Positions 1 through 64,000 of a stretch of DNA of 64,000 nucleotides are shown piece by piece; within the stretch, counting starts at the first letter, position 1, and every line of letters begins with the position of its first letter. This stretch comes from Bacteroidales bacterium UBA1205. GTDB lineage: Bacteria; Bacteroidota; Bacteroidia; Bacteroidales; WCHB1-69. Below the pieces are notes generated by a model. It did not search any database. It had not been told where the DNA came from and saw only the letters and a list, made by a program, of their open reading frames with translations. Made by a program: the position numbers and the translations under genes. Where the stretch lies: NCBI GenBank assembly GCA_002309615.1, contig DBXT01000042.1, positions 2,154 through 66,153 of the forward strand. The letters run 5' to 3'.

Positions 1-765
1 ATAGAAAATATCAACAAAATAGAAGTTGAATACTATGCTCCGAAAATTCCGTATCGTGAAACCATCACCAAATCGGCAGAAGCCATGTACCGCCACAAAA
101 AGCAATCCGGCGGTGCCGGTCAGTTCGGTGAAGTTCACATGCTGATAGAACCCTATTATGAAGGCATGCCCAACCAAACCAAATATCCTATCAGAGGTAC
201 TGAAAGTTACGATCTTCCTTGGGGCGGTAAATTGGTGTTCAACAACTGTATAGTCGGTGGTGCCATTGACGCCCGCTTTATGCCTGCCATATTAAAAGGC
301 ATTATGGAAAAAATGGAAGAAGGTCCGTTGACAGGTTCTTATGCCCGTGATATTGTTGTTAATATCTACGATGGTAAAATGCACCCCGTAGATTCCAACG
401 AAATGGCATTCAAATTGGCAGGACGTAACGCATTTAAAGAAGCATTTAAAAATGCCGGTCCCCGTATTTTGGAACCCATTTACGATGTGGAAGTGTTTGT
501 TCCTTCCGACAACATGGGCGGTGTGATGACCGACTTACAAGGTCGTAGAGGTATAGTAATGGGTATGGATAGCGAAGGTAAATTCCAAACCTTGCGGGCT
601 AAAGTTCCTTTGGCAGAAATGAACAAATATTCCACCTCTTTAAGTTCACTCACCAGCGGCAGGGCATCGTATGGTATGAAATATGCCGAATATCAACAAG
701 TACCTTCTGATGTTCAATCCGCATTGCTGAAAGCTTACGAAGAATCTCAAACTGACGAAGATTAA
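1..765 (+). CDS. Elongation factor G-family GTPase, C-terminal part (5' end lies outside the window)
   Basis: Frame 1 is open from base 1 (IENINKIEVEYYAPKIPYRETITKS...). It contains 'HKKQSGGAGQFGEVH' and 'VPLAEMNKYSTSLSSLTSGRASY', which resemble EF-G domains IV/V. A stop lies at 763-765 and a hairpin terminator follows. Confidence 0.85.
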   Translation: MENINKIEVEYYAPKIPYRETITKSAEAMYRHKKQSGGAGQFGEVHMLIEPYYEGMPNQTKYPIRGTESYDLPWGGKLVFNNCIVGGAIDARFMPAILKGIMEKMEEGPLTGSYARDIVVNIYDGKMHPVDSNEMAFKLAGRNAFKEAFKNAGPRILEPIYDVEVFVPSDNMGGVMTDLQGRRGIVMGMDSEGKFQTLRAKVPLAEMNKYSTSLSSLTSGRASYGMKYAEYQQVPSDVQSALLKAYEESQTDED

Positions 766-798
766 CACAGTTGTTTTTCTTCATTATAATCAAAAAAA

Positions 799-823
799 AG
801 CGAAATTCATTTCGCTTTTTTTT
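799..823 (+). terminator. Rho-independent terminator after the EF-G-like gene
   Basis: Stem AGCGAAAT/ATTTCGCT (799-806 / 809-816) is followed by a T-run at 817-823. An A-run upstream makes it potentially bidirectional. Confidence 0.7.
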
Positions 824-1138
824 ATTAATAAAAATTGAGGAATGTACTATAAAGCAGGTAAAATTCGCTTGATTCAGCAAGAAGACCTATCAAGTGTTCC
901 TAAAATTATCCGTTATTAGCAACCTATTGATATCTTATTTCATTCAAAAAGGGGGTTGTATTATTTTTTTGTATATTTGCGGAAAATATTGTTTAACAAA
1001 AGTTGCATTTGTAACTTGAATATGGCATATCTTTTTTTGTCCATATTAAAACTGCATTTATATGTTACATTCAGCAAATAAAAAATTGTCAAAATAGATT
1101 ATTTTTTTATTTCTATAAGAATATCCAACAAAAAATTG

Positions 1139-1146
1139 TATTTTTG
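1139..1146 (+). promoter_or_regulatory. Bacteroidota -7 promoter box (TAnnTTTG) upstream of parA
   Basis: TATTTTTG lies 23 nt upstream of the parA ATG (1169) and matches the Bacteroides -7 consensus TAnnTTTG. Confidence 0.5.
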
Positions 1147-1168
1147 CAAAATTGTAAACATAGATTTT

Positions 1169-1945
1169 ATGGGAAAGATTATTGCAATAGCAAATCAAAA
1201 AGGTGGCGTAGGCAAGACCACTACCTCTATTAATTTAGCCGCAAGTTTGGCTATATTAGAGCACAAAACCCTGCTCATAGATGCCGACCCGCAAGCCAAC
1301 ACCTCCTCCGGATTAGGCGTTGACCCTAATATAGTCCAAAACAGCATCTACGAAGTGATGATAGGTGATGCCGCCATACAAGAAAGCATCACCCGCACCA
1401 ATGTGCCCAATTTGGACATCATTCCGGCACACATCGATTTGGTTGGGGCCGAATTGGAGATGATAGACTTGGAAAACAGGGAAACCGTTATGCGCAGAGC
1501 CATCAGGTCGGTTGCCGATGCCTATGAATTTATATTGATTGACTGTGCTCCTTCTTTAGGATTGATTACGGTAAATGCTCTCACCGCTGCCGACACCGTG
1601 CTTATTCCCGTTCAAAGTGAATACTTCGCATTGGAAGGTTTAGGCAAACTGCTTAACACCATTAAAATAGTACAAAGCAACCTCAACCCCGACCTTGGCA
1701 TAGAAGGCATATTGCTTACCATGTATGACAATCGTACCAAAATGTCCAACCAAGTGGTAGAAGATGTAAAATTACATTTTAAAAATTTGGTTTTCAACAC
1801 TATCATCAGCAGAAACATCCGATTAGCCGAAGCCCCGAGCTTTCAAAAACCTGTGTTGCTCTATGATGCCCAATCCAAAGGTGCTACCAATTATTTGAAT
1901 TTAGCTCGTGAAATTTTAACCAAAAACCACAAAAGCAAACTATGA
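1169..1945 (+). CDS. parA: ParA/Soj chromosome-partitioning ATPase
   Basis: It has the deviant Walker A 'IANQKGGVGKTTT' and 'LIDCAPSLG'. The first ATG gives MGKIIAIANQKGG; the track ORF starts earlier at TTG 1136. The stop overlaps the parB start (ATGA). Confidence 0.93.
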   Translation: MGKIIAIANQKGGVGKTTTSINLAASLAILEHKTLLIDADPQANTSSGLGVDPNIVQNSIYEVMIGDAAIQESITRTNVPNLDIIPAHIDLVGAELEMIDLENRETVMRRAIRSVADAYEFILIDCAPSLGLITVNALTAADTVLIPVQSEYFALEGLGKLLNTIKIVQSNLNPDLGIEGILLTMYDNRTKMSNQVVEDVKLHFKNLVFNTIISRNIRLAEAPSFQKPVLLYDAQSKGATNYLNLAREILTKNHKSKL

Positions 1946-2838
1946 CAAACAACAAAAATCCTAAACAAAGAGGTATGGGACGCGGTTTGGATGCCATATT
2001 GGGCATATCCACCCCCGACAATAGCATAGTAAGTCGGCAATCTCCAAGTAGAATCAAAGAAAATGAGTTTACCGAAATAAAAATAAGTTTGATAGATGTC
2101 AACCCATGGCAGCCGAGAAACGATTTTGAAGATGAGGCATTGCAGGAATTATGTCTCTCTATTAAAGAGCACGGGCTTATCCAACCCGTTACTGTACGCT
2201 TAGCAGAAAACGGTCGCTACCAACTCATAGCAGGAGAAAGACGTTTGAGGGCATGCAAAATGGCGGGTTTTACCACCATAGCCGCTTACATCCGCTCGGC
2301 CTCCGACATACAAATGCTGGAAATGGGACTCATAGAAAACATCCAACGCAAAGACCTTAACCCCATAGAAATTGCCTTATCGTTCCAACGACTTATAGAC
2401 GAATGCAATCTCAAACAAGAAGAGCTCTCCGCCAAAGTGGCAAAAAGCCGACCCGTGGTTACCAATTATTTACGTTTGTTAAAACTTTGCACCCCCGTGC
2501 AACAATATATATGTGAAGGTAAAATATCCATGGGACATGCCAAAACCATAGCCAGCATAGCCGATAGCGACACCCAAACGGCATTAGCCGAGAAAATAAT
2601 CAACATGGGGCTATCGGTACGACAAGCGGAAGAAATGGTAAAAAAAATCAGCACGCCCGCCGTGAAAAAGGCGAAAATAAAACTACCCGCACACTTTAAC
2701 GGTGAAGAAAAAAAATTGGCTGCAAAATACAAAACCAAAGTGAATATCAAAAGAAATATCAAAGGAAAAGGTAGCATAAATTTGCATTTTTCATCTGATA
2801 ATGAATTAGAAAGGCTATTATTACAATTAACAAAATAG
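1942..2838 (+). CDS. parB: ParB/Spo0J partition protein
   Basis: It contains the 'GLIQPVTV' and 'IAGERRLRA' ParB box motifs and an HTH region, and is translationally coupled to parA. Confidence 0.93.
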   Translation: MTNNKNPKQRGMGRGLDAILGISTPDNSIVSRQSPSRIKENEFTEIKISLIDVNPWQPRNDFEDEALQELCLSIKEHGLIQPVTVRLAENGRYQLIAGERRLRACKMAGFTTIAAYIRSASDIQMLEMGLIENIQRKDLNPIEIALSFQRLIDECNLKQEELSAKVAKSRPVVTNYLRLLKLCTPVQQYICEGKISMGHAKTIASIADSDTQTALAEKIINMGLSVRQAEEMVKKISTPAVKKAKIKLPAHFNGEEKKLAAKYKTKVNIKRNIKGKGSINLHFSSDNELERLLLQLTK

Positions 2839-2840
2839 TC

Positions 2841-3443
2841 ATGAAAAAAAGACATATCAGCCATATATTGCTTTTATGCATGCTTTGCACCAACACTATT
2901 TATGGTCAATATGCCTTTTCCTATAATGATATTACCCGCAAAAATAAAATAGACACTACAAGTATCAGCCCTCAAGAGAGAAAACATTCTCCCGTTACGG
3001 CGGGATGGATGTCGGCGGTATTGCCGGGGTTGGGACAAGGATACAATCACAAATATTGGAAAATACCCATAGTATATGCCGGTTTGGGTGCTACAGGGTT
3101 TTGTGTATATTATTTCAACAAACAATTCACGGAATTACGCACCGAATACAGGCACAGGCTCAATAACGAAACCGACGGGCTGCTGCCCAAATATGCGGAT
3201 ATGAGCGTCAGCAATATACAACTGCTGAAAGAGACGCAACAAAAAAACATGGAAATATCCATCATTGTATTGGTGGTATGGTATGCTGTGAATATAGTTG
3301 ACGCCGTAGTGGATGCACACCTGTTTACATTTGACGTGTCCGATGATTTATCACTACGTATTCAACCGGGAATCACTCCCCTTCAACCCGATTTAAAACA
3401 GCCCTTTGCCATGCCGAATATATCATTAACACTTAATTTCTAA
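2841..3443 (+). CDS. Membrane protein, DUF5683-like (conserved downstream of parB in Bacteroidota)
   Basis: It has a signal sequence plus 'SAVLPGLGQGYN..YWKIPIVYAG' and a second TM helix, and sits directly after parB. Confidence 0.6.
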   Translation: MKKRHISHILLLCMLCTNTIYGQYAFSYNDITRKNKIDTTSISPQERKHSPVTAGWMSAVLPGLGQGYNHKYWKIPIVYAGLGATGFCVYYFNKQFTELRTEYRHRLNNETDGLLPKYADMSVSNIQLLKETQQKNMEISIIVLVVWYAVNIVDAVVDAHLFTFDVSDDLSLRIQPGITPLQPDLKQPFAMPNISLTLNF

Positions 3444-3447
3444 CAAT

Positions 3448-4176
3448 ATGAAAATAGTTATATTAGGATACGGAAAAATGGGGGAACAAGTGGAAATAGC
3501 CGCCAAAACATTACATCACCAAATAGCGGCCTACATTGATTCCGAAGAAGATTGGAACAAAAACGCCGCGATTATCCCCACTGCCGATGTTGCCATAGAA
3601 TTTTCCACACCGCAAACGGTGTTGAACAATATTGACAAATGTTTACAATTACATTTACCCATAGTGGTCGGCACCACAGGATGGTATGACCAACTTGACA
3701 ACGTTCGTCAAAAATGCGAACAAATGCAGGGAAGTGTGCTCTATGCCAGCAATTTCAGCTTGGGAGTCAATCTGTTTTTTGCCCTCAATTCCGCATTGGC
3801 TCATATTATGAACGGATACAACTATGATGTAAGCATAGAAGAAATTCATCATATCAACAAAAAAGATGCCCCCAGCGGCACCGCCATCACCCTTGCCAAC
3901 GATATCATAAGCGTGATAGACAACAAAAAAACATGGATTAACGAGATGAACGACAATCCGCAAGAATTGTCCATCAAATCGCAACGTTTGAGTAATAACG
4001 TCGGCACGCATATCGTAACTTACCAATCGGATATGGATGCCATAGAAATCAAACATACCGCTTTTAATCGCAAGGGCTTTGCCATGGGCGCCGTTAAAGG
4101 GGCAGAATGGTTGTTACAACACCAAGGCTTTCATTCCATTAAAGATATGTTCAACTTTAACCAACCGACTATATGA
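3448..4176 (+). CDS. dapB: 4-hydroxy-tetrahydrodipicolinate reductase
   Basis: It has the N-terminal Rossmann motif 'KIVILGYGKMG', then 'VVGTTGW' and 'EEIHHINKKDAPSGTA', which are typical of DapB. Confidence 0.9.
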   Translation: MKIVILGYGKMGEQVEIAAKTLHHQIAAYIDSEEDWNKNAAIIPTADVAIEFSTPQTVLNNIDKCLQLHLPIVVGTTGWYDQLDNVRQKCEQMQGSVLYASNFSLGVNLFFALNSALAHIMNGYNYDVSIEEIHHINKKDAPSGTAITLANDIISVIDNKKTWINEMNDNPQELSIKSQRLSNNVGTHIVTYQSDMDAIEIKHTAFNRKGFAMGAVKGAEWLLQHQGFHSIKDMFNFNQPTI

Positions 4177-5885
4177 CTTTTAGCATAGAATTCTTAACCG
4201 TCTATTGTATTCTATATGTAATAGGAACTTTTGCCGGATTATACGGTGTGTTCCAAAAAGCGGGACGCACCCCGTGGCACGCCCTTATCCCTTTTTACAA
4301 TTTATACGCATGGCTTAAAGTGATACAACGGCCGCTATGGTGGATAATATTTTTAATTATCCCCTATTTGAATGTATTCACATTTATGCTCATGATATGG
4401 AAAACAGCCCGTATGTTTGACCACACCCGCTACATAGAGCTTATTCCGGCATTGATATTTCCTTTTGTTGCCGTGCCCTACATGGGATTTTCCAAAAAAG
4501 AAATTTTTTACCCTCGTGATAAAGTTCCCGAACACTTATTGGGCGTATGGCACACCATGCCGCTGACAAAAAAACAAAAACAAGCATCAGAACAAACACA
4601 AAAGAACGAGCTAACCATTAAAACTAAAGCCCGCAGCTGGACTGATGCCATCATCTATGCAGTGGTGGCAGCATATATCATCCGCACCTTTATGTTTGAA
4701 TTATACAAAATACCCACCTCCTCCATGGAAAGCACCCTTATGGTGGGCGATTATTTGGCGGTAAGCAAAATGGCTTACGGGCCTAAAATACCGCAAACCC
4801 CCGTTGCCGTTCCTTTTGTACACCATACTTTGCCGCTTACCAAATATCAAAAAGCTTATACCGATAAAATACAATTCCCTTTTTATCGATTCCCCGGACA
4901 TAGCCGCATACAACGTTATGACGCTGTGGTATTCAACTATCCTGACGGCGATACCGTAGCCCTGGAACGACAAAGCGAAAGTTATTATGCTATAGTAAGA
5001 CATATCAAAAACGCTTTTATGCACCCTGCCGAATATGCCGATGAATACTATTTTTGTGACGGACAATGGCACAAATATACGGAATTGCTTTACAAATACG
5101 GGGCAGATTATTATGCAGGAAAAGAATATGATGTGGTAAACAAGGAATATCATATCCGATATCGGCCTGTGGACAAACGAGAAAATTATATCAAAAGATG
5201 TGTGGGAATGCCCGGTGACACGCTGCAAATAAAACATGCCGTGCTTTATGTCAACAGCCAAAAAGCATATCAGCCCAAGCTGTCACAACTTATGTATTTG
5301 GTAGAAACCAACGGCATTAACATCAGCCCCGCCAACAGACAAAAACTTAACATTAACGAAGAAGATATGCAACAACTATCCCCTACCCTGTGGGCATATC
5401 ATCTGCATCCCGACCAAGTGGCAAAAATACGCCAATATAACAATGTAATATCCATACAACCTTATATTTACGAAGATACTGTTTATGAAGCCGACATTTT
5501 CCCGCAAAATGAGAACTTCAGATGGAATCGTGACAATATGGGGCCTATAATAGTGCCCAAAGCGGGACAAAGCATAGATATCGATATCAACAATATCTGT
5601 CTTTATACTCGCATTATCAAAAATTATGAGGGTAATACCTTGGAAATACGTAACAATAAAATATATATCAACGGAAACGAAACCAATACCTACACATTCC
5701 GTATGAACTACTATTGGATGATGGGAGACAACAGACACAATTCCGCCGATTCGCGTTATTGGGGATTTGTGCCGGAAGACCATATAGTGGGTAAAGCAAG
5801 TTTTGCATGGATGAGTTTGGATAAATTCAAAAGTTTGGGTGAAGGAAAAATCCGTTGGAACAGAATGTTTAAAAAAATACACTGA
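4173..5885 (+). CDS. lepB: Signal peptidase I (S26) with an extended N-terminal membrane domain
   Basis: It carries the catalytic Ser box 'IPTSSMESTLMVGDY', the Lys box 'YIKRCVGMPGD' and 'GDNRHNSADSRYWGFVP'. The first ~110 aa form a multi-TM region (DUF5684-like, 'PWHALIPFYNLY'). Confidence 0.9.
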   Translation: MTFSIEFLTVYCILYVIGTFAGLYGVFQKAGRTPWHALIPFYNLYAWLKVIQRPLWWIIFLIIPYLNVFTFMLMIWKTARMFDHTRYIELIPALIFPFVAVPYMGFSKKEIFYPRDKVPEHLLGVWHTMPLTKKQKQASEQTQKNELTIKTKARSWTDAIIYAVVAAYIIRTFMFELYKIPTSSMESTLMVGDYLAVSKMAYGPKIPQTPVAVPFVHHTLPLTKYQKAYTDKIQFPFYRFPGHSRIQRYDAVVFNYPDGDTVALERQSESYYAIVRHIKNAFMHPAEYADEYYFCDGQWHKYTELLYKYGADYYAGKEYDVVNKEYHIRYRPVDKRENYIKRCVGMPGDTLQIKHAVLYVNSQKAYQPKLSQLMYLVETNGINISPANRQKLNINEEDMQQLSPTLWAYHLHPDQVAKIRQYNNVISIQPYIYEDTVYEADIFPQNENFRWNRDNMGPIIVPKAGQSIDIDINNICLYTRIIKNYEGNTLEIRNNKIYINGNETNTYTFRMNYYWMMGDNRHNSADSRYWGFVPEDHIVGKASFAWMSLDKFKSLGEGKIRWNRMFKKIH

Positions 5886-5890
5886 CAACC

Positions 5891-6604
5891 ATGAAACAAT
5901 TTTTTTACATCATTACCGCCCTTTTTCTTTTTGTAGGGTTGCCTGCACAAGGACAAAACCGACAAATATTTCAAGGAACCATCTCCTATAACCTGCAAAT
6001 GTCATTCAATGACTATACCATGGAAACAAAAGCAACATGCTATTATTCCGACAAACATAGTAAAATATCTACCGATATCTATGGCGTAGGCATACAAGTG
6101 ATACGGGATTTCAACCTTGACAGTGCCACCATGCTGATGAATGTCATGGGAAAAAAAATAGCACTTCGCATCCCCAATCCACAAGAAAATGATACGGCTG
6201 AAATGAATATAGGAGAACTGCTTTCCACCGACACCCTCTGCGGCTATATCTGTCAAAAATATTCAATATTTCACGGCTCACTCACCGATTCCGCCATCTC
6301 CGCCCTGCCCTCCACCCCCTTTACGGATTTGAACATTTTGAAAAATACGGAAGTGAACATGTGGGCTAGTGTATGCCAAGATTTATCTGTCAAAAACACA
6401 CTCTTCTCCGCATTGCCCATTCCACAAAACGAGGCCATACTCCAAATGTGCATGGAACAAAACAATATAAAAATAACCATAACGGCAACCGAGGTAAAAG
6501 CAGGTAAAATATCCAATAAAGAATTTCAAATAGATAAATCATATCAATACACTACCCTGCAAAAATTGCAACAAATGCTGGATAGTAGCAATACCATGTT
6601 TTAA
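5891..6604 (+). CDS. Secreted hypothetical protein (paralog of 6694..7413)
   Basis: It has a signal peptide (FLFVGLPAQGQ) and shares 'FQG.i.Y' and 'CGY.C..Y' with the next ORF. Confidence 0.6.
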   Translation: MKQFFYIITALFLFVGLPAQGQNRQIFQGTISYNLQMSFNDYTMETKATCYYSDKHSKISTDIYGVGIQVIRDFNLDSATMLMNVMGKKIALRIPNPQENDTAEMNIGELLSTDTLCGYICQKYSIFHGSLTDSAISALPSTPFTDLNILKNTEVNMWASVCQDLSVKNTLFSALPIPQNEAILQMCMEQNNIKITITATEVKAGKISNKEFQIDKSYQYTTLQKLQQMLDSSNTMF

Positions 6605-6655
6605 AAGGAAAAATAGTCTTACAGAACCCTGGCATAAAAATTGTAAAAAAAATAG

Positions 6656-6663
6656 TACCTTTG
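6656..6663 (+). promoter_or_regulatory. -7 promoter box TACCTTTG
   Basis: TACCTTTG lies 31 nt upstream of ATG 6694. Confidence 0.5.
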
Positions 6664-6693
6664 CATCATTAATTTATTAAAATAATTACCAAA

Positions 6694-7413
6694 ATGAAAA
6701 AAATAATTTCAGTTATCGTTCTCTCCTTATGCTGCACAATGGTTATCAACACCGCAACTGCAGGAGGTAAAAAAACAAAAAGCACTGTATTTCAAGGTGA
6801 AGTAAAATATGCTATTAAATACAGTGGAGATATAGATCCTCAAAAATTAGCTCAAATGCCTACGGAATCCACCTACAAGGTAATGGGAAACAAACGCAAA
6901 ACCACTATGAATGTAGGTTTTCCTCTTCACATCATATATGATGGTGATTCTTGCAAACTCATACAATTAATAGACTATCCGGGACAACAAATGGCCATAG
7001 TAAGAGATAAAGCTTATTTTGATGAAGCCCGTGAAGGTGTAGTTTATTCCTATACTCCTACCAATGACACCAAAACCATTTGCGGCTATGTTTGCAACGG
7101 ATACAAAATCACCGTTACCAACACCGAAGAAGAAGAAAGCAGAGAAGTAGGTGTAGCTTATACCTCTACCGAATTAGTGGCAGGCACTGCCGGTAACTTT
7201 TTTGAATTACCCGGCTTGGAAGGCTTCCCGATGTATATCCAAACCACATCCGCTAACGGCACTTCCACTACCTCCGAAGTAGTATCTATTAATACCAAAG
7301 CCAAAATAAATTTGGCCGACTATTTAATACCTTCCACCTTCAAAATACTTTCCGACGAAGAAATAGAACAATTATTCGGCGGCGGCGGTAGTGACGATGA
7401 AGATGATTTTTAA
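6694..7413 (+). CDS. Secreted hypothetical protein with an acidic C-terminal tail (paralog of 5891..6604)
   Basis: It has a signal peptide, the shared motifs 'VFQGEVKY' and 'CGYVCNGYKI', and the C-terminus GGGGSDDEDDF. Confidence 0.6.
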   Translation: MKKIISVIVLSLCCTMVINTATAGGKKTKSTVFQGEVKYAIKYSGDIDPQKLAQMPTESTYKVMGNKRKTTMNVGFPLHIIYDGDSCKLIQLIDYPGQQMAIVRDKAYFDEAREGVVYSYTPTNDTKTICGYVCNGYKITVTNTEEEESREVGVAYTSTELVAGTAGNFFELPGLEGFPMYIQTTSANGTSTTSEVVSINTKAKINLADYLIPSTFKILSDEEIEQLFGGGGSDDEDDF

Positions 7414-7440
7414 CATTAATATATATAATGAGCATTAACA

Positions 7441-7466
7441 AACACCTATTATTATAGGTGTTTTTT
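7441..7466 (+). terminator. Rho-independent terminator
   Basis: Stem AACACCTAT/ATAGGTGTT (7441-7449 / 7454-7462) runs into a T-tract. Confidence 0.7.
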
Positions 7467-7484
7467 CTTTATAACAAGCAGAAT

Positions 7485-8252
7485 ATGAACTTTATAGACA
7501 CGCATTCTCATTTATACGATACCGCATTTGACCAAGACAGGAACAGCATAATAACCGAATGCAAACAAGCGGGAGTAAACACCTTATTGCTTCCTAACAT
7601 CAATAAGGAAAGCATTCCCGCCATGCTTCAATTATGTCACACCTATCCGGAGATGTGTTATCCTATGATAGGCTTGCATCCTTGTGATGTAAAAAGCGAC
7701 TATAAAGAGGTATTGCAAAGCATGTTTGCCTTATCGGACCAATATCCGTTTATTGCAATAGGCGAAATAGGCATAGACTTATATTGGGATTCCTCCCTGC
7801 TTGCAGAGCAAAAAGATGCTTTCGCCATGCAGGTGGATTTCGCCGTTCGGCACCGACTTCCCATTGTCATTCACAAACGACAATCTTATTACGAAGTAAT
7901 AGATGTGCTGAAACAATTCAAGGGACAAAAATTAAAAGGTATTTTTCACTGTTGGTCCGGAAGTTTAGACCACGCACTTGCAGTTATTTCCATGGGTTTT
8001 CATTTAGGAATAGGAGGAACTGTCACCTATAAAAGCAGCCGCTTGGACGAACTTTTGCCCCATATAGACTTACAGCACATAGTGCTGGAGACCGATAGCC
8101 CCTACCTTACTCCCCATCCCTACCGCGGACAACGGAACAAAAGTAGTTATATTCCTATTATAGCACAAAAAATAGCCGAGATTAAACATTGCGATATTGC
8201 TACCATAGCAAACATTACCACCGAAAATGCAAAAAAACTTTTCAATATATAA
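7485..8252 (+). CDS. TatD-family metal-dependent hydrolase/DNase
   Basis: It starts 'MNFIDTHSHLYD' (HxH metal site) and also has 'GEIGIDLYW' and 'ETDSPYLTP'. The ATG at 7485 is preferred over the GTG at 7458, which lies inside the terminator. Confidence 0.88.
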   Translation: MNFIDTHSHLYDTAFDQDRNSIITECKQAGVNTLLLPNINKESIPAMLQLCHTYPEMCYPMIGLHPCDVKSDYKEVLQSMFALSDQYPFIAIGEIGIDLYWDSSLLAEQKDAFAMQVDFAVRHRLPIVIHKRQSYYEVIDVLKQFKGQKLKGIFHCWSGSLDHALAVISMGFHLGIGGTVTYKSSRLDELLPHIDLQHIVLETDSPYLTPHPYRGQRNKSSYIPIIAQKIAEIKHCDIATIANITTENAKKLFNI

Positions 8253-8255
8253 ACC

Positions 8256-9290
8256 ATGAACACACCCAACATTTTAATACTTTACACAGGCGGAACCATC
8301 GGCATGGTTCAAGATGCTGAAACCGGCAGTTTGAAAGTTTTTGATTTTAAAAACATCTACGACCAAATTCCCCGTTTGGCATTTTATAATATTAAAGTTG
8401 ACACATTTGCTTTCCAACATCCTATCGACTCTTCGGATATGAACCCGAGCGATTGGGCTGACATCGGCAATAAAATAATGGAATATTACGACCAATACGA
8501 TGGCTTTGTGGTACTACACGGCACCGACACCATGGGATATACCGCCTCGGCACTCAGTTTTATGTTTAATCATTTGAACAAACCTATTATCCTTACCGGT
8601 TCCCAATTACCTTTGGGCATAGCCCGTACCGATGGCCGTAACAATATGATTAATTCCATAGAATTAGCCGCAGCACGCAACGAAACCGGTCGTCCCATGA
8701 TACCCGAAGTGTGCATTTGTTTTGAAAACAAACTCTATAGAGGCAACCGCACCCACAAAAATCATGCGGAAAATTTTGACGCCTTTGCCTCTCCCAACTA
8801 TCCCATTTTGGCACATGCCGGTGTGAGCATTAAATACAATAAAGAATATATACACCAAGCTGATGGTCTTCCCGTGGAACTATTTACCGATATGGATGCC
8901 AATATCTCTATATTGAAACTTTTCCCCGGCATTACCCCCAGTGTGGTGAAATCGGTTTTGCATGCCGAAGGACTCAAAGGAGTGATATTGGAGACCTACG
9001 GTTCGGGCAATGCGTGCCAATCACCGTGGTTTTTAAATTTGCTGCGGGAAGCCGTTGACAAAGGAATAGTAATAGTAAATGTCACCCAATGCAAAGGAGG
9101 CGGCAGCGTGGACTTGGGAAAATATGAAACCAGCCTTGAATTACAAAAAATGGGCATCATCAGCGGATATGATATTATCACCGAAAGTGCCGTTACCAAA
9201 TTAATGTATCTTTTAGGCAAAGAAAAAAATATTGATAGGATTAAATATTTGTTTAACAAATCATTACGAGGAGAAATATCCATAGAATAA
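8256..9290 (+). CDS. ansA: Type I (cytoplasmic) L-asparaginase
   Basis: It has 'ILYTGGTIGM' with the catalytic Thr, plus 'VVLHGTDTM' and 'ILTGSQLP'. No signal peptide is present. Confidence 0.88.
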   Translation: MNTPNILILYTGGTIGMVQDAETGSLKVFDFKNIYDQIPRLAFYNIKVDTFAFQHPIDSSDMNPSDWADIGNKIMEYYDQYDGFVVLHGTDTMGYTASALSFMFNHLNKPIILTGSQLPLGIARTDGRNNMINSIELAAARNETGRPMIPEVCICFENKLYRGNRTHKNHAENFDAFASPNYPILAHAGVSIKYNKEYIHQADGLPVELFTDMDANISILKLFPGITPSVVKSVLHAEGLKGVILETYGSGNACQSPWFLNLLREAVDKGIVIVNVTQCKGGGSVDLGKYETSLELQKMGIISGYDIITESAVTKLMYLLGKEKNIDRIKYLFNKSLRGEISIE

Positions 9291-9371
9291 TTTTTTTTTC
9301 ATTTTTTTGGAGAATGCTATTGTTTTTTTTTGTAATTTAGCATTTTGAAAATAGGTCAGATTTTGACTGTC

Positions 9372-9461
9372 AGGAGAGGTGTCCGAGTTGGCCGAAGGAG
9401 CACGCCTGGAAAGTGTGTAAGCGACAAAATCGCTTCCAGGGTTCGAATCCCTGTCTCTCCG
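9372..9461 (+). tRNA. tRNA-Ser (anticodon GGA)
   Basis: The acceptor stem is GGAGAGG/TCTCTCC, the anticodon loop is CTGGAAA and the T arm is CAGGG-TTCGAAT-CCCTG. A long variable arm (AAGCGA..TCGCTT) marks a class II tRNA. CCA is not encoded. Confidence 0.9.
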
Positions 9462-9523
9462 CTAAATTATTAAAAATATTATAAATACAAAATTAATTAT
9501 TTAACTTAAGACCTAAACATAGT

Positions 9524-10351
9524 ATGAAAAAGTTAGTAACAATTCTAGCTGTAGCTGGATTTTTAACCTTCGGATTAAACAATGTTGTAAAAGCACAAGA
9601 TGCCGCTACAAATGCAACAAGCGAACAAACCCAAGTAGCTAATGATGAAAATGCAGCTCCTGCTGAAGCAGTGGAAGCTGAAAATGCTATAGGTATGGAA
9701 GAAGAAGTTGTTGTAGAAAAACCATTTCACCAAGTATTGAAAGATAAATTTATAGAAGGTGGTCCCGGCTGGATGACTCCTATATTAATTATCCTTATTC
9801 TTGGTTTGGCATTAGTGATAGAAAGAATTATTTATTTGAATTTATCCACCACCAATACCAAAACGCTGCTCAAAGGCATAGAAGATGCTCTTGCCGCCAA
9901 TGATGTTGAAAAAGCAAAAGAAATTTGCCGTAACACCAGAGGTCCTGTTGCCAGCGTATTCTATCAAGGTTTGGACCGCTACAATGAAAACATTGAAGAA
10001 ATTGAAAAAGCAGTGGTTTCATATGGTAGTGTTCAAACAGCACGTTTGGAATCCAATATGTCATGGATAGGTTTCTGTATTGCAGTGGCTCCTTCATTAG
10101 GATTCTTGGGAACAGTTGTTGGTATGGTTCAAGCATTCGATGACATTGAACAAGCAGGTGATATCAGCCCGACGATTGTTGCCGGTGGTATGAAAGTAGC
10201 TCTTATCACTACCGTTACCGGTTTGATTGTTGCTATTATTCTTCAAATATTCTATTCCTACCTCATATCTAAAATAGATAGTTTGGTTACCTCCATGGAA
10301 GATGCAACTATTAACTATATGGATATTATAGTTGCCAACAAAAGAAAATAA
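9524..10351 (+). CDS. exbB: MotA/TolQ/ExbB proton-channel family protein
   Basis: It has an N-terminal signal and acidic region, three TM helices, and 'APSLGFLGTVVGMVQAF' (ExbB/TolQ signature). Confidence 0.85.
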   Translation: MKKLVTILAVAGFLTFGLNNVVKAQDAATNATSEQTQVANDENAAPAEAVEAENAIGMEEEVVVEKPFHQVLKDKFIEGGPGWMTPILIILILGLALVIERIIYLNLSTTNTKTLLKGIEDALAANDVEKAKEICRNTRGPVASVFYQGLDRYNENIEEIEKAVVSYGSVQTARLESNMSWIGFCIAVAPSLGFLGTVVGMVQAFDDIEQAGDISPTIVAGGMKVALITTVTGLIVAIILQIFYSYLISKIDSLVTSMEDATINYMDIIVANKRK

Positions 10352-10381
10352 GATTAAATACTAATATTTAATTGTTTGAAC

Positions 10382-10831
10382 ATGGAAAAATTATTAAATA
10401 GAATAACAACTATAGCAGCATTTGCGATAGCTATTATAGCCAGCGTATTTGTATTAGTTGCTGCTATGCATGGTAAAAGCTATCTTCAGGCGGGTGTTGA
10501 AAATCAACATTCTTTAGACATAGCTTTTTATATTACATACTTTATGGTGTTTCTTATTGCTATTGCATTGATAGGTTTTACCATCATGCAAATTGCAAGC
10601 GATAAAAACCGTATAAAAAGTACCCTTATATTATTAGGTATAGTTGCCGTTGTAACCATTATTGCCTATTTCACCGCTTCAAGCAATTTGAGCGAAGTTG
10701 CCATCCGCGTCGGCACCACCACAGGCATGTACAAATGGTCGGGCACCTTATTAAATATTGCTTACATCATGTTCTTTGGTGTATTTGCAGCTTTGATAGG
10801 TTCAGTTATTTATACCAAGATTAAAAAATAG
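10382..10831 (+). CDS. Small integral membrane protein (hypothetical) within the exbBD cluster
   Basis: Four predicted TM helices. The ATG at 10382 gives MEKLLNR; the track ORF starts at TTG 10376. Confidence 0.55.
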   Translation: MEKLLNRITTIAAFAIAIIASVFVLVAAMHGKSYLQAGVENQHSLDIAFYITYFMVFLIAIALIGFTIMQIASDKNRIKSTLILLGIVAVVTIIAYFTASSNLSEVAIRVGTTTGMYKWSGTLLNIAYIMFFGVFAALIGSVIYTKIKK

Positions 10832-10840
10832 TAAATTATT

Positions 10841-11419
10841 ATGGCAAAAAAAACACCGGGACTTAACACAGGGTCAATGTCAGACATATCTTTCCTATTG
10901 CTGACATTCTTCCTTCTTACCTCGTCTATTAATACAGACCAAGGAATACAAAGAAGGTTACCGCCCCCACTTAAAGGAGACGAAACACCGCCCAAAGTGA
11001 ATGAACGTAATGTCCTACAAATATTAGTTAATATGTACGATCAATTGTTGGTCAACAATGAACCTATGAACAATGTTGAAGACTTAAAAAATCGTACTAT
11101 AGAATTCATTACCAATCCTAATGACAATCCTCACATGTCGGAAGTGGAACTGAAATATGTGGAAGAATTCGGTGCTGTAGCCCCTGTATCCAAGGGGGTG
11201 GTTTCTTTACAAAGCGACCGCGGCACTTCTTACAAAACATATATTGATGTCCAGAACCAACTTACGGAAGCTTTTAATGAAATACGTAATGATTTTGCTC
11301 AAAAGAACTACGGAAAATCGTTTGACAACCTTACCGAAGCACAACGCAAGGCTGTACAAAAAGTAATTCCTATCAGTATCTCGGAAGCAGAACCATCTAA
11401 TATAGGAGGGAAAAAATAA
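10841..11419 (+). CDS. exbD: ExbD/TolR biopolymer transport protein
   Basis: N-terminal 'MSDISFLLLTFFLL' TM anchor followed by a periplasmic domain. Confidence 0.8.
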   Translation: MAKKTPGLNTGSMSDISFLLLTFFLLTSSINTDQGIQRRLPPPLKGDETPPKVNERNVLQILVNMYDQLLVNNEPMNNVEDLKNRTIEFITNPNDNPHMSEVELKYVEEFGAVAPVSKGVVSLQSDRGTSYKTYIDVQNQLTEAFNEIRNDFAQKNYGKSFDNLTEAQRKAVQKVIPISISEAEPSNIGGKK

Positions 11420-11892
11420 TGTCAAGATTTAGAAAAGACGAGAAAAAATCAGTACCCGAATTGAATATGGGTTCTATGTCCGATATTATTTTCATGTTTT
11501 TGTTCTTCTTTATGGTGATTACCACCATGAGAGAATCCACCTTGTTCGTTAAAACTAACGTACCCGCTGCTACGGCAGTACAAAAATTGGAGAAAAAATC
11601 TTTGGTTGCCAATATCAACATAGGTTCCCCTAATACACCGGAATTACGTAAAAAATTAGGACCCGAACCTCGTATACAACTCAACGACCAATTTAAGGAA
11701 GTATCCGACATAGTTGAATTTGTAGAAACAGAAAAACAATCCAGAGAAGAAGCAGAAAGAAATATGATGACTTGGTCACTTAAAGTTGATAGAGATGTTC
11801 GCATGGGTATAGTTACCGATGTTAAACAAGAATTACGTAAAGCAAGTGCTTTTAAAGTAAACTACTCTACTTCTAAACAAGTGAAACGCTAA
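11419..11892 (+). CDS. exbD: ExbD/TolR biopolymer transport protein (second copy)
   Basis: 'MGSMSDIIFMFLFFFMV' TM anchor. Its start overlaps the stop of the previous gene. Confidence 0.8.
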   Translation: MSRFRKDEKKSVPELNMGSMSDIIFMFLFFFMVITTMRESTLFVKTNVPAATAVQKLEKKSLVANINIGSPNTPELRKKLGPEPRIQLNDQFKEVSDIVEFVETEKQSREEAERNMMTWSLKVDRDVRMGIVTDVKQELRKASAFKVNYSTSKQVKR

Positions 11893-11917
11893 TCTATCGT
11901 ATTTTCTCAATAGACTA

Positions 11918-11947
11918 ACGGCTAATCGAATGATTAGCCGTTTTTTT
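11918..11947 (+). terminator. Rho-independent terminator
   Basis: Stem ACGGCTAATC/GATTAGCCGT with loop GAAT, followed by TTTTTTT. Confidence 0.8.
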
Positions 11948-12107
11948 ATATAAATTCATTTCAACATAAATAAAAATGAGAAACTCATCTGCCACAAAAC
12001 TATATATTTCGGCAGATATATAACTTTTGTAATAAAACACCTCCGCTTCCGGCATCCTGTACGTACATTTTTTTTACGATATTACACACTATATCAAAAA
12101 AAAATAA

Positions 12108-12115
12108 TACCTTTG
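12108..12115 (+). promoter_or_regulatory. -7 promoter box TACCTTTG upstream of guaB
   Basis: TACCTTTG lies 69 nt upstream of ATG 12184. Confidence 0.45.
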
Positions 12116-12174
12116 TATTTTATGAGATATTATAGCCTTAATATAAAAGGTTTGTTATATAAATTTTCTAATAA

Positions 12175-13659
<1,485 letters not shown>

Positions 13660-13684
13660 ATCGAATAAAATAAATTATTACAAT

Positions 13685-15706
13685 ATGAACAAAAATATAT
13701 TTACACTACTGACTGCATTGCTTCTATGCTCTATTAATATGATATGGGCACAAAACACAACGGCTTCCGACCCTGTGGTGATAGTTATTAACAAAGATTC
13801 CGTTACTTTTTCAGAATTCAGAAACACTTATGCCAAAAATAATGATTTGAGTAAAGTAAGTCAAAAAGATATAGATAATTATATCGACCTCTATATCAAT
13901 TTCCGTCTTAAATACCAACAAGCTATGGATATGCAATTGGATACCATAGAACGCTTGCAAAATGAATTGGAGGGTTATAGAGAACAGGCTGCCGGACAAT
14001 ATCTTACAGACAAAGATGTGGACGAAAGAATCATCAACGAAGCCTTGGACCGTATGCAATGGGACATTCGGTGCTCGCATATATTGAAAAAAGTAGCATT
14101 AGACGCCTCCCCTGCCGATACATTGGCAGCCTATAACGCAATTATGAATATCCGTAACCGCATCATCCAAGGGGAAGATTTTGCCACCATCGCTCAAGCT
14201 GAATCGGACGATCCTTCAGCAAAAGACAAACTCTCCGCCGGCGGAAATATAATTCAATACGGCAATCATGGCGACTTGGGTTACTTTACCGTATTTGATA
14301 TGATATATTCTTTTGAATGCGGTGCATACAATACTCCCGTAGGACAACTTTCCATGCCTATACGTAGCGAATTCGGATATCATTTGATTTTTGTACAAGA
14401 CAAGCAACCTGCCCTGGGAAAACGCAAAGCCAAACAAATACTCCTGCCTTTTAACAGAAATGTAAACCTCAACGAAGCTGAACGCTCGGCCAATGCCAAA
14501 CAAGTGGAAGAAAGAATAAAGGAAGCTTACGCCGATTTGCAACAAGGGATGAACTTTGAAGAGGCCCGCAAAAAATACATGGGCGAAACGGTTAGTGCCA
14601 ACGAAATACCCCTATTCGGATGCAATAGATTTGAAGGCGATTTTATAGCAGCTCTTTATCCTTTGAAAAAGAATGAATATTCCCGACCCGTGAAAACCAT
14701 GTACGGATGGCATATTATATTGGTTACGGATGTAGTGCCGGTGGAAATAAACAAAGACACCCGCGCTAACGTGAAAAGCAGAATTATGCGGGACAGCCGC
14801 TCTAACAAAAGCAAAGAAGCATTTGTGGAAAGAGTGAAAAAAGAAAACGGATTCCAAGAAATCAAACCTAAAAAAGGCACTCGCCCGCCTGTAGAAGATT
14901 TTTACATCGCATTGGATTCCAATATTTTTGTAGGAAAATACACCGCCGATATGGTCGACTACCTACAAAGAGATATGTTCGTTCTGGGCGGTAAAACCTA
15001 TACACAAAAAGATTTTGCCCGCTATTTGGAAAAATATCCTTTTACCAATTTAGACCCTTCCGAATTGAAAGTATTGGTCAACTACGCCTATAAACGTTTT
15101 ATTGAACGCACTGCCATAGAATTGGAAAACAGTAAATTGGAAGATAAATACCCTGCTTTTGCCAATCTGATGAAAGAATACAAAGAAGGTATACTTATAT
15201 ATGAACTCAGTGAAAACAAAATATGGCGTAAAGCGGAAAACGACAGCGTGGGCTTGGAAAAATTTTATGAAAGCGTAAAAGACCAATACCTCTATCCTAT
15301 ACGCATACAAGCACTGCGGATAAAATGTGTGGATGCTGCCACTGCCGATAAAGTGAACAAATATTTGGCTCACAATAAAGCCATATCTGCCATGAACAGC
15401 AAATTTAACCACAAAAACGTAAGCATAGTAATGGATACGGTAATGTTAGAAAAAGGCAAGACCAAAGATAACGATATTATAGTACGCTTGCTTACTTCCG
15501 ACAACTCAGATTATATTGCTTGCCAAGATAATACTTTCTATCGTACATTGCAAGTATTACAACCCTCTCCTAAACCATTGAAAGAAATTAAAGGTATTGT
15601 TATTTCGGCATACCAAGATAAACTGGAGCAAGACTGGATAAAAGAATTACATAACAATGCCCATATATGGGTGGACCGCACAAGGATATATCAACTGATA
15701 AAATAA
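13685..15706 (+). CDS. Periplasmic peptidyl-prolyl isomerase (parvulin/PpiC-type, SurA-like)
   Basis: Signal peptide MNKNIFTLLTALLLCSINMIWAQ, and parvulin motifs 'GDLGYF...FGYHLI' and 'YGWHIILV'. The ATG at 13685 is preferred over the overlapping upstream start. Confidence 0.8.
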   Translation: MNKNIFTLLTALLLCSINMIWAQNTTASDPVVIVINKDSVTFSEFRNTYAKNNDLSKVSQKDIDNYIDLYINFRLKYQQAMDMQLDTIERLQNELEGYREQAAGQYLTDKDVDERIINEALDRMQWDIRCSHILKKVALDASPADTLAAYNAIMNIRNRIIQGEDFATIAQAESDDPSAKDKLSAGGNIIQYGNHGDLGYFTVFDMIYSFECGAYNTPVGQLSMPIRSEFGYHLIFVQDKQPALGKRKAKQILLPFNRNVNLNEAERSANAKQVEERIKEAYADLQQGMNFEEARKKYMGETVSANEIPLFGCNRFEGDFIAALYPLKKNEYSRPVKTMYGWHIILVTDVVPVEINKDTRANVKSRIMRDSRSNKSKEAFVERVKKENGFQEIKPKKGTRPPVEDFYIALDSNIFVGKYTADMVDYLQRDMFVLGGKTYTQKDFARYLEKYPFTNLDPSELKVLVNYAYKRFIERTAIELENSKLEDKYPAFANLMKEYKEGILIYELSENKIWRKAENDSVGLEKFYESVKDQYLYPIRIQALRIKCVDAATADKVNKYLAHNKAISAMNSKFNHKNVSIVMDTVMLEKGKTKDNDIIVRLLTSDNSDYIACQDNTFYRTLQVLQPSPKPLKEIKGIVISAYQDKLEQDWIKELHNNAHIWVDRTRIYQLIK

Positions 15707-15707
15707 C

Positions 15708-16541
15708 ATGAAGTTTCGCCTGTCCGCATTGATTTTTGGGGTGGTTTTAACCTGCATTGCATGCCATCGTTCTGACCCTGTGGTGGTAAGAGTGTATGAC
15801 AAAGAATTATCTCTATCCCGATTGCAAGCCATGCTACCTGCCTACAATACGGATGATAGCATAACTTTAAGCCAACAACACATACAAGCATGGATACAAG
15901 AGCAAGTGCTGCTGCATGAAGCGGAGCGGAGTCTTAGTTCACAAGAACAAGATTTTAAAGAAGAACTAAACGCCTATCGCACCGCTCTGATGATACATGC
16001 CTATGAAAATAAATATTTGGCATCGCATGTTACCAAAGATTTAATTTCCAACGAAGAAATTGAAGCGTATTATCGCACGCATCCGCAACAGTTTCTGTTA
16101 CAACAAAACGCTATTAAACTGCATTTTATTAAATTCAACGCAAATGCCGGCAATATAGAAAAAGTAAAAAAATTGTTCTTCAAAACACGTACAGCCCAAG
16201 AAGAACAAACTTTGGAAAATATTTGTGTGAACGATGCCGAAAACTTTTATTTACAAAACCAATGGATACTCTTTGATGATGTATTAAAAGAATTACCCTT
16301 GAAAGATTATACCAAAGAACGTTTTCAAAACAAAGAAACCGACCTCACGCTCAACGATTCCGATTATTTGTATTTAGTAAAAATAATTGACTATAAAACA
16401 AGTGAAAATATTGCACCTCTGTCTATAGTTCAAAATCAAATAATAGATTTACTCCTCAAAGAAAAGCAAATAATCGCATTGGAGCAACTGCATAAAAAAG
16501 CTTTGGACAAAGCTAAGAATAACGGGGAAATAATTTACTAA
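15708..16541 (+). CDS. Lipoprotein, SurA N-terminal-domain-like chaperone (hypothetical)
   Basis: It has a lipobox (VLTCIAC) and sits between two PPIase genes in one operon. Confidence 0.5.
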   Translation: MKFRLSALIFGVVLTCIACHRSDPVVVRVYDKELSLSRLQAMLPAYNTDDSITLSQQHIQAWIQEQVLLHEAERSLSSQEQDFKEELNAYRTALMIHAYENKYLASHVTKDLISNEEIEAYYRTHPQQFLLQQNAIKLHFIKFNANAGNIEKVKKLFFKTRTAQEEQTLENICVNDAENFYLQNQWILFDDVLKELPLKDYTKERFQNKETDLTLNDSDYLYLVKIIDYKTSENIAPLSIVQNQIIDLLLKEKQIIALEQLHKKALDKAKNNGEIIY

Positions 16542-16551
16542 AAGCAAGAAG

Positions 16552-17916
16552 ATGAAAAAAATAATCTGTATCATAATACTATCCGTCACACTAATACTTC
16601 CCTCATCGGCACAAAACAACATGGTGATTGATGAAATCATCGCCACCGTAGGCGACCACATCATCACCCGCTCCGATTTGGAATATGCCATTCAAGCATA
16701 TAAATATTCTTCAGGATTTTATACCATGGAAGCGGATAGCGGAACCATTTGCAGTATTTTGGAACAACTGCTGTTTCAAAAGTTATTGGTTCACCAAGCG
16801 GAACTGGACAGCACTGTTATTACCGACCAACAGGTGGAAGACCGTTTGGATTATAACCTTAAAGTACAAATCATGCGAATGGGCGGAGACACCAAAAAGC
16901 TGGAAGAATACTACGGCAAGAGTCTTACAGAAATAAAAGCAGACTCTCGAGACCAACTCAGAGAAGACATGCTCGCCGAAGAAACACAGCGTTCCATCAC
17001 CTCCAATATAAAAGTAATCACCCAAGAGGTGAAAGATTATTTTAACAATATTCCTGACGATAGTCTGCCTATCATACCCACAGAATACGAAATTGCCCAT
17101 ATAGTAAAAACACCCGTGATTTCCGATGCGGAAAAAATAAGTATAAAGGAAAAATTGGAAGAATTTCGTTCTCGTGCACTCAAAGGTGAAAATTTCAGCA
17201 CTTTTGCCCGTATGTATTCCGAAGACCCCGGTAGTGCAGGAAAAGGCGGGGATATCGGTTTTACTTCGCGTGGAGAACTCTATCCCGAATTTGAGGCAGC
17301 CGCCTACTCTCTTCGTCCGGGTGAAATATCATCGGTGGTGGAAACAGAAGCAGGATATCATATCATCAAAATGTTAGAACGCCGCGGAGAAAGCATACAT
17401 GTAGCCCATATACTCATCAAACCCAAACCCTCGGTAGAATCGCTTATGGAAGCTAAAAATTATCTTGACAGCATTTACACGCTCATGTCTCAAAACAATA
17501 TAGCTTTTGCCGATGCAGCCAAAGACTATTCTGACGACCCGAGCAAGATAAGCGGTGGAAAAATAGTAAATCCCTACTCCTCTTCACATGCTTTTTTGGA
17601 AGAGCAACTGATGGAATATGACAAAACTGCCATGTACGCCATAGAAAACCTGCAAGAAGGACAATATACCCGCCCATTGGCTACAATTACCGAAGCCGGT
17701 AATCAAGCCTATCATATAGTGTGCCTTATAGCCAAACGAGAAGCCCATGTAGCCAACATGATAGACGACTATGAAAAAATTAAAAATGCAGCCCTGGAAG
17801 ATAAAAAGCAAAAAACACTACTTAAATGGATTAACAACAAAGTAAAATATACCCATATCCGTTTGGCTGACGAGTTTAACAACTGCGAATTCTTAAACGA
17901 TTGGGGTATTAAATAA
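16552..17916 (+). CDS. SurA-like peptidyl-prolyl isomerase chaperone
   Basis: It has a signal peptide, the parvulin motifs 'GGDIGFTSRGELYPEFE' and 'GYHIIKM', and a second degenerate parvulin domain. Confidence 0.8.
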   Translation: MKKIICIIILSVTLILPSSAQNNMVIDEIIATVGDHIITRSDLEYAIQAYKYSSGFYTMEADSGTICSILEQLLFQKLLVHQAELDSTVITDQQVEDRLDYNLKVQIMRMGGDTKKLEEYYGKSLTEIKADSRDQLREDMLAEETQRSITSNIKVITQEVKDYFNNIPDDSLPIIPTEYEIAHIVKTPVISDAEKISIKEKLEEFRSRALKGENFSTFARMYSEDPGSAGKGGDIGFTSRGELYPEFEAAAYSLRPGEISSVVETEAGYHIIKMLERRGESIHVAHILIKPKPSVESLMEAKNYLDSIYTLMSQNNIAFADAAKDYSDDPSKISGGKIVNPYSSSHAFLEEQLMEYDKTAMYAIENLQEGQYTRPLATITEAGNQAYHIVCLIAKREAHVANMIDDYEKIKNAALEDKKQKTLLKWINNKVKYTHIRLADEFNNCEFLNDWGIK

Positions 17917-17929
17917 ACATTTTCAAACC

Positions 17930-18907
17930 ATGATACAATATGCTTCTGATAAAGATGCGGTAGATGCATTCTGTAATAAATACCAAACACTACGTGATGA
18001 AATAGGCAGGGTGATAGTAGCACAAGACGATGCCGTAAAAAAAATACTTATCACCATTTTCAGCCGTGGACATGTATTATTGATAGGCGTTCCTGGATTG
18101 GCAAAAACATTAATGATTACCACCATCGCTAAAGCGATAGGATTAACCTATAACCGTATACAATTCACTCCCGACCTTATGCCCAGTGATATCATGGGAA
18201 CAGAAATATTGGATGAAAATAGAAAATTCAAATTTGTAAAAGGACCTATTTTTGCCAATATCATATTAGCCGACGAAATTAACAGAACGCCTCCTAAAAC
18301 ACAATCCGCCTTGTTGGAAGCCATGCAAGAGCGAAGCGTGTCCATGGCAGGCATTACCTATAACCTGCCCAACCCTTTCTTTGTGTTAGCCACTCAAAAC
18401 CCTATAGAACAAGAAGGAACCTATCCGCTTCCTGAAGCTCAATTGGATAGATTTATGTTCAATGTATATTTAGACTATCCTTCTTTCCAAGAAGAGGTGG
18501 AAATAGTAAAAACCACCATCAACGGGAAAATGGCAGAACCCCGACAAGTAATGGAAATGGATGAAATTCTATACTTCCAACACCTATTACAACGTATACC
18601 CGTTGCCGAAAATGTATATCAATATGCAGTCAAGCTATCGGCTTGCACCCGCCCCGACACCGACCACGCACATGCATGGGCTCAACAATATTTGGCATGG
18701 GGTGCCGGTCCCCGTTGCTCTCAAAACTTGGTGATAGCCGCTAAATGCCATGCCGTGCTCAACGGAAAATACTCTCCCGATATAGATGATATTAAAGCCA
18801 TAGCTCATAGTGTGATGGGGCATCGTATAGTAAAAAATTATCGAGCCGAAGCTGACAATATCAATATTGATACCATTATCTCCCGTTTGATTGACGACAT
18901 AAAATAA
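17930..18907 (+). CDS. MoxR-family AAA+ ATPase
   Basis: Walker A 'GVPGLAKT', Walker B 'ILADEINRTPPKTQSALLEAMQE' and 'VLATQNPIEQEGTYPLPEAQLDRF'. Confidence 0.92.
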   Translation: MIQYASDKDAVDAFCNKYQTLRDEIGRVIVAQDDAVKKILITIFSRGHVLLIGVPGLAKTLMITTIAKAIGLTYNRIQFTPDLMPSDIMGTEILDENRKFKFVKGPIFANIILADEINRTPPKTQSALLEAMQERSVSMAGITYNLPNPFFVLATQNPIEQEGTYPLPEAQLDRFMFNVYLDYPSFQEEVEIVKTTINGKMAEPRQVMEMDEILYFQHLLQRIPVAENVYQYAVKLSACTRPDTDHAHAWAQQYLAWGAGPRCSQNLVIAAKCHAVLNGKYSPDIDDIKAIAHSVMGHRIVKNYRAEADNINIDTIISRLIDDIK

Positions 18908-19338
18908 TGCCCTTACAAATATACACTTCCAAAAACGGAAAAAAAGAGATATTTGACCCTATCCGTAAAAAACGTGTAGCCCTCACACCCGAAGAATGTG
19001 TAAGACAAAGCATGATAGCATATCTGTTACACACACTTCAAGTGCCCGCTTTGGCTATTTCGGTAGAAAAGAAAATTACCTACAACGGCATGACCCGCCG
19101 TTTTGACATAGTAATATTTCATCAAGGAAAATGCTTGGTGATAATTGAATGCAAAGCACCAGCCATCACGCTCAATCCCGACACACTCTTTCAAGCCTCT
19201 ATGTACAATAGCACATTGCAGGCCAGATATATAGTACTGACTAACGGAAAACAAAATATGGTGTTTAGAATACAAAATCAAAATTACGAACCCTGTTCTG
19301 AACTGCCTTCGTTTAGCGAGATGATCCGGAACTTATAA
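18907..19338 (+). CDS. HsdR-N-terminal-like PD-(D/E)xK domain protein (orphan)
   Basis: 'RFDIVIF...LVIIECKAP' is a D...ExK nuclease-fold motif. The ATG overlaps the moxR stop. No R-M partners are nearby. Confidence 0.7.
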   Translation: MPLQIYTSKNGKKEIFDPIRKKRVALTPEECVRQSMIAYLLHTLQVPALAISVEKKITYNGMTRRFDIVIFHQGKCLVIIECKAPAITLNPDTLFQASMYNSTLQARYIVLTNGKQNMVFRIQNQNYEPCSELPSFSEMIRNL

Positions 19339-20536
19339 GCAACCGGTGATACAATTGAGCCATATTTTTCACCAACTGCTGATAGCCATAACTATCCAAA
19401 GCATATTGGGAACCGTTTTGAGATAACTCATGCCGCAATCCTTTATCTTCTACCAACGAAAGCGTTTTTTGAGCAAATTCTTCCACGTTTTCACTCTCTA
19501 CCAACAAAGCGGTACTTCCTTCTTTTACTATGTCAGCCACACCGCCCACTCTTGTTGCCACTATGGGTTTGTTAGCGGCTTGCGCTTCTATCAAACTTCC
19601 GGGAGTGCCTTCGTTAAGAGAGGTAAGGGCTACTATGTCTATACCGGCATACACCTCATCCACCTCTTTAATCCATGAAGTAAATATCACCTCCACCTGC
19701 GGACATTCCCCTCCTTGCTGGGAATTGTAATTGGCAAAAGTAAAATTCAATTGCCTGCACAAATTTTCTATATGTTCATGCTCTTCTCCATCACCTACTA
19801 TCAATAATTTTATTTTTTGGGTGGTGGCTGATTTCACCTTTTGCATGGCTTTGATAAACAAAGTGTGATTTTTAATAGGAGCCAGCCGGCCCACTATTCC
19901 TATCACCACTTCATCATCGGCAAAGCCGTAGGCTTTTCGGAATGTTATACGCTTTTGCTCTTTATTTTCTACATATTTTGCCAAATCCAAGCCCAATGGT
20001 ATTACTTGTATTTTATCATTGGAACAAATGCGGTATTTTTCTACCAAATCATATCGCTGCTTATCACTCAAAGCAATGATGGCAGTAGATATTTTGGCTA
20101 AAAAACGCTCTAAAATTTGATAGAAATTTGATTTGTGCGCATTGAAATACTTATCAAACACATGCCCGTGGAAAGTATGCACTATCACCTTTACCCCGCA
20201 ACGCTTGGCAGCTACACGACCTAAAAAACCGGCCTTGGCGGCATGGGTATGCACTATGTCGGGCTTGTAATGTTTGATGATGGACCGGATTTCTTTATAT
20301 GCTTGAAAGTCCTGATGACCTATAGAACGATGCATGGATTTAATCAAAACAGGCTTTACACCATATTGCTCCGTTACGTATTCAGATGTGCCTTCTTGTT
20401 CATCTTTCACACCACCAATTAAAACAGCCTCAAACTCTTCCGGCAAAAAACGAGTAAGATATACTGCATAATAGGTGGGCCCGCCTAAATTAAACCGATT
20501 TAATATATGTAAAACTCTTATTTTACGTTCTTGCAT
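19313..20536 (-). CDS. Family 4 glycosyltransferase (GT-B)
   Basis: N-terminal 'RVLHILNRFNLGGP' and C-terminal 'EGTPGSLIEAQAANKPIVATRVGG' (EX7E-type motif). Confidence 0.85.
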   Translation of the reverse strand: MQERKIRVLHILNRFNLGGPTYYAVYLTRFLPEEFEAVLIGGVKDEQEGTSEYVTEQYGVKPVLIKSMHRSIGHQDFQAYKEIRSIIKHYKPDIVHTHAAKAGFLGRVAAKRCGVKVIVHTFHGHVFDKYFNAHKSNFYQILERFLAKISTAIIALSDKQRYDLVEKYRICSNDKIQVIPLGLDLAKYVENKEQKRITFRKAYGFADDEVVIGIVGRLAPIKNHTLFIKAMQKVKSATTQKIKLLIVGDGEEHEHIENLCRQLNFTFANYNSQQGGECPQVEVIFTSWIKEVDEVYAGIDIVALTSLNEGTPGSLIEAQAANKPIVATRVGGVADIVKEGSTALLVESENVEEFAQKTLSLVEDKGLRHELSQNGSQYALDSYGYQQLVKNMAQLYHRLLISSGSSR

Positions 20537-20665
20537 CCCTTAGATATAATACCTTTTTTGCATTCAAATATCAAAATGCAAAATTACTCAATTTTCTATA
20601 AAAATACCATAAATTATCTATCATTTTTTTTATACATTTGCATATATATTTCAAACATTTTATTC

Positions 20666-21649
20666 ATGAATACTAAACGCTTTCATTTAATCGGCATTTT
20701 TGGATTAACTTATTTATTGTCAATATTTTTTTCTTGTAGCCGTCAAGAAAATACTCAAACTTTTTCTTTAACCGAAAAGAAAGTTCCCTGCGATATTTCT
20801 TGTCAGGAAAGCATCACCGACACTGCCAACATCTTACCCTTACACATGGTTAATGATGTTATCCGTTCGCTCAAAAACTTTAAGGGTACCGGTTTTAAAT
20901 TACCGACCACTATTCCCGACACATGGATAGCTGAATACAAATTGGAAGCATTTTCCGATTTTGATATTTGGATCATTAGCAATGCAGGAGAACCTACTTT
21001 CAAAATATTAGCCACCATTTCTTCCGACACTTCCACCATTATTCAGGCCATACCCATAGCCTACAATACAGCCAAAGAGAAGCCCCAATACATAGAGAGT
21101 GAATATTGGCAATGCCACATAGACGATATCTACAACATTACCGTGAGCAAAGAATATGAAATGCTTCACTCTCTGACAGAAGACAGCACAGCCGACCATT
21201 CCAATCTGCACTATAAAACAGAAGACCAATATATTATAGAAGCTGACGGCACCATTAGCTACATAGAAAAACCTTCTTTCAACATAGATTACAAAGCCGT
21301 GATTCTATTTGCCGACACCTCGCATATTGACTTAAACAACAACGAAACGTGGCTGTGGAATGCTATCAGCATGCACGAACACTTGGAGCCCGAGAACATT
21401 ATTTTCCAAGAATGCTACAATCAATTTGATAAAATATCCGTCAAAAATTACACAGGAGAAGAAGTAGACATGCTGAATATTAGCGAAGAGGTAAACCGTC
21501 ATCATATAGGATACATAATAGTAACCAATGAAACAGAACCCGAATACATTCCCTATGATTCCCCGCAAAACATACTCCGCAATATAATGCAGATATTGAA
21601 TATGGATATCCCCGAAGAATGGGAATTGGACTATACTCCTCAAAACTAA
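20666..21649 (+). CDS. Hypothetical lipoprotein
   Basis: MNTKRFHLIGIFGLTYLLSIFFSCS is a signal peptide with a lipobox. The upstream part of the track ORF is AT-rich promoter DNA. Confidence 0.55.
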   Translation: MNTKRFHLIGIFGLTYLLSIFFSCSRQENTQTFSLTEKKVPCDISCQESITDTANILPLHMVNDVIRSLKNFKGTGFKLPTTIPDTWIAEYKLEAFSDFDIWIISNAGEPTFKILATISSDTSTIIQAIPIAYNTAKEKPQYIESEYWQCHIDDIYNITVSKEYEMLHSLTEDSTADHSNLHYKTEDQYIIEADGTISYIEKPSFNIDYKAVILFADTSHIDLNNNETWLWNAISMHEHLEPENIIFQECYNQFDKISVKNYTGEEVDMLNISEEVNRHHIGYIIVTNETEPEYIPYDSPQNILRNIMQILNMDIPEEWELDYTPQN

Positions 21650-21665
21650 ACAGCATAAGGTAAGA

Positions 21666-22925
21666 ATGGAACAATGGGTCTTTTTATCGGCTTATATTTT
21701 ACTTTTTATTGTCATTTGTCAAAAATGTAAATTCTTTACTTTCCGATATTTTGCCAAATATTGGGTATATATCTTATTCGGCATACACCTTGCTGCAGGG
21801 GTAGGATTTTACGGGGTGTATCACTACCATTATCCTTCAGGTTTGGATTCCGAAGCAAGTTTTCATTCCGGCACAAAATTGTTTAACACCCTCTATTCCC
21901 AGCCTAACACTTTTGCCAAACTTATGTTAGGATATACCGACAGCACCACCACAGCAGCAGGAACTGCCATCAACAAATCATGGGTGAAACAATATGAATC
22001 CAATACCATTAATGAAAATCGCACGGTCTTGCGTGTGAACGCATTGCTCAATAGTTTCAGCGGACAACACTATAGCGTGCATTTATTGCTGATGATCATA
22101 CTTTCTTTTTGTGGCAGTTTCTTTTTATTTCATTTTTTTGCTCCGGAGAATAAACAAGAAGAAAAGGTGTGTGTCTTAGCTTGTTTTCTCATTCCTTCCT
22201 GCTTGTTTTGGACATCAGGAGTGCTAAAAGAACCCTTATTCTTCTTTTGCATGTCTTGCTATTTATATTTTTTACAAAAAAACACGTCCAAAATCAGTGT
22301 TACCTATATCCTTTTGGCTATAATGGCTGCATTGGGCATGATATGGACCCGAACATTTATCGCCTTGGTGCTTATTCCCTTAAGTATGGTATATATATGG
22401 TGTGCATGGAGACCGCAACACCAAGCTTTAAAATATATCGGAGCGGTAATTTTAGGAGGGATAATGATAACCGTTATTCATAGCACAGCCCCCTGTTCCG
22501 CCTTGGATGTGGTGAATAACATAGCCCATAAAAACCAATTGTTCATCAATATGGAAAACGTATTGTTTGACGGATTGGACATGAACGTTCCCCATGTGAA
22601 AGCGAGCACTGCAAACCTTATATATAATGCTCCTTTTGCTCTATATAACACTATGTTTATCCCGTGCAAGCTCAAATCTGCATTGCATATAGGAATATTC
22701 ATGGAGAACATATTCTTCGGTTTGCTACTGTTTTTATCGCTGTCTATGGTCTTAATACGAAAAACACCCTATAGCAATAAACAATGGCTGCTGTTGCTGT
22801 TTTGTATCATTTGTTTTACCGTCATAGGGCTCACCACCCCCAATGCGGGAGCTATATGCCGATACAGATGTGTATTATTACCCTTGTGGTGCTATACGCT
22901 ATGCATGCCCTTATGCCGGAAATAA
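21666..22925 (+). CDS. Polytopic integral membrane protein (possible glycosyl/lipid-carrier-dependent transferase; unassigned)
   Basis: About 10 hydrophobic helices across 419 aa. No confident motif was recognised. Confidence 0.5.
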   Translation: MEQWVFLSAYILLFIVICQKCKFFTFRYFAKYWVYILFGIHLAAGVGFYGVYHYHYPSGLDSEASFHSGTKLFNTLYSQPNTFAKLMLGYTDSTTTAAGTAINKSWVKQYESNTINENRTVLRVNALLNSFSGQHYSVHLLLMIILSFCGSFFLFHFFAPENKQEEKVCVLACFLIPSCLFWTSGVLKEPLFFFCMSCYLYFLQKNTSKISVTYILLAIMAALGMIWTRTFIALVLIPLSMVYIWCAWRPQHQALKYIGAVILGGIMITVIHSTAPCSALDVVNNIAHKNQLFINMENVLFDGLDMNVPHVKASTANLIYNAPFALYNTMFIPCKLKSALHIGIFMENIFFGLLLFLSLSMVLIRKTPYSNKQWLLLLFCIICFTVIGLTTPNAGAICRYRCVLLPLWCYTLCMPLCRK

Positions 22926-22971
22926 AAAGAGGCAGTATACACTGCCTCCAATCTGATTCCATTCATCAACA

Positions 22972-24171
22972 TTATTCTTCTATAGCGGCTATGCCCGGCA
23001 ATATCTTGCCTTCGCAATATTCCAACATGGCTCCGCCGGCAGTAGAGATATAACTATATTTATCGGTAAGATGAAATTTATTGACTGCCGATACGGAATC
23101 GCCGCCTCCTACCAAAGTGAAAGCACCTTTTTCCGTTGCTTTGGCTACAGCATCGGCAACCATGAAGGTTCCTATGCTGAAATTATCCATTTCAAACACG
23201 CCCATAGGTCCGTTCCATAATATGGTGGCCGAATCCATAATCACCTTTCTGTACATGAGGCAGGTTTCGGGTCCTAAGTCCATACCTTCCATATCATCGG
23301 GTATGTGTTTCACATCATAAATAGCCCTCATGGCATCGTTACTAAAACGATCTGCGGCTATTCTATCTATGGTGCAATATAAATTCACACCCAATTCTTC
23401 GGCTTTTTTCATAATATCTTTTGCTACGGGTATCATATCGTCTTCACACAACGATTTACCGATATGGGCACCCATAGCTTTTTGGAAAGTAAAATCCATA
23501 CCACCGCCTATGATAAGATTATCCACCTTGGTCATTAAATTGGTGATTACGTTAATTTTACTGGAAATTTTCGAACCGCCTATAATAGCCGTTACCGGAC
23601 GTTGCGGATTTTGCATCACTCTGGTTAGGCTATCTATTTCTTTTTCCATTTGATAACCATACATTTTATCATTAGGAAAATATTGAGCTATTACTGCCGT
23701 TGAGGCATGCCGACGGTGTGCGGTGGAGAAAGCTTCGTTAACATATACATCTCCATACGATGCCAATGTTTTGGCAAATGCCTCATCACCTGCTTCTTCT
23801 TCTTTGAAATAACGTACGTTTTCCAACAAAAGAACCTCTCCCGCTTTTAAGTCCTTCACCATTTTTTGCGTCTGCTCACCTATACATTCAGGAGCGAACA
23901 ATACACTATTTCCTTCCAACACTTGTTTTAAATACGGCATTAAATGTTGCAAAGAAAATTGATATTCCTTGTTTTTAGGTCTGCCCAAGTGCGTCATTAA
24001 AATCACGCTACCGCCATCGGAAAGGATTTTCTTTAACGTAGGAATGGAAGCATCGATACGCTTGGTATCCTGAATTTCATACGTTTCGTTTAATGGCACA
24101 TTGTAATCAACTCTTACTAAGGCTTTTTTTCCTCTAAAATTATAATCTTTTAACTTTAGTTTTGCACACAT
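22972..24171 (-). CDS. pgk: Phosphoglycerate kinase
   Basis: 'RVDYNVPL', 'LMTHLGRPK' and 'STAGGAMLEY..GK.LPG' are classic Pgk motifs. Confidence 0.95.
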   Translation of the reverse strand: MCAKLKLKDYNFRGKKALVRVDYNVPLNETYEIQDTKRIDASIPTLKKILSDGGSVILMTHLGRPKNKEYQFSLQHLMPYLKQVLEGNSVLFAPECIGEQTQKMVKDLKAGEVLLLENVRYFKEEEAGDEAFAKTLASYGDVYVNEAFSTAHRRHASTAVIAQYFPNDKMYGYQMEKEIDSLTRVMQNPQRPVTAIIGGSKISSKINVITNLMTKVDNLIIGGGMDFTFQKAMGAHIGKSLCEDDMIPVAKDIMKKAEELGVNLYCTIDRIAADRFSNDAMRAIYDVKHIPDDMEGMDLGPETCLMYRKVIMDSATILWNGPMGVFEMDNFSIGTFMVADAVAKATEKGAFTLVGGGDSVSAVNKFHLTDKYSYISTAGGAMLEYCEGKILPGIAAIEE

Positions 24172-24205
24172 ATTATATCTGTTTATTTAGTTTCAAACTT
24201 ATTGT

Positions 24206-25729
24206 TTAAAAGGGTACTTCATCCGAATTGTCATTGTTCCCTTTTGAAGGCAGGGTGATTTTTTGTACATCTGATGAAAATTCGTTATTGTACGGCATAT
24301 AATCCAAATTGGTGAATTTAGCATGCTCGCCTATGAATCTCACTTTTACTTCATCTTGTCTGCCGTGACGGTTTTTGGCTATTATCAATTGTGCCAACCC
24401 GCGTGCAGGATCGCCATCGGGAAAAGTTTCTAATTTATGTGCTTCGGGGCGATAAATAAACATCACTATATCGGCATCCTGCTCTATAGACCCTGATTCA
24501 CGCAAATCGGACAGTTGAGGAATTTTATCCCCGCCGGCTCTTTGTTCCACATTACGACTCAACTGTGACAAAGCTATCACAGGCACATCCAACTCTTTAG
24601 CCAATGCTTTGAGCGAACGCGATATATTGGCAACTTCCTGTTCCCTGTTCGACTTTCCTTCTTTGCTGGTGGCTTGCATCAACTGCAGATAGTCTATGAT
24701 GATACATTGCACTTGATATTGCTGTTTTAATCTTCTGCATTTAGACCTTAAATCAAAAATATTCAGCCCTGCCGTATCGTCAATAATCAGCGGAGCCTCA
24801 GCCAAAACGCCCAAAGCCTCTGTTAAATTTTTCATTTCGGTATCGGTGAGTTTGGCTTTTTTCAGCTTGTCTTGATTAATTTTACTTTCTCCTGCAGCCA
24901 AACGCATCACTAATTCTGCTGCTGACATTTCCAAAGAGAAAAAAGCTACAGGACGTTTATAGTCTATTGCCATGTTGCGGGCCATGGTCAGCACAAAGGC
25001 GGTTTTACCCACACCGGGTCGGGCAGCAATGATGATCAAATTGGAGCCGTGCCAACCTCCCGTGACTTCATCCAATCCGAAAAAGCCGGTAGGAACACCT
25101 TGAACTTCACTCCCTTTAGAACGAGCTTCTTGCAATGACACCATAAATTGGTTTACCAATTCCGGCATGGTCTGCTCATTTTGAGAACGCTGCTGCTCCA
25201 TGATGTTGAATATACCTTTTTCGGCATCATCTATAATATCTTGAGCATCTTTTACATTCTCGTACGCTTGGGTGATGGTTTCGGTAGATACCGATATCAC
25301 TTCCCTGAGCATATATTTTTCTATCACCACATCGGCATAGTAATTAATATTCGCCGAAGAAGCCACATTGTTGGTAAGCGTTGTCAAATAATATGCGCCC
25401 CCGACAGCATCCAAGGTTTTGGATTTTCTCAGTTGTGCCGTTACCGAAAGAAGGTCTATGGGGTTGTGCTCGTTATAAACAGCCACCATGGCTTTGAATA
25501 TTTCTTTATGAGCATTCTGATAGAACATTTCGGCTTTTAATTTGCCTATCACCCGCCCTGCTGCATTCTGTTCCAACATCATGGCACCCAACAAAGCCTC
25601 CTCGTATTCTACTGCCTGAGGCTGGACTTTGCCCCTTAAATTAATATCTTGGACAACTTCTGAAGGCTTGCCTTTTTGATTTTTTTTACCGCTGTTTCCT
25701 TCCATGTTTTTTACTTTTCTTTTATCCAA
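24206..25729 (-). CDS. dnaB: Replicative DNA helicase DnaB
   Basis: Walker A '[11 protein letters not shown]', 'IIDYLQLM', 'ALSQLSR' and '[13 protein letters not shown]'. The alternative ATG at 25705 (MEGNSGK) would remove the overlap with lysS. Confidence 0.93.
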
Positions 25730-27438
25730 TTTTGAATTTCATTCAATTGCAATGCGGGCATTTCCAGCTTGTTCTTTTTACGCAAACCGTTTAAAGTATT
25801 TAACAGTTTGGCATCGGAAGCCGCTTTTAAATCGGCAAGGGTGTTCACTCCGGCTTTACGCAGAACGGGTATCCATGCTGCCGGTACGCCTTCGGCGGCA
25901 AATTCGGCATCGGTAGCGACTTCGGGTTGCTTTTCAGGACGCATCTGCGGGAAGAACAACACATCTTGAATAGAAGGCTGGTTGGTCATTATCATCACCA
26001 ATCTGTCTATGCCTATGCCCAAACCCGAGGTGGGAGGCATGCCGTATTCCATGGCACGCAAGAAATCTTGATCAATAAACATGGCTTCATCATCACCTTT
26101 TTCACTTAAGCGTAATTGCTCTTCAAAACGATAGCGTTGGTCTATGGGGTCGTTGAGTTCGGAATAGGCATTGGCTAACTCTTTACCATTGACCATCAAT
26201 TCAAAACGTTCGGTAAGCTGCTTATTGTTGCGGTGACGCTTGCACAACGGGGACATCTCTATAGGATAATCGGTGATAAAAGTAGGCTGAATGTATTTTT
26301 TCTCACAATGTTCACCGAAAATTTCGTCTATCATTTTGCCCACACCCATGGTTTCATCCACCTCTACTCCCAATTGCAGGGCAGTAGCCCTTAATTGGGC
26401 TTCATCCATTCCTTCTATATTTACCCCCGTATGTTCCTTGATGGCCTCTATCATGGTGATACGCTTAAACGGGCGTTTGAAATCTATAACATTATCGCCT
26501 ACCTGCACTTGTGTGGTACCATACAAAGTAAGAGCTATTTTTTCCAACAATTCCTCCACCGAATTCATCATCCAATTATAGTCCTTATAGGCTACATACA
26601 CTTCCATACAGGTAAACTCAGGATTATGCGTGCGGTCCATCCCTTCATTACGGAAATTGCGGCTGAACTCATACACGCCGTCAAATCCGCCGACTATCAA
26701 ACGCTTTAAATACAACTCGTTGGCTATACGCAGATACAAAGGAATATTCAACGCATTATGATGCGTTACAAAAGGGCGTGCGGCAGCACCACCGGGTATA
26801 GACTGTAAAACAGGTGTTTCTACTTCCAAATAGCCTTTGGAATTATAATATTCTCTTATGGTGTTGATTATTTTTGTACGACGTACAAAAATATCTTTTA
26901 CATCCGGATTAACTATTAAATCCAGATAACGCATGCGATATCTTTGTTCGGGATCGGTAAAGGCATCATATACTTTGCCTTCCGCTTGTTTTACTATCGG
27001 TAAGGGTCTTAACGACTTTGACAGCAAGGTAAACTCCTGAACATGAACCGTTATTTCTCCCATCTGGGTGATAAAAACAAAACCTTTTACCCCTATAATA
27101 TCACCTAAATCCAATTTTTTGTATATGCTATTATACAAAGTTTTATCCTCACCGGGGCACAAATCGTCTCTGCGAGCATACACTTGTATTCTACCTGTGG
27201 CATCTTGCAACTCGTAAAACGAAGCAGCTCCCATGATTCGCTGGCTCATAATACGGCCTGCTATGCTCACCTGCTGAAACAAAGTGTTATCTTTAGGATA
27301 TTGTTCCAATATTTCTTTAGCTGTAGCATTTACTATATATTCCGCTGCAGGATATGCATTGACACCCAAGCGCTCAAATTCTTTCAATTTTTCTCTTCTG
27401 ATAACTTCTTGTTCACTTAATTCCATTTTAGTATCCAC
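25711..27438 (-). CDS. lysS: Lysine--tRNA ligase (class II) with a C-terminal extension
   Basis: An OB anticodon-binding domain, then class II motifs '[15 protein letters not shown]' and '[11 protein letters not shown]'. About 70 aa of extra C-terminal tail is present. Confidence 0.95.
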
Positions 27439-27808
27439 GTAATATTATGCCTACTCTCAGTTTTCGGCTTCCCTTTTGGCAGGTAAAAACACACCGGTTT
27501 TTCCTACCTTGCACATATACATATTATTACATCAGACCTACACCACCCCTTGCAAATGTTTGCATAATAGAGAACAAAGGTAAAAGCTCTAACATATTTT
27601 TACACAAATGCTTAAAACAGGCAACCGCCTATCGCATCTTATTTGCAAAGTTAGCACTATTTTTGCTCATTTGCACTAAAAAAATAGCATTTTGCCAAAA
27701 ATATTTTTCAGCATTACTGTTGATAAATATGTGAATAAAATACCGGCACTTATAACACTCGGGCAAAAACAAGGCCGACACCCAAAAAAATATACACATA
27801 AAAAATGT

Positions 27809-27816
27809 TACCTTTG
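27809..27816 (+). promoter_or_regulatory. -7 promoter box TACCTTTG upstream of ispG
   Basis: TACCTTTG lies inside the 5' end of the track ORF, which argues that translation starts at ATG 27832. Confidence 0.5.
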
Positions 27817-27831
27817 CAAAAAATATACACT

Positions 27832-29451
27832 ATGTTACCGATGTACAACGATAATATGTTTTCTTACCATCGCCGTCAAACTTGGGAGACCAAAGTAGGT
27901 GAAATAGGGATAGGCGGTGCCAATCCCATACGCATACAATCCATGACCAATGTCAATACTATGGACACACAATCGTGTGTGGAACAATGTGTTAGGATGA
28001 TAGAGGCAGGCAGCGAATTGGTGCGTATCACCACTCCCGGCATTGCGGAAGCCGAAAATTTGAAAAACATACAGCACGGCCTACGCCAAAAAGGATACCG
28101 CGTGCCATTGATAGCCGATGTCCATTTCAATCCGAGAGTGGCGGAAACGGCGGCTCAAATAGTGGAGAAAGTCCGTATCAACCCGGGTAATTATGTAGAT
28201 AAAAAGCAATTTAAGCAACTTCAATATACCGACCATGAATATGCTTTGGAAATAGAACGCATTGCCGACAGACTTGTACCCTTGCTGAAAATCTGCCAAG
28301 CCAACGGAACCGCCATACGCATAGGCACCAATCATGGTTCTTTGTGTGACAGAATCGTCAGTCGCTACGGCAACACCCCTTTAGGCATGGCCATATCCAC
28401 CATGGAATTTGTTAGCATTTGCCACGATTTCGGATTTCACAATTTGGTACTATCCATGAAGTCGAGCGACACTCGCATCATGGTGCAGTCGGTACGCTAT
28501 TTGGTGAGCATGCTCAACGAAAAGCAATGGCATTATCCTTTGCATCTGGGTGTTACCGAAGCCGGAGACGGCGAATACGGACGTATTAAATCGGCGGCAG
28601 GTATAGCCTGTCTGTTGCAAGACGGCATAGGCGACACCATACGCGTTTCCCTTACCGAAAAACCCGAAAACGAATTGGCATTTGCCGATATATTGGCACA
28701 TCTTAACGATAACACACCTTCTGCAAGCAAGACAGCAACTGCAACTATTCATTATAATCCTTATCAATATCAAAAAAGAAGCACCCAAGCCTGTGGAAAA
28801 ATAGGCGGGGACCACCGTCCTGTTATTGTGAGCGAAGATGAACATATTCAAGACTGTGACCTGCATCCGCAAGAGCTGCCTGCAGCAGATATCATCATAG
28901 CGGAAGACAAAGACAACAATATAACAGCCTTGAGGACTTTGGCCGATACCGGTGAAAAACCCTTACTATTGAAAAAGACCTATACCGAAACTGACTGGGA
29001 AAAATTTTATGCCCATGCAACGGCGGATGTTGCCGTATTGGGTATGGACGGATTATTGGACGGAATATGGATACAAAATCCGCATTTTTCCTCTCAACGC
29101 ATTTACGAATTGTGTCTTAATATATTGCAAGCCTGCGGTTTAAGATACAGCCGTGCGGAATTTATCTCCTGCCCCTCCTGCGGACGCACACAATATGCGA
29201 TAGAACAAGTGGTATCGCAAGTGAAAGCCGCCACCGCACACTTGTGCGGTCTCAAAATCGGCATTATGGGCTGTATAGTAAACGGTCCCGGCGAGATGGC
29301 CGATGCCGACTACGGTGTGGTGGGTTCCGGTCGCGGAGTGGTAACACTCTACAAAGGGCATACCCCTCTTAAACGCAATATCCCGCAAGAACAAGCTGCT
29401 GAAGAACTTGTACTGCTGATTAAAAACGAAGGGAAATGGATGGAGCCGTAG
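27832..29451 (+). CDS. ispG: 4-hydroxy-3-methylbut-2-enyl-diphosphate synthase, long form with inserted domain
   Basis: 'IRIQSMTNV', 'PLIADVHF', 'NPGN' and the C-terminal Fe-S motif 'FISCPSCGRT...GCIVNGPGE'. A ~250 aa insert separates the TIM and Fe-S domains. Confidence 0.92.
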   Translation: MLPMYNDNMFSYHRRQTWETKVGEIGIGGANPIRIQSMTNVNTMDTQSCVEQCVRMIEAGSELVRITTPGIAEAENLKNIQHGLRQKGYRVPLIADVHFNPRVAETAAQIVEKVRINPGNYVDKKQFKQLQYTDHEYALEIERIADRLVPLLKICQANGTAIRIGTNHGSLCDRIVSRYGNTPLGMAISTMEFVSICHDFGFHNLVLSMKSSDTRIMVQSVRYLVSMLNEKQWHYPLHLGVTEAGDGEYGRIKSAAGIACLLQDGIGDTIRVSLTEKPENELAFADILAHLNDNTPSASKTATATIHYNPYQYQKRSTQACGKIGGDHRPVIVSEDEHIQDCDLHPQELPAADIIIAEDKDNNITALRTLADTGEKPLLLKKTYTETDWEKFYAHATADVAVLGMDGLLDGIWIQNPHFSSQRIYELCLNILQACGLRYSRAEFISCPSCGRTQYAIEQVVSQVKAATAHLCGLKIGIMGCIVNGPGEMADADYGVVGSGRGVVTLYKGHTPLKRNIPQEQAAEELVLLIKNEGKWMEP

Positions 29452-29454
29452 CGG

Positions 29455-31140
29455 CTAAAATCCGATATTAAAGCCTGCCATAATAGCGATAGGCAAACCG
29501 GTGGTTTTCTGCATATAAGGTGGATTGTATTTCTCCACCAATCCTTCTTCTCCTGCCGTTTTGTACCAATAGGCATGGGCATAGACAAAACTATTGTTCA
29601 TAAATTCCCATTCTACTTGCAGGGCTGCAATATGATTATAATATATAATGTTGTCCAAACATGGCAGTCCCCAAGGTTCGCCTACGCCGTAGCGATAGTC
29701 GGTGCCTTTGCGGATATAGGTATAAGACGCTTTCAAATGCAGACGTTGTACGGGACGGTATGCCAATTCGGCATAAATTTCGTCGGCATTGCTGCCCAAA
29801 TAATGACCTAGGCACACATCTCCGGAAGCAAAAGTGACAGACGGCATAAAATGTTGATATACATTGGGATGTGTGCGGGTGTATTCCAATTTTAACGAAA
29901 ACGTTTTGGGAAGGCCGCTGAAACAGGCTCCTACTTTGGTGCTGATATAATTAGATTGTTTTTGCTTGTCGAACATGCGGGTAAACGACAATTCATCTAT
30001 AAACACGGATGCATACAGATGCAGATATTTGACATTGCGGCTGCTGATGTCAAAGAACATCTGCGTGTTGTGTCCTGCCGTGTTGGAGGTGGCGTTATAA
30101 TTGTCATCCACTCCTTTGAAGAACAAAAACGGCACCACATATTGCAATTGGAAGCCCATATCGCTATAAACTATGGAATTGCCGATATTGATATATAAAT
30201 GTTTTACCGGACGGAATGTCAGCATATTGGCGGCTATCAATTTGCTTCGCATCACTTCCCGCCTGTTCCCGTTGATGGATACATACGAGGCGGCACTGTC
30301 AACGAGGTTGGAGGCCAGCCATCCGTTAAAATAGTTGTATTCAAACCATTCCACCGGAGACAATCGCAATTTAATCATCACATAGGGCAAGGTGCGTCCG
30401 GAAAGTATATTGGAGCCGTGACAGGCATTGCCCCATGCGATATTGTCTTTTATCAATGCCAGCGAACCCCATTTCCATGAAAAAGTGATGCCGCCCCGCA
30501 CATTGAAATAGTCGGTGTTGGTGGTTTGTCCTTTTAATATGGCTCCCTGCATTTGCGTCAGTTTTTCGGGGGTGCTCATCGGTTGGGACTGCGAATTGTC
30601 GGTGAAATTGGCATAAAAGCCGATATGCTTGCCTATATATCCCACCATTTCTCCTCCGCCCCAATAGCGGTACATGCGTTGTTCCTTCTGTCTGCCGGCT
30701 ACATAATATTCTATGCCCCATATCGGTTTTACCGATATTTTGAACCATTTGTTATTATAATAAAGTCCTAAAGGGTAGAGACATAAATTGACATGCTCGT
30801 TGTTTTTAAAGGCATTGATTTTATAGGCGGACTTGTCCGCATCGCGTTCCAAGTTGAATTCCAACAGGTGAAATGCCAATTCCTGCCTTTGCACTTTGTT
30901 GAGTTGCTCTTCCTGGGCTTGGACTTCCTGCAGCTTTTCTGCAACAAAGGCTCTGCTATAAGGCTTTATGGCCGTGTTGATGTCTATAAGGTGCAAACTT
31001 GCCATTTCATCCAAAAATGCATACACACTTTTATGTGATATGTGCAAAGGGTTTTCCTGGGCATGAACCGCAAATGCCACCACCGACAACAATACTATAC
31101 CTGCTATTTTGTATATAATACTCTGTTTCAAAGTTTTCAT
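29455..31140 (-). CDS. Outer-membrane beta-barrel protein, capsule-assembly Wzi-like
   Basis: The signal peptide MKTLKQSIIYKIAGIVLLSVVAFAVHAQ starts at 31140. The remainder has alternating beta-strand patterning and ends in aromatic GFNIGF. The family call is from memory of Wzi-like annotations, not from a search. Confidence 0.6.
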   Translation of the reverse strand: MKTLKQSIIYKIAGIVLLSVVAFAVHAQENPLHISHKSVYAFLDEMASLHLIDINTAIKPYSRAFVAEKLQEVQAQEEQLNKVQRQELAFHLLEFNLERDADKSAYKINAFKNNEHVNLCLYPLGLYYNNKWFKISVKPIWGIEYYVAGRQKEQRMYRYWGGGEMVGYIGKHIGFYANFTDNSQSQPMSTPEKLTQMQGAILKGQTTNTDYFNVRGGITFSWKWGSLALIKDNIAWGNACHGSNILSGRTLPYVMIKLRLSPVEWFEYNYFNGWLASNLVDSAASYVSINGNRREVMRSKLIAANMLTFRPVKHLYINIGNSIVYSDMGFQLQYVVPFLFFKGVDDNYNATSNTAGHNTQMFFDISSRNVKYLHLYASVFIDELSFTRMFDKQKQSNYISTKVGACFSGLPKTFSLKLEYTRTHPNVYQHFMPSVTFASGDVCLGHYLGSNADEIYAELAYRPVQRLHLKASYTYIRKGTDYRYGVGEPWGLPCLDNIIYYNHIAALQVEWEFMNNSFVYAHAYWYKTAGEEGLVEKYNPPYMQKTTGLPIAIMAGFNIGF

Positions 31141-31278
31141 CTTTCCACCAAGCTGATTGTGCATGACTATTGTAAAATACAAAAGTACTAAATAAATGTG
31201 AAATATAAACATTTGCAAGGAATAAATTTTTATTGACAGCTTTCGGGCGGAACTTTTATTCTGCATCAGTAAAAAAAA
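30951..31278. repeat. Direct repeat copy 1 (wzi-like 5' coding end plus its promoter/leader)
   Basis: It aligns by eye base-for-base with 32741..33068 at an offset of ~1790 bp, with roughly 80-90% identity and long identical runs such as 'gtgcatgactattgtaaaatacaaaagtactaaataaatgtgaaatat'. Confidence 0.85.
31180..31187 (-). promoter_or_regulatory. -7 promoter box (TACTTTTG on the minus strand) for the wzi-like gene
   Basis: Plus-strand CAAAAGTA lies 40 nt upstream of ATG 31140. Confidence 0.5.
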
Positions 31279-31492
31279 TTTCATATCAATGCTGCTTGTG
31301 CACACTGTTTTCCATATTGCGGTGGGGCCTTCCGGTTTCTTCAATAGAAAAAAAATGATAACCCCGAAGAAGCATCTTTTCAGAACAGCTGACATCAAAT
31401 ACTTAAAAATTCTTTCATTGGTCTAAAAAATGGCATATACTTCTTTTTTACAATTTTTCAATATTATATAATTAGTTATTAAAAATATATGT

Positions 31493-31542
31493 TAATCCAA
31501 ATTTTTATATAAATATTTTGGATTATAATCCAAATTTTTATA
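31493..31542. promoter_or_regulatory. Operator/iteron-like repeat array upstream of the ATPase gene
   Basis: A 17 bp perfect direct repeat TAATCCAAATTTTTATA occurs at 31493-31509 and 31526-31542. The 16 bp perfect palindrome TTGGATTATAATCCAA (31518-31533) links the two copies. The array lies ~35 bp upstream of the -7 box. Confidence 0.45.
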
Positions 31543-31574
31543 CATATTTTTTTGATTAGAATGTTTTTTTTTTG

Positions 31575-31582
31575 TACCTTTG
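31575..31582 (+). promoter_or_regulatory. -7 promoter box TACCTTTG for the ATPase gene
   Basis: TACCTTTG lies 27 nt upstream of ATG 31609. Confidence 0.5.
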
Positions 31583-31608
31583 CATCCGTATTCATCAAAT
31601 TATCTATT

Positions 31609-32739
31609 ATGGATTTACTTAACAGAACTCTTCAGCAAGTTATTGAAAATAGAATATTTAAAGGTAAAGCCATAGTGCTTGTCGGTGCGAGACAAGTTGG
31701 CAAAAGCACTCTTTTCCGTCAGATTTTATCCTCCTGTCATGATATACTGACCTTAAACTGCGACGATATAGAAACCCGCAATCTGCTTGAAAATGCCAAT
31801 TTGAGCGAATTGCAACGACTTGTCGGTTCACATACTATAGTTATGATTGATGAAGCTCAACGACTAAAAGGAGCCGGACTTACCATGAAACTTATTACCG
31901 ACAATATGCCCGATGTTCAGTTGCTCATCACAGGATCATCATCTTTTATGCTTCAAGGCAGTCTTAACGAGCCGCTTACCGGTCGCAAATTTGAATATCA
32001 TCTATTTCCATTTTCCACCCAAGAGATAAACGATAATCTCGGATATTTGCGTACCCGTCAACTGTTGGAATCCCGACTTATATTCGGCTCCTATCCGGAT
32101 GTTATTAATCATATTGCGGATAGTGCAGATATTTTATCCAACCTTTCAAGCAGTTACATGTATCAGGATTTGCTCTCATTGGAAGGAATACGCAAACCCG
32201 TGATTATTGAAAAATTGTTGATAGCCTTAGCTTTGCAATTGGGTAATGAAGTATCATACTACGAACTTTCAAAAACCGTCGGGTCGGATGTAAAAACCAT
32301 TGAGAAATATGTTGACCTGCTTGAAAAATGCTATATAATATTCCGCCTGCCCGCTCTGAATCGGAATATGCGTTCAGAACTCAAAAAAGGAAAAAAAATA
32401 TTTTTCTACGATAACGGCATCCGCAATTCCATCATACATAACCTCAATCCGCTCTCCCTACGAAACGATATAGGGGCATTGTGGGAAAATTTTATTGTAA
32501 GCGAAAGAATAAAATATAATCACTATCGCGGACATCATGTAAACTATTATTTCTGGAGAACAACCACACAACAAGAAATAGACTTTATTGAAGAAAGTGG
32601 CGGCGAATTCCAACTTTTTGAGATGAAATGGAACCCCAAGAAAACTCTTGTACAAGCTCCACGGGAATTTACAAAAGCATATGGAGAAATGCCCTTTGCA
32701 ACCATCACTCCTGACAATTACCTTGATTTTCTGACATAA
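31609..32739 (+). CDS. AAA-ATPase with a C-terminal DUF4143/PD-(D/E)xK-like domain (COG1373-type)
   Basis: Walker A 'GARQVGKST', Walker B 'VMIDEAQ', and C-terminal 'QQEIDFIEE...LFEMKW' (D..ExK-like). The start MDLLNR at 31609 lies downstream of the promoter box. Confidence 0.8.
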   Translation: MDLLNRTLQQVIENRIFKGKAIVLVGARQVGKSTLFRQILSSCHDILTLNCDDIETRNLLENANLSELQRLVGSHTIVMIDEAQRLKGAGLTMKLITDNMPDVQLLITGSSSFMLQGSLNEPLTGRKFEYHLFPFSTQEINDNLGYLRTRQLLESRLIFGSYPDVINHIADSADILSNLSSSYMYQDLLSLEGIRKPVIIEKLLIALALQLGNEVSYYELSKTVGSDVKTIEKYVDLLEKCYIIFRLPALNRNMRSELKKGKKIFFYDNGIRNSIIHNLNPLSLRNDIGALWENFIVSERIKYNHYRGHHVNYYFWRTTTQQEIDFIEESGGEFQLFEMKWNPKKTLVQAPREFTKAYGEMPFATITPDNYLDFLT

Positions 32740-32740
32740 G

Positions 32741-32930
32741 TCCTGCTGTACGGTTTGACGGCCGTATTGATGTCAATGATATGCAAGGATGCCATTTCAT
32801 CCAAAAAAGCATATACGCTTTTGTGTGTGATATGCTATGGATTTTCCCGAGCATGAACGGCACATGCCGCAACCGACAACATCACTATACCCGCAATTTT
32901 ATATATAATACTCTTTTTCAAACTTTTCAT
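32741..32930 (-). pseudogene. Truncated, stop-interrupted 5' fragment of a wzi-like gene
   Basis: It translates as MKSLKKSIIYKIAGIVMLSVAACAVHARENP*HITHKSVYAFLDEMASLHIIDINTAVKPYS, against MKTLKQSIIYKIAGIVLLSVVAFAVHAQENPLHISHKSVYAFLDEMASLHLIDINTAIKPYS in the intact gene. It has an in-frame TAG, and homology ends at the ATPase stop. Confidence 0.8.
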
Positions 32931-32969
32931 CTTTCCACCGACCTTATTGTGCATGACTATTGTAAAATA

Positions 32970-32977
32970 CAAAAGTA
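32970..32977 (-). promoter_or_regulatory. Orphan copy of the wzi-like -7 promoter box
   Basis: It has the same CAAAAGTA context as 31180-31187. It points into the pseudogene fragment and then antisense into the ATPase 3' end. Confidence 0.4.
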
Positions 32978-33159
32978 CTAAATAAATGTGAAATATGAAC
33001 ATTTGCAAGCAAGAAATTTTTGCTTGTTGATTTTTGGGTGGCACTTTTATGCTACATGAGTAAAAAATGACAGTTTATTATAGTAGCGTGCCTTCGGCAC
33101 GCGAGAGGGAGCGGAGTGTATATTCTCTCCTCCATATTGCGACCTGCGGTCTTGTATGG

Positions 33160-33192
33160 AGTTAATAAAATAGTGTGCCGGAGGCACACTAT
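33160..33192 (-). terminator. Putative terminator of the protease-RT operon
   Basis: A perfect 10 bp stem ATAGTGTGCC/GGCACACTAT (33170-33179 / 33183-33192) with loop GGA. On the minus strand it is followed by TTTATTAAC. Confidence 0.55.
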
Positions 33193-33208
33193 TTCGCTTA
33201 TCTTATTA

Positions 33209-33233
33209 ACTTCGCTTGATTCCTAATGACAAG
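33209..33233. repeat. Cassette-flanking imperfect direct repeat, copy A
   Basis: ACTTCGCTTGATTCCTAATGACAAG compares with ACTTCGCCCGATTCCCAAAGACGAAC at 36650-36675, about 19/25 identical. The preceding TTATT is also shared. Confidence 0.5.
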
Positions 33234-33309
33234 ATTTAGCAAATATTCAATCTATTCTACAATATTTTTGTTTTTAAAGTTTTTTAGAACTAAATATTAT
33301 ATACAACGA

Positions 33310-34992
33310 TCACACATATCTACTAAAGTTCTCAACTTCGTGATATTCAATATACTCAGTCAACCTATTAATTTCGTCTTCATTAATACAAGAGTTGTCC
33401 GGATTTTGAAATATATTCTTAATATCTTCTTTTAACCAATCAATGTTCCAGATACTTTCGTTTGCATTTGCAGCATATTGGCATAAAGGTTCTGAAAATT
33501 CTTTATTGCGGTTTTCTTTAATAGTCAATCTTTGTAGCCATATTTCCAAATAACCCACATTAGGTAGCTGATCAAATTTTTTCAAGATTTTCTCAATTAC
33601 TTCTTTTTTCTTATTAGTATCTGGCTCTTGTGATAAAATCTTGCTTACGATAGCAACGAATGTTTTGTATACCTTTGGATTATTGAAAGCAATATTTGTT
33701 AATATACTAATTAAGACATCTGAAGAACCGAATTCTTTATATAAATCCAATTTTTCTGTTTCTGAAATCCATTTGAAGAACAAATCCATTGATTTTTGAA
33801 CAGAACCTGAGTTCGGGTATTCTTGTGCTAATCTGTTTATACGCAACAGATGTTTCTGTAAACTATATTTGTTATCTTTTTTTTCTAAATCCTTGTAGCC
33901 ATTCGTAATATAATACAATTTGTCAGGCTTGATTGCTCCGTTTATTATATCCTGAGTTATCATTGTTTTCTGAGTGTTGAGTCTAAAATTCAAACTTGAC
34001 AAAACCTCCGTTAAGATTTTAGCAATTTTAATGACGTCCTCTTGCGAGTTTCCAAAAATGCGATAATCATCACGATAACGTAAAATTCGGTAGTCTGATA
34101 TTTTTGCCTTAAAAATCTTTTCAGATAACAACAAATCAGCATAACCCAACACTATTTCTGCAATAAAATCCATTAAAACACTGCCTTGAGGGATGCCATT
34201 AGTTTGTTGATATGACATGGATTGTATACGTGAATCAATAATATCACCTACTGTATATCGGTTCTTAACTTGTTGTAAATAAATAATAGCTTCACTACTT
34301 CCATCTAAAAATTTAGTATTACAAACACTTAGCAACTCAGCATTTAGTTCAACTTCTTTATTTTTATTTCTGTATTTATGTTTAATTTTTGCATTCTCTT
34401 TTCCACACATTGCCCATGTTATAGAGTGTGTATAAATCGATCCATAACAATCTGTTATGTCGGTTGTTATTAGATAATTGAAATTCATAGCCAACTTTAT
34501 GGATTGCTGTTCAATTTCCTCCCACCAATTTAGAATCGTATTTGTACTATTTTTCTGTTTCGACAAATTAATAATAGGTAAACTATAGCATTTAATTTTA
34601 TCGTTTTTTGCAAACTCCTGAAACCTTTCAACTATCAATGCCCAATTATCTTCTTTTGTAATTTCATTGACTAAATAAACATATAGTACTGGGTTAATAA
34701 TTTGCAAAGGACGCCACGAAAATCGTCCATCTTTATTTTGAAAGAAATGATAATTGACGTTTTCAATTGTCTTAGGTTCTACATCCAAAATATCGCTTTT
34801 TTGTGTTTTATTTTCTTTATACTTATATCTCTTGCATACAAGGAAACTTGTCAATTCGTTTAACAATTTTTGAAAATCAAAATATTTAGGCAAGCAGATA
34901 TTACAAAACGATTCTTGTCTCAAAAAAAAATGTTTTGCTTCTTCTGCTGAAGCATCAATGATAAAAGTATTCATAAATCTTTTTTCTATCAA
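33310..34992 (-). CDS. Reverse transcriptase, AbiK/Abi-P2/UG-like, with a ~215 aa helical C-terminal domain
   Basis: RT motif A is 'ITTDITDCYGSIYTHSITW' (aa 175-193), motif B 'NGIPQGSVLMDFIAEIVLG' (aa 265-283), motif C 'RYRDDYRIFG' (YRDD = nt 34066-34077) and motif D/E 'LNFRLNTQKT'. The track start at 34992 is TTG. The first ATG is at 34974 (MNTFIID). Confidence 0.85.
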   Translation of the reverse strand: MIEKRFMNTFIIDASAEEAKHFFLRQESFCNICLPKYFDFQKLLNELTSFLVCKRYKYKENKTQKSDILDVEPKTIENVNYHFFQNKDGRFSWRPLQIINPVLYVYLVNEITKEDNWALIVERFQEFAKNDKIKCYSLPIINLSKQKNSTNTILNWWEEIEQQSIKLAMNFNYLITTDITDCYGSIYTHSITWAMCGKENAKIKHKYRNKNKEVELNAELLSVCNTKFLDGSSEAIIYLQQVKNRYTVGDIIDSRIQSMSYQQTNGIPQGSVLMDFIAEIVLGYADLLLSEKIFKAKISDYRILRYRDDYRIFGNSQEDVIKIAKILTEVLSSLNFRLNTQKTMITQDIINGAIKPDKLYYITNGYKDLEKKDNKYSLQKHLLRINRLAQEYPNSGSVQKSMDLFFKWISETEKLDLYKEFGSSDVLISILTNIAFNNPKVYKTFVAIVSKILSQEPDTNKKKEVIEKILKKFDQLPNVGYLEIWLQRLTIKENRNKEFSEPLCQYAANANESIWNIDWLKEDIKNIFQNPDNSCINEDEINRLTEYIEYHEVENFSRYV

Positions 34993-34995
34993 ATA

Positions 34996-36618
34996 TTATT
35001 TCTTCAATTCTATCTCATAAAAACACCATCCACCCTCTACAGTTTCTCTTAAATTCATTTCAGTTGTAGCGAACGGAATAGGAGGAAAGTATAATGTGAA
35101 TGTTATATCTTCTCCATTAGAGAAAAAATATGTTTTTTGCGGAGCTATTGCTATTCCTTCTGCTTTTGTCATTGTATACGCTCTCCCATTAACAGATAGA
35201 TAAGTATTCTTATCAATATAGCAATAATCAGCGTAAGAATCACCTATTTTATTATTGGCAATAATCTCAACTGCTGTATATTCTTTTTTCAAAGTAACAC
35301 TTTTGATTTTTGTATTTTCTGCCGATGCCGATTTAGTTCTTACCGTGGGCCAATATATTGTATTGGAAGAATTTACATTGGGCGATACACTTCGCTCATT
35401 GTAAGATGATTGTGTTGAAGAATTAGCGGACGTTGATTGATTAGAACACTTAATCAAAAAAACAAAGTTTTTTAAACTTTTGACTTTGTCGCTTAATTTC
35501 ATTCCGGAAACTGTATTGTTTGTTGGCAGTACGGATGTTAACGATGCACTTTCCACAAGATTTCTCAACAAAGAAGTTTTAATTGCATAACCGACATTTT
35601 CCGCTCCAATATGTTTAGCATTGACAATGCCTATAAGATTGCCATTATTATCAAAGAGAGGACCACCACTATTTCCCGGCTGTACAGGTGCTGAAATTTG
35701 ATACAAAGATGCATCTCCCTGAAAACCTGTTTTGGAGCTTATCACACCTGTGGTAAGTTTTATTTCATCTCCCATGGTACTTGTCAAAGGATAACCCAAA
35801 ACAAATATTTCTTCTCCGACTTCAGATGTACTTGTTTTTATTTTGTATGGTAATGTTCCGAATCCTTTAAATCTGTTATCGTTTATTTTTAATATTGCCA
35901 AGTCATTTATTTTGTCCGTAGCTACAACTGATGCCGAATATGAAACATCAAAATTTCCGTTTACACCATTAATGTTGATAGATTTAGCATCTTCTACAAC
36001 ATGGTAATTTGTTACAATGTAACCATTGTTTAATGCAAATCCTGTTCCTGACCAATTTTCAATTTTTGACTCTTCCTCTCTTTCTTTAATTTCTCTTTCA
36101 GCTTGCCAATACATTTCTTTTGTAGGATAGGTTTTTATTAATTTATAGTGCAATATACATTTTGCTGATGCTGCAGCATCTCTTCCCATAGATTTAGCAA
36201 GAGCTTCTTTCGGTATGTTCAATTTAAAATCTAACGTTGTTCCGTTGTACAATGTAACCCATTCTTCCATAGAGTAATCCTTAAAGGTTTGTGTAAATCT
36301 ATATTGGTTAGATTCTCCGATTCTTGAAAAAATAGCTGCTCCTCCATCTTGACCTCCAATAGCATATCTATTATTGCCTATTTTTTGAATAAAAATAGTT
36401 TCAAAAGTATTATTAGGAGGGAAAGCCCTACCGAGAGCAAAAACTTGACTAGACATAGACATTTCATACACCCCTTCAATTGGATCTAATGAGCTGATAT
36501 TATTTTTGAAATATTCTTTTGCTCTAATCAGATCTGTTCTAGTTTGTCCCATTACACTTGCAACAACACACATTAAAAGTATGCACATACATAATTTGGA
36601 AATTCTATTTGTTTTCAT
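34996..36618 (-). CDS. Exported trypsin-like (S1/Trypsin_2-type) serine protease with unknown N- and C-terminal domains
   Basis: The signal peptide is MKTNRISKLCMCILLMCVVASVMGQ. The catalytic triad context is 'TNYHVV' (His206), 'INDLAILKI' (Asp239) and 'GNSGGPLF' (Ser317). An S/N/T-rich linker spans aa ~391-420. The stop lies 3 nt (TTG start) or 21 nt (ATG start) before the RT start. Confidence 0.85.
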   Translation of the reverse strand: MKTNRISKLCMCILLMCVVASVMGQTRTDLIRAKEYFKNNISSLDPIEGVYEMSMSSQVFALGRAFPPNNTFETIFIQKIGNNRYAIGGQDGGAAIFSRIGESNQYRFTQTFKDYSMEEWVTLYNGTTLDFKLNIPKEALAKSMGRDAAASAKCILHYKLIKTYPTKEMYWQAEREIKEREEESKIENWSGTGFALNNGYIVTNYHVVEDAKSININGVNGNFDVSYSASVVATDKINDLAILKINDNRFKGFGTLPYKIKTSTSEVGEEIFVLGYPLTSTMGDEIKLTTGVISSKTGFQGDASLYQISAPVQPGNSGGPLFDNNGNLIGIVNAKHIGAENVGYAIKTSLLRNLVESASLTSVLPTNNTVSGMKLSDKVKSLKNFVFLIKCSNQSTSANSSTQSSYNERSVSPNVNSSNTIYWPTVRTKSASAENTKIKSVTLKKEYTAVEIIANNKIGDSYADYCYIDKNTYLSVNGRAYTMTKAEGIAIAPQKTYFFSNGEDITFTLYFPPIPFATTEMNLRETVEGGWCFYEIELKK

Positions 36619-36649
36619 AAATCTATATTTGATATGTTAACATTTATTC

Positions 36650-36675
36650 ACTTCGCCCGATTCCCAAAGACGAAC
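36650..36675. repeat. Cassette-flanking imperfect direct repeat, copy B
   Basis: See copy A. This copy lies 31 nt upstream of the protease ATG. Confidence 0.5.
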
Positions 36676-36701
36676 AAAACAAAAAACACTCAAAACCACA
36701 T

Positions 36702-36741
36702 AAAAAAAAGCGCGGGAATCAGAACTTTTGCTCATCCCGCG
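36702..36741 (-). terminator. Intrinsic terminator/attenuator-like hairpin at the 3' end of the structured RNA
   Basis: The minus strand reads CGCGGGA-U-GAGC-AAAA-GUUC-UGA-UCCCGCG-C-UUUUUUUU. The outer stem is 7 bp, the inner stem 4 bp, and a U8 tract follows. Confidence 0.6.
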
Positions 36742-37010
36742 TACAAGGTCTTCGCATTACCTACCAACCGAGGATAAGCAATGCCGAAGCCCACGCTGTA
36801 CGTATAAACGGATTTTAGGACATCCGCTATATAAAGACGCTATTCAATAGTGCCTTTCATATACAATACCATGGACACTGATCATTGCCTTACCGTGCGG
36901 TTGGTGTAGAATTTGCGAAGTTCTGTACGCCGCAGATAAAACGTCAGTTCAACGTCTTTTCTATGTTTTGTCGTCCACCCGCAAACCCGTCAAGGCTTCG
37001 GATGTTTGAC
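36702..37010 (-). ncRNA. Candidate ~300 nt structured non-coding RNA, or structured leader of the protease-RT operon; family unknown
   Basis: No ORF is present and GC is higher than in the neighbouring DNA. It has a -7 box at its 5' side and a hairpin plus U-tract at its 3' side. Long-range complementarities are 36750-36756/36914-36920 (7 bp), 36763-36770/36898-36905 (8 bp) and 36784-36791/36994-37001 (8 bp), with several local hairpins. The 5' boundary is approximate. Confidence 0.5.
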
Positions 37011-37014
37011 ACTG

Positions 37015-37022
37015 CAAAAGTA
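37015..37022 (-). promoter_or_regulatory. -7 promoter box (TACTTTTG on the minus strand) for the structured RNA/operon
   Basis: The plus strand reads CAAAAGTA. A TTTG lies upstream on the minus strand at 37052-37049, which is longer than ideal spacing. No other TAnnTTTG was found between here and the protease ATG. Confidence 0.4.
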
Positions 37023-37080
37023 ATAAAAAAAATGATATAAAAAACCAACAAAGTCAATTTGTTGAAAAAAATATCTGCAA

Positions 37081-37181
37081 GGACGTTTCATGAAACGTCC
37101 CCACAATATCATGGTGAGTTTTCACTATAGGTGGCTTTGACAAGCTCAGCCACCCATGTAAGGACGATGTGTACATCGTCC
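37081..37181. repeat. Three GC-rich stem-loops in the divergent intergenic region
   Basis: H1 is 37081-37100, GGACGTTTCATGAAACGTCC, a perfect 20 bp palindrome. H2 is 37130-37154, GGTGGCT..AGCCACC. H3 is 37162-37181, GGACGATGTGTACATCGTCC. H1 and H3 share the frame AAGGACG-N-CGTCCC(C/G)ACA. Confidence 0.6.
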
Positions 37182-37248
37182 CGACAGGTATCTCTCCATT
37201 AAGGTATGTATTGTCCATACAAATATCGGAATATTAATAAAAAAATAC

Positions 37249-37256
37249 TATCTTTG
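37249..37256 (+). promoter_or_regulatory. -7 promoter box TATCTTTG immediately upstream of coaE
   Basis: It ends 5 nt before ATG 37261, which implies a leaderless or near-leaderless mRNA if functional. Confidence 0.35.
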
Positions 37257-37260
37257 CAGT

Positions 37261-37839
37261 ATGAAAAAAATAGGGATTACCGGATATATCGGCAGTGGAA
37301 AAACCACGGCATGTATGATATTTGAGCATTTGGGAATTCCGGTGTATTATAGCGACAAGCAGGCCAAAGAGGCTTACAAGCAGGCGGAGATACAGGAGCA
37401 GATAGTGCAAATTGCGGGAGCGTCGGTGTATGAACACGGTGTACTCAACACTTCAGTTTTGGCGGATATTATATTCCGGCAGCCGGAGAAATTAGCACTT
37501 GTCAACGGAATTATACACCCTTATGTATGGAATCATTTTTTGCAGTGGTGTGAACAACAAGAGAGTGCCTATGTTTTGTTCGAATCCGCAATTTTGTTTC
37601 AAACGGGGTGGCATTCCCGCTTCGAAGATGTTATACTCATCCGCACGCCCATGGAAGAGTTGTACAATCGTATTCAATTTCGCAATCATTGGACTATCGA
37701 ACAAATATCTCGGCGGCTGCAACAGCAGAACATTTCTCCCGAGGCGGTTGAAACCTGCAAATACATAGTCGATAATGCGGAAGCAGACTTGATGCTGCCT
37801 CAAATATTGCAAATTCACAACGAAATTCTAAGCGAATAA
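37261..37839 (+). CDS. coaE: Dephospho-CoA kinase
   Basis: 'IGITGYIGSGKTT' P-loop, ~190 aa, typical CoaE length and layout. Confidence 0.88.
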   Translation: MKKIGITGYIGSGKTTACMIFEHLGIPVYYSDKQAKEAYKQAEIQEQIVQIAGASVYEHGVLNTSVLADIIFRQPEKLALVNGIIHPYVWNHFLQWCEQQESAYVLFESAILFQTGWHSRFEDVILIRTPMEELYNRIQFRNHWTIEQISRRLQQQNISPEAVETCKYIVDNAEADLMLPQILQIHNEILSE

Positions 37840-37893
37840 GAAAAAAATATTGAAAATTCATTCTGCTTTTGCTTAAAGAATAAAAAAAAATGA

Positions 37894-37901
37894 TACCTTT
37901 G
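37894..37901 (+). promoter_or_regulatory. -7 promoter box TACCTTTG upstream of gcvH
   Basis: TACCTTTG lies 78 nt upstream of ATG 37979. Confidence 0.45.
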
Positions 37902-37978
37902 CCATTACGAAAGGCTTTTTGAAGAAGAAGCACAAATAGTTAACAATCACGTAATTAACAATATAAAAAATTTAATAG

Positions 37979-38359
37979 ATGAAAGTTTTAGAAAATTTAA
38001 AGTACACGCAAGACGATGAATGGATAAGAGTGGAAGGTGATATTGCATACGTAGGTATCACTGACTATGCTCAACATGAATTAGGAGATATAGTATTTGT
38101 TGATGTTACCAGTGAAGGCAGTTCATTGGATAAAGAAGAAGTTTTCGGTTCTATTGAAGCCGTTAAAACAGTAGCTGATTTACTTATGCCCGTAGCCGGC
38201 GAAGTAATGGAATTCAATGCTGAATTGGAAGCTAATCCTGCATTAATCAACACCAATCCGTACGATGAAGGTTGGATTATCAAAATGAAAATGAATAATC
38301 CTGCTGACGTAAACGAACTTTTAACCGCAGCACAATATAGCGAAAAAATAGGTTTATAA
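37979..38359 (+). CDS. gcvH: Glycine cleavage system H protein
   Basis: '[20 protein letters not shown]' carries the lipoyl-Lys motif (E-x-V-K). Length is 126 aa. Confidence 0.93.
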
Positions 38360-38381
38360 TCGCTAATGCTACCATAAAAAA

Positions 38382-38410
38382 ATAGGGAGTGTGTACTCCC
38401 TATTTTTATT
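38382..38410 (+). terminator. Rho-independent terminator after gcvH
   Basis: Stem ATAGGGAGT/ACTCCCTAT with loop GTGT, followed by TTTTATT. Confidence 0.75.
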
Positions 38411-38418
38411 ATCATTTC

Positions 38419-38808
38419 ATGAAAAATTTTGTTCGACAATACAAATATTCGCTTTTATGCTTTATAGTCATATTTATACTCATGGCTATTCCCGGCACCA
38501 TGATACCTCCTATTCCCAATTTTAGAGATTGGCTGCAATGGGATAAAATAAGTCACCTGCTATTTTTCGGAGGCTTGAGTTATGTTATGCTACGCGATAG
38601 ATATCAATCACCTTCTGTTAACAATAAGTTTTTCACTTACGGGTTCATATTTTTTATCGGCGTAAGTTACGGTGCCTTTACCGAATGGTTCCAGCATTTA
38701 CCCTTTGTAAAACGCGATGGTAATTATTTTGACTGGTGTGCCGATATCATAGGAGTAGCACTCGGCATGCTTTTATTCAGCCTGCTGCTTAAGAAAAAGA
38801 ACAACTAA
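38419..38808 (+). CDS. VanZ-family membrane protein
   Basis: Four TM helices, with 'DKISHLLFFGGLS' and 'DWCADIIGVALG', typical of VanZ-like proteins. The ATG at 38419 lies downstream of the terminator. Confidence 0.75.
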   Translation: MKNFVRQYKYSLLCFIVIFILMAIPGTMIPPIPNFRDWLQWDKISHLLFFGGLSYVMLRDRYQSPSVNNKFFTYGFIFFIGVSYGAFTEWFQHLPFVKRDGNYFDWCADIIGVALGMLLFSLLLKKKNN

Positions 38809-38814
38809 CTTCCG

Positions 38815-39348
38815 TTATTCTCCTGATTTATTGTTTGCCACCACTCCCAATTTGGCTAGGATAGCATCATTGATATCAAATTTGCTATCGGCATACACTA
38901 TGGTTAAGTCACCTGCTTTGTCAAACACAAAAGCATATGCTCTTTCTCTTGCATATTCCTCTATGGCGGTAAACACTCTGTCTTGTATAGGTTTGATTAA
39001 TTCTTCGCGTTTTTTGTACAAGTCGCCGTCGGTGCCAAAACGTTTTCTTTGCAATTCTTTAGCATCGTTTTCCGCGTTGATAATTTCATTTTGACGTTTT
39101 ATCTTTGCATCTTCGGGCAACAACACGGCGTCTTGTTGATACTTACGATACATTTCGTCAATTTCTTTAAATTTGGCTTCTATCTCTTTTTGCCAATTCA
39201 CACTCAAACGGTCCAGTTCTGCTTGTGCTTCTACATAACTGGGCATATTGCTCAATATATATTCCGAATCTATATATGCGTATTTTTGAGCGAATAAAGC
39301 GACTGAACCTGCTAAAAAGAACAATAATGCTAAAAATAATTTTTTCAT
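38815..39348 (-). CDS. OmpH/Skp-family periplasmic chaperone
   Basis: A signal peptide and a coiled-coil-rich 177 aa protein, directly downstream of bamA. Confidence 0.85.
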   Translation of the reverse strand: MKKLFLALLFFLAGSVALFAQKYAYIDSEYILSNMPSYVEAQAELDRLSVNWQKEIEAKFKEIDEMYRKYQQDAVLLPEDAKIKRQNEIINAENDAKELQRKRFGTDGDLYKKREELIKPIQDRVFTAIEEYARERAYAFVFDKAGDLTIVYADSKFDINDAILAKLGVVANNKSGE

Positions 39349-39370
39349 AATGCTATATTAATTTAAATGA

Positions 39371-41965
39371 TTAATCAATTGAACGACCTATAGAAAAATG
39401 GAATTGAGATTTATTGGCGTCTTTGTTGCCCGGTACAGGGTCAAATCCATAGCCCCAATCTAATCCCAACAAACCGAACATAGGCAGATATACTCTCACA
39501 CCTACACCGGCAGAACGATATAATTTAAACGGCTGATAACTTGCAAACGATTCCCAGCAATTACCTGCCTCCATAAATCCTAACAAATAAATAGTTGCAG
39601 AGGGATTCAGCGTGATAGGATAACGCAATTCCAAAGTAAACTTTTGATAGATGGCTCCACCTCCATCCGGTGCTAACGATTCATCGGTATATCCCCTCAT
39701 ACTTACTATTTCACGGCTATCGTACATATATCCTGTTGTCATACCGCTTCCTCCCAAATAAAATCTTTCAAAAGGAGTAATTCCCAACTGTTTGTTATAT
39801 GTACCCAAGATACCGAATTTGGCTCTTACGCTCAACACCAAATTCTCCACTATATTCACATATTGTGCTATATTAAACTTCCATTTGTGATACTCCAGCC
39901 ACTTATATTTTTCAGCATCAGACATATCGCTGTAGTTCTTTCTGCTCATCAACGAATATGGTGGTGTTAACTGCACACTGAACAACATTTCCGAACCCGT
40001 GCGGGGATAAATAGGCGCATCTACTGAATTTCGGCCTAAAGTAAACGTATAACTGATGGCATTGCACCGTCCTGAGTCCAAGATAAAATAGGAATAGTTT
40101 TTCACATAATATTGCTGATAAGAAAGCATATTGGACATATAAAAATAGTCATCCGGCAATTTCAACCTGTGCGATTCGCCTAAAGACACTTGTGTGATAT
40201 CAAAACGATAATATTTTGAATCCGTGGAGGCTACTCTATAGCTGGCAATACGATTGTGCGACACTCCGAAGGTGAGTGCGATAGGTTTTTTACCTCCTAC
40301 CCAAGGCTCGGTAAAGCTAAAGGCATAATATTGTGAATAATTGGAATACACTTGCACCCTGAACGACACGCTTTGACCGTCTCCGCTGGGAATGGGTGTC
40401 CACGCATCTTTTTTAAACAATTTACGGGTGGAAAAATTGTTAAAAGCCAATCCTACTGATCCGTAAAATACGTTCGAGCCCCAGCCGACTGATAATTCCA
40501 ATTGGTCGGAAGTGGATTCTTCCACCACATATTCCAAATCAACTGTGCCGCTTTTTTCGTCAGCTTTGGGTATTACATTCATATTCTCTTGATTGAAATA
40601 CCCCAAAGAAAGCAATTGGCGTTGCGAACGGATGATATCCGAACGAGAAAACACATTTCCCGGCACTGTTGCCAACTCCCGCAATATTACATTATCGGAA
40701 GTGCGGGTGTTACCGGATATGGTTACTTTGTTAATGCGGGCTTGTATTCCTTCGCGTATTCTTATTTCCACATCCACCGAATCGTCTTCCACCAATATTT
40801 CCACAGGCAGAGCATAATAGAACAAATAGCCGTCATCCAAATAGAGCGAGCTCACATCGGCATTGTCTTGTCCCATATTGAGATTTTGTTCCAAAAGTGA
40901 AGTGTTGTACACATCACCTTTGTTGATAGCCAATATTTTGGACAAAAGTTCGGAAGAATATTTGGTATTTCCCACCCATGTGATATTGCGGAAATAATAT
41001 TTCTTACCTTCTTCCACCTCTATGTCGATATTCATCTCTCTATTGTTGACAAGATATACACTATCTCTTTTGATATAAGCATCTCTATAGCCCAATTCGT
41101 TCATTTTCTTTACCAAGGCCACTTTATCATCTTCATATTTCTGCTCATCGAATTTAGAAGCTTTAAAACGAAAACGGACCCTGTCGGAATTGTATTGTTT
41201 GAACAATTGGAACAAATCTTTGCCTTTGTATTGATCGTGATTTCTAAAGAAATCGACCACTGCGGTATCCCATTTTTCAAAGGGTTGGAACAAAAATTTG
41301 GTTTTGGTTTCTTTCATTGCCATACGCAAAGTGGAAGATTCCATCTGCTGCGTTCCTTTAATATTGATGGTACCGACTTTCACTTTCTTTCCTTTGTTTA
41401 CTTCTATGGTAAGCACCACAAAATTGCTGTTAAGTGTATCGGTTTCCTCTGTAATGTTGGTGGTGGCATGATAAAAACCTTTTTCCTTATAATAGTCGGT
41501 AATCACATTGTTTACCACTATTTTGGTATTTTCATTTACCACCTTGCCCTGCACCAAATTAATTTTTTTCTCAAATTCTTCTATATCGCTTTTTTTAACG
41601 CCTTTGTAAACAAAAGAACTCAAGCGGGGCATTTCCTCTAAAAAAATATCCAGAAATATGACGTTACCTTCTATTTTGGAAGCGGATATTTTGATATTGT
41701 CTTTGTACAGACCCATTGCCGAAAGGCGTTGTATGGTTTTTCTGATTTTATCGCCAGGAATTTTAATTTTATCGCCCACCGCAAAATTCAAGGTGCGCAA
41801 ATCACATCTGCCCGTGCCGCTGAAAGTGATACCGCCTATTTCATATTCTCGCGGGGTGAGATAATTCAACGACATGCTCGTTTCTCCGCCCAGAGTCACT
41901 TGCGAATACAATTGCCCCAGAGAAACGATACATATTGCTATGAGAATTATCTTTATCTTACGCAT
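39371..41965 (-). CDS. bamA: Outer membrane protein assembly factor BamA
   Basis: 864 aa with a signal peptide, POTRA repeats and a C-terminal Omp85 barrel ('GGSGMTTGY', 'RSAGVGVRVYLPMFGLLGLDWGYGF'). Confidence 0.93.
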   Translation of the reverse strand: MRKIKIILIAICIVSLGQLYSQVTLGGETSMSLNYLTPREYEIGGITFSGTGRCDLRTLNFAVGDKIKIPGDKIRKTIQRLSAMGLYKDNIKISASKIEGNVIFLDIFLEEMPRLSSFVYKGVKKSDIEEFEKKINLVQGKVVNENTKIVVNNVITDYYKEKGFYHATTNITEETDTLNSNFVVLTIEVNKGKKVKVGTINIKGTQQMESSTLRMAMKETKTKFLFQPFEKWDTAVVDFFRNHDQYKGKDLFQLFKQYNSDRVRFRFKASKFDEQKYEDDKVALVKKMNELGYRDAYIKRDSVYLVNNREMNIDIEVEEGKKYYFRNITWVGNTKYSSELLSKILAINKGDVYNTSLLEQNLNMGQDNADVSSLYLDDGYLFYYALPVEILVEDDSVDVEIRIREGIQARINKVTISGNTRTSDNVILRELATVPGNVFSRSDIIRSQRQLLSLGYFNQENMNVIPKADEKSGTVDLEYVVEESTSDQLELSVGWGSNVFYGSVGLAFNNFSTRKLFKKDAWTPIPSGDGQSVSFRVQVYSNYSQYYAFSFTEPWVGGKKPIALTFGVSHNRIASYRVASTDSKYYRFDITQVSLGESHRLKLPDDYFYMSNMLSYQQYYVKNYSYFILDSGRCNAISYTFTLGRNSVDAPIYPRTGSEMLFSVQLTPPYSLMSRKNYSDMSDAEKYKWLEYHKWKFNIAQYVNIVENLVLSVRAKFGILGTYNKQLGITPFERFYLGGSGMTTGYMYDSREIVSMRGYTDESLAPDGGGAIYQKFTLELRYPITLNPSATIYLLGFMEAGNCWESFASYQPFKLYRSAGVGVRVYLPMFGLLGLDWGYGFDPVPGNKDANKSQFHFSIGRSID

Positions 41966-42016
41966 TTTTTATTTTTAAAGAATATAACGCCTGTACTGCG
42001 ATTTTATTATATAAAA

Positions 42017-42754
42017 TTACAATTGTTCACTTGTTTTTCCGAACCGACGTTCTCTTTTTTGATAATCGGCAACAGCTTCAAACAATTGTTCTTTGTTAAA
42101 GTCGGGCCAAAAACAATCGGTGAAATATAATTCCGTATAGGCTATCTGCCATAACAAATAATTGCTTATTCTATACTCTCCGCTTGTGCGTATCAACAGG
42201 TCGGGGTCGGGAATGTCATGGGTAAGCAGATGTTTTGCTACCATTTGTTCGTCTATATCGTCTATGCTGATATCCCCTGCCTGGACGCCTTGGGCTATTT
42301 GTTTGGCGGCATTGGCTATTTCCCAACGGGAACTGTAACTGATTGCCACCAATAAAGTTAAACTTGTATTTTGCATGGTTTGTTCCTCCATGACACGAAT
42401 ACTGTTTTGGCAATCTTTATTCAGCATAGCCAAATTACCTATAGCTCTGAATCTGATATTATGTTTTTGCAAGGTAGGCAATTCCAATTTGCATGTTGTG
42501 ACAAACAAATTCATCAAACCGCTCACTTCACTTTCGGTTCGATTCCAATTTTCTATAGAAAAAGCATATACGGTGAGATATTTTATCCCCAATTCCAACG
42601 CACCTTCCAAAGTGTTACGCAAAGCGGTAGCACCTTGTTGATGTCCTATTAAACGATCTTGATTACGCAATTTTGCCCATCTGCCGTTGCCATCCATTAT
42701 TACAGCCACATGCTGCGGTATAGGATATTTTTTAATTTCAGCAATTGATGCCAT
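42017..42754 (-). CDS. uppS: Isoprenyl transferase (undecaprenyl-diphosphate synthase)
   Basis: 'HVAVIMDGNGRWA', 'LTVYAFSIENWNR' and 'DLLIRTSGEYRISNYLLWQIAYTELYF'. Confidence 0.95.
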   Translation of the reverse strand: MASIAEIKKYPIPQHVAVIMDGNGRWAKLRNQDRLIGHQQGATALRNTLEGALELGIKYLTVYAFSIENWNRTESEVSGLMNLFVTTCKLELPTLQKHNIRFRAIGNLAMLNKDCQNSIRVMEEQTMQNTSLTLLVAISYSSRWEIANAAKQIAQGVQAGDISIDDIDEQMVAKHLLTHDIPDPDLLIRTSGEYRISNYLLWQIAYTELYFTDCFWPDFNKEQLFEAVADYQKRERRFGKTSEQL

Positions 42755-42778
42755 TGCGTTAAAATTATAAAAAATACT

Positions 42779-43678
42779 TTATCGTCTTTTGGGTAAACCT
42801 TTGGATTTTCCTGATTTTAACGGGGATGAACAATCATTAATCATATCCGATATTTTGAATGTAAAATTCAAAACGGCAAAGGAATACCAATCTTTAGCCT
42901 TGCTTGTGCCGCGTGCGGAGCCGGCTTTATGGTAGTCCGGCACCACCTCACCATCTTCATTGGTGGTGGTGGTTAAGGTTCTGTCGGCTAAATCGGCTAA
43001 CAATTGAGAACGATATTCAATTAAAAAATCTCTGTCAACGTAATTACCGCTTACATCATCTATATAATCGGTGAAGGTTTTTCTAAATCCCCATTCTATG
43101 CCTATAGAATAATATTGTAAGAAATTCACTCTGAAGCCCAATCCGAAAGGGATGGCGAAATTGGTTAAAGAATATCTTTTTTGATAATATTCATTGCCGT
43201 TGGCATCTGTTTGATTCAGGCCTTGACCTTCGGTGCCCAAGGCTTGCAAATCGTACCATGTGCCGTTCATTTCCGCTTGCGGATTAAAAGCAAAACCTGC
43301 TACACCCACAAACAGATAGGGAGTGCAACAGTTTTTACCTTTTTCGTTATACAAACGCAAAAAGTTCAATTCCACTTGTGCCGACAATTCGCATAAAGGG
43401 GAGCGAAAACTTAAATTACGTTCTGTATTGCCGTGGTCGGCATCACTGGCATAAAGAGAGCCGAACAAAGCCGAAGCCTTGATGGCGAAACGCTCATTGA
43501 TATTATAGCGATACAATATGCCACCGGCTGCCCTGGAGCCTTTGAAAACTCCTTTGGGATTTAAATCGCCCATGTAAAACGATACGCCTCCGCATACTCC
43601 TATTTCCGAAGATTGAGCCTTTACTCCTGACACTATCAGCAATAGTGCCGCCAATACTAAAGCATATCGTTTCTTCAT
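42779..43678 (-). CDS. Outer-membrane beta-barrel protein (DUF6089-like)
   Basis: A signal peptide and the shared motif 'WY.L..LGTEGQG' with the next ORF. The position next to uppS is typical of Bacteroidota. Confidence 0.6.
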   Translation of the reverse strand: MKKRYALVLAALLLIVSGVKAQSSEIGVCGGVSFYMGDLNPKGVFKGSRAAGGILYRYNINERFAIKASALFGSLYASDADHGNTERNLSFRSPLCELSAQVELNFLRLYNEKGKNCCTPYLFVGVAGFAFNPQAEMNGTWYDLQALGTEGQGLNQTDANGNEYYQKRYSLTNFAIPFGLGFRVNFLQYYSIGIEWGFRKTFTDYIDDVSGNYVDRDFLIEYRSQLLADLADRTLTTTTNEDGEVVPDYHKAGSARGTSKAKDWYSFAVLNFTFKISDMINDCSSPLKSGKSKGLPKRR

Positions 43679-43712
43679 AATAATATTTATTTAGGTGAAT
43701 AAATAAAATCTA

Positions 43713-44669
43713 CTATTTAAATGAGTTTCTCAAAGGATTCTTCTTTCCTTGCATTACATAGCACAAACCCAATTGAACAAAGAAATAAGCGTCATTTTTT
43801 AACGCATTACCGCGAATTTGTCCGGGAGTTAAAGAAGGATCCAACCGAACTCCGTCTGCAAAATATTTTGCACGGTCAGCCTTTTCAGCATCATTGGTTT
43901 CTGCCAATACTGCATCATAAACTGCATCGGGAGAAATATAGGTGGTGCTTACTTCATCCAAATAATCGGTAGAAGTAAGACGCATACCTGCTTCAATTTT
44001 CAATGCGAATGAAGGGGTGAACAAACGTTTAACACCCAAACCCAAAACGCCTACTGCTTGAACAGGGGCCGGTTGTTTACGGGTGGTCATCAAACCTTGA
44101 CCTTCGGTGCGTAATTCACGCAATGAATACCATTCACCGTCACTATATTTACCTTTACAATCGTACCATACACCGCCTGCGCCTAATATCAAATACATAG
44201 ACAAGGGTATACCTGAACGAACTGAACGGGATTTAAAGCCTTTGTGGTTAAAAGCACCCACTCTAAATGCAGACATGGTCTGTTTTAAGAAATAAAATTC
44301 CACACCGGCATATAATTCCACCAAATCGGTGATACGGCTCACCTGACGGATATTTCTTGATTCATTTTCGGTATAGTTATCACAAGAATTCATACGGGTG
44401 TAGGTTGCATCCAATTTGAATGCAAAGCCGACAGCGTTACCTTTATCTCTTGTGTAAGTATATCCTAAAGTATAAACCGGAGACATAGCTTGAAAGTCAA
44501 AATCTTTCAATCCGTATGTTCCGATACCGGGACCCCCGCCTAATTCACCTAACATGGTTGACCAGCCCATAGCTGCCGATAACGTATGTTGAGTTCCTAC
44601 CCATTTTTGAGCCGATGTTATAGTAACTAATCCTACTAATAAACAGACTAATACAAAATTTCTTTTCAT
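43713..44669 (-). CDS. Outer-membrane beta-barrel protein (DUF6089-like paralog)
   Basis: A signal peptide, 'EWYSLRELRTEGQG', and beta-strand periodicity. Confidence 0.6.
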   Translation of the reverse strand: MKRNFVLVCLLVGLVTITSAQKWVGTQHTLSAAMGWSTMLGELGGGPGIGTYGLKDFDFQAMSPVYTLGYTYTRDKGNAVGFAFKLDATYTRMNSCDNYTENESRNIRQVSRITDLVELYAGVEFYFLKQTMSAFRVGAFNHKGFKSRSVRSGIPLSMYLILGAGGVWYDCKGKYSDGEWYSLRELRTEGQGLMTTRKQPAPVQAVGVLGLGVKRLFTPSFALKIEAGMRLTSTDYLDEVSTTYISPDAVYDAVLAETNDAEKADRAKYFADGVRLDPSLTPGQIRGNALKNDAYFFVQLGLCYVMQGKKNPLRNSFK

Positions 44670-44708
44670 TACTAATAATACTTCTTTCTACTTTACAAAA
44701 AATTTTTG

Positions 44709-44716
44709 CAAAGGTA
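44709..44716 (-). promoter_or_regulatory. -7 promoter box (TACCTTTG on the minus strand)
   Basis: Plus-strand CAAAGGTA lies 40 nt upstream of ATG 44669. Confidence 0.5.
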
Positions 44717-44880
44717 GCATTTTTTTTAATGCTACAAATGTTTTTTAACAAAAAAATATAAAAAAAATGTGCATGCGATTTTATTTGATACCGAACAGCA
44801 AACAAACCAGCGGGTTTACCCTGCTTTGCAAGCGGAAATTTTATAGTAAAAAAATTATTTTTAACAGCTGTGATAAAAAA

Positions 44881-46221
44881 TCAATCTTTCACTTCAGCCA
44901 TTAAATCAAAAGCATCGGCATGAGTGATAAGGGCATTATAAAAAGCTCCTATTTGCAATGCTTGTTCGGTAACAGGGATAAGCACTCTGTTATCCACCTC
45001 CGGAGAGTCGTATTGGGTGCGTCCTTCATAATATTCACCTTGTCTGTCGTCTATCACCACTTTTAGTTCCTTTCCTACCAAGGATTTGTTTTTTTGCAAA
45101 GAGATATCATATTGCACAGCCATCAAACGCTCTTGTCGTCGTTGTTTTTCTGCTTTGGTAACATTGTCTTTCATAGCAAAGGCAAGCGTGTTTTCTTCAT
45201 GAGAATAGGTAAACACTCCCAGACGGTCGAAATAAGCTTGTGCCACAAAATCCTCCAATTCCTTGAACATTGCCTTGGTTTCTCCGGGGAAGCCCACTAT
45301 CAGCGATGTGCGTAATGCCACATCGGGAACCTTTTGCTTGATGGTGTCTATCAGTTGTCTGATTTGTTCTCCGGTAATATGCCTGTGCATGGCTTGCAAC
45401 ATATCGTTATTGATATGCTGAACGGGCATATCTATATAATGACAAACATTGGGATATTGTAACATTAATTCCAACAATTCCAACTGAAAGGAATTAGGAT
45501 AAGTATAATGCATGCGTATCCATTCCACCCCTTTTATTTGAGCCAATTCCTCCACCAATTGCGGCAACAGGTATTTTTTTTCTATATCTTGACCATAAAA
45601 AGATAAATCCTGTGCCACCAGCAACAGCTCTTTCACCCCTTTTTGCGCCAGCCATTCCGCCTCTTGCTTTATGAGCGATACGGGTTTGGAAATTTGCCTG
45701 CCTCTTATTTTCGGTATGGCACAAAAAGCACAATTATGGGAACATCCTTCCGATATTTTCAGATAAGCATAATGTGAAGGAGTGGCTGTTTTTCTGCGTG
45801 TTATCATACCGGGGTAATATTTTGCCCCCAAATAGGCGAGTATTTCTTTTGTAGCCTCAGTAGGGAAAAAAGCATCCACTTCGGGAATGGACTGTTGTAA
45901 TTCTTCCTTATAACGTGCAGACAAACAACCATATACTATCAGTTTTTTGATTTTTCCGGTGTTTTTTAATGCCACGCATTCCAATATCATATTCACCGAT
46001 TGTTCTTTAGCGTCGGCTATGAATCCGCAAGTGTTGATAATGGTAATAGGCATGGGCTGCTGACTTTCATGTACTACCAAAAAGTCATTGGCTTCCAATT
46101 GTGCCGCCAACTGCTCGGAGTCCACCAAATTCTTTGAACATCCCATGGTGATGATGTTCACCTCACACGGAATATTGCTTGAGGATGAAGATTTGGCTAC
46201 CAAAAAATTGATTGATTGCAT
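44881..46221 (-). CDS. rimO: Ribosomal protein S12 methylthiotransferase RimO (radical SAM)
   Basis: An MTTase N-domain 'NIITMGCSKNLVDSE', the radical SAM motif 'CSHNCAFCAIP' and a C-terminal TRAM domain. Confidence 0.9.
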   Translation of the reverse strand: MQSINFLVAKSSSSSNIPCEVNIITMGCSKNLVDSEQLAAQLEANDFLVVHESQQPMPITIINTCGFIADAKEQSVNMILECVALKNTGKIKKLIVYGCLSARYKEELQQSIPEVDAFFPTEATKEILAYLGAKYYPGMITRRKTATPSHYAYLKISEGCSHNCAFCAIPKIRGRQISKPVSLIKQEAEWLAQKGVKELLLVAQDLSFYGQDIEKKYLLPQLVEELAQIKGVEWIRMHYTYPNSFQLELLELMLQYPNVCHYIDMPVQHINNDMLQAMHRHITGEQIRQLIDTIKQKVPDVALRTSLIVGFPGETKAMFKELEDFVAQAYFDRLGVFTYSHEENTLAFAMKDNVTKAEKQRRQERLMAVQYDISLQKNKSLVGKELKVVIDDRQGEYYEGRTQYDSPEVDNRVLIPVTEQALQIGAFYNALITHADAFDLMAEVKD

Positions 46222-46222
46222 G

Positions 46223-47530
46223 CTATTTTTTTCTTTTATCCACTATCACCCTGCTGATGTTTCCGTTGGTGTATTCTACGCTGTATATAATCTGCCCGTT
46301 TTCATCGTAATAAGTCCACACGCCGGATTTAACCAACATGGAATAAGCCCCTGTGCTGTGTTTTTTTCCGTTGGCAAAATATTGTGTCCATTTGCCGTCG
46401 GGTATATCGTCGGTAAAACTCTGCTCTCTGCTCAACACTCCTTGCTCGTCGTAGAATTTCCACTTGCCTGTTTTTTTGTTAACAGCAAATTTTCCAGTGT
46501 TCAGCAGACGACCATATTCGCTATAGACGCTCCATTTCCCTTGTTTTTCATCTTTAACATAGCTGCCTTTTTCCTTTAGTTTGCCGTTTTGCCAATAAGC
46601 AATATGTTTCCCGTTACGCAGATTTTTTTCAAAGTCGGTTTGATATTTCATTATGCCCGAAGCATACCATCCTTTCCATAAATTACACATTTTCCCTTGG
46701 CAAAAAAAGCCTTCATCCTGCTTTTTACCATTCACATACCACGATGTCCACAGGCCTTCTTGTTTATCATTAACAAATTTCCCTTCGCGTTGTTTTTGTC
46801 CTTTTTCGTACCAAGCTGTCCAGGTGCCTTCGCGTTTTCCGGCGATAAAATTTCCTTCCTTCCATTTTTCACCTGTTTCGTAGTAATAGGTCCATTTTCC
46901 GTCTTGTTCTCCGTTAACAAATTTGCCGGTGCTGCCCAGATTGCCGTTTTCGTTATAAAAATTCCACAATCCTTCTTGCTTGCCCTGTATCAGTGCACCT
47001 TCCATTTCTTTATTGCCGTTGGTATACCACCAATCGGCTCTGCCTTCCAACTCTCCGTTTTTATAATTTCCTTTAAACGAAAGTTTTCCGTCATTGTAAT
47101 ATTCTTCACATTTGCCGTTTAATTCTCCGTTTGCATAGTTACAGTATTTGGACAATTGACCGTTGGTATAATAAAATTTCCATACGCTGTCTTTTTCATA
47201 ATTTTTAAAATACCCCGCACTTTCTTTGGCACCGTTTTCATACCAGGATAAAAATTCGCCTGTTTGCGGATAATATTGCGTACACAATGCCCCGCTTTCG
47301 TACCACGATTTCCACAGGCCCGTTTTACGCCCGTTTTCATACTTGCCCTCCATGGCTTTTTTGCCGTTGGTATGATAATATGTCCACGCCCCGACTTCCA
47401 CTCCGTTTTGGTAGCTGCCTTGGCTGCGTTTATTACCGTTTTTCCAATATGCTACAGAATCCTGCACTTGGGCATATACATTCACGCACATCAATGTGCA
47501 AAACAATATGGTTATTTGCTTTACCTTCAT
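46223..47530 (-). CDS. Secreted MORN-like/YwqK-family repeat protein
   Basis: The signal peptide MKVKQITILFCTLMCVNVYAQ is followed by about 17 tandem ~23 aa repeats of the form 'G.W..(W)Y.NG.K...G.Y.NG...G'. The ATG at 47530 lies 1 nt after the upstream stop. Confidence 0.75.
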   Translation of the reverse strand: MKVKQITILFCTLMCVNVYAQVQDSVAYWKNGNKRSQGSYQNGVEVGAWTYYHTNGKKAMEGKYENGRKTGLWKSWYESGALCTQYYPQTGEFLSWYENGAKESAGYFKNYEKDSVWKFYYTNGQLSKYCNYANGELNGKCEEYYNDGKLSFKGNYKNGELEGRADWWYTNGNKEMEGALIQGKQEGLWNFYNENGNLGSTGKFVNGEQDGKWTYYYETGEKWKEGNFIAGKREGTWTAWYEKGQKQREGKFVNDKQEGLWTSWYVNGKKQDEGFFCQGKMCNLWKGWYASGIMKYQTDFEKNLRNGKHIAYWQNGKLKEKGSYVKDEKQGKWSVYSEYGRLLNTGKFAVNKKTGKWKFYDEQGVLSREQSFTDDIPDGKWTQYFANGKKHSTGAYSMLVKSGVWTYYDENGQIIYSVEYTNGNISRVIVDKRKK

Positions 47531-47531
47531 A

Positions 47532-48578
47532 TTAATCTTCTTCATTAAAATATAGTTGATAATACTGCATTTTTCTGTCTTGGTCGTAACCGCGGGATAT
47601 AAAATCGCGTTTACCGTGTACATACACATGAAAATTTTTATCCAATTTGATAACACTTTTCAATATCTTGGCTTGTTTTTTCACAGCCGTTTCGGATATG
47701 TCAAAATTATCGTTCAGTTGGTAACCGCCATAGTTTTCACATTGCGAACGGTAGAATTTGAATTGTTCTTCCGCCTCATCGTTTTGTATCACCTCTTTGG
47801 CATAATCGTCAAACGAAAATTCATCGTTGGTTTTAAAAAATTCAGCCGAACGATTCAACAATATTGCTTGTTGGTCTTTGGTGATGTTAAAATTTTCCGG
47901 CAAAGCTGTCCGCACAAAATCGTTGCACATTTCTATGGCTTTTTGTGTTTGGAAAAAATTGTTTTCCATTTGACACAATCCCAAAAAGTTGTCCATCCAA
48001 TAGTTGCCGTTCTCCCCTTTTCCCGAATCGAAAGCCGCCACCACATAACCATCGGTGGATTGCACATCCAGCACCAGGCAGCCTTTTTCTATTTTGCTCA
48101 CAAGCGAACCTTCTTCTGCCTGCACTTGCAGGGCGTTGCCTTCGGCATACACTTTCAAAAAAGTTTCTTTTTTTTCCGCCTTGAACAATCCTACCGCATT
48201 CACCAACTGATCTTGATAAACACAATTTTGGAATTTGACAACATAGAATTCCCCTTTAAGAATATTTTCGCTGATACATTTGGCATATAGCATTTTTGCA
48301 AGTGCCACCGAATGCATATACAAGGAATCACTGCCCGTCAATATGGACGATACACATCTATACACGCCGTTATCGCTCACATTGCCGTCTTGTGCAACAA
48401 AACGATAATATTCATCATATTTGAACGACGAGAACAAAAAATGTATCATGGCATTTTCGGTGAACTCGTCCAAATGCAGCACACCGTCACTTATCATGAT
48501 ACCGCCTTCGGGGTCTGTTTGACTGCCCACACGGTGCACGGCTATTTCCGTAATTTTGGTATCTTCGGTAAAAAACAT
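47532..48578 (-). CDS. Nucleoid-associated protein (NdpA/YejK-like)
   Basis: 348 aa with an N-terminal 'ITEIAVHRVGS' motif. The call rests on recollection of this family's layout, so confidence is moderate. Confidence 0.6.
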   Translation of the reverse strand: MFFTEDTKITEIAVHRVGSQTDPEGGIMISDGVLHLDEFTENAMIHFLFSSFKYDEYYRFVAQDGNVSDNGVYRCVSSILTGSDSLYMHSVALAKMLYAKCISENILKGEFYVVKFQNCVYQDQLVNAVGLFKAEKKETFLKVYAEGNALQVQAEEGSLVSKIEKGCLVLDVQSTDGYVVAAFDSGKGENGNYWMDNFLGLCQMENNFFQTQKAIEMCNDFVRTALPENFNITKDQQAILLNRSAEFFKTNDEFSFDDYAKEVIQNDEAEEQFKFYRSQCENYGGYQLNDNFDISETAVKKQAKILKSVIKLDKNFHVYVHGKRDFISRGYDQDRKMQYYQLYFNEED

Positions 48579-48582
48579 AATA

Positions 48583-49530
48583 TTACAACGTTAAAAATGG
48601 ATGTTTACACGAAAGAGCCTCCTTGGATATTTCCGCATTGCGGATAAAATGCACCATTTGTATGCTGGGCTTGGCTTGGTCCAAACCAAAACCCTTACCC
48701 GCTAATATGTGTTCATAACTTACTGTATGCAAATCGGTGAATCCGCCGGTAAATTCCACTTCTTCTCCTTCCACTTGTATGGACCTGTATGTTGTTTTTC
48801 CCTGATTGACAGCATCTTTTGGCAGATAGCCGCTATCCACACTCAAAAACCACCGTACCCGTGCTTTTTGCAATTCCATATAACCCGACACCACATGCTT
48901 GTCGCGATGATGGACAATGATTTGGCGAGGTTCGCCGAATATAAATTGCAACATGTCAAAAAAATGAATACCGATATTGGTAGCCAGCCCTCCCGATTTG
49001 GACTCATCACCTTTCCATGAATAATGGAACCATTTTCCGCGAGAGGTGATATAGGTAAGGTCTACATCATAGATTTTATCGGCAGGACCATTGTCTATCT
49101 GTTGTTTCAATTTCAATATCATGGGATGGTGACGCAGTTGTAAAATGGTATATATTTTTTTCCCCGTTTCTTTTTCCAATTCCGCCAGCGCATCTACATT
49201 CCACGGATTAAGTACCAATGGTTTTTCACATATAGCGTCTGCCCCGTTCAACAAGCTCATACGGATATGGGCATCATGCAAATAGTTGGGTGTGCAAATA
49301 CTGAAAAAATCAACCTTCTCATTTTGTCCGTGCTGTAATTTATATATGTGACGTTCAAAACGTTCGGGCTCGGTAAAAAAATCCGCTTGAGGAAAATAAG
49401 CATCTATCACCCCTACGCTGTCGTTTTTATCCAATGCCACCAACACGGTATTGCCGGTGTCTTTTATGGCTTTTAAATGGCGTACCGCTATATATCCGCC
49501 CAAACCTATTAATGCAAAATTTTTACTCAT
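48583..49530 (-). CDS. Gfo/Idh/MocA-family NAD-dependent sugar-nucleotide oxidoreductase (WbpB-like)
   Basis: N-terminal Rossmann 'FALIGLGGYIAVRH' and 'EKPL' motifs. It is coupled to the acetyltransferase upstream (ATG/stop overlap at 49530). Confidence 0.8.
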   Translation of the reverse strand: MSKNFALIGLGGYIAVRHLKAIKDTGNTVLVALDKNDSVGVIDAYFPQADFFTEPERFERHIYKLQHGQNEKVDFFSICTPNYLHDAHIRMSLLNGADAICEKPLVLNPWNVDALAELEKETGKKIYTILQLRHHPMILKLKQQIDNGPADKIYDVDLTYITSRGKWFHYSWKGDESKSGGLATNIGIHFFDMLQFIFGEPRQIIVHHRDKHVVSGYMELQKARVRWFLSVDSGYLPKDAVNQGKTTYRSIQVEGEEVEFTGGFTDLHTVSYEHILAGKGFGLDQAKPSIQMVHFIRNAEISKEALSCKHPFLTL

Positions 49531-50099
49531 TATAATAATTCCACCTTGTTATTTTTCAATATATATCTCATGCCGCTTTCAGGGCATACGGCTATGCCTT
49601 CTTCATTAAAATGCAGACGATGCCCGTACTGACTCATCCATCCTATCTGCCGTGAAGGATTGCCTACTACCAAAGCGTAAGGCGGCACATGGTGCGTTAC
49701 CACCGCACCGGCACCTATGAATGCATACTCTCCTATGTCATGACCGCACACTATGGTGGCATTGGCCCCTATGGTAGCCCCTTTACCCACATGCGTGCTT
49801 GCATATTCATGCTTGCGGCAGATAGCACTGCGAGGGTTGATTACATTGGTAAACACCATAGAAGGACCCAAAAAAACATCATCATCACACACAACACCTG
49901 TATATATGGATACATTGTTCTGCACTTTTACATTATTGCCCAATTTCACATGAGGCGATACCACCACATTCTGACCAATATTACAATTCTCCCCTATTCG
50001 GCAAGGTGACATGATATGGGAAAAATGCCATATCCTGGTACCTTTGCCTATTTGACATCCCTCATCAATAACGGCTGTTTCGTGTGCTTGATATTCCAT
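49530..50099 (-). CDS. Left-handed beta-helix (hexapeptide) N-acetyltransferase, WbpD/WlbB-like
   Basis: Hexapeptide repeats '[26 protein letters not shown]..' in a 189 aa protein. Confidence 0.8.
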
Positions 50100-50186
50100 G
50101 TGCTAAATGTATTTGTCTTTCTTGATAAAATTCCTATAGCCCTGCCCGCTGCATTTTATAAGAAAACTTTTTATTAAAACTTTGTG

Positions 50187-50194
50187 CAAAGGTA
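50187..50194 (-). promoter_or_regulatory. -7 promoter box (TACCTTTG on the minus strand) for the wbpD-like operon
   Basis: Plus-strand CAAAGGTA lies 88 nt upstream of ATG 50099. Confidence 0.45.
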
Positions 50195-50859
50195 GTATTT
50201 TTTTACAACATTCATCAGCATACGTCCAAAACTTTTTTACTCGCCTTATCTCATTCTCTGCCGAAACTCCACTGTTTACCTGCATCAAACATTCTACCTC
50301 ATAAAAAAAAGGGTTATTTCATGCGTTTTATTCTCTTCAAATAAAATTTATAAAAAATATTAATATGATTATCTGTTATTTACAAGAAAAATACAATATT
50401 TTTCATTATAACTTTACTTTCGTACTATTTTTTTTATTACATTTGCAAAATGATTAATAAACTACATTTATTTATATGGTATCAAAAATAATATCCTTTT
50501 TACAAATATTATCAAAGAAATATAAGCAATTACGTTATCTTTCTTTTATACCACTTCTTCTCTTATATAAAATACTTAAAAAGTTCTGGATATTCAAAGA
50601 AAATTATGAAATAATCGTAAGGTTTGCTTTATTAGAGTATTCGCCCCCTTTACTATTGGGCAAATAAAGCCCTTGTTGATAGCGAAGACAGAATTTATTT
50701 CTGTTCAGCAAGGGCATAAGTTAAACATCTTCGCACAAGTTTTGGCAATTCTTGGAGGTAAAAATCGCCAAAAGCCAATATTTTTTTAATAAATCTTGGT
50801 GTGAGTAGATTAACATAAAACAATAAAAAAATCAAATAACAACATAAAATCTATCAAAT

Positions 50860-51732
50860 ATGAAAAATTTAAAATTAATAGCCGGAATTGCTACATTGAT
50901 AGCCATAACCGCAATTATAATTTTTGCGGCATGTAGAAAAGACTCAAATAACACAAAAAAATCTGAAAAAAAGTATGTAATTAATAATATTGAAAACATG
51001 GGTGACTATTGTTGGGTACCCCCAAATGCAGAGGTAATAGAAGATTATCATAATCAAACTATTCTAATATCGTCATCTAATTGGACATATATTGGCACTA
51101 CATCTGACAATCAATTATTAATGCTTAACAAGGGTGATCAGATAAAGATATCCTGCACCTGCAATTCTTCCGGAAGTTGCTATCCTTTTTATGTAAATGA
51201 AATTGCAGGCTGTGCAGGAGATTGTTCCAAATGTACTATGACTCAATCCGTAACAACTACAGGCAAGCATATTACTCATGGAGGGTATGTTAATCTTGAA
51301 ATAGAACCTCATTTCATTACCAAAGATGAAGAACTCCCTACCGCCTTTGATGAAATGTTCAACATTCCTGAAATCAATAACAAAATTAATACTTTTATAA
51401 CCAATATTTATAAAGGGTATGAATATCCAAAATTGATTAATAAAGATGATTACATATTAACTCCCGACAATTACTCTTTTGCAGTTATCAATCTATGCGG
51501 TAGAGCCATTGTATTGCCAGTCCCTGATGACATCTTGCCTCAAAACAGCATATCTGGTAATAAATTTCAATGCAGTTGCACAGATGGAACCTGTCTACAC
51601 AAAGTTGAAAGATTGATTATTCACTATTGCAAAGATAATTGTTCTGGAACTTGTACAATGACTGTTTCGGTTGCCACAACTCCTGAGATTGATGACCATA
51701 TCCGATTTTCATCCATATCGTTTCAATATTAA
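50860..51732 (+). CDS. Cys-rich lipoprotein with two duplicated 6-Cys modules (no family recognised)
   Basis: It has a lipobox (IIIFAAC). Module 1 is 'ISCTCNSSGSCYPFYVNEIAGCAGDCSKCTMTQSVTTT' and module 2 is 'FQCSCTDGTCLHKVERLIIHYCKDNCSGTCTMTVSVATT'. Confidence 0.6.
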   Translation: MKNLKLIAGIATLIAITAIIIFAACRKDSNNTKKSEKKYVINNIENMGDYCWVPPNAEVIEDYHNQTILISSSNWTYIGTTSDNQLLMLNKGDQIKISCTCNSSGSCYPFYVNEIAGCAGDCSKCTMTQSVTTTGKHITHGGYVNLEIEPHFITKDEELPTAFDEMFNIPEINNKINTFITNIYKGYEYPKLINKDDYILTPDNYSFAVINLCGRAIVLPVPDDILPQNSISGNKFQCSCTDGTCLHKVERLIIHYCKDNCSGTCTMTVSVATTPEIDDHIRFSSISFQY

Positions 51733-51747
51733 CAAATTAGTTACCTT

Positions 51748-52080
51748 ATGAAAAAGTTAGTTTTAGTATTATTAATCATTATTCTTGTCGCTTGCTCAAA
51801 GCAGCCGAAGAAAATTTCATCGGAAGGAGAGTGGATAGTGTCAAAGATTGAACTCACGGACCAATGCGACCCTATGGCGGGACTTATCGGTTGGGCTTTC
51901 ACTCATGATTCTACATTCACATTTCGTCATGATTTTCTATATTTTAACGATGAAATTTTAGGTTTTCGCTATGCGGACACGCTTTACTATGCAGACGGCG
52001 AAAAAGCAATTATGCGTTTTAAAGCCGACAGCCTCATATTAAACGGAGACATTATCTATACTTTATATAAAAAAGAATAA
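51748..52080 (+). CDS. Small hypothetical lipoprotein
   Basis: It starts MKKLVLVLLIIILVACSKQ (lipobox), is 110 aa, lies 15 nt after the previous gene, and is followed by a strong terminator. Confidence 0.55.
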   Translation: MKKLVLVLLIIILVACSKQPKKISSEGEWIVSKIELTDQCDPMAGLIGWAFTHDSTFTFRHDFLYFNDEILGFRYADTLYYADGEKAIMRFKADSLILNGDIIYTLYKKE

Positions 52081-52104
52081 TGTTTCCTCCATACAAATTC
52101 TATA

Positions 52105-52135
52105 AAGGGCAAATATTTTTTTATTTGCCCTTTTA
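52105..52135 (+). terminator. Rho-independent terminator
   Basis: Stem AAGGGCAAATA/TATTTGCCCTT (52105-52115 / 52122-52132) with a T6 loop, followed by TTAT. Confidence 0.75.
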
Positions 52136-52295
52136 TAGTTTACAGGAAACATTCTACCCCTTAAATTACATTCCTTTAACCGAAATCTGCTACCATTGTC
52201 ATTAAACATTTAAATTAATGTTTTCTTAACATTTTTGTTACTTAAAAATAAACTTCAATTAAACTTCCGCCCTGGTTTGATAATTAAAATAATGC

Positions 52296-52303
52296 TACTT
52301 TTG
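52296..52303 (+). promoter_or_regulatory. -7 promoter box TACTTTTG upstream of the Na/Pi transporter gene
   Basis: TACTTTTG lies 50 nt upstream of ATG 52353. Confidence 0.45.
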
Positions 52304-52352
52304 CAGATGTAATATTATGCAGTAATACGGACTGCCAGCAAAGCATAAACAA

Positions 52353-54098
52353 TTGAATATTATGAACATACTGAACATATTGTGTATTATCATTAATTTT
52401 GCCGGAGCGCTTGCGATATTCCTTTTCGGAATGAAGCTAATGAGTGAAGGTTTGCAAAAAGTGGCCGGAAACAAAATGCGTTCCACCCTCGGCAAGGTAA
52501 CGGAGAGTAAATGGAGAGGCATACTTACCGGAGCTATAGTAACTACCGCCATACAATCCTCCTCTGCTACCACGGTAATGGTAGTAAGTTTTGTTAATGC
52601 AGGGTTGCTATCTCTCACAGGAGCTATATCAGTAATTATGGGTGCAAACATAGGCACCACCATCACCGCATGGATTATCACTCTTTTCGGGTTGGGAGAG
52701 AGTGCAAAAGTATTTAGTTTACCATTGTTTTTAGGAGCACTGGCACTTGTATTTATTTTTTCACAAAAAAGCAAATTCAAAGCCCTCGGCGAATTTATTA
52801 TAGGTCTGACATTACTACTGTTAGGCATGGGATTATTGCAACAAGCCATGCCTAATTTGGAAGAATATCCAAAATTTTTAGAATTTTTGGGGTCGTTATC
52901 CGACCATGGATTTGCTTCTATTTTGCTATTCATTACTATAGGTACCATACTTACTTGTTTGGTACAAGCCTCTGCCGCCATGATGGCTATCACCTTGGTG
53001 ATGTGCTACAAAGGCTGGATAGGTTTTGATGTGGCAGTAGCTTTGGTGATGGGACAAAACATCGGAACCACCATCACGGCCAATTTAGCGGCTATGGTGG
53101 CCAATACCAATGGTAAAAAAGCCGCCAGAGCTCACTTGACATTCAATGTAATAGGAGTGATTATCACATTAATAGTATTTCGTCCTGTTATGAACCTTAT
53201 TGCCGATATCACTACAGGCGTTGTCGGGAGCAATCCTTATACGGCCGTAGGTGCCGCAGGATACAGCCCTGAAGCCATACCATTGGCATTAGCCTTTTTC
53301 CATACATTTTTTAATGTCATCAACACTTTGATATTAATGTGGTTTATTCCTCAAATAGTAAAAATAGTCAATTGGATGGTGAAAGCATTTAAAGAGGATG
53401 CCGACGAAGACGAAATATTCAAACTTAAATACATCAGCAACCACTGGATGAATACGTCCGAATTGGATTTGGAAGCCGCCCAAAAGGAAATAGAAGACTT
53501 TTCCAAAAGAGTTATCCGCATGTACAACTTTCTGCCGGCTCTCCGAACTGCCAAAAACGAAGATGAATTTGACAAAACACTGAAACACATAGAAAAATAC
53601 GAAGAAATTACCGATAGGATGGAATTGGAGATAGCCAAATACCTCACCCATGTATCCGAAGGCAACCTATCGGAAGTAGGTTCCCAAAAAGTGGGTGCCA
53701 TGCTTCGTATCATTGATAACCTGGAAAGTATCGGTGACGCTATCTACCAAATGGCTTTGATAAGAAAAAACAAACGAGAAGATGCCGTGCACTTCTCACA
53801 AGATTTAAACGACAACCTCAGCCATATTTCCCAATTGGTGGAAAAAGCTTTGTCTATTATGGACCAAAATTTACACGGAGACTATTCCAAAGCCGATATT
53901 CAAGCCGCTTATCAAGCCGAAGACGATATTAACGAATACCGTGACCTTTTGCGTTCCCGACACCTGCAATCCCTCAAAGCCGGCATTTACGACTATGCCA
54001 TCGGTTCAACCTATAGCGGATTGTATGCATTGTATGAAAAATTAGCCGACTACGTTATCAATGTCAGCGAAGCGGCAGCAGGAACAAAAAGAAAATAA
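52353..54098 (+). CDS. Na+/phosphate cotransporter family protein with a PhoU-like C-terminal domain
   Basis: It has the duplicated 'GANIGTTITA' and 'GQNIGTTITA' motifs, 8 or more TM helices and a helical cytoplasmic C-terminal half. Confidence 0.88.
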   Translation: MNIMNILNILCIIINFAGALAIFLFGMKLMSEGLQKVAGNKMRSTLGKVTESKWRGILTGAIVTTAIQSSSATTVMVVSFVNAGLLSLTGAISVIMGANIGTTITAWIITLFGLGESAKVFSLPLFLGALALVFIFSQKSKFKALGEFIIGLTLLLLGMGLLQQAMPNLEEYPKFLEFLGSLSDHGFASILLFITIGTILTCLVQASAAMMAITLVMCYKGWIGFDVAVALVMGQNIGTTITANLAAMVANTNGKKAARAHLTFNVIGVIITLIVFRPVMNLIADITTGVVGSNPYTAVGAAGYSPEAIPLALAFFHTFFNVINTLILMWFIPQIVKIVNWMVKAFKEDADEDEIFKLKYISNHWMNTSELDLEAAQKEIEDFSKRVIRMYNFLPALRTAKNEDEFDKTLKHIEKYEEITDRMELEIAKYLTHVSEGNLSEVGSQKVGAMLRIIDNLESIGDAIYQMALIRKNKREDAVHFSQDLNDNLSHISQLVEKALSIMDQNLHGDYSKADIQAAYQAEDDINEYRDLLRSRHLQSLKAGIYDYAIGSTYSGLYALYEKLADYVINVSEAAAGTKRK

Positions 54099-54389
54099 AA
54101 TTCCTCGGCAGTATATCATTTTATCCTTTAAAAAAGCACCCCCAAAATTTGACATCCGAAAAAAAAGAGGGTTTAAACCGCATCTTTCAGCGTATTGTGC
54201 TTCCGGTAACATATTATAATTACGAATTAAACGATGTATTCAGCTATTTGCCGAAATTACCCGTCCTTTTTTTTTCAAAACATTGCTATTGAAAACCGGC
54301 GATTTTCATTGTTTCTTTCCATCGAAAAACTATTTTTTCCTGTTTATAAAACTTTCTTTTCTGCTTAAAGGAATAATAGAAAAAAATGC

Positions 54390-54397
54390 TATCTTTG
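54390..54397 (+). promoter_or_regulatory. -7 promoter box TATCTTTG upstream of relA/spoT
   Basis: TATCTTTG lies 71 nt upstream of ATG 54468. Confidence 0.45.
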
Positions 54398-54467
54398 TAA
54401 GTTTGATAATATACTTTTTTTAAAGTACGCATATTGTATTGTCATTCTTAAAAACACTCGCAAAAAA

Positions 54468-56726
54468 ATGGAATATCAAAGAACTGACGAAGAATTCAAG
54501 CTCATATTATCGCGATATAAAGAGATACAGCGAAAATTGCGTCCTAGGGCCACCAAAGAACAAAAGATGGAGGTGCGTAAAGCTTTTACGCTGGCATTCA
54601 ATGCTCATAAAGACATGCGTCGGCGTAGTGGCGAACCCTATATTTTGCATCCGCTGGAAGTTGCCAACATAGTACTTGACCACATGAATTTAGGCACCAC
54701 TTCGGTGATATGCGCCTTATTGCACGATATAGTGGAAGACACCGATTACACATTGCAAGATATAGAAAATTTGTTTGGAGAGGAGGTGGCTACCATTATA
54801 GACGGATTGACAAAAATAGATGATGTGTCGGATACGCCTATGAGCAGGCAATTTGAAACATTCAAAAAGATATTGATCACCATGAGCAAAGATGCCCGTG
54901 TGATACTCATCAAGCTGGCGGACAGATTGCACAATATGCGCACCTTGGATTCCATGCCGCAGGAAAAACAGCTCAAAATAGCCTCTGAAACGCTATATAT
55001 GTATGCTCCTTTGGCTCACCGCTTGGGTTTTTACAACATCAAATCCGAATTAGAGGATTTGGCTATGAAATACCAAGACCCCGGCAGCTATAATTACATA
55101 GCCGATTGTATCAAAAACACAGAAAAAGACCGTGAAATATTTATAGAACAATTCATCGCACCCATACGTGAACAGCTGATAGCAAGAAATTTCACATTTG
55201 AAATAGTATCCCGCACCAAGTCCATCTATTCCATATGGCAAAAAATGACCAAGAAAAAAATACCTTTTGACGAAGTATATGATTTATTTGCCATACGTAT
55301 TATTATAGAAGCCGATGATGAACATCAAAAATCTTCATGCTGGTCGGTATATTCCATAGTTACAGACATATACAAACCGAAAGCCGACCGTTTACGGGAT
55401 TGGATATCCATGCCCAAAGCCAACGGATATCAATCTTTGCACACCACGGTGATGAGTAACAAGGGCAAATGGGTGGAAGTTCAGATACGCACCAAACAAA
55501 TGGACACCATTGCCGAAAACGGTTTTGCCGCACACTGGGTTTATAAAGAAAACGACAAACATGTTGATGAGCAAGGAGTGGAAGCATGGCTTGCCAGTAT
55601 AAAAGAAATACTCCAAAACAATGAAAACAACACCGGTGAATTGGTTTCTAATGTTAAAATGAACCTTTTTAACAAAGAAATTTTTGTATTCACCGCCAAA
55701 GGCGAAGAGCATACCATGCCCGAAAATTCCACCGTTCTTGACTTTGCTTACGAAACAGATGCCGAAACGGGCAATTATTGCATAGGGGCAAAGGTGAATA
55801 ATAAATTGGTACCGCCTTCGCACAAACTCAAAACAGGAGACCAAATAGAGGTTATCACCTCCAAAAAACAAAGAGTGCAAGAGGAATGGCTCACTTTTGT
55901 TGCTACCGCCAAAGCGGTAGACACCATCACCACCGCACTGGGGCAACAACGCAAAGAAAAAATCAACCAAGGTAAAGAACAACTCAAAACCTATTTTAGA
56001 AAATACAATGTGGATATCACCAAACTCAATCGCGACAAGCTGATGATGTTCACAGGCTACAAAGACAAAGAAAGTTTGTATTTGGCTATATACCACCAGC
56101 AGATACCCGAACTGAAGATAAAACAATGTTTTTCAAAAATAAGCATCGTCTATCGTGTGCTTGACTGGGTAAAACCGGCCATAAAATGGCTGTGGGGAAT
56201 GAAAAATATTTTTACCATTAACCATGCCTTACAGCGTAGATTATCTCACAATCCTCAATCGTTGCTATTGGGCAATGTTCACGAAATTAAACAAACCATT
56301 GCTCCGTGCTGCAATCCCGTTGCCGGAGACCAAGTAATAGCTTTCGCTCTCAACAACAACGAGATAGTGGTGCATCGTGCCAACTGTGCCGAAGCGGTTA
56401 GACTTTCCGCCCGTTATGGAGACAAAATAGTAAAAGCCAAATGGAGAGCCGAAGAGAATAAAGTGGATTTTCTTGCCGGTATCTCGCTAAAAGGCTTTGA
56501 CTCCAAAGGGCTGGTGCATAGCATTACCGGCATCATACACCAGGATTTTCAAGTGAATTGTCGCACCATACATTTTGAGACCACAGAAGGCCTGTTTGAA
56601 GGGAAAATCATTCTTTATATCCAAAATGTGGAACACTTAAACAAACTGATGGAACGCTTACGCTCCATTCCTAATATAGAAAAGGTTGAACGCATTTATT
56701 CCGATGAAAATGAAAATAAACGGTAA
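54468..56726 (+). CDS. Bifunctional (p)ppGpp synthetase/hydrolase, RelA/SpoT homolog
   Basis: HD hydrolase motifs 'HPLEVANIV' and 'LLHDIVEDT', synthetase motif 'YQSLHTTV', then TGS and ACT-like C-terminal domains. Confidence 0.93.
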   Translation: MEYQRTDEEFKLILSRYKEIQRKLRPRATKEQKMEVRKAFTLAFNAHKDMRRRSGEPYILHPLEVANIVLDHMNLGTTSVICALLHDIVEDTDYTLQDIENLFGEEVATIIDGLTKIDDVSDTPMSRQFETFKKILITMSKDARVILIKLADRLHNMRTLDSMPQEKQLKIASETLYMYAPLAHRLGFYNIKSELEDLAMKYQDPGSYNYIADCIKNTEKDREIFIEQFIAPIREQLIARNFTFEIVSRTKSIYSIWQKMTKKKIPFDEVYDLFAIRIIIEADDEHQKSSCWSVYSIVTDIYKPKADRLRDWISMPKANGYQSLHTTVMSNKGKWVEVQIRTKQMDTIAENGFAAHWVYKENDKHVDEQGVEAWLASIKEILQNNENNTGELVSNVKMNLFNKEIFVFTAKGEEHTMPENSTVLDFAYETDAETGNYCIGAKVNNKLVPPSHKLKTGDQIEVITSKKQRVQEEWLTFVATAKAVDTITTALGQQRKEKINQGKEQLKTYFRKYNVDITKLNRDKLMMFTGYKDKESLYLAIYHQQIPELKIKQCFSKISIVYRVLDWVKPAIKWLWGMKNIFTINHALQRRLSHNPQSLLLGNVHEIKQTIAPCCNPVAGDQVIAFALNNNEIVVHRANCAEAVRLSARYGDKIVKAKWRAEENKVDFLAGISLKGFDSKGLVHSITGIIHQDFQVNCRTIHFETTEGLFEGKIILYIQNVEHLNKLMERLRSIPNIEKVERIYSDENENKR

Positions 56727-57522
56727 AACACTTACTATACTTTTGTGCTGTATTTTACTTATATCATGCCGCCAACACCGGCATGAGGCTTCGGTTACCC
56801 CCGTGGAAGACAGCGTCCGCACCGAAAAACCGACTACCCCTGTATTGGTGCCGGCAACTATTGCAAGTATGCAATGCGATTGGTTTAGCACCCGCATCAA
56901 TCTTTCAGTCAACAACATCAAACCGGAAAAAGAGCTTGTCTCACTCACCGCTTTTGTGGTGAACAAAAAAGATAGTGCCATATTTATCACCCTGAATAAA
57001 TTAGGGATAGAAATAGCCCGCCTGCTACTGACCAAAGATTCGGTGAAATATGCCAACCACCTGTCGCATGAATATTATTGGGGACAGTATTCCTGGCTGA
57101 AAAAACAAATAGGCATGGATATCAATTTTTTTATCGTGCAAGCACTGCTTTTGGCACAAGATATCCCTGATTTTGAACCCGTATTTACCGCAAACGTCTC
57201 TAACGATTCCATTATTTACACCGCTGCTCACCGCAACAACACAGCCCATACCATGATACTGGAAGAACGCATTATCACCGATACCGCTCACCATATGCTC
57301 TACCACTATATTAAAGATATTGCATCTGTTAACACCATAAGTGTACAATACAATAGATACACTCTTATAGACGGTTTTACATGCTATCAAACCATTATCA
57401 TTGACATTCCTAACGAAAATTTGAAAATAGAAGGCTTGCTCAAAAACACCAAATTTAATACAGCCGGTCCTACCACCAGCCGTATGCCCGTTAAATACAA
57501 GCCTATTAACACCACTCACTAA
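56704..57522 (+). CDS. Lipoprotein, DUF4292/LolB-like (hypothetical)
   Basis: MKMKINGKTLTILLCCILLISCRQ contains a lipobox. The gene overlaps the relA/spoT 3' end by 23 nt. The family call is tentative. Confidence 0.5.
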   Translation: MKMKINGKTLTILLCCILLISCRQHRHEASVTPVEDSVRTEKPTTPVLVPATIASMQCDWFSTRINLSVNNIKPEKELVSLTAFVVNKKDSAIFITLNKLGIEIARLLLTKDSVKYANHLSHEYYWGQYSWLKKQIGMDINFFIVQALLLAQDIPDFEPVFTANVSNDSIIYTAAHRNNTAHTMILEERIITDTAHHMLYHYIKDIASVNTISVQYNRYTLIDGFTCYQTIIIDIPNENLKIEGLLKNTKFNTAGPTTSRMPVKYKPINTTH

Positions 57523-57524
57523 GC

Positions 57525-58469
57525 ATGGACACTATAGAACTAAGCAAAAAAATCAAAGACAAGACCTTGGAACTGGGTTTTTATGCTTGCGGCATCACCG
57601 ATTGTGCCCCTATCGATTCCGTTGTTACCCGTGCTTATGAAACCTATCTGCAAGAAGAACGCCATGCCGACATGAACTACTTGAGCCGCTATCAATCCAT
57701 AAGATTTAACCCCAAGCAGCTTGTGCCTCAAGCAGAAAGCATAATAGTAGTGTTGGCCTCCTATTATACCCTTACTCCCTATAACAATCGCCCCAGCCGA
57801 TACCGTATAGCTCGCTACGCATGGGGACAAGACTATCACAAAGTGATCAAACAACGGCTAAAAATGCTACAACAATATATTACCATGCTGGTTCCCGACA
57901 GTATCAACCGGTATTTTGTCGATACCGCTCCTGTAATGGAGAAACATTTGGCAGAACGCGCCGGATTGGGGTGGATAGGGAAAAATACGCTGCTAACCAA
58001 CCAACATGGCAGTTACCATTTTATCGCCACATTGTTCACCTCTGTTGGTTTAACTTACGACCAACCATGCTACTCCTTACATCCATGTGCTTCCTGCTCT
58101 TTATGCCAAAATGCTTGTCCCTCGCAGGCACTGCACCATTACGGAATGGATGCCCGAAAATGTTTTGCCTACCAAAGCATAGAAAACCACAATGATATAG
58201 ATGCTCATTTTTGTAGTACAAATTATATATACGGCTGCGATGAATGTCAAAAAGCATGTCCTTTCAACAAGCATGCCTCCCCTACTTCCATTACCGAATT
58301 CGGGACCAATCCTTTTTTGCTCAGTTTCACCGATAAACAATGGGAAAACATCAGCCAAGAGGATTTTGACCGCATTTTTGCCGCCTCGGCAATCAAAAGA
58401 ATAGGATACCGAAAATTCAAAAGCAACATTACACATGCCAACAATTATTTATACGGGAAAAAAGAATAG
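57525..58469 (+). CDS. queG: Epoxyqueuosine reductase
   Basis: 'LAERAGLGWIGKNTLL' and two 4Fe-4S motifs, 'CASCSLCQNACP' and 'GCDECQKACPFN'. Confidence 0.9.
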   Translation: MDTIELSKKIKDKTLELGFYACGITDCAPIDSVVTRAYETYLQEERHADMNYLSRYQSIRFNPKQLVPQAESIIVVLASYYTLTPYNNRPSRYRIARYAWGQDYHKVIKQRLKMLQQYITMLVPDSINRYFVDTAPVMEKHLAERAGLGWIGKNTLLTNQHGSYHFIATLFTSVGLTYDQPCYSLHPCASCSLCQNACPSQALHHYGMDARKCFAYQSIENHNDIDAHFCSTNYIYGCDECQKACPFNKHASPTSITEFGTNPFLLSFTDKQWENISQEDFDRIFAASAIKRIGYRKFKSNITHANNYLYGKKE

Positions 58470-58541
58470 TTTTATCCAATAAAAAGAAATATATTGCGTT
58501 TTATATTATCATAGTTATAAACAATAAAAAATACATACACG

Positions 58542-59534
58542 ATGAAAATAGGATTGATAGGAGCTACAGGATTAGTGGGCGGTGTTATGCTCAAAGTGCT
58601 GGAAGAAAGAGGATTTGGTGATTGCGAACTATATCCTGCCGCTTCGGAACGCTCTATCGGCAAAACCATTACCTTCCACGGAAGACAACTCAAAATGTTA
58701 TCGGTGCAATCGGTGATAGACAGTTGTGTAGATATAGCCATTTTTTCTGCAGGAAGCTCCGCTTCGCTCAAATATGCTCCTTTGTTTGCAGAAAAAGGAA
58801 GCTTTGTTATAGACAATTCCTCCGCATGGCGAATGTATGAACACATTCCCTTGGTGGTACCGCAAATCAATGCAGATGTGCTCACCTGTAACGATAAAAT
58901 TATAGCCAACCCTAATTGCTCTACTATACAAATGGTAATGGCATTGGCACCGTTGCATAAAGCTTACGGCATAAAAAGATTGGTAATTTCCACCTATCAA
59001 TCGGTTACGGGTACAGGCATGAAAGCCATACGCCAGCTCATGAGCGAACGTGCAGGGGAAGCCTGTGAAATGGCTTATCCTTATCCCATAGATATGAATG
59101 TATTGCCTCACGGAGGCAGCTTTGAACCCGACGGATATACCACGGAAGAACTTAAATTGGTTAACGAAACCCGTAAAATACTGCGAGATGAAAACATACA
59201 GATAACCGCTACGGTGGTTCGCGTTCCCGTTCGTGGAGGACACAGCGAGGCTGTAAATGTTGAATTCGCCCGACAATACAACATCCAACACGTACGCCAA
59301 CTGCTACAACAAATGCCGGGGCTTACCGTCATAGACAATCCCGCCGAGAACTTATACCCCATGCCGCTTTTCTGCGAAGGGAAAGACGATGTGTTTGTCG
59401 GCCGCATACGCAAAGACGACAGCAGGGAAAACTGCATGAACCTTTGGATAGTTGCCGACAACCTCCGAAAGGGTGCCGCCACCAATGCCATAGAAATAGC
59501 CCAATATATAGTTAAACAAGGTTGGATAAAATAA
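58542..59534 (+). CDS. asd: Aspartate-semialdehyde dehydrogenase
   Basis: 'KIGLIGATGLVGG', 'IIANPNCSTIQM' with the catalytic Cys, and 'RVPVRGGHS'. Confidence 0.93.
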   Translation: MKIGLIGATGLVGGVMLKVLEERGFGDCELYPAASERSIGKTITFHGRQLKMLSVQSVIDSCVDIAIFSAGSSASLKYAPLFAEKGSFVIDNSSAWRMYEHIPLVVPQINADVLTCNDKIIANPNCSTIQMVMALAPLHKAYGIKRLVISTYQSVTGTGMKAIRQLMSERAGEACEMAYPYPIDMNVLPHGGSFEPDGYTTEELKLVNETRKILRDENIQITATVVRVPVRGGHSEAVNVEFARQYNIQHVRQLLQQMPGLTVIDNPAENLYPMPLFCEGKDDVFVGRIRKDDSRENCMNLWIVADNLRKGAATNAIEIAQYIVKQGWIK

Positions 59535-59541
59535 GTCAAAT

Positions 59542-61827
59542 ATGAAATTCCGTTCATTGCTTATCGTTACCTTATGTTCATGTTTTATAGCGGCATCGGC
59601 CCAAAAGGTAGGACTTGTTCTTAGCGGGGGCGGAGCCAAAGGCATGGCTCATTTGGGTGTGATTAAAGCATTGGAAGAAAACGGCATACCCATAGACTAT
59701 ATAACCGGCACTTCCATGGGAGCCATAGTGGGCGGACTTTACGCCTCCGGCTATTCGGTAGAAGATATGGAAGCCATTTTTTCCGATCCCGAATTTGACA
59801 ATTGGATTAAAGGAAATATCAACGATAAATACATCTATTTTTTTCGACAGGAACCCCCTAATTCAGCATGGGTGAAATTCCGATTCGCCATTGACTCTTC
59901 CAAATTCAATCCATTAATACCTGTCAATATCATCACCCCCATACAAATGGATTTCGCCTTTTTGGAAATATTTTCACAAGCCGATGCCATATCCAAGGGT
60001 AATTTTGACAGCCTGTTTGTCCCTTTCAGATGCGTTGCCACTAATATAACCGAAAGCAAAGAAGCCGTATTGTCAAGCGGATGCCTCAAAGATGCCATTC
60101 GTGCCTCCATGACTTTTCCTTTCTATTTCAGACCTATAGAAATAGATAGCAACCTCATGTATGACGGCGGAATGATAAACAATTTTCCTATTGATGTAAT
60201 GCAAAAGGATTTTAATCCCGATTATATCATTGCCGTTGCGGTAGCCAAAACCAATAGCGACCCTTCTGATGAAAATTTGCTGTCCGTACTCAACAGCATG
60301 CTTATGGCAAAACAATTTTATTGTATGGACGACAGCCTTGCCGGTATAGTGATATGCCCCGATGTTCCCAATCTCAACGTTACCGACTTCACCCGCGGAC
60401 GTAAACTGATAGAAGTGGGTTATCAAACATTGCTCGACAGTTTGCACGCCATTCCCGATAATCTCAAACACCTGCGTTCGGCTGACAGCGTGAACCTTCG
60501 CCGCAAAGAATTCCTTAGCCGGCAAACGGAAATATATATCAACAAGGTCAATGCCAAGGGAGTGCAAAAAAACGAAACTGCAGCCGCAAAAAACATCATT
60601 TTCAATGATGCTCATATCATTGATTTGAATACTTTTAAAAATCGTTATTTCAGACTTTTAAACGAAGAATACATCAGTAACATCTATCCCACACTGCAAA
60701 AAAACGAAGACGACCCCTATTTTACCGCCAATTTAAACATTTCTCTTAACAAACCCTTCCAAGTAAAATTCGGCGGGTACATCACCACGAACGCATACAC
60801 CACTTTCTACGCTATGCTGCGATACGATTTTTGGAAACGTTATTTTATGAATGTTACGGCAGAAGCCCATTTCGGACGCTTTTACAATTCCATTGTAGGC
60901 TCTTTCCGTATCAGCAACCCCACTCAGCATATCAACGACCAAACCATTTCCGTAGGATACAGCCGATGGGATCATTTTAAAAGCACGCGTATGTTTTTAG
61001 AAAGCGACAATCCTTCTTTTTTGGTAAATGAAGAGGTGATTGTTAACTATGCCGTTGCCACCCCTATCGGTAATAAGGCCAAGTTTTGTGCTCACTTGGG
61101 CTTTGTCAACAACAAGAGTAAATTTTATACCAATAATGCATATTCCCAAAACGATACCTTTAATGTTAACCGCGTGGTATTGTTAGCACCCAAAATATAT
61201 TATGAATACAACACCTTGGATATAAAATTTTTCCCCACCAAAGGCATGCGTGCTTATATAGGAGCAAGCTATTTTGTGGGAACGGAACAAAACCGCCCCG
61301 GTTCTCATTCCTCGGAAACCATTAACAAAAACTATTTCAGAAACTGGTTTTCCGTCAATGTGGAATATGAATACAATTTCAAAATAGCCCGTTTTTATTC
61401 TTTGGGCTTATCCTCCACTTTCGCTTGGTCAAACATCCCGCGTATGAGCAGTTACACTGCTACAAAACTACGTTGTACGGCATTCAGGCCCACTCATGAA
61501 AGCAATATGCTCTACCTGCCCTTCTATCGCGACCCTTCATTTATCACCGCAGGATTAAGCAATAGTTTTGTGCTATACAAAAATTTACAACTTCGCGTGG
61601 CCGGCTATTATTATCAACCGTTTTATGCTATAGTAAAAGTCAACAACGATAAATGCGATTTCAGTCAATTATGTGAAAAACGTTCTTTTATCATTTACGG
61701 GTCATTGGCTTACACCACCAAATTAGGACCTATCAGCATCAACCTGTCTTACTATGCACACAACGACCCTAAATGGATATTCAATATCAGTTTCGGCTAT
61801 TTGTTTTTTAATCACAGAATATTCTAA
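59542..61827 (+). CDS. Patatin-like phospholipase fused to a C-terminal outer-membrane beta-barrel
   Basis: A signal peptide, 'GLVLSGGGAKGMAHLG' and 'GTSMGA' (catalytic Ser), 'YDGGMINNFP' (Asp), and a ~400 aa beta-rich C-terminus ending in aromatic residues. Confidence 0.85.
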   Translation: MKFRSLLIVTLCSCFIAASAQKVGLVLSGGGAKGMAHLGVIKALEENGIPIDYITGTSMGAIVGGLYASGYSVEDMEAIFSDPEFDNWIKGNINDKYIYFFRQEPPNSAWVKFRFAIDSSKFNPLIPVNIITPIQMDFAFLEIFSQADAISKGNFDSLFVPFRCVATNITESKEAVLSSGCLKDAIRASMTFPFYFRPIEIDSNLMYDGGMINNFPIDVMQKDFNPDYIIAVAVAKTNSDPSDENLLSVLNSMLMAKQFYCMDDSLAGIVICPDVPNLNVTDFTRGRKLIEVGYQTLLDSLHAIPDNLKHLRSADSVNLRRKEFLSRQTEIYINKVNAKGVQKNETAAAKNIIFNDAHIIDLNTFKNRYFRLLNEEYISNIYPTLQKNEDDPYFTANLNISLNKPFQVKFGGYITTNAYTTFYAMLRYDFWKRYFMNVTAEAHFGRFYNSIVGSFRISNPTQHINDQTISVGYSRWDHFKSTRMFLESDNPSFLVNEEVIVNYAVATPIGNKAKFCAHLGFVNNKSKFYTNNAYSQNDTFNVNRVVLLAPKIYYEYNTLDIKFFPTKGMRAYIGASYFVGTEQNRPGSHSSETINKNYFRNWFSVNVEYEYNFKIARFYSLGLSSTFAWSNIPRMSSYTATKLRCTAFRPTHESNMLYLPFYRDPSFITAGLSNSFVLYKNLQLRVAGYYYQPFYAIVKVNNDKCDFSQLCEKRSFIIYGSLAYTTKLGPISINLSYYAHNDPKWIFNISFGYLFFNHRIF

Positions 61828-61853
61828 TTTACAATCATATAAACATATATATT

Positions 61854-63467
61854 ATGCATTTTAAACACATACTGATTTTTGCTGTTATTTTTGTCAACCA
61901 CTATATTTTATGTAGTCAAATCACCATAGAAGAAGACCTTGTAGGAGGCAATTGCACCTCTATTATGGTAGGGCGGAAAGCTTCTGCCGACGGCTCTGTT
62001 ATCACCTCACACACTTGTGATGGCAAATATAGAACGTGGGTCACCATGGAGCCCGCCCGCGATTACAAGAAAGGCGATATGCACAAAGTGTACAAAGGCA
62101 CCATGCACACCGAAACGCCCAACAGCATGGAGAAAGTAAGCCTTGCCGGCGAAATACCGGAAGCGGAACACACCTACGCTTATCTTAACACCGCCTACCC
62201 TTGTATGAATGAAAAACAATTGGCAATGGGCGAAAGCACCTTCTCCGGTCCCGACACCCTTATCAACAAGAATGCCATGTTTTTAATAGAAGAATTGCAA
62301 CGCATAGCCTTACAACGCTGCGACAACGCACGTGATGCTATCAAACTGATAGGCTCACTCATCAAAGAATATGGTTATGCCGATGGCGGAGAATGTATTA
62401 CCATAGCTGATAAAAAAGAAGTGTGGCAAATGGAAATTTTGGGAGAAGGTCCTGATAAAATAGGCGGTATATGGGTGGCCCAACGCGTTCCCGATGACGA
62501 AGTGGCCGTAAGCTGTAATATTGCCCGAATAGGCAAACTTGATCGTAATAATCCCGACTATTTTCTTTGTTCGGATAATATAGAAAAAGTGGCTAAAAAA
62601 TACGGCTTATGGAACGGGAAAGACGAATTTGTATGGTGGAAAACATTCTCTTCATCTTATGCCAACGGTAAAAATCATAAAGAAAGAGAATGGTATATTT
62701 TCAACGAATTGGCCCCGTCACTTCATTTGGACATCAATGCAGAAGAACTGCCTTTTTCCGTTAAACCCGAAAAAAAGGTGGATGTTCGCACCGTGATGAA
62801 ATTATTTAGAGCCAACTACGAAGGTTGTGCATTATTAGACCAAACCAAAAACCTGCGTATCCCCACCCAACGCAAGGATAAAGACAACAATATTATCAAA
62901 GATACCATAGTATGTCCCAATGCCAACCCGTGGATGGACGGGAATGAAAGAGCTTTGTATAATGCGCTGTCTCCGGAAAGCATTACCTTCTACCGCGGTG
63001 TTGCTATGTCTTGGTGTTCATACTCCCATATTATACAATGCAGAGACTGGTTACCCGATGAAATCGGCGGTGTATGCTGGTGGTCGGTGGAGAATCCGGG
63101 GCAAAGTCCCAGAATACCCATTTTTGCTGGCAGCACACAATTACCGGAAGGTTTTAACATCTGCGGGCACGCCCGCTATAATGACAATGCCGTATTGTGG
63201 CACTACCGCAAGGCCAACAAATTGGCGCAGGTAAAATGGGGATATACCAAAAAAACCATGTACGACAATATCAATAGATATGAAGAAAAGGCATTGGCGG
63301 AATTGCCGGCATTGGAAAACCAAGTGAAAACATTGCTCCAAAACAACCAACGACAAGAAGCTCAAAAGGTGCTCAATCAATATACTTCCGATTTCGCCGG
63401 AGCCACCCGACAAACATGGGCTAAAATGGAACATACTTTTTGGGAAAGTTTTTGGACAGGATTTTAA
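61854..63467 (+). CDS. C69-family dipeptidase
   Basis: A signal peptide followed by 'GGNCTSIMVGRKASADGSV' (N-terminal nucleophile Cys after processing). Length is 537 aa. Confidence 0.85.
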   Translation: MHFKHILIFAVIFVNHYILCSQITIEEDLVGGNCTSIMVGRKASADGSVITSHTCDGKYRTWVTMEPARDYKKGDMHKVYKGTMHTETPNSMEKVSLAGEIPEAEHTYAYLNTAYPCMNEKQLAMGESTFSGPDTLINKNAMFLIEELQRIALQRCDNARDAIKLIGSLIKEYGYADGGECITIADKKEVWQMEILGEGPDKIGGIWVAQRVPDDEVAVSCNIARIGKLDRNNPDYFLCSDNIEKVAKKYGLWNGKDEFVWWKTFSSSYANGKNHKEREWYIFNELAPSLHLDINAEELPFSVKPEKKVDVRTVMKLFRANYEGCALLDQTKNLRIPTQRKDKDNNIIKDTIVCPNANPWMDGNERALYNALSPESITFYRGVAMSWCSYSHIIQCRDWLPDEIGGVCWWSVENPGQSPRIPIFAGSTQLPEGFNICGHARYNDNAVLWHYRKANKLAQVKWGYTKKTMYDNINRYEEKALAELPALENQVKTLLQNNQRQEAQKVLNQYTSDFAGATRQTWAKMEHTFWESFWTGF

Positions 63468-63523
63468 CACCTGCCTCCTGATATTTCCACTACTATAATT
63501 TTACCCGAAACCTGTTTTTGGAC

Positions 63524-64000
63524 ATGTCCGTTATAGTACACATAGATTGTAACGCTTTCTTTGCAAGTTGTGAAATAGCCACACAACCGGAATTACAGCA
63601 TTTGCCTGTAGTGGTGGCCAATGTTAACGAAACAGGTGGCGGAGTGATATTGGCACTCAATGAAAAAGCAAAAGCATTGGGGCTCAAAAGAGGTATACCG
63701 CTATTTAAGATAAAAAACATTTTATCGCAACACCCTGTACATGTGTGCCCTGTTGACCATAAAAAATACCAACGCATATCACAACAAATCATGCACATAG
63801 TATTGCGACAAGCTATCGTTTTGGATTTCCGGCAATATTCCGTTGATGAATTTTTCGGAACCCTTCCCTTGAACGAACCTCAAGAGATAAGAAAATATGT
63901 GCAAATGGTAAAAGACACTATCACCAACGAAAGCAAAATCCCTGTAAGTTGCGGTTGTTCCTCCACCTATACGCTGGCAAAAATCGCCACCCACTATGCC
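63524..64000 (+). CDS. Y-family DNA polymerase (UmuC/DinB-like), N-terminal part; runs off the window
   Basis: This ORF is not in the track because it has no stop in the window. It starts at ATG 63524 and translates as MSVIVHIDCNAFFASCEIATQPELQHLPVVVAN...YSVDEFFG, the palm motifs of Y-family polymerases. It is in frame to base 64000. Confidence 0.85.
   Translation, partial: MSVIVHIDCNAFFASCEIATQPELQHLPVVVANVNETGGGVILALNEKAKALGLKRGIPLFKIKNILSQHPVHVCPVDHKKYQRISQQIMHIVLRQAIVLDFRQYSVDEFFGTLPLNEPQEIRKYVQMVKDTITNESKIPVSCGCSSTYTLAKIATHYA

Follow-up and report, generated by a model that had tools for sequence, protein, structure and literature searches.

A predicted exported HtrA-like protease heads a mobile Bacteroidales cassette whose second gene, here an Abi-P2 polymerase, is interchangeable

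The window analyzed here is a stretch of 64,000 nucleotides from Bacteroidales bacterium UBA1205 (contig DBXT01000042.1 of assembly GCA_002309615.1), on the minus strand of which a predicted exported trypsin-like protease is directly followed by a reverse transcriptase (RT) of the Abi-P2 type. The pairing is genuine, yet it is not specific to the RT: the protease heads a cassette with interchangeable cytoplasmic anti-phage genes. In the reading that we prefer, with a probability of roughly 0.55, the exported protease would be the constant first gene of a mobile cassette, and its swappable immunity partners would act in the cytoplasm, a separate compartment. Protease and partner genes are co-inherited. 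No description of this cassette or of this protease–RT pairing was found in the literature.

The protease open reading frame (36618..34996, minus strand) is intact, with an ATG start and a TAA stop, and encodes 540 residues in four parts, all read from the minus strand. A Sec signal peptide (residues 1–24, MKTNRISKLCMCILLMCVVASVMG / Q; 36547..36618) is followed by a hypervariable beta-barrel N-domain (residues 25–186; 36061..36546) and an HtrA-like S1C serine protease domain (residues 187–392; 35443..36060), which a Ser/Asn/Thr-rich linker (residues 393–420; 35359..35442) connects to a C-terminal beta-sandwich domain (residues 421–540 and the stop codon; 34996..35358). The translation and the AF2 models thus bear out the original prediction of a three-domain protein with a signal, an N-domain of ~160 aa, an S/N/T-rich linker and a beta-rich C-domain of ~120 aa. 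Pfam matched Trypsin_2 at residues 191–331 (E 2.7e-28) and Trypsin at residues 169–349 (E 6e-18), and NCBIfam gave sub-threshold HtrA/DegS/MarP-type matches that cover the protease domain alone. The trypsin-like triad that had been read from the sequence was confirmed in its contexts TNYHVV (H206; codon 36001-36003), NDLAIL (D239; 35902-35904) and GNSGGP (S317; 35668-35670), and none of the three varies in alignments of 8 and of 25 homologues. With His, Asp and Ser in this order in a chymotrypsin-fold domain, the protein falls into peptidase family S1, subfamily S1C. Foldseek matched the protease domain to DegS, HtrA and Rv3671c at probability 1.0, the model being poor in that part (pLDDT < 50 for residues 256–416 of the whole-protein AF2 model). 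The full model returned little beyond HtrA/DegS-type proteases, with one marginal match of a designed beta-barrel to the N-domain. Matches to RT-Protease_XI, LmuA and Avs1b were not taken to define a specific 'defence' type of protease, since generic HtrA models score equally.

The two flanking domains differ in character. The N-domain (~residues 26–186) is modeled as a helix and an antiparallel beta-barrel, with pLDDT values of 80–90 over residues 30–180. Among family members at the fetched loci it is hypervariable, with 17–28% identity vs 54–86% in the protease core, and a conserved motif, LDPIEGxY, lies inside this otherwise hypervariable domain. A Pfam search and a PDB profile search found no relative of it. 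The linker has a pLDDT below 50 and varies in both length and sequence in the alignment. The C-domain is a conserved beta-sandwich (AF2 pLDDT 93.4, pTM 0.88), for which Foldseek searches of PDB and viral structures returned the generic beta-sandwiches FlaG, CBM21, MPT63 and DUF4352, all at TM <= ~0.5; it was assigned to none of them. A profile search of the C-domain against PDB sequences gave nothing significant, and sequence hints of Mfa4_C/PG49 (E 0.003–0.1) were too weak for use.

By inspection, the N-terminus of the protease consists of MKTNR, a hydrophobic stretch of ~15 residues and SVMG/Q, which places V at −3, G at −1 and Q at +1 of the predicted cleavage site, behind a short h-region. 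A signal peptidase I (SPI) pattern with Q at +1, the Q-rule, is typical of Bacteroidetes (PMC5837995, PMC10653852), and its elements (n-, h- and c-regions, small residues at −3 and −1, Gln at +1) are present here. In a crude signal scan, 52 of 64 ORFs had such an N-terminus, 49 of these 52 with a small residue and then Q at the expected distance; the 12 remaining ORFs are mostly 5'-truncated. The pattern is not that of a lipoprotein (SPII), in that the Cys residues of the h-region are preceded by K-L and L-M, neither of which forms a lipobox ([LVI][ASTVI][GAS]C); these Cys residues are not conserved among homologues. NCBIfam and Pfam gave no match at E up to 0.1 to a Por secretion tail (TIGR04183-type CTD) of type IX secretion (T9SS) cargo. 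Bacteroides and Phocaeicola, in which the protease family is common, generally lack a T9SS. From the signal peptide with its Q-rule context, the beta-barrel N-domain and the Ig-like C-domain, we infer that the protease is secreted, being Sec-exported and processed by signal peptidase I at the predicted site; the weak fold matches of the C-domain are mostly to extracytoplasmic proteins.

The original prediction had also offered an uncleaved membrane anchor, which would tether the protease to the inner membrane, where it could cooperate with the RT. Some HtrA-family proteases, e.g., DegS, are indeed membrane-anchored, and NCBIfam has DegS-like matches to the protease domain. Such an anchor is nonetheless very improbable here: the h-region is only ~15 residues long, the small-residue/Q context is kept in the 49 members noted above despite otherwise unrelated signal sequences and is an SPI signature in Bacteroidetes (PMC5837995), and an anchored form would still have its catalytic domain on the periplasmic side. 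Of the explanations originally considered, action of protease and RT in different compartments is the best-supported.

The RT gene (34974 or 34992..33310, minus strand) starts 3–21 nt downstream of the protease and encodes 554 aa from an ATG at 34974, with the frame open from a TTG at 34992. Its product is an Abi-P2-type reverse transcriptase/DNA polymerase, matching the PADLOC AbiP2 profile (PDLC03744) at E 3.7e-181 and PDB 7R08 at E 7.4e-82, the latter over residues 243–521 and a second stretch; the profile match, the RT motifs (RYRDD in the translation) and a helical C-terminal domain together place it in the family. As had been expected, the RT carries no signal peptide. The RT of locus L076, at the same chromosomal site, shares 91% identity with it.

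Pattern searches point to a single transcription unit. A Bacteroidetes-type −7 promoter box, TACTTTTG, lies at 37015..37022 on the minus strand and is likely the operon promoter. The only other minus-strand −7 box before 32977 is at 36402–36409, early in the protease ORF; between 36402 and the RT start the search found none, which leaves the RT with no promoter box of its own. The 5' leader (36640..37014, minus strand) comprises a predicted structured RNA at ~36702–37022 and, before the protease ATG, a hairpin followed by a T-run (CGCGGGA..TCCCGCG, TTTTTTTT; ~36700–36745, minus strand). The same leader precedes the protease–SIR2 cassettes of loci L001–L004 (nhmmer, E 1e-56) and is also found by nhmmer at L051, L088 and L093, and an Rfam scan of 31–38.5 kb gave no match at E up to 1, either to the leader or elsewhere. 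Past the RT stop, a GC-rich hairpin with a 12-bp stem (33168..33194, minus strand) resembles a terminator and is likely that of the operon. Given the 3–21-nt gap and the absence of a −7 box before the RT, protease and RT are predicted to be co-transcribed from one leader-controlled promoter. Convergent with the operon lies a gene for an AAA_14/DUF4143 ATPase (Pfam; PDC-S01-like; 31552..32739, plus strand), a gene type that also adjoins cassettes at L001, L089 and L020 and makes up 3 of 147 neighboring ORFs.

An Abi-P2 RT stands beside a family protease in at least four arrangements that are separated on the RT tree. The order is protease→RT in the window and at L076 and L077, it is reversed at L089 and L070, and L103 and L107 have protease–TPR→RT with a gap of 0 nt; across the RT cases, intergenic gaps range from 0 to 143 nt. 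RT identity is 44–100% between protease-linked RT lineages. Gaps of 0–2 nt, and an association that persists through order reversal and between distant RT lineages, are what one classically expects of selection for functional linkage and not of mere co-travel. Chance adjacency of two unrelated genes, the fortuitous pairing raised at the outset, is effectively refuted, even though most Abi-P2 genes and most family proteases occur without each other. At least four separate arrangements among ~90 RT loci stand against it, as do the shared low-GC island, the short gap and single promoter, and a pairing that is kept in related genomes at 87–91% RT identity.

The view of the protease as an RT-coupled effector, as had been proposed, is not supported either. 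The protease is present at only ~7 of the ~90 Abi-P2 loci, with ~80 lacking it, and genes of its family are much more often followed by a SIR2-like, TIR-like, DUF2971 or other gene, or by none. L088 carries a near-identical sister of the protease-linked RT of L089 and has no protease within 6 kb. In the same RT clade, the RT ends unrelated operons, behind two radical-SAM genes at L088 and behind TonB_C and a 181-aa gene at L079. Searches of whole genomes across the order, one for the RT and one for the SIR2-like partner, gave three matches each, in an even sampling of ~150 families that is too sparse for co-occurrence analysis.

The protease family is large and accessory, amounts to thousands of clusters in a protein search, is confined to Bacteroidales and almost always has an export signal. 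Its members often head a mobile cassette of ~4 kb, consisting of leader RNA, protease and partner, in gut and rumen Bacteroidales. The cassette partner is usually SIR2-like and otherwise TIR-like, DUF2971, of undefined type or an Abi-P2 RT. Five of six protease clusters examined precede a SIR2-like gene with a gap of 2 nt; downstream of the sixth lies a 374-aa gene without an assigned type, together with ~60 nt remaining of a SIR2 5' end, which implies gene replacement at the second slot. At 65 species-level genome loci, the gene adjoining the protease is SIR2-like in four, DUF2971/PDC-S31 in three, TIR-like in three and of a 372-aa type in three, with others or none elsewhere, in proportions biased by the collection of loci via the protease or via the RT; many family proteases have no close downstream gene. 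Families recurring among 147 flanking ORFs are Mob_Pre (6), DUF2971 (6), SIR2 (4) and DUF4143/PDC-S01 (3), and further PD-T4-4/AriA, TIR, AbiLi, caspase and AbiP2, where the PADLOC PDC-S families are candidate, not proven, defence genes. What occupies the second slot seems to be limited to enzymes of an immune type. The original prediction would have been weakened if homologues usually lacked an RT neighbor and looked like housekeeping proteases. The former is true and the latter is not: the protease is mobile, low in GC, accessory and enriched beside defence-type genes, and a separate HtrA-type gene exists elsewhere in the same genome.

These neighborhoods bear on whether the protease has any immune role. 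It might be an ordinary accessory envelope or nutritional enzyme without one, whose 3' end and strong, regulated promoter attract promoter-less, stand-alone defence genes. Some family members do sit in all-exported operons (protease, exported caspase and PPC lipoprotein at L038 and L045) or adjoin surface proteins, the RT is likewise the last gene behind the unrelated operons of L088 and L079, and the SIR2 remnant indicates gene replacement at the slot. We regard this explanation as unlikely; it leaves unexplained the RT→protease order at L089 and L070, the presence of a hypervariable N-domain next to a catalytic core that hardly varies, and the excess of defence-type genes flanking the protease on either side. 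A point that speaks against our own preferred reading is that all SIR2-like genes seen lie behind a gene for an exported protein, among them an unrelated one of 491 aa; this hints at a rule of 'exported protein plus cytoplasmic NADase-type enzyme' that simple hitch-hiking does not predict. A transglutaminase-like identity of this 491-aa protein (P0369), suggested by a Cys...His...Asp pattern, gained no tool support and is a lead only.

Identical cassettes occur in differing chromosomal contexts. A tRNA gene borders one cassette end, and the opposite end meets the tail of an ORF lying upstream, taken for a putative mob (relaxase) gene; at L180, an intact DUF5906–Toprim–Mob_Pre backbone lies upstream of the cassette. 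The GC content is 0.28–0.35 in the cassette vs 0.40–0.48 in the flanks. In the window, positions 36640–35741, which include the N-domain, are ~100% identical to the L001 protease–SIR2 cassette, and positions 35440–34961 follow the L076 protease–RT cassette. Judged by these identities, the window cassette is a recombinant, with a 5' half from the protease–SIR2 type and a 3' part from the protease–RT type. Such a mosaic implies that SIR2 and RT partners are served by the same N-domain; the protease next to the 91%-identical RT at L076 has another one. An empty-site comparison with the four genomes of the same family failed, at 66–73% DNA identity and with synteny broken.

The evidence on protease and partner includes cassette-level co-transfer and tight gaps, and also lone proteases, lone Abi-P2 genes and swapping of N-domains and partners. 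Because many proteases have no Abi-P2 neighbor and most Abi-P2 genes have no protease, independent modules are favored, and we propose a plausible scheme on this basis. Low-GC cassettes of ~4 kb, ordered as promoter, structured leader, protease and second gene, would ride in Bacteroidales as cargo of integrative mobilizable elements and exchange parts through homologous recombination within the highly conserved protease core; the window copy would be one such recombinant. The second slot would hold cytoplasmic immunity genes that can replace one another and whose kinds are also found on their own, in the window lineage the Abi-P2 polymerase. The protease would work in the periplasm or beyond, and the two proteins would act in separate compartments without mutual contact. 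To judge from the Abi-P2 family, the RT would be a cytoplasmic, self-sufficient, protein-primed and template-independent DNA polymerase that aborts phage infection. The weakest step concerns the protease, which may act in the envelope as a first-line barrier to proteins of phages or rival elements, its hypervariable N-domain being the putative recognition part; the anti-phage role of the protease is purely inferred.

The same evidence can be read as a two-component immune system, in which the exported protease, or its unexported precursor, belongs to the same pathway as the cytoplasmic partner. In one version, a collapse of Sec export or of the membrane potential upon phage infection would let precursor protease accumulate in the cytoplasm and activate the RT, SIR2 or TIR effector; in another, the protease would supply an envelope-level signal. 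This reading, which deserves serious though clearly lesser credence, would account for the translational-coupling gaps of 0–2 nt in many cassettes, for an RT–protease adjacency that requires four or more changes on the RT tree and is kept when the gene order is reversed, for the movement of leader, protease and partner as a single piece, for the constant position of the SIR2-like family behind an exported protein, even an unrelated one, and for partner types that are effector-like enzymes. However, a cleaved protease and partners without a membrane span offer no evident signal route across the inner membrane, and one N-domain goes with SIR2 or RT, as one RT does with different N-domains. Abi-P2 works alone in other hosts (PMC9226505), the near-identical RT of L088 has no nearby protease, many proteases are partnerless, and the gaps in the RT cases vary. 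A more specific and rather improbable form would make the signal-bearing protease and its cytoplasmic enzyme (SIR2-like, TIR-like, DUF2971 or Abi-P2 RT) one abortive-infection switch that monitors export. Running Sec export would clear the protease from the cytoplasm, and a phage that depolarizes the membrane or blocks export would cause precursor to build up, which would proteolytically unleash the partner. Infection would in this way be sensed as a breakdown of protein secretion, and the finding of unrelated exported proteins ahead of one SIR2-like family in Bacteroidales would be accounted for.

The Bacteroidales of gut and rumen rank with the most abundant bacteria of animals, yet their anti-phage repertoire is poorly charted. 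The cassette is widespread in them and joins a diversifying secreted protease, by inheritance and probably by transcription, to swappable cytoplasmic immune enzymes. With independent modules, it would constitute a compact two-layer (envelope and cytoplasm) defence cargo, a natural recombination scaffold for immune-gene exchange and a tool for guilt by association, by which the 372-aa, 253-aa and HExxH partners are candidate defence genes. Coupled modules would represent a new principle by which infection is sensed. In either case, Abi-P2, so far treated as stand-alone, is accompanied in another phylum by predicted operon partners and a leader RNA.

The catalytic domain, triad and predicted extracytoplasmic location of the window protease, with its Foldseek and HMM similarity, are reminiscent of HtrA, DegP, DegQ and DegS. 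It differs from HtrA proteases proper in having no PDZ match in Pfam, in its hypervariable beta-barrel N-domain and beta-sandwich C-domain, and in being accessory, mobile and low in GC. Its scores of ~100 bits fall far short of the HtrA equivalog cut-offs of 416–756 bits (TIGR02037, 99.5 vs 416; DegS, 69 vs 423). Retron type XI (RT-Protease_XI; PADLOC model match, E 7e-25) likewise combines a trypsin-like protease with a defence RT, as does a UG9 variant with an N-terminal trypsin-like domain and an MBL hydrolase (PMC9226505). In these systems, however, the protease domains are cytoplasmic and fused to the RT, whereas the window protease is a separate, signal-bearing protein that pairs more often with non-RT partners, and the window RT is Abi-P2. 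AbiP2 is the best RT model in PADLOC, and the locus has no Rfam retron RNA and no nearby MBL or PolA gene.

A periplasmic serine protease reportedly affects phage susceptibility in Phocaeicola (bioRxiv 10.64898/2026.09.26.754296). This protein, Dpp11a of Phocaeicola vulgatus (S46, periplasmic/extracellular), resembles the window protease as an exported serine protease of gut Bacteroidales that influences phage infection, reportedly by lowering phage susceptibility (bioRxiv 10.64898/2026.09.26.754296). In contrast to the window protease, it is an unrelated S46 dipeptidyl peptidase encoded by a core gene, with no linked cytoplasmic immune gene reported.

The RT is a clear relative of Abi-P2 (ORF570 of the E. 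coli P2-like prophage P2-EC30, PDB 7R08; Class 1 UG/Abi RT), sharing its RT motifs and long helical C-terminal domain. Abi-P2 is cargo in the defence-gene hotspots of P2 (PMC9226505), and its variable position on mobile DNA in E. coli is mirrored here. Published work presents Abi-P2 as a defence protein that stands alone (PMC9226505), whereas in the window, and in a few other Bacteroidales lineages, its gene is predicted to share a transcript with a structured leader and an exported protease; the host phylum also differs from that of E. coli. P2 phage and P4 satellite hotspots, and the cargo regions of integrative mobilizable elements, resemble the cassettes in that conserved anchor genes flank a slot in which unrelated small defence systems take each other's place; mob, primase and integrase backbones and a tRNA-adjacent end are likewise seen at the cassettes. 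Unlike in those settings, the anchor here is an exported, diversifying protease that is predicted to be co-transcribed with its cargo, and exchange would proceed by recombination inside the protease coding sequence itself.

The protease is encoded on the minus strand by an ORF of 540 aa (36618..34996). Its core matches Trypsin_2 (Pfam; residues 191-331, E 2.7e-28), and NCBIfam matches to HtrA/DegS/MarP are sub-threshold and limited to the protease domain. The triad H206/D239/S317 is invariant in alignments of 8 and 25 homologues, in agreement with the original prediction, whose outline of the flanking regions also held. In the AlphaFold model, its separate N-terminal domain is a helix plus beta-barrel (~residues 30-180, pLDDT 80-90) and its beta-rich C-terminal domain a beta-sandwich (residues 416-540, pLDDT 93); the Ser/Asn/Thr-rich linker (residues 393-420) is disordered. 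A separate HtrA-type gene, with a core 38% identical to that of the protease, lies elsewhere in the window's genome.

The N-terminus, MKTNR-ISKLCMCILLMCVVASVMG followed by Q, combines a short h-region with V at -3, G at -1 and Q at +1, and inspection of this region revealed no lipobox. Gln at +1 is exposed by most Bacteroidetes signal peptidase I substrates (PMC5837995, PMC10653852). The A/Q ending is present in 7/7 homologues despite unrelated signal sequences. In a crude scan, 52/64 family ORFs had a signal-like N-terminus, 49 of these 52 with a small residue followed by Q, and those failing were mostly 5'-truncated. From these features we infer that the classical signal or anchor sequence recognized in the original prediction is a signal peptide that is cleaved; an N-terminus retained as a signal anchor, which would tether the protease to the membrane, is very improbable.

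On the minus strand, the reading frame of the downstream RT extends from a TTG at 34992 to 33310, with translation probably starting at an ATG at 34974. Matches to PADLOC (E 3.7e-181) and PDB 7R08 (E 7e-82) identify the RT as an Abi-P2 polymerase, and its translated sequence contains no signal peptide, as originally proposed. The flanking ispG, coaE, gcvH and bamA housekeeping genes have a GC content of 0.40-0.48, the protease-RT pair one of 0.28-0.35. A pattern search located a Bacteroidetes -7 box (TACTTTTG) at 37022-37015 on the minus strand and none on that strand from 36402 to 32977. Because this interval lacks a box and the protease-RT gap is just 3-21 nt, the two genes are likely to be carried on a single transcript; a hairpin lies 3' of the RT (33168-33194). 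In the leader, a 7-bp GC-rich stem (CGCGGGA...TCCCGCG; 36700-36745, minus strand) followed by eight T sits ~90 nt 5' of the protease start codon. This element looks like an attenuator or terminator, and thus operon expression may be conditional. An AAA_14/DUF4143 ATPase (PADLOC candidate PDC-S01; window 31552-32739) recurs beside protease cassettes with differing partners and orientations (L001:6276-7520, L089:5032-6315 and L020:6485-7657).

The closest RTs (L076 and L077; 91% and 87% identity) occupy the same Wzi/GcpE chromosomal site as the window's and are also preceded by a family protease, with a different and longer N-terminal region. At L089 (RT 73% identical) the order is reversed, with the RT, 143 nt, the protease and, as in the window, a convergent DUF4143 ATPase; a Prevotella MAG (L070; RT 58% identical) has the RT, 25 nt and the protease. 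In L103 and L107 (RT 44% identical), a signal-peptide-bearing protease-TPR fusion is followed by the RT with zero gap, and the pair is flanked by DUF3825 and EVE-HNH genes; L103:66-6490, on a metagenome contig, resembles a small defence island. RT-protease adjacency requires at least four changes on a maximum-likelihood RT tree. Recurrence in these several forms contradicts the fortuitous pairing once entertained, and chance adjacency is hardly credible. An obligate RT-protease partnership is hard to reconcile with ~80 further Abi-P2 loci without a protease, among them L088 (none within 6 kb), with an RT nearly identical to its protease-linked sister at L089. In L088 (1456-7596), the RT closes a different operon, in which a copy of the same leader RNA is followed by a radical-SAM/SPASM protein, a 132-aa protein and a radical-SAM-methyltransferase fusion.

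Protein searches returned >6,500 clusters of the protease family, the named ones all from Bacteroides, Phocaeicola and relatives. In alignment, long invariant stretches mark the strongly conserved core and C-domain; mosaicism is confined to the N-terminal region (17-28% identity among members), which includes one or two extra domains in some. Longer members such as P0024 seem to contain a second beta-sandwich-like domain near the N-terminus, since residues ~35-100 are patterned like the C-terminal beta-sandwich (~540-631), both following ...YTA..Y.V.I.....T.V.IEL......W.S.NTYI.... At L056:4491-6711, two diverged exported proteases, whose cores are 40% and 62% identical to that of the window's protease, stand in tandem, 34 nt apart.

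Genomic context was examined for six protease clusters. In five, a ~410-aa SIR2-like protein without a signal peptide lies downstream after a 2-nt gap; in the sixth, a 374-aa protein of unknown type follows, with ~60 nt from the 5' end of the SIR2 gene left between. Such a remnant (~60 nt, MKCDIDLSEEQ...), located between the protease stop and the 372/374-aa gene at L016:2968-3100 and L174:5978-6102, is on sequence grounds a footprint of partner-gene replacement. Among 65 species-level genome loci, which all belong to Bacteroidales-type organisms, the gene next to the protease on the same strand was SIR2-like at four, DUF2971/PDC-S31, TIR-like (CAP12/Pycsar TIR) or of the unknown 372-aa type at three each, a small HExxH protein at two, an unknown 253-aa protein at one, an exported caspase-type protein or lipoproteins at several, and absent at many. 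Pooled flanking ORFs (n=147) most often encoded Mob_Pre relaxase (6), DUF2971 (6), SIR2 (4) and DUF4143/PDC-S01 (3), with PD-T4-4/AriA, TIR, AbiLi, NsnB and caspase at 2 each and AbiP2 at 1. Two operons are all-extracytoplasmic, with no cytoplasmic partner: a short-form protease precedes an exported caspase-type (Peptidase_C14) protein or a PPC-domain lipoprotein (L038:4899-7678, L045:4914-9334). The abundant SIR2-like partner P0366 (45 contigs) is preceded by the 491-aa P0369 instead of the S1 protease. P0369 (L183:2496-3971, also L184-L187) has a Sec signal (..IFA/QD), is unrelated to the S1 protease and follows a Sel1-caspase (Peptidase_C14) protein; towards the C-terminus of P0369, a Cys/His/Asp pattern may mark a transglutaminase-like peptidase.

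The window was compared in 60-nt windows with L001, a protease-SIR2 cassette, and L076, a protease-RT cassette. Positions 36640-35741, comprising the signal peptide, N-domain and first two-thirds of the core, are 98-100% identical to L001 (36040-35741 also at least 93% identical to L076), 35740-35441 are unlike those in either cassette at this level of identity, and 35440-34961 follow L076. The upstream leader matches L001-L004 (E 1e-56). The window's operon is thus a recombinant, in which a 5' module shared with a SIR2 cassette and a 3' module shared with an RT cassette meet inside the conserved core. Independent assortment of the recognition-like N-domain and the partner gene argues against a specific N-domain-partner interaction.

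The cassette unit consists of ~420 nt upstream, the protease, the partner and ~390 nt downstream, and identical cassettes are found at differing chromosomal contexts. In L174 and L175, the right end meets the 3' portion of an opposite-strand tRNA gene (7540-7615 in both), and the left end is the 3' terminus of a preceding ORF, a candidate mob (relaxase) gene; this arrangement resembles the tRNA-proximal cargo end of an NBU-like integrative mobilizable element. A DUF5906-Toprim-Mob_Pre backbone is intact in L180, and an integrase is present in L009. The identical copies at different sites, tRNA-adjacent end, Mob_Pre backbone and integrase identify the cassette as cargo of integrative mobilizable elements. 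That the association is purely a docking-site effect is unlikely.

We favour, at a probability of about 0.55, a reading in which protease and partner are co-inherited, co-transcribed modules working in different compartments. In this reading the RT would do what other Abi-P2 proteins do; Abi-P2 has been described as a stand-alone defence protein (PMC9226505), and a solved structure is available for one member (7R08). The protease's site of action would be outside the cytoplasm, and the protease might itself be a barrier to phage or rival elements, given its hypervariable N-domain, its defence-rich neighbourhood, its location on mobile elements and a precedent in Phocaeicola, where a periplasmic protease affects phage susceptibility (bioRxiv 10.64898/2026.09.26.754296). 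Thus, the separate compartments considered in the original prediction are favoured, but not an effector specific to the RT, given the protease-free Abi-P2 loci and the SIR2-like and other partners. The main rival, genuine functional coupling of protease and partner, is possible though doubtful: gaps of 0-2 nt, adjacency that persists despite reversed gene order and, searching from the SIR2 side, one SIR2-like family following either the protease (P0288) or the unrelated exported 491-aa protein (P0366/P0369) speak for it, but no evident route leads from a soluble, mature protease in the periplasm to a cytoplasmic enzyme. Coupling would therefore need an unexported precursor, as in an export-surveillance idea. 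The protease-partner pattern is widespread, and a novel sensing mechanism is possible.

A literature search found no published description of the protease-partner cassette, which is apparently undescribed. The RT falls within Abi-P2. The protease shares the HtrA-like catalytic domain but, lacking a PDZ domain and scoring well under the cut-offs, it lies outside HtrA/DegP/DegS proper. RT-protease associations are known in retron type XI and a UG9 variant (PMC9226505); these are cytoplasmic fusions with other RTs, so the window locus belongs to neither. The nearest concept is the P2/P4-element defence hotspot, together with the cargo regions of mobilizable elements. In contrast to P2/P4 hotspots, the anchor gene here is an exported, diversifying protease that is predicted to be transcribed with its cargo.

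Follow-up and report, generated by a model that had tools for sequence, protein, structure and literature searches.

The question raised by this locus is what role a short RNA motif plays when its complement recurs on both sides of a protease gene and a reverse transcriptase (RT) gene. The window, a 64,000-nt stretch of the genome of Bacteroidales bacterium UBA1205, holds the motif on its minus strand, on which all features described below lie. A sequence-only reading had proposed that the motif at 36922–36909, which reads AACTTCGCAAATTC, pairs either with an internal partner upstream of a terminator hairpin or with a second partner at 36663–36650 (GAATCGGGCGAAGT), 31 nt from the protease ATG at 36618, and that a third copy at 33222–33209 (GAATCAAGCGAAGT) lies downstream of the RT stop codon at 33312–33310. 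The pairings were taken as the possible logic of an attenuator, and the repeats alternatively as insertion scars or as landmarks for template use by the RT. On re-reading of the window, every sequence and coordinate of that proposal was correct.

The minus strand presents, in order, a −7 box, an ORF-free region of ~300 nt, a G+C-rich hairpin with a U8 tract, a small hairpin, the protease gene and the RT gene. The promoter box (TACTTTTG, 37015–37022) is of the Bacteroidetes −7 type, and this box and the T-rich tract upstream of it align among leader copies. The leader RNA extends for ~300 nt from its inferred start to the end of the U-tract (36702–37008) and has a fold z-score of −4.3. Homologues of the leader are present in 51 of the 152 genomes of the family, in eight of its 22 genera, at one to six copies per genome, and 80 metagenome contigs with a leader were found in a search with a 28-nt conserved pattern; the conserved pattern had no match in viral contigs. 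Among 24 genomes from other families of the order there were only short matches, to repeats upstream of the leader. Rfam searches with the window's leader and four typical members (E ≤ 1) returned nothing relevant, and the literature search found no described Bacteroidales leader of such kind and no Abi-P2-linked RNA. The leader is apparently an undescribed, conserved RNA placed ahead of many different cargo genes in one Bacteroidales family.

Leader copies were aligned in two sets, one of 34 genome-derived copies (A1) and one of 95 copies in all (A2). The RNAalifold consensus fold of A1 contains 74 pairs, with compensatory changes at 33 of them, and the leader thereby has the conserved structured domain, supported by covariation, of a transcription-attenuation leader. 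Since the copies are related and hence not independent, the permutation counts given below overstate significance. The best overall explanation of the locus, to which we assign a probability of about 0.7, takes the leader to be a portable expression unit: a promoter, then a structured domain and an intrinsic terminator, followed by a short hairpin whose loop reads GGGAAUC.

In the same overall explanation, the motif supplies the 5′ strand of the leader's inner closing helix, together with the adjoining junction. Specifically, the motif (AACUUCGCAAAUUC, 36909–36922) holds the strand CUUCGCA (36920–36914), which pairs with UGCGAAG at 36750–36756, the internal partner of the sequence-only reading. 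This helix is paired in 99.7% of cells across the 95 copies, with compensatory changes at four of its seven pairs, and occurs in three types, CUUCGCA/UGCGAAG (38 copies), UCUCGCA/UGCGAGA (42) and UCUGGUA/UACCAGA (14). The two final bases of the motif, UC, pair with an invariant GG of the core (alignment columns 115–116 with 314–315). Immediately outside lies an outer closing helix, formed by GCGUACAG (36923–36930) and UUGUACGC (36739–36746), which is 96.6% paired across the 95 copies with compensation at seven of eight pairs; the last two bases of its 3′ strand overlap the 5′ arm of the terminator. Taken together, the two closing helices are 98.0% paired and show compensation at 11 of 15 pairs, and shifting the 3′ partner by one to three columns lowers the pairing to about 30–50%. 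The internal pairing of the earlier proposal is therefore real, with strong covariation. Furthermore, a comparison of duplex energies between the motif and its own internal strand, which serves as the positive control for the comparison that follows, gave −11.0 kcal/mol against −7.8 kcal/mol for mismatched loci, a difference that none of 5000 permutations reached.

The second partner fares differently. It comprises the loop end, the 3′ arm and three further bases of a hairpin that follows the terminator, and its 7 + 4 bp complementarity to the motif is real, at −11.5 kcal/mol with the exact 14-mer. With an extended 15-nt motif set against the hairpin region, the duplex reaches −13.5 kcal/mol, the fourth strongest among the 95 own-locus pairs, and a degenerate paralogue of the leader on contig C44 retains a compatible GCGGAGU. 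These observations are what speaks for a switch in which the motif would alternate between its internal partner and the post-terminator or 3′ copy, and so control the protease-RT operon, perhaps in this lineage only. Against such a switch, 2.3% of mismatched-locus motif/hairpin pairs are at least as strong, and covariation between motif and hairpin is absent over the 95 loci, where the own-locus mean of −8.00 kcal/mol compares with −7.77 kcal/mol for mismatched loci and 419 of 5000 permutations are as good; the pairing is thus not conserved. These values are per-sequence duplex energies with permutations, which replaced column counting, as the alignment around the 3′ arm of the hairpin is unreliable.

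The position and the cost of the pairing point the same way. The second partner lies downstream of the terminator and is transcribed after the termination decision, so it cannot influence that decision, and forcing the motif to pair with it places the fold ~12 kcal/mol above the minimum-energy fold. In addition, a metagenome contig from the same chromosomal locus (L139; coaE … wzi-like gene), in which the leader region is 77% identical, has changed the motif to UCUCGC and compensated the change in the internal strand only (GCGAGA); its hairpin arm still reads GGGCGAA-AG, and the proposed pairing there has two mismatches. Finally, the third copy is unchanged in a same-genus genome (G004, 83% complete) in which no leader was found. 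We consider the switch as originally drawn very unlikely, and the complementarity between the motif and the second partner probably a coincidence of this lineage, which is the place it has in the best overall explanation.

The attenuator logic itself appears to be present in the leader, with strands other than those first proposed. An intrinsic terminator (36702–36741), with a GCGGGA/UCCCGC stem, a GAGC/GUUC upper stem and a U8 tract, lies directly 3′ of the structured domain, as it does in attenuators. Its stem is 95.6% paired in A1, and every one of the 95 copies has at least six T within the 11 nt that follow the stem. The 5′ arm of this terminator contains GGAUGAG (36737–36731), which can pair with an upstream strand, UUUAUCU (36934–36940; consensus CUUAUCU), to form a helix, P0, making UUUAUCU a candidate antiterminator strand. 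P0 is paired in 100% of cells in both A1 and A2, and RNAalifold selected it independently on A1. All six transitions in it are compatible (estimated chance probability ~0.07), and its changes are one-sided only, from G-U to Watson-Crick. The pattern used to retrieve the 56 metagenome copies has the P0 5′ strand in it, which leaves only the 34 sequences of A1 unbiased there; given this bias and the one-sided changes, P0 is a candidate helix with which the data are consistent. For the window's 307-nt transcript, the terminator state has a calculated energy of −109.2 kcal/mol and the P0 state −105.3 kcal/mol, ~4 kcal/mol apart.

A further pairing involves the other arm of the terminator. The post-terminator hairpin (36652–36674) has a UUCGUC/GGGCGAA stem and the conserved loop UUUGGGAAUC (36668–36659); among aligned copies the stems vary and the loop, (U)UGGGAAUC, is conserved. 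Within this loop, GGGAAUC (36665–36659) is complementary to GAUUCCC in the terminator 3′ strand (36714–36720), and the pairing is 97.6% paired, with double-sided changes at four pairs. Out of 500 shuffles, not one comes up to the observed value in any of five measures, none of 5000 permutations is as good, and RNAalifold predicted this pairing, like P0, independently on A1. Individual loci illustrate the changes, with GAUUUCC/GGAAAUC in L037 and GGAUCCC facing GGGAUC, GGGAUUC or GGGGUC in L092, L085, L079 and L080, and the frequent G-U pairs fit this RNA strand only. We also considered the GGGAAUC-loop hairpin as a general 5′-UTR element; in a genome scan, 15 of 120 occurrences fell in hairpin loops and formed no clear class, and the idea was dropped. 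A search for a leader peptide found a tiny ORF past the U-tract with an AUG in 86 of 95 copies, and its length is not conserved.

These pairings suggest that the leader is probably a transcription-attenuation switch with a default-off state. By default, the terminator would form and an RNA of ~300 nt would be released. When the sensor domain is stabilised, whether by a ligand, a protein or folding kinetics, CUUAUCU would pair with the terminator 5′ arm as P0, and the polymerase would read through. Formation of P0 would leave the terminator 3′ strand free, and the loop of the downstream hairpin, 10–60 nt before the cargo start codon, could then capture the freed GAUUCCC and so fix the 5′ UTR of the read-through mRNA. 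Attenuation thus probably exists at this locus with partners that differ from the earlier ones: in one pairing CUUAUCU joins the 5′ arm of the terminator, and in the other the 3′ strand of the terminator joins the hairpin loop. A bolder reading is that the leader represents a cis-regulatory RNA class that has not been described before, of either riboswitch or antitermination type, which would gate exchanged cargo through three linked pairings: the sensor domain closed by the helix that contains the motif, the antiterminator on the terminator 5′ arm, and the loop on the freed 3′ strand. We hold this reading tentatively, at slightly less than even odds.

The genes behind the leader bear on how it is used. 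Of 93 distinct loci, 91 have a same-strand ORF whose start lies ~10–60 nt past the post-terminator hairpin, and a crude rule assigns an N-terminal signal peptide to about two thirds to three quarters of them. A −7 box (TAnnTTTG) is present in the spacer between terminator and hairpin in only four of the 95 copies. The same-strand gene that an attenuator would control is therefore in place, and its dependence on read-through is likely from this arrangement. The cargo is highly variable and includes small T9SS-tail proteins, lipocalin-like lipoproteins, Fib_succ_major proteins, very large surface proteins, protein kinases, a recurrent sigma-70-like protein, a diversity-generating retroelement, DndC, a type I restriction-modification system and an AbiD-like gene; it consists mostly of exported proteins and sometimes of defence genes. 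The variable cargo, the consistent same-strand ORF and the rarity of a spacer promoter together point to a leader for exchangeable cargo. Such heterogeneous cargo gives no clue to a signal for the putative switch.

A different account of the same conservation would make the leader chiefly a stable small RNA that acts in trans and has a constitutive terminator, its cargo expressed by leak-through and P0 and the loop pairing arising as by-products of terminator conservation. The terminator is indeed strong and conserved, P0 lacks double compensation, genomes carry up to six copies, and the terminator state is slightly more stable in the window's copy. Such an RNA would, however, leave unexplained the tight and consistent coupling to a same-strand ORF, the spacer that nearly always lacks a promoter box, and the 2-nt overlap of the outer closing helix with the terminator arm, and a plain terminator has no need of a downstream loop that covaries with its 3′ strand. 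We regard the small-RNA account as unlikely, though it keeps some weight, and favour the default-off attenuator.

In the window, the cargo consists of two genes. The first encodes an exported trypsin-like protease of 540 aa (34996–36618; Pfam Trypsin_2, E = 2.7e-28), and the second an RT of 554 aa that is a polymerase of the Abi-P2 class (33310–34974; PADLOC AbiP2, E = 5e-181; PDB 7R08, E = 8e-82). Over residues 188–539, the protease shares 81% identity with the RT-linked protease from L066, which is the locus with the closest RT relative; the N-terminal part is not shared.

The imperfect direct repeats that bracket both ORFs are present and are longer than first noted, spanning 28 nt with 23 of 28 positions identical. 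Copy 1 (36644–36671) overlaps the post-terminator hairpin, and copy 2 (33203–33230) holds the third copy of the target. When both strands of the 2.3-Mb genome are searched in full, neither copy matches anything but the other at five or fewer mismatches, so the similarity reflects homology and not chance; the next best match, at six mismatches, is the degenerate leader paralogue on contig C44. The window's second copy matches best at 21 of 28 positions in register, where mismatched-locus controls reach 20 at most. Both copies also carry GCGAAGU.AAUAA, which lies beyond the family-wide loop.

Copy 2 belongs to a dispersed right-end element of ~215 nt (33080–33294), in which a 70-nt IS-end-like stretch, copy 2 and a REP-like hairpin cluster are contiguous and which forms the conserved flank of the variable segment. 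Further copies of the element are present in G004 on contigs C77, C32, C84, C83, C56 and C12. The one on C77 ends another cargo island, which starts with the same promoter and 5′ hairpin followed by a different leader body, and the islands of this genus have left and right end sequences in common. In two copies of the element, homology ends at the exact position where the 28-mer begins, beside a transposase-like ORF. In the best overall explanation, the two copies are homologues of one hairpin type, one of which has probably been fossilised in a dispersed flank repeat.

The repeats might instead be recombination sites or scars, of att, attC or target-duplication type, left by insertion of a protease-RT cassette behind the leader. 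Consistent with such an origin, the copies are truly homologous, the cassette has a G+C content of ~30% against ~40% in the flanks, the islands of the genus share their ends as described above, and the cargo differs at the same locus in G004, G007, L066 and L139. The junctions of the variable segment, however, lie elsewhere: synteny with the two same-genus genomes breaks off at 37070/37071 at one end, and at the other it stops at 33294 in G004 and at 33021 in G007, away from the repeats. Copy 2 is embedded in the dispersed element and not in a cassette boundary, no recombinase gene was found nearby when one was sought, and a second hairpin copy is present at the window alone among 31 leader loci with at least 2.5 kb downstream, with none at the other 30. 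The repeat is accordingly no part of the leader-cargo unit as such.

Related loci also separate the two copies. In G004, radical-SAM-type genes on the other strand replace the leader, protease and RT, and copy 2 is identical there. L139 keeps the leader and copy 1 with different cargo and without copy 2, so that each of these relatives has a single copy and both sites hold other genes; the comparison turned up no site that was truly empty. In L066, copy 2 has decayed (TTAGAAAGCAAGAAAAG) in a flank that is otherwise ~95% identical, and the region within 5 kb upstream carries no leader. The third copy noted earlier is therefore a true homologue of the hairpin and is independent of the cassette; in the best overall explanation it probably has no relation to the cassette or the RT. 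Taken with the position of the junctions, the presence of copy 2 in G004 without leader or cassette makes insertion scars an improbable origin for the repeats, and we retain the fossilised homologue.

The remaining proposal was that the repeats mark template use by the RT. DNA synthesis by the Abi-P2 class is protein-primed and template-independent (PMC9508834). The RNA precedes the RT on the same strand, as a template or scaffold ncRNA of retron, DRT2 or DRT9 type would, with the repeated motifs marking template boundaries. The two do not co-occur elsewhere, however. No leader was found upstream at ~13 RT-homologue loci (five on genome contigs, four in genomes of the family, and those of the close clade L066–L070), among them L066, where an RT 91% identical to that of the window occupies the same chromosomal locus. 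Conversely, none of the 80 metagenome leader loci has an RT, and no leader-associated relative of the RT was found among the genome contigs, the genomes of the family and a large protein collection. With an RT assigned so clearly to a template-free class (E = 5e-181; PDB 7R08), a template role for the RNA is barely credible, and the idea of template landmarks falls with it. On the evidence of co-occurrence, the leader RNA and the RT are unlinked. At one locus (L049), a weak leader-like match lies downstream of the RT.

For the protease/Abi-P2 pair, these results suggest that it is better studied without the structured RNA and the repeated motif, neither of which appears to be part of an RNA-templated RT system. 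For the leader, the closing helices are now defined to the base-pair level, and a candidate three-way switch can be placed in a widespread, apparently uncatalogued RNA that precedes a large part of the variable, mostly exported cargo carried by a family of uncultured rumen and gut Bacteroidales. If the switch is real, it would constitute a new class of regulatory RNA and offer a handle on the control of accessory surface and defence genes.

Among known systems, the RT gene clearly belongs by sequence to the Abi-P2 group (PDB 7R08; PMC9508834). It differs in that a protease gene, for a product either trypsin-like or retropepsin-like with TPR repeats, accompanies the RT both here and in its close clade, and in that the upstream leader is probably incidental. 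Retron msr-msd, DRT2 and DRT9 resemble the locus in having a structured RNA just upstream of an RT on the same strand, with a long-range closing helix; the difference lies in the RT class and in the missing co-occurrence of RNA and RT among relatives. Integron attI/attC sites likewise offer imperfect, hairpin-forming repeats that bracket a low-G+C cassette behind a fixed promoter unit, whereas the repeats here lie off the junctions, lack an integrase, include a second copy at only one of 31 loci, and retain the distal copy without a cassette in a relative.

Cis-acting processive antitermination RNAs, such as phage HK022 put and Bacillus EAR, act by modifying RNA polymerase and not through a helix that is mutually exclusive with a neighbouring terminator. 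The leader is like them, by description only, in that a structured RNA, in the leader or within the operon, goes with long operons that are accessory or horizontally acquired. In layout the leader also resembles transcriptional riboswitches and attenuators, which share a large structured domain with a covarying closing helix directly before an intrinsic terminator, a conserved upstream strand able to pair with the terminator 5′ arm, and same-strand genes that follow without a promoter of their own. The leader differs from these in matching no Rfam family, in preceding cargo that is functionally heterogeneous and horizontally exchanged, and in having an extra conserved pairing, between the terminator 3′ strand and a hairpin loop ~50 nt downstream.

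The protease gene of the variable segment (34996-36618, minus strand) may be composite. L066 is the locus that carries the closest relative of the RT, and no leader lies within 5 kb upstream there. Its RT-linked cassette is homologous to the DNA of the window starting at position 36058, within the protease gene, and residues 188-539 of the protease are 81% identical to the L066 protease. L066 does not share the signal peptide and the N-terminal domain, which are similar, at ~40% identity, to the leader-associated proteases of L139, a metagenome contig that carries the same locus with the leader. Judging from these sequence comparisons, the gene may be a recombinant in which a leader unit was joined to a protease-RT pair.

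In addition, a protease gene repeatedly adjoins close relatives of the Abi-P2-class RT of the window (57-91% identical; L066-L070). The partner protease is either trypsin-like, encoded upstream or downstream of the RT, or retropepsin-like with TPR repeats. This recurrent adjacency suggests that the two genes (33310-36618 in the window, and their counterparts in L066-L070) form an RT-protease defence module.

On its left side, the variable segment is delimited by REP-like palindromes (GGGACG...CGTCC) at 37071-37260, between coaE and the leader promoter; these palindromes recur at many sites in the same genome and in related genomes. At the other end, the right-end element, a dispersed repeat at 33080-33294, opens with 70 nt that resemble sequence adjoining a transposase-like ORF (L105, L108) in G004, a genome of the same genus; by its N-terminal sequence, this ORF may encode an IS1595-type transposase. 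Farther along, duplicates of ~300 bp (30935-31234 and 32727-33021), which cover the 5' end of a wzi-like gene, bracket an AAA_14/DUF4143 ATPase gene that is missing from G004, G007 (of the same genus) and L066.

Within the leader family, an AUG lies at most 18 nt past the terminator stem in 86 of the 95 leaders aligned (36690-36702 in the window, UUUUUUAUGUG), and the frame that it opens has no conserved length across the 95 leaders.

A second, degenerate copy of the leader is present in the same genome outside the window (contig C44, 26469-26237). This copy shares its promoter and 5' hairpin with the window leader and keeps the closing helices, with ~30 nt in place of the core and an eroded terminator and hairpin, and is followed by an ORF of ~85 aa. 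In L049, a weak match resembling the leader (7627-7955, E about 1e-3) follows a distant Abi-P2-like RT and precedes a DNA-methyltransferase-like gene; what it fronts is therefore the next operon and not the RT. In L043 (G001, contig C25), the leader copy is cut off after its first half and directly followed by a type I restriction-modification operon. In L034 (G019, contig C58), a leader copy lies upstream of an apparent diversity-generating retroelement that, with domains assigned by eye, comprises an exported protein whose C-terminal domain is lectin/FGE-like, together with a small accessory protein and an RT of 428 aa.

Follow-up and report, generated by a model that had tools for sequence, protein, structure and literature searches.

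Terminator-type riboswitches (the cobalamin, lysine, M-box, T-box and c-di-GMP-I classes) lie between a promoter and an ORF, on the same strand as that ORF. They combine a conserved multi-helix fold, supported by covariation and containing conserved internal loops, with a box that has two alternative partners and with a hairpin and U-tract before the start codon. c-di-GMP riboswitches precede functionally mixed gene sets. Structured non-coding RNAs are also found beside defence-type reverse transcriptase (RT) operons, namely those of retrons (msr-msd), DRT2/UG2, DRT9/UG28 and DRT3/UG8. The ssoA site of pMV158-type plasmids folds into a long imperfect hairpin whose apex carries the TAGCGT box (CS-6), and lies beside the Mob_Pre relaxase gene. 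Finally, the Bacteroides RNAs GibS and FopS belong to a family of promoter-driven non-coding RNAs, present in multiple copies in gut Bacteroidaceae, with an intrinsic terminator at the end; FopS is described as having a single-stranded 5′ seed (R1) and one terminator hairpin, as acting in trans on susC mRNAs, and as deposited in Rfam (PMC11697453).

The element analyzed here, on the minus strand at positions 36702-37022 of a 64-kb stretch of DNA (the window), has traits in common with each of these systems. With the terminator-type riboswitches, the element and its relatives share the traits listed above, the two alternative partners of the box being candidate pairings, and like the c-di-GMP riboswitches they precede mixed genes (adhesins, proteases, a chemoreceptor, mobile-element genes). 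Unlike those riboswitches, this candidate family has no Rfam model and shows no pathway theme. In many of its members, moreover, the 5′ strand of the terminator is the 3′ strand of an apical hairpin deep in the fold, rather than part of the outermost aptamer helix, and the family is often found at the relaxase-cargo junction of mobilizable elements. On balance, we consider it probable that a protease-RT operon has this element as its promoter-proximal 5′ leader, in which role it would act in cis as a transcription attenuator or candidate riboswitch for horizontally acquired cargo. An identity with FopS or GibS was rejected on architecture, the present RNA being a six-helix rod of 190-310 nt without an Rfam match.

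Structure of the element and its family

The minus-strand element is a strongly structured RNA of about 310 nt. Its minimum free energy in RNAfold is -116.4 kcal/mol, as compared with -87.9 +/- 4.9 kcal/mol for shuffled sequences (z = -5.84), and none of 100 shuffles folded as well; the fold exceeds chance. The region had been described in the first-pass annotation as ORF-free, GC-enriched and highly self-complementary. The energy calculation bears out the last of these descriptions, and the other two hold as well: the sole overlapping ORF is a trivial one of 51 amino acids on the opposite strand, and the GC content is 0.44, versus 0.30-0.36 in the adjoining protease and RT genes. All strings reported in that annotation were found on the minus strand, at the coordinates given there, when the sequence was re-read.

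Relatives were identified with a pattern scan and a covariance model (R1, 187 positions). More than 100 were found; they come from metagenomes of gut and rumen and from named records of Phocaeicola, Parabacteroides, Bacteroides and Prevotella. Those in named species were found independently by BLAST, with E-values of 1e-23 to 1e-31. The window copy matches R1 over model positions 1-187 of 187 (36.5 bits, E = 8e-5, cmsearch), and the same model detects no second copy within the 64-kb window. The pattern used for the metagenomes required GCGUGGG, CACGY-UUUU and an AGCGU box; because it demanded both, the co-occurrence of GCGUGGG and CACGY-UUUU in the 120 metagenome loci is by construction. Pattern-independent support for the boxes comes from only about 10 sequences, found via proteins or BLAST: the GCGUGGG box is present in 9 of 9 independently found sequences, and every independently found member ends in CCACG(C) and a U-tract.

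The resulting family anatomy consists, from 5′ to 3′, of a -7 box, an optional hairpin P0, a GACAUA box, the P1 hairpin, a long interrupted rod formed by P2, P3, P4 and P5, with the conserved internal loops AA/ACC and ..UUUCAAA../..AGG.., and P6, which caps the rod and whose 3′ strand is GCGUGGG; a short tail then leads to CCACGC and the U-tract. All features of the window copy given below lie on the minus strand.

TAnnTTTG is the -7 consensus of Bacteroides promoters, and the corresponding box, TACTTTTG, was read from the sequence at 37015-37022; transcription is expected to start downstream of it, at about 37008-37010. P0 is the 5′ hairpin CAUCCGAAGCCU-UGAC-GGGUUUGCGGGUG (36976-37004), present in both the RNAfold minimum-free-energy and centroid structures; in other subtypes it is different or missing. 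One segment within P0, CCGAAGCC (37001-36994), is also complementary to GGCUUCGG (36791-36784), and had been proposed to form a long-range helix crossing the others. The complementarity is real, and is kept in the closest relative, L010, where it extends to 9 bp, but other subtypes are without it; because the two strands are identical in the window copy and L010, this helix is beyond a covariation test.

The family core extends from GACAAAACAUAG to the U-tract (36703-36972, the full-length R1 match in cmsearch). It begins with P1, the hairpin AAGACGUU-GAACU-GACGUUUU (36938-36958), identified from the sequence, RNAfold and comparison with L010. This hairpin is the counterpart of the family's conserved AAGCGU...GCUU hairpin; in other subtypes its sequence differs while the hairpin is kept (e.g., GGAUGAAUAUCC). 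Among the local hairpins first proposed, P1 stands, with compensatory support, but CAAU..AGUG.CC/GGCACUAUUG and CGGAU/AUCCG are not family features, because the sequence involved is missing from L010.

In the rod, P2 is formed by GCGUACAG (36923-36930) and UUGUACGC (36739-36746), according to the cmsearch alignment; the last 2 nt of its 3′ strand are shared with the local terminator, where they belong to the 5′ strand. P3 is formed by CUUCGCA (36914-36920) and UGCGAAG (36750-36756), seen both in the sequence and with cmsearch, with the conserved ACC internal loop next to its 3′ strand. P4 pairs ACCAACCG (36898-36905) with CGGUUGGU (36763-36770), as read from the sequence and from helix replacements in relatives, and P5 pairs GGUAAGGCAAUG (36883-36894) with CAUUGCUUAUCC (36772-36783), as read from the sequence and per-sequence duplex statistics; the P5 counterpart in L013 is GCAUAG/CUAUUGU. 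The two complementarities now named P3 and P4 were both in the first-pass annotation, as was their union into a single interrupted helix; all three proposals are upheld, with about 127 nt enclosed.

The 5′ strand of P6 in the cmsearch alignment is GUCCAUG (36870-36876), which is CUCACGC in most members; its 3′ strand, AGCGUGGGC (36789-36797), contains the GCGUGGG box, as assigned by cmsearch and family comparison. Between the two strands lies an enlarged loop with two extra hairpins (36798-36869), which comparison with L010 and L012 shows to be mostly copy-specific. The loop measures 74 nt in the window copy and 29 nt in L010; cmsearch places a 74-nt insert where the model has 6, and 44 nt of the loop are missing from L010 and L012. 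The 3′ end, identified from the sequence and RNAfold, is an intrinsic-terminator-like element (36702-36740) in which the hairpin GCGGGAU...AUUCCCGC is followed by GC and then U8 (36709-36702), as had been noted initially. This local hairpin has a free energy of -13.4 kcal/mol (z = -3.3).

The predicted helices P1, P2, P3 and P4 are confirmed by compensatory changes in the relatives. For P2 and P3 together, 98.9% of 1976 alignment cells are paired, versus 29-47% with slid partners; all 13 pairs vary on both sides, and the covariation score is 0.617, versus 0.174 in shuffles, none of 500 of which scored as high. Taken singly, 6 of 6 modelled P2 pairs (n = 102 sequences) and 7 of 7 P3 pairs vary on both sides, with 99.4% of the P3 cells paired. 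P4 is replaced in relatives by UUGGAUAC/GUAUCCAA, GUAGUAC/GUACUAC, CUCUUCAA/UUGAAGAG and others. A column-wise search for P4 and P5 pairs in the model-fitted alignment failed, because both helices shift between subtypes. Per-sequence duplex statistics were used instead, and give a mean z of -2.96 for the P4/P5 inner region, with 82% of 73 distinct sequences below -2. Covariation across homologs, one of the checks initially proposed, is therefore strong.

A second such check, a comparison with Rfam, matched no known family: Rfam 15 has no match at gathering score anywhere in the 64-kb window, and nothing relevant at E <= 10 in 36400-37400. Likewise, the RNAs of four other loci (L013, L019, L049 and L007) have no Rfam match at E <= 1. 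No real match to the window-type RNA emerged when phages and plasmids were searched with BLAST, and scans of viral contigs for the L007-type and window-type patterns returned nothing. A described Bacteroidales leader RNA of this kind was not encountered in the literature searched, whose coverage is incomplete and does not amount to proof of novelty. The family, made up of 5′ leader RNAs of gut Bacteroidales, is large and appears to be undescribed. Two further identities were considered and rejected. For leader-peptide attenuation, an 8-codon ORF starting in the P1 loop occurs, on reading of the sequences, only in L013-type copies, and is absent in other subtypes and in the window; for a type III toxin-antitoxin RNA (ToxI-like), there are no tandem repeats in 36500-37300.

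Genes downstream of the RNA

In the window, the U-tract is separated by an 83-nt spacer (36619-36701, minus strand), in which no TAnnTTTG box was seen on reading, from the start codon of a gene for a trypsin-like serine protease with an N-terminal signal peptide (34996-36618, minus strand; Pfam Trypsin_2, E = 2.7e-28). The true start of this protease is probably at 36588, which would give 530 amino acids, the length of the 100% identical protein P0121; in the alignment, its signal peptide ends in A-Q. The second gene (33310-34992, minus strand) encodes an Abi-P2-class RT-like polymerase (PADLOC AbiP2, E = 3.7e-181; Pfam RVT_1, E = 2.3e-9), with RT_UG14 as second-best PADLOC model (2e-50) and no signal peptide apparent from reading its N-terminus. 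The surroundings of this locus within the window contain coaE, gcvH and BamA on one side and ispG on the other.

Across the family, 109 of 112 copies are followed by a same-strand ORF that begins no more than 200 nt from the U-tract. In 65 of 82 members the -7 box keeps the same spacing, about 130 nt upstream of P6, as compared with 7% of random 110-nt windows that contain one, and a promoter box lies inside only 1 of 72 spacers; the distance from U-tract to start codon has a median of 46 nt (range about 25-90 nt). Of the attributes of a cis-leader, a nearby ORF on the same strand, an upstream promoter with none before the ORF and a structured domain backed by covariation are present, and of the roles first considered for the element, the comparative data favor that of a cis-regulatory leader. 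Among the 65 distinct first genes scanned, which vary widely in kind, BspA LRR proteins, proteases and T9SS cargo predominate; the RNA also precedes genes for protease plus SIR2-like protein, FRG plus protease, C5 methylase, GmrSD and blaMUN-1, as well as Hhe and Mokosh-like anti-phage systems. A common pathway or ligand-related theme was not found among these genes. The blaMUN-1 leader has no match in complete E. coli genomes.

RT genes are among the partners of the RNA, but its presence does not co-vary with theirs, as it would in the retron and DRT systems. The locus with the closest RT (L006, 91% amino-acid identity) has no such RNA, its similarity to the window ending at 36058, and the RNA is likewise absent at L002-L005. 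Conversely, the same RNA (73% nucleotide identity) precedes a protease and SIR2-like pair at L010, where the partner protein has no similarity to RT, and it heads about 65-70 other unrelated first genes. Two further RT-homolog loci, L001 and L007-9, do have a family member within 2 kb; at L001, however, it lies downstream of the RT and leads the C5 methylase gene, just as the window copy leads the protease gene and not the RT. The enzyme itself is of the Abi-P2 class (Class 1, template-independent), rather than a retron RT, UG2, UG28 or UG3+UG8. Some UG/Abi RTs use ncRNAs (PMC9226505), but Abi-P2 polymerases are described in PMC9508834 as protein-primed and template-independent. The solved members of the class polymerize without a template.

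Proposed attenuation and alternative roles

As a cis-acting attenuator, the RNA would work through its tail, CCACGC-UUUU, which could form a terminator by either of two pairings. In one, as in the window copy, the tail would pair with a local upstream strand; in the other, in the many relatives without a usable local hairpin, it would pair with the GCGUGGG strand of P6, and thereby exclude P6 itself. The outcome of this competition would determine whether transcription ends at the U-tract or continues into the cargo genes, with the remaining conserved fold acting as the sensor of a ligand, protein or condition. The RNA family, its helices, its placement relative to genes, its independence from the RT and the complementary boxes are directly observed, whereas we infer that termination is regulated.

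Several observations bear on this model. GCGUGGG can pair either with CUCACGC in P6 or with the tail CCACGC-U(n); these boxes do not vary, and the search pattern dictated them in part. The energies fit this choice of partners: across the family, the tail forms a weak hairpin locally (mean -3.9 kcal/mol, z = -0.5), with the U-tract reached in 46 of 73 sequences. The duplex between the P6 3′ strand and the tail, by comparison, averages -14.8 kcal/mol, versus -11.2 kcal/mol for P6 itself. L001 and L007 show no local hairpin on reading, and have a 10-11-bp pairing available, GCGUGGGUAUC/GAUACCCACG; where CCACGC has become UUCACGC in some members, pairing is kept through G-U. Against the model, complementarity between the P6 3′ strand and the tail is modest beyond the forced boxes (mean z = -1.0), and the gene set has no common pathway that would hint at a ligand. 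The helix of these two strands would also cross P2-P5, and would need either a pseudoknot over the rod (an estimated 100 A or so) or partial unfolding. In the window copy, the P6 3′ strand is also complementary to the 3′ tail, CCCGCGCU (duplex -15.5 kcal/mol), but a switch is not obvious, as its strong local terminator has only 2 nt in common with P2. We propose only tentatively, as a possibility on the doubtful side, that the family is a new riboswitch or attenuator class that would gate horizontally acquired cargo in gut Bacteroidales by a cellular signal, with the 3′ strand of its apical hairpin doubling as a terminator stem.

The alternative that survives best is that of a stand-alone RNA, with the downstream gene expressed by leaky read-through. 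It might be a small RNA acting in trans, an RNA that binds protein or serves as a sponge, or a cis-acting processive antitermination RNA resembling put or EAR, which would render RNA polymerase insensitive to terminators throughout the foreign cargo. The element stands as a separate unit, with a promoter of its own at one end and a terminator-like structure at the other, and conservation between copies at unrelated loci is confined to the transcript (216-238 nt, 92-97% identity, with unrelated flanks). The conserved internal loops would also fit binding by a protein or RNA polymerase, and antitermination would aid cargo genes as long as those of 2126-2135 amino acids. The co-orientation with the next ORF, the short promoterless spacers and the terminator right before the ORF are, however, predictions of a cis-leader that a free small RNA does not need, and no target or seed region was identified. 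An integral terminator is not known to be part of put/EAR-type elements. We therefore regard a stand-alone RNA as unlikely, while giving it some weight.

It is also conceivable that the RNA is a constitutive structured 5′ UTR that senses nothing, and serves as a portable promoter-leader module for insulation from upstream transcription, mRNA stability or as a homology patch for cargo swapping. At one and the same locus, the segment from the leader to a conserved 3′ boundary indeed holds differing cargo (L013 versus L101, L037, L042 and L143), and the protease gene of the window is likewise a product of recombination, its 5′ part and the leader both deriving from the SIR2-type lineage. The lack of a ligand-related gene theme also agrees with this interpretation. 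Yet an architecture of about 190 nt that is upheld by many compensatory changes, and that also keeps its internal loops, one box and a terminator-like end, goes beyond the needs of insulation or homology, which makes a purely constitutive role improbable.

The mobile-element context raises the question of whether the structure acts instead as single-stranded DNA, i.e., as a lagging-strand origin or other transfer site like ssoA. About one quarter of the loci directly follow the relaxase of a mobilizable element. In P. distasonis and in B. uniformis pBUN1, the element comes right after an (integrase)/primase-like ATPase/toprim protein/relaxase-position gene series, the last gene being annotated MobV in pBUN1. 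The gene found most often immediately upstream is Mob_Pre (7 of 53 distinct), several truncated upstream copies share its C-terminal tail, and toprim, integrase and relaxase genes occur within 6 kb in about one quarter of 38 loci. As in ssoA of the pMV158/pT181-family plasmids, the structure is a long imperfect, rod-like hairpin with UAGCGU at its apex, and it is specific to one strand, P6 having a conserved U-G pair. Most loci, however, including the window, have no mobilization genes nearby, the upstream relaxases belong to two unrelated families, and the AGCGU box is imposed by the search pattern. Unlike ssoA, moreover, the family resides in Bacteroidales rather than in Firmicutes rolling-circle plasmids, and has a promoter box at fixed distance, a 3′ U-tract and a co-oriented, promoterless ORF in close succession, which a DNA site leaves unexplained. 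A role as single-stranded DNA is accordingly hard to credit.

Lastly, because the RNA family fronts many different accessory genes, including dozens of RT-less operons, the element almost certainly does not serve the adjacent RT as template, primer or scaffold in the manner of retrons, DRT2 or DRT9; this leading idea of the first-pass annotation, which drew on the analogy with those systems and agrees with the juxtaposition of RNA and RT operon, has become very improbable given the RT-containing loci that lack the RNA, the Abi-P2 class of the enzyme and the absence of any Rfam retron or DRT match.

Significance for gut Bacteroidales

If confirmed, these findings would add a large and well-supported structured RNA family to human-gut Bacteroidales, with more than 100 distinct representatives in at least four genera, that is missing from Rfam; they could also provide an orphan riboswitch candidate ready for study. 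To the defence field they offer a caution: a structured RNA beside an RT is not in itself evidence of a template RNA, above all for Abi-P2-class enzymes. The family sits where the backbones of mobile elements meet their cargo, before defence systems, a beta-lactamase and surface proteins; this junction position before foreign cargo may therefore make it a common control point for foreign-gene expression. Were the family indeed a new class of riboswitch or attenuator, the cargo under its control would span anti-phage systems (protease-RT, protease-SIR2, Hhe, Mokosh-like, GmrSD), the ESBL gene blaMUN-1, BspA-type adhesins and T9SS substrates.

The leader element and its neighbours

The first-pass annotation had described a self-complementary element directly upstream of the protease and reverse transcriptase (RT) genes, and its existence is borne out: the element is structured, GC-richer and without a meaningful ORF, and it lies 5′ of the protease-RT genes. 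On the minus strand, a Bacteroidetes -7 promoter box, TACTTTTG (37022-37015), is followed by the GC-richer, ORF-free stretch of ~310 nt, which ends in a hairpin, GCGGGAU...AUUCCCGC, and U8 (36709-36702). The protease gene starts 83 nt past the U8, and a divergent coaE gene occupies the other flank. The GC content is 0.44, against 0.30-0.36 in adjacent genes. The minimum free energy (MFE) is -116.4 kcal/mol, versus -87.9 +/- 4.9 kcal/mol for shuffled sequences (z = -5.84), confirming the strong self-complementarity, and every helix listed in the first-pass annotation was found in place. Rfam 15 at gathering scores gave zero matches over the entire window, and at E <= 10 over 36400-37400 no match for the leader; membership in any Rfam 15 family, including a known unrelated one, is thus excluded.

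Immediately 5′ of the leader's promoter is a second strongly structured element (37064-37225, minus strand). It comprises three stable hairpins and then U7 (MFE -58.1 kcal/mol, z = -6.6), and a terminator scan also detected the last hairpin; it has no Rfam match and is not common to L010, one of the loci with the closest relatives of the leader. Its candidate identities are another small RNA, a series of insulating terminators and a 54-aa ORF (37054-37218).

The RNA family and its predicted mechanism

Two boxes of the leader, GCGUGGG (the 3′ strand of the capping hairpin P6) and CCACG(C)-U(n), also occur upstream of an FRG-protease pair (L019) and of a TonB_C-181aa-RT operon (L007-9), and in L001 they lie downstream of an RT and precede a C5 methylase gene. 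A search pattern built from these boxes yielded 3 viral contigs and at least 120 metagenome matches, those listed being mainly from human gut and rumen; 5 obvious chance matches were dropped. RNAalifold on an alignment of 41 sequences (A4), each <90% identical, directly recovered P2, P3 and P6, and from the same sequences a covariance model, R1, was built. R1 matched full-length the copies in L001 (E = 2.7e-7), the window (E = 8e-5, 36.5 bits), L010 (E = 1.5e-4) and L007 (E = 1.8e-3); L006, L002-L005 and L021 gave no match, and the window gave no further one. The viral contig L024 has, besides its main copy, a weak match ~3.4 kb farther downstream (10437-10600; E = 6e-4), perhaps a second copy that has diverged. 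With an L013-type copy as query, BLAST retrieved the RNA, unannotated in the records, from Phocaeicola massiliensis (97%), Parabacteroides distasonis (95%), Bacteroides finegoldii, B. uniformis pBUN1 and Prevotella sp. oral taxon 299; R1 gave E = 1e-23 to 1e-31 on the four named-species matches that were fetched. None of the tested relatives matched Rfam.

All six helices are present in the window copy, together with a P0 hairpin; its P6 loop is 74 nt long, compared with 29 nt in L010. The covariation check proposed in the first-pass annotation gives a strong result for P2 and P3. In a model-fitted alignment of 102 rows, these helices are paired in 98.9% of cells, versus 29-47% with slid partners; 13 of 13 pairs change on both sides (one pair being GC in 38 rows, CG in 32 and UA in 27), and the covariation score is 0.617, versus 0.174 for shuffles. 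An unfitted MAFFT alignment gives the same result. In the distant relatives of the L013, L018 and L022 group, CUUCGCA/UGCGAAG is replaced by ACGUAGGAAA/UUUCCUACG, and ACCAACCG/CGGUUGGU by UUGGAUAC/GUAUCCAA, with complementarity kept in both cases. The register of P4 and P5 differs between subtypes, and these helices were therefore tested per sequence: the duplex formed by the two inner arms has a mean energy z of -2.96 relative to shuffles, and is below -2 in 82% of 73 distinct sequences. P6 (CUCACGC/GCGUGGG) shows no covariation across the 102 rows, and contains a U-G wobble in 91 of them. Because the reverse strand scores ~100 bits or more lower under R1, and given this wobble, the structured strand is the one running in the sense of the genes downstream. 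The 5′ strand of P1, (A)AAAGCGU, is conserved and complementary to the 3′ end, ACGCUUUU (e.g., L019 208-406; window 36951-36960 versus 36702-36713); by complementarity, the two could close the RNA 5′ to 3′, or this strand of P1 could be a third contender for pairing with the terminator strand.

The box GCGUGGG would have two partners, namely the adjacent CUCACGC, giving P6, and CCACGC in the 3′ tail, directly 5′ of the U-tract. The mean energy is -14.8 kcal/mol for the GCGUGGG/tail duplex and -11.2 kcal/mol for P6. Many members have a weak local hairpin in the tail, or none (mean -3.9 kcal/mol, z = -0.5; several 0.0); in L001 and L007, the GCGUGGG/tail duplex is possible as 10-11 bp, and no local tail hairpin was found by reading. 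A box that has to match two partners at once would tolerate few substitutions, a possible reason for its invariance. Both boxes were imposed by the search pattern, so that their co-occurrence in its matches is forced; beyond the boxes, complementarity is modest (mean z = -1.0). The long-range helix crosses P2-P5, the long interrupted rod. In the window copy, the local terminator is strong (-13.4 kcal/mol) and has taken over.

These data fit a cis-acting leader ending in a terminator, and regulated transcription attenuation in response to some signal is reasonably probable. By analogy, the leader is a candidate for working like a terminator-type riboswitch or attenuator, whose position and structure it shares; ligand binding and switching are putative. 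The first-pass fallback of a cis-regulatory leader is thereby supported by position and structure, and extends to a large RNA family. Another lead is that of an ssoA-like single-strand origin, suggested by a rod-like fold with UAGCGU at the apex and by the location behind a Mob_Pre gene; this reading leaves the promoter, the U-tract and the gene linkage unexplained. FopS or GibS identity and a ToxI-like RNA were rejected.

The RT and a recombinant locus

The leading idea of the first-pass annotation, a template or scaffold RNA for the RT, does not hold. The RT gene (33310-34992, minus strand) matches the PADLOC AbiP2 model (E = 3.7e-181); Abi-P2 and AbiK are described (PMC9508834) as template-independent, protein-primed DNA polymerases. 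The closest RT homologue among loci with DNA (91% aa) is in L006, where the RNA is absent and no intergenic gap precedes the 674-aa protease. In L010-L012, the RNA (73% nt identity to that of the window) precedes the gene for a protease homologue, P0122, downstream of which there is no RT and instead a 407-aa SIR2-like protein; in L013, L018 and L022, a recognisably homologous RNA lies upstream of proteases of ~50% aa identity, again with a SIR2-like partner. An RT template is rejected on this distribution and on the class of the RT, and the same two grounds rule out an RNA of the retron, DRT2 or DRT9 kind. In L021, a protease and SIR2-like locus, the 860-nt upstream gap (350-1213) has neither an R1 match nor a GCGUGGG box; loss of the leader or the presence of another element would account for this.

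L006 and the window are 95% identical (nt) in the flanks and 88% in the RT-protease region, and their similarity ends within the protease gene (34996-36618, minus strand; its stop overlaps the RT gene start), at 36058. Since, in addition, the window protease is identical to P0122 over its first ~190 residues, the window locus is recombinant. By these sequence comparisons, the leader and protease N-terminus derive from a protease-SIR2 lineage, and the protease C-terminus and RT from an L006-like lineage, which points to recombination within a chimeric protease gene, with a breakpoint near 36058.

The protease N-terminus is a signal peptide ending in A-Q; no signal peptide was seen by reading the RT N-terminus. 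Such trypsin-like proteases, with a signal peptide and a conserved C-terminal domain, have interchangeable partners (33310-36618; L010, L013, L018, L019, L022, L023): an Abi-P2 RT, a SIR2-like protein, an FRG domain protein or DUF2971. Defence-type partners are unusual neighbours for an exported protease, particularly since a signal peptide is not apparent in the RT; the pairs may constitute an uncharacterised modular two-gene system. Between the RT and a Wzi-like gene lies an AAA_14/DUF4143 ATPase gene (31552-32739, plus strand; PADLOC PDC-S01, E = 4e-155), in a segment (31276-32743) that L006, although collinear elsewhere, lacks at that position; similar ATPase genes follow the protease-SIR2 pairs in L010-L012.

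Genomic setting and cargo

Among the matches listed, a same-strand ORF starts within 200 nt of the U-tract in 109 of the 112 copies with sufficient downstream sequence, after a median spacer of 46 nt. Of 82 distinct copies, 65 have a TAnnTTTG box ~130 nt upstream of P6, versus 7% of random 110-nt windows, and such a box occurs inside the spacer in only 1 of 72. There are at least ~70 distinct first genes, most of which, by inspection, start with a signal peptide or lipoprotein box. Pfam assigned, among 65 first genes, BspA-type LRR proteins (7), trypsin-like proteases (6), T9SS sorting domains (4), DUF4011 helicases (2) and many singletons; PADLOC matches (Hhe, MkoA, TmtA, WYL and proteases, among others) are a minority, ~1/5 as estimated from family counts.

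The commonest gene immediately upstream, among the matches listed, is Mob_Pre, and toprim, integrase or relaxase genes occur within 6 kb at about a quarter of 38 loci; the others, including the window, are ordinary chromosomal neighbourhoods. In B. uniformis pBUN1 (L149 5032-5214), the leader is directly 3′ of an integrase, primase-helicase, toprim and MobV relaxase backbone, and the ESBL gene blaMUN-1 directly follows. In P. distasonis (L148 5032-5217), it is directly 3′ of an AAA ATPase, toprim and 467-aa gene array, and the cargo comprises a DUF4433 protein and hypothetical proteins. In both, the relaxase-position gene of a mobilizable element and the cargo of that element flank the leader, at a place where nothing is annotated.

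In one locus type, shared flanks and leader surround differing cargo (L013 versus L101, L037, L042 and L143). A conserved ~150-nt element with its own TAnnTTTG box (L013 4459-4609; L101 4629-4780; also L037, L042 and L143) forms the 3′ boundary of this swappable region, which starts at the leader; it folds weakly better than shuffles (z = -1.6). In L013, a tmRNA gene (6171-6572, minus strand; Rfam E = 1.4e-54) lies ~1.6 kb past the variable cargo; tmRNA genes are hot spots of island integration.

No description of this RNA was found in the searchable literature, whose coverage is incomplete. The leader represents a large and apparently undescribed family of Bacteroidales RNAs that accompany accessory and mobile cargo.
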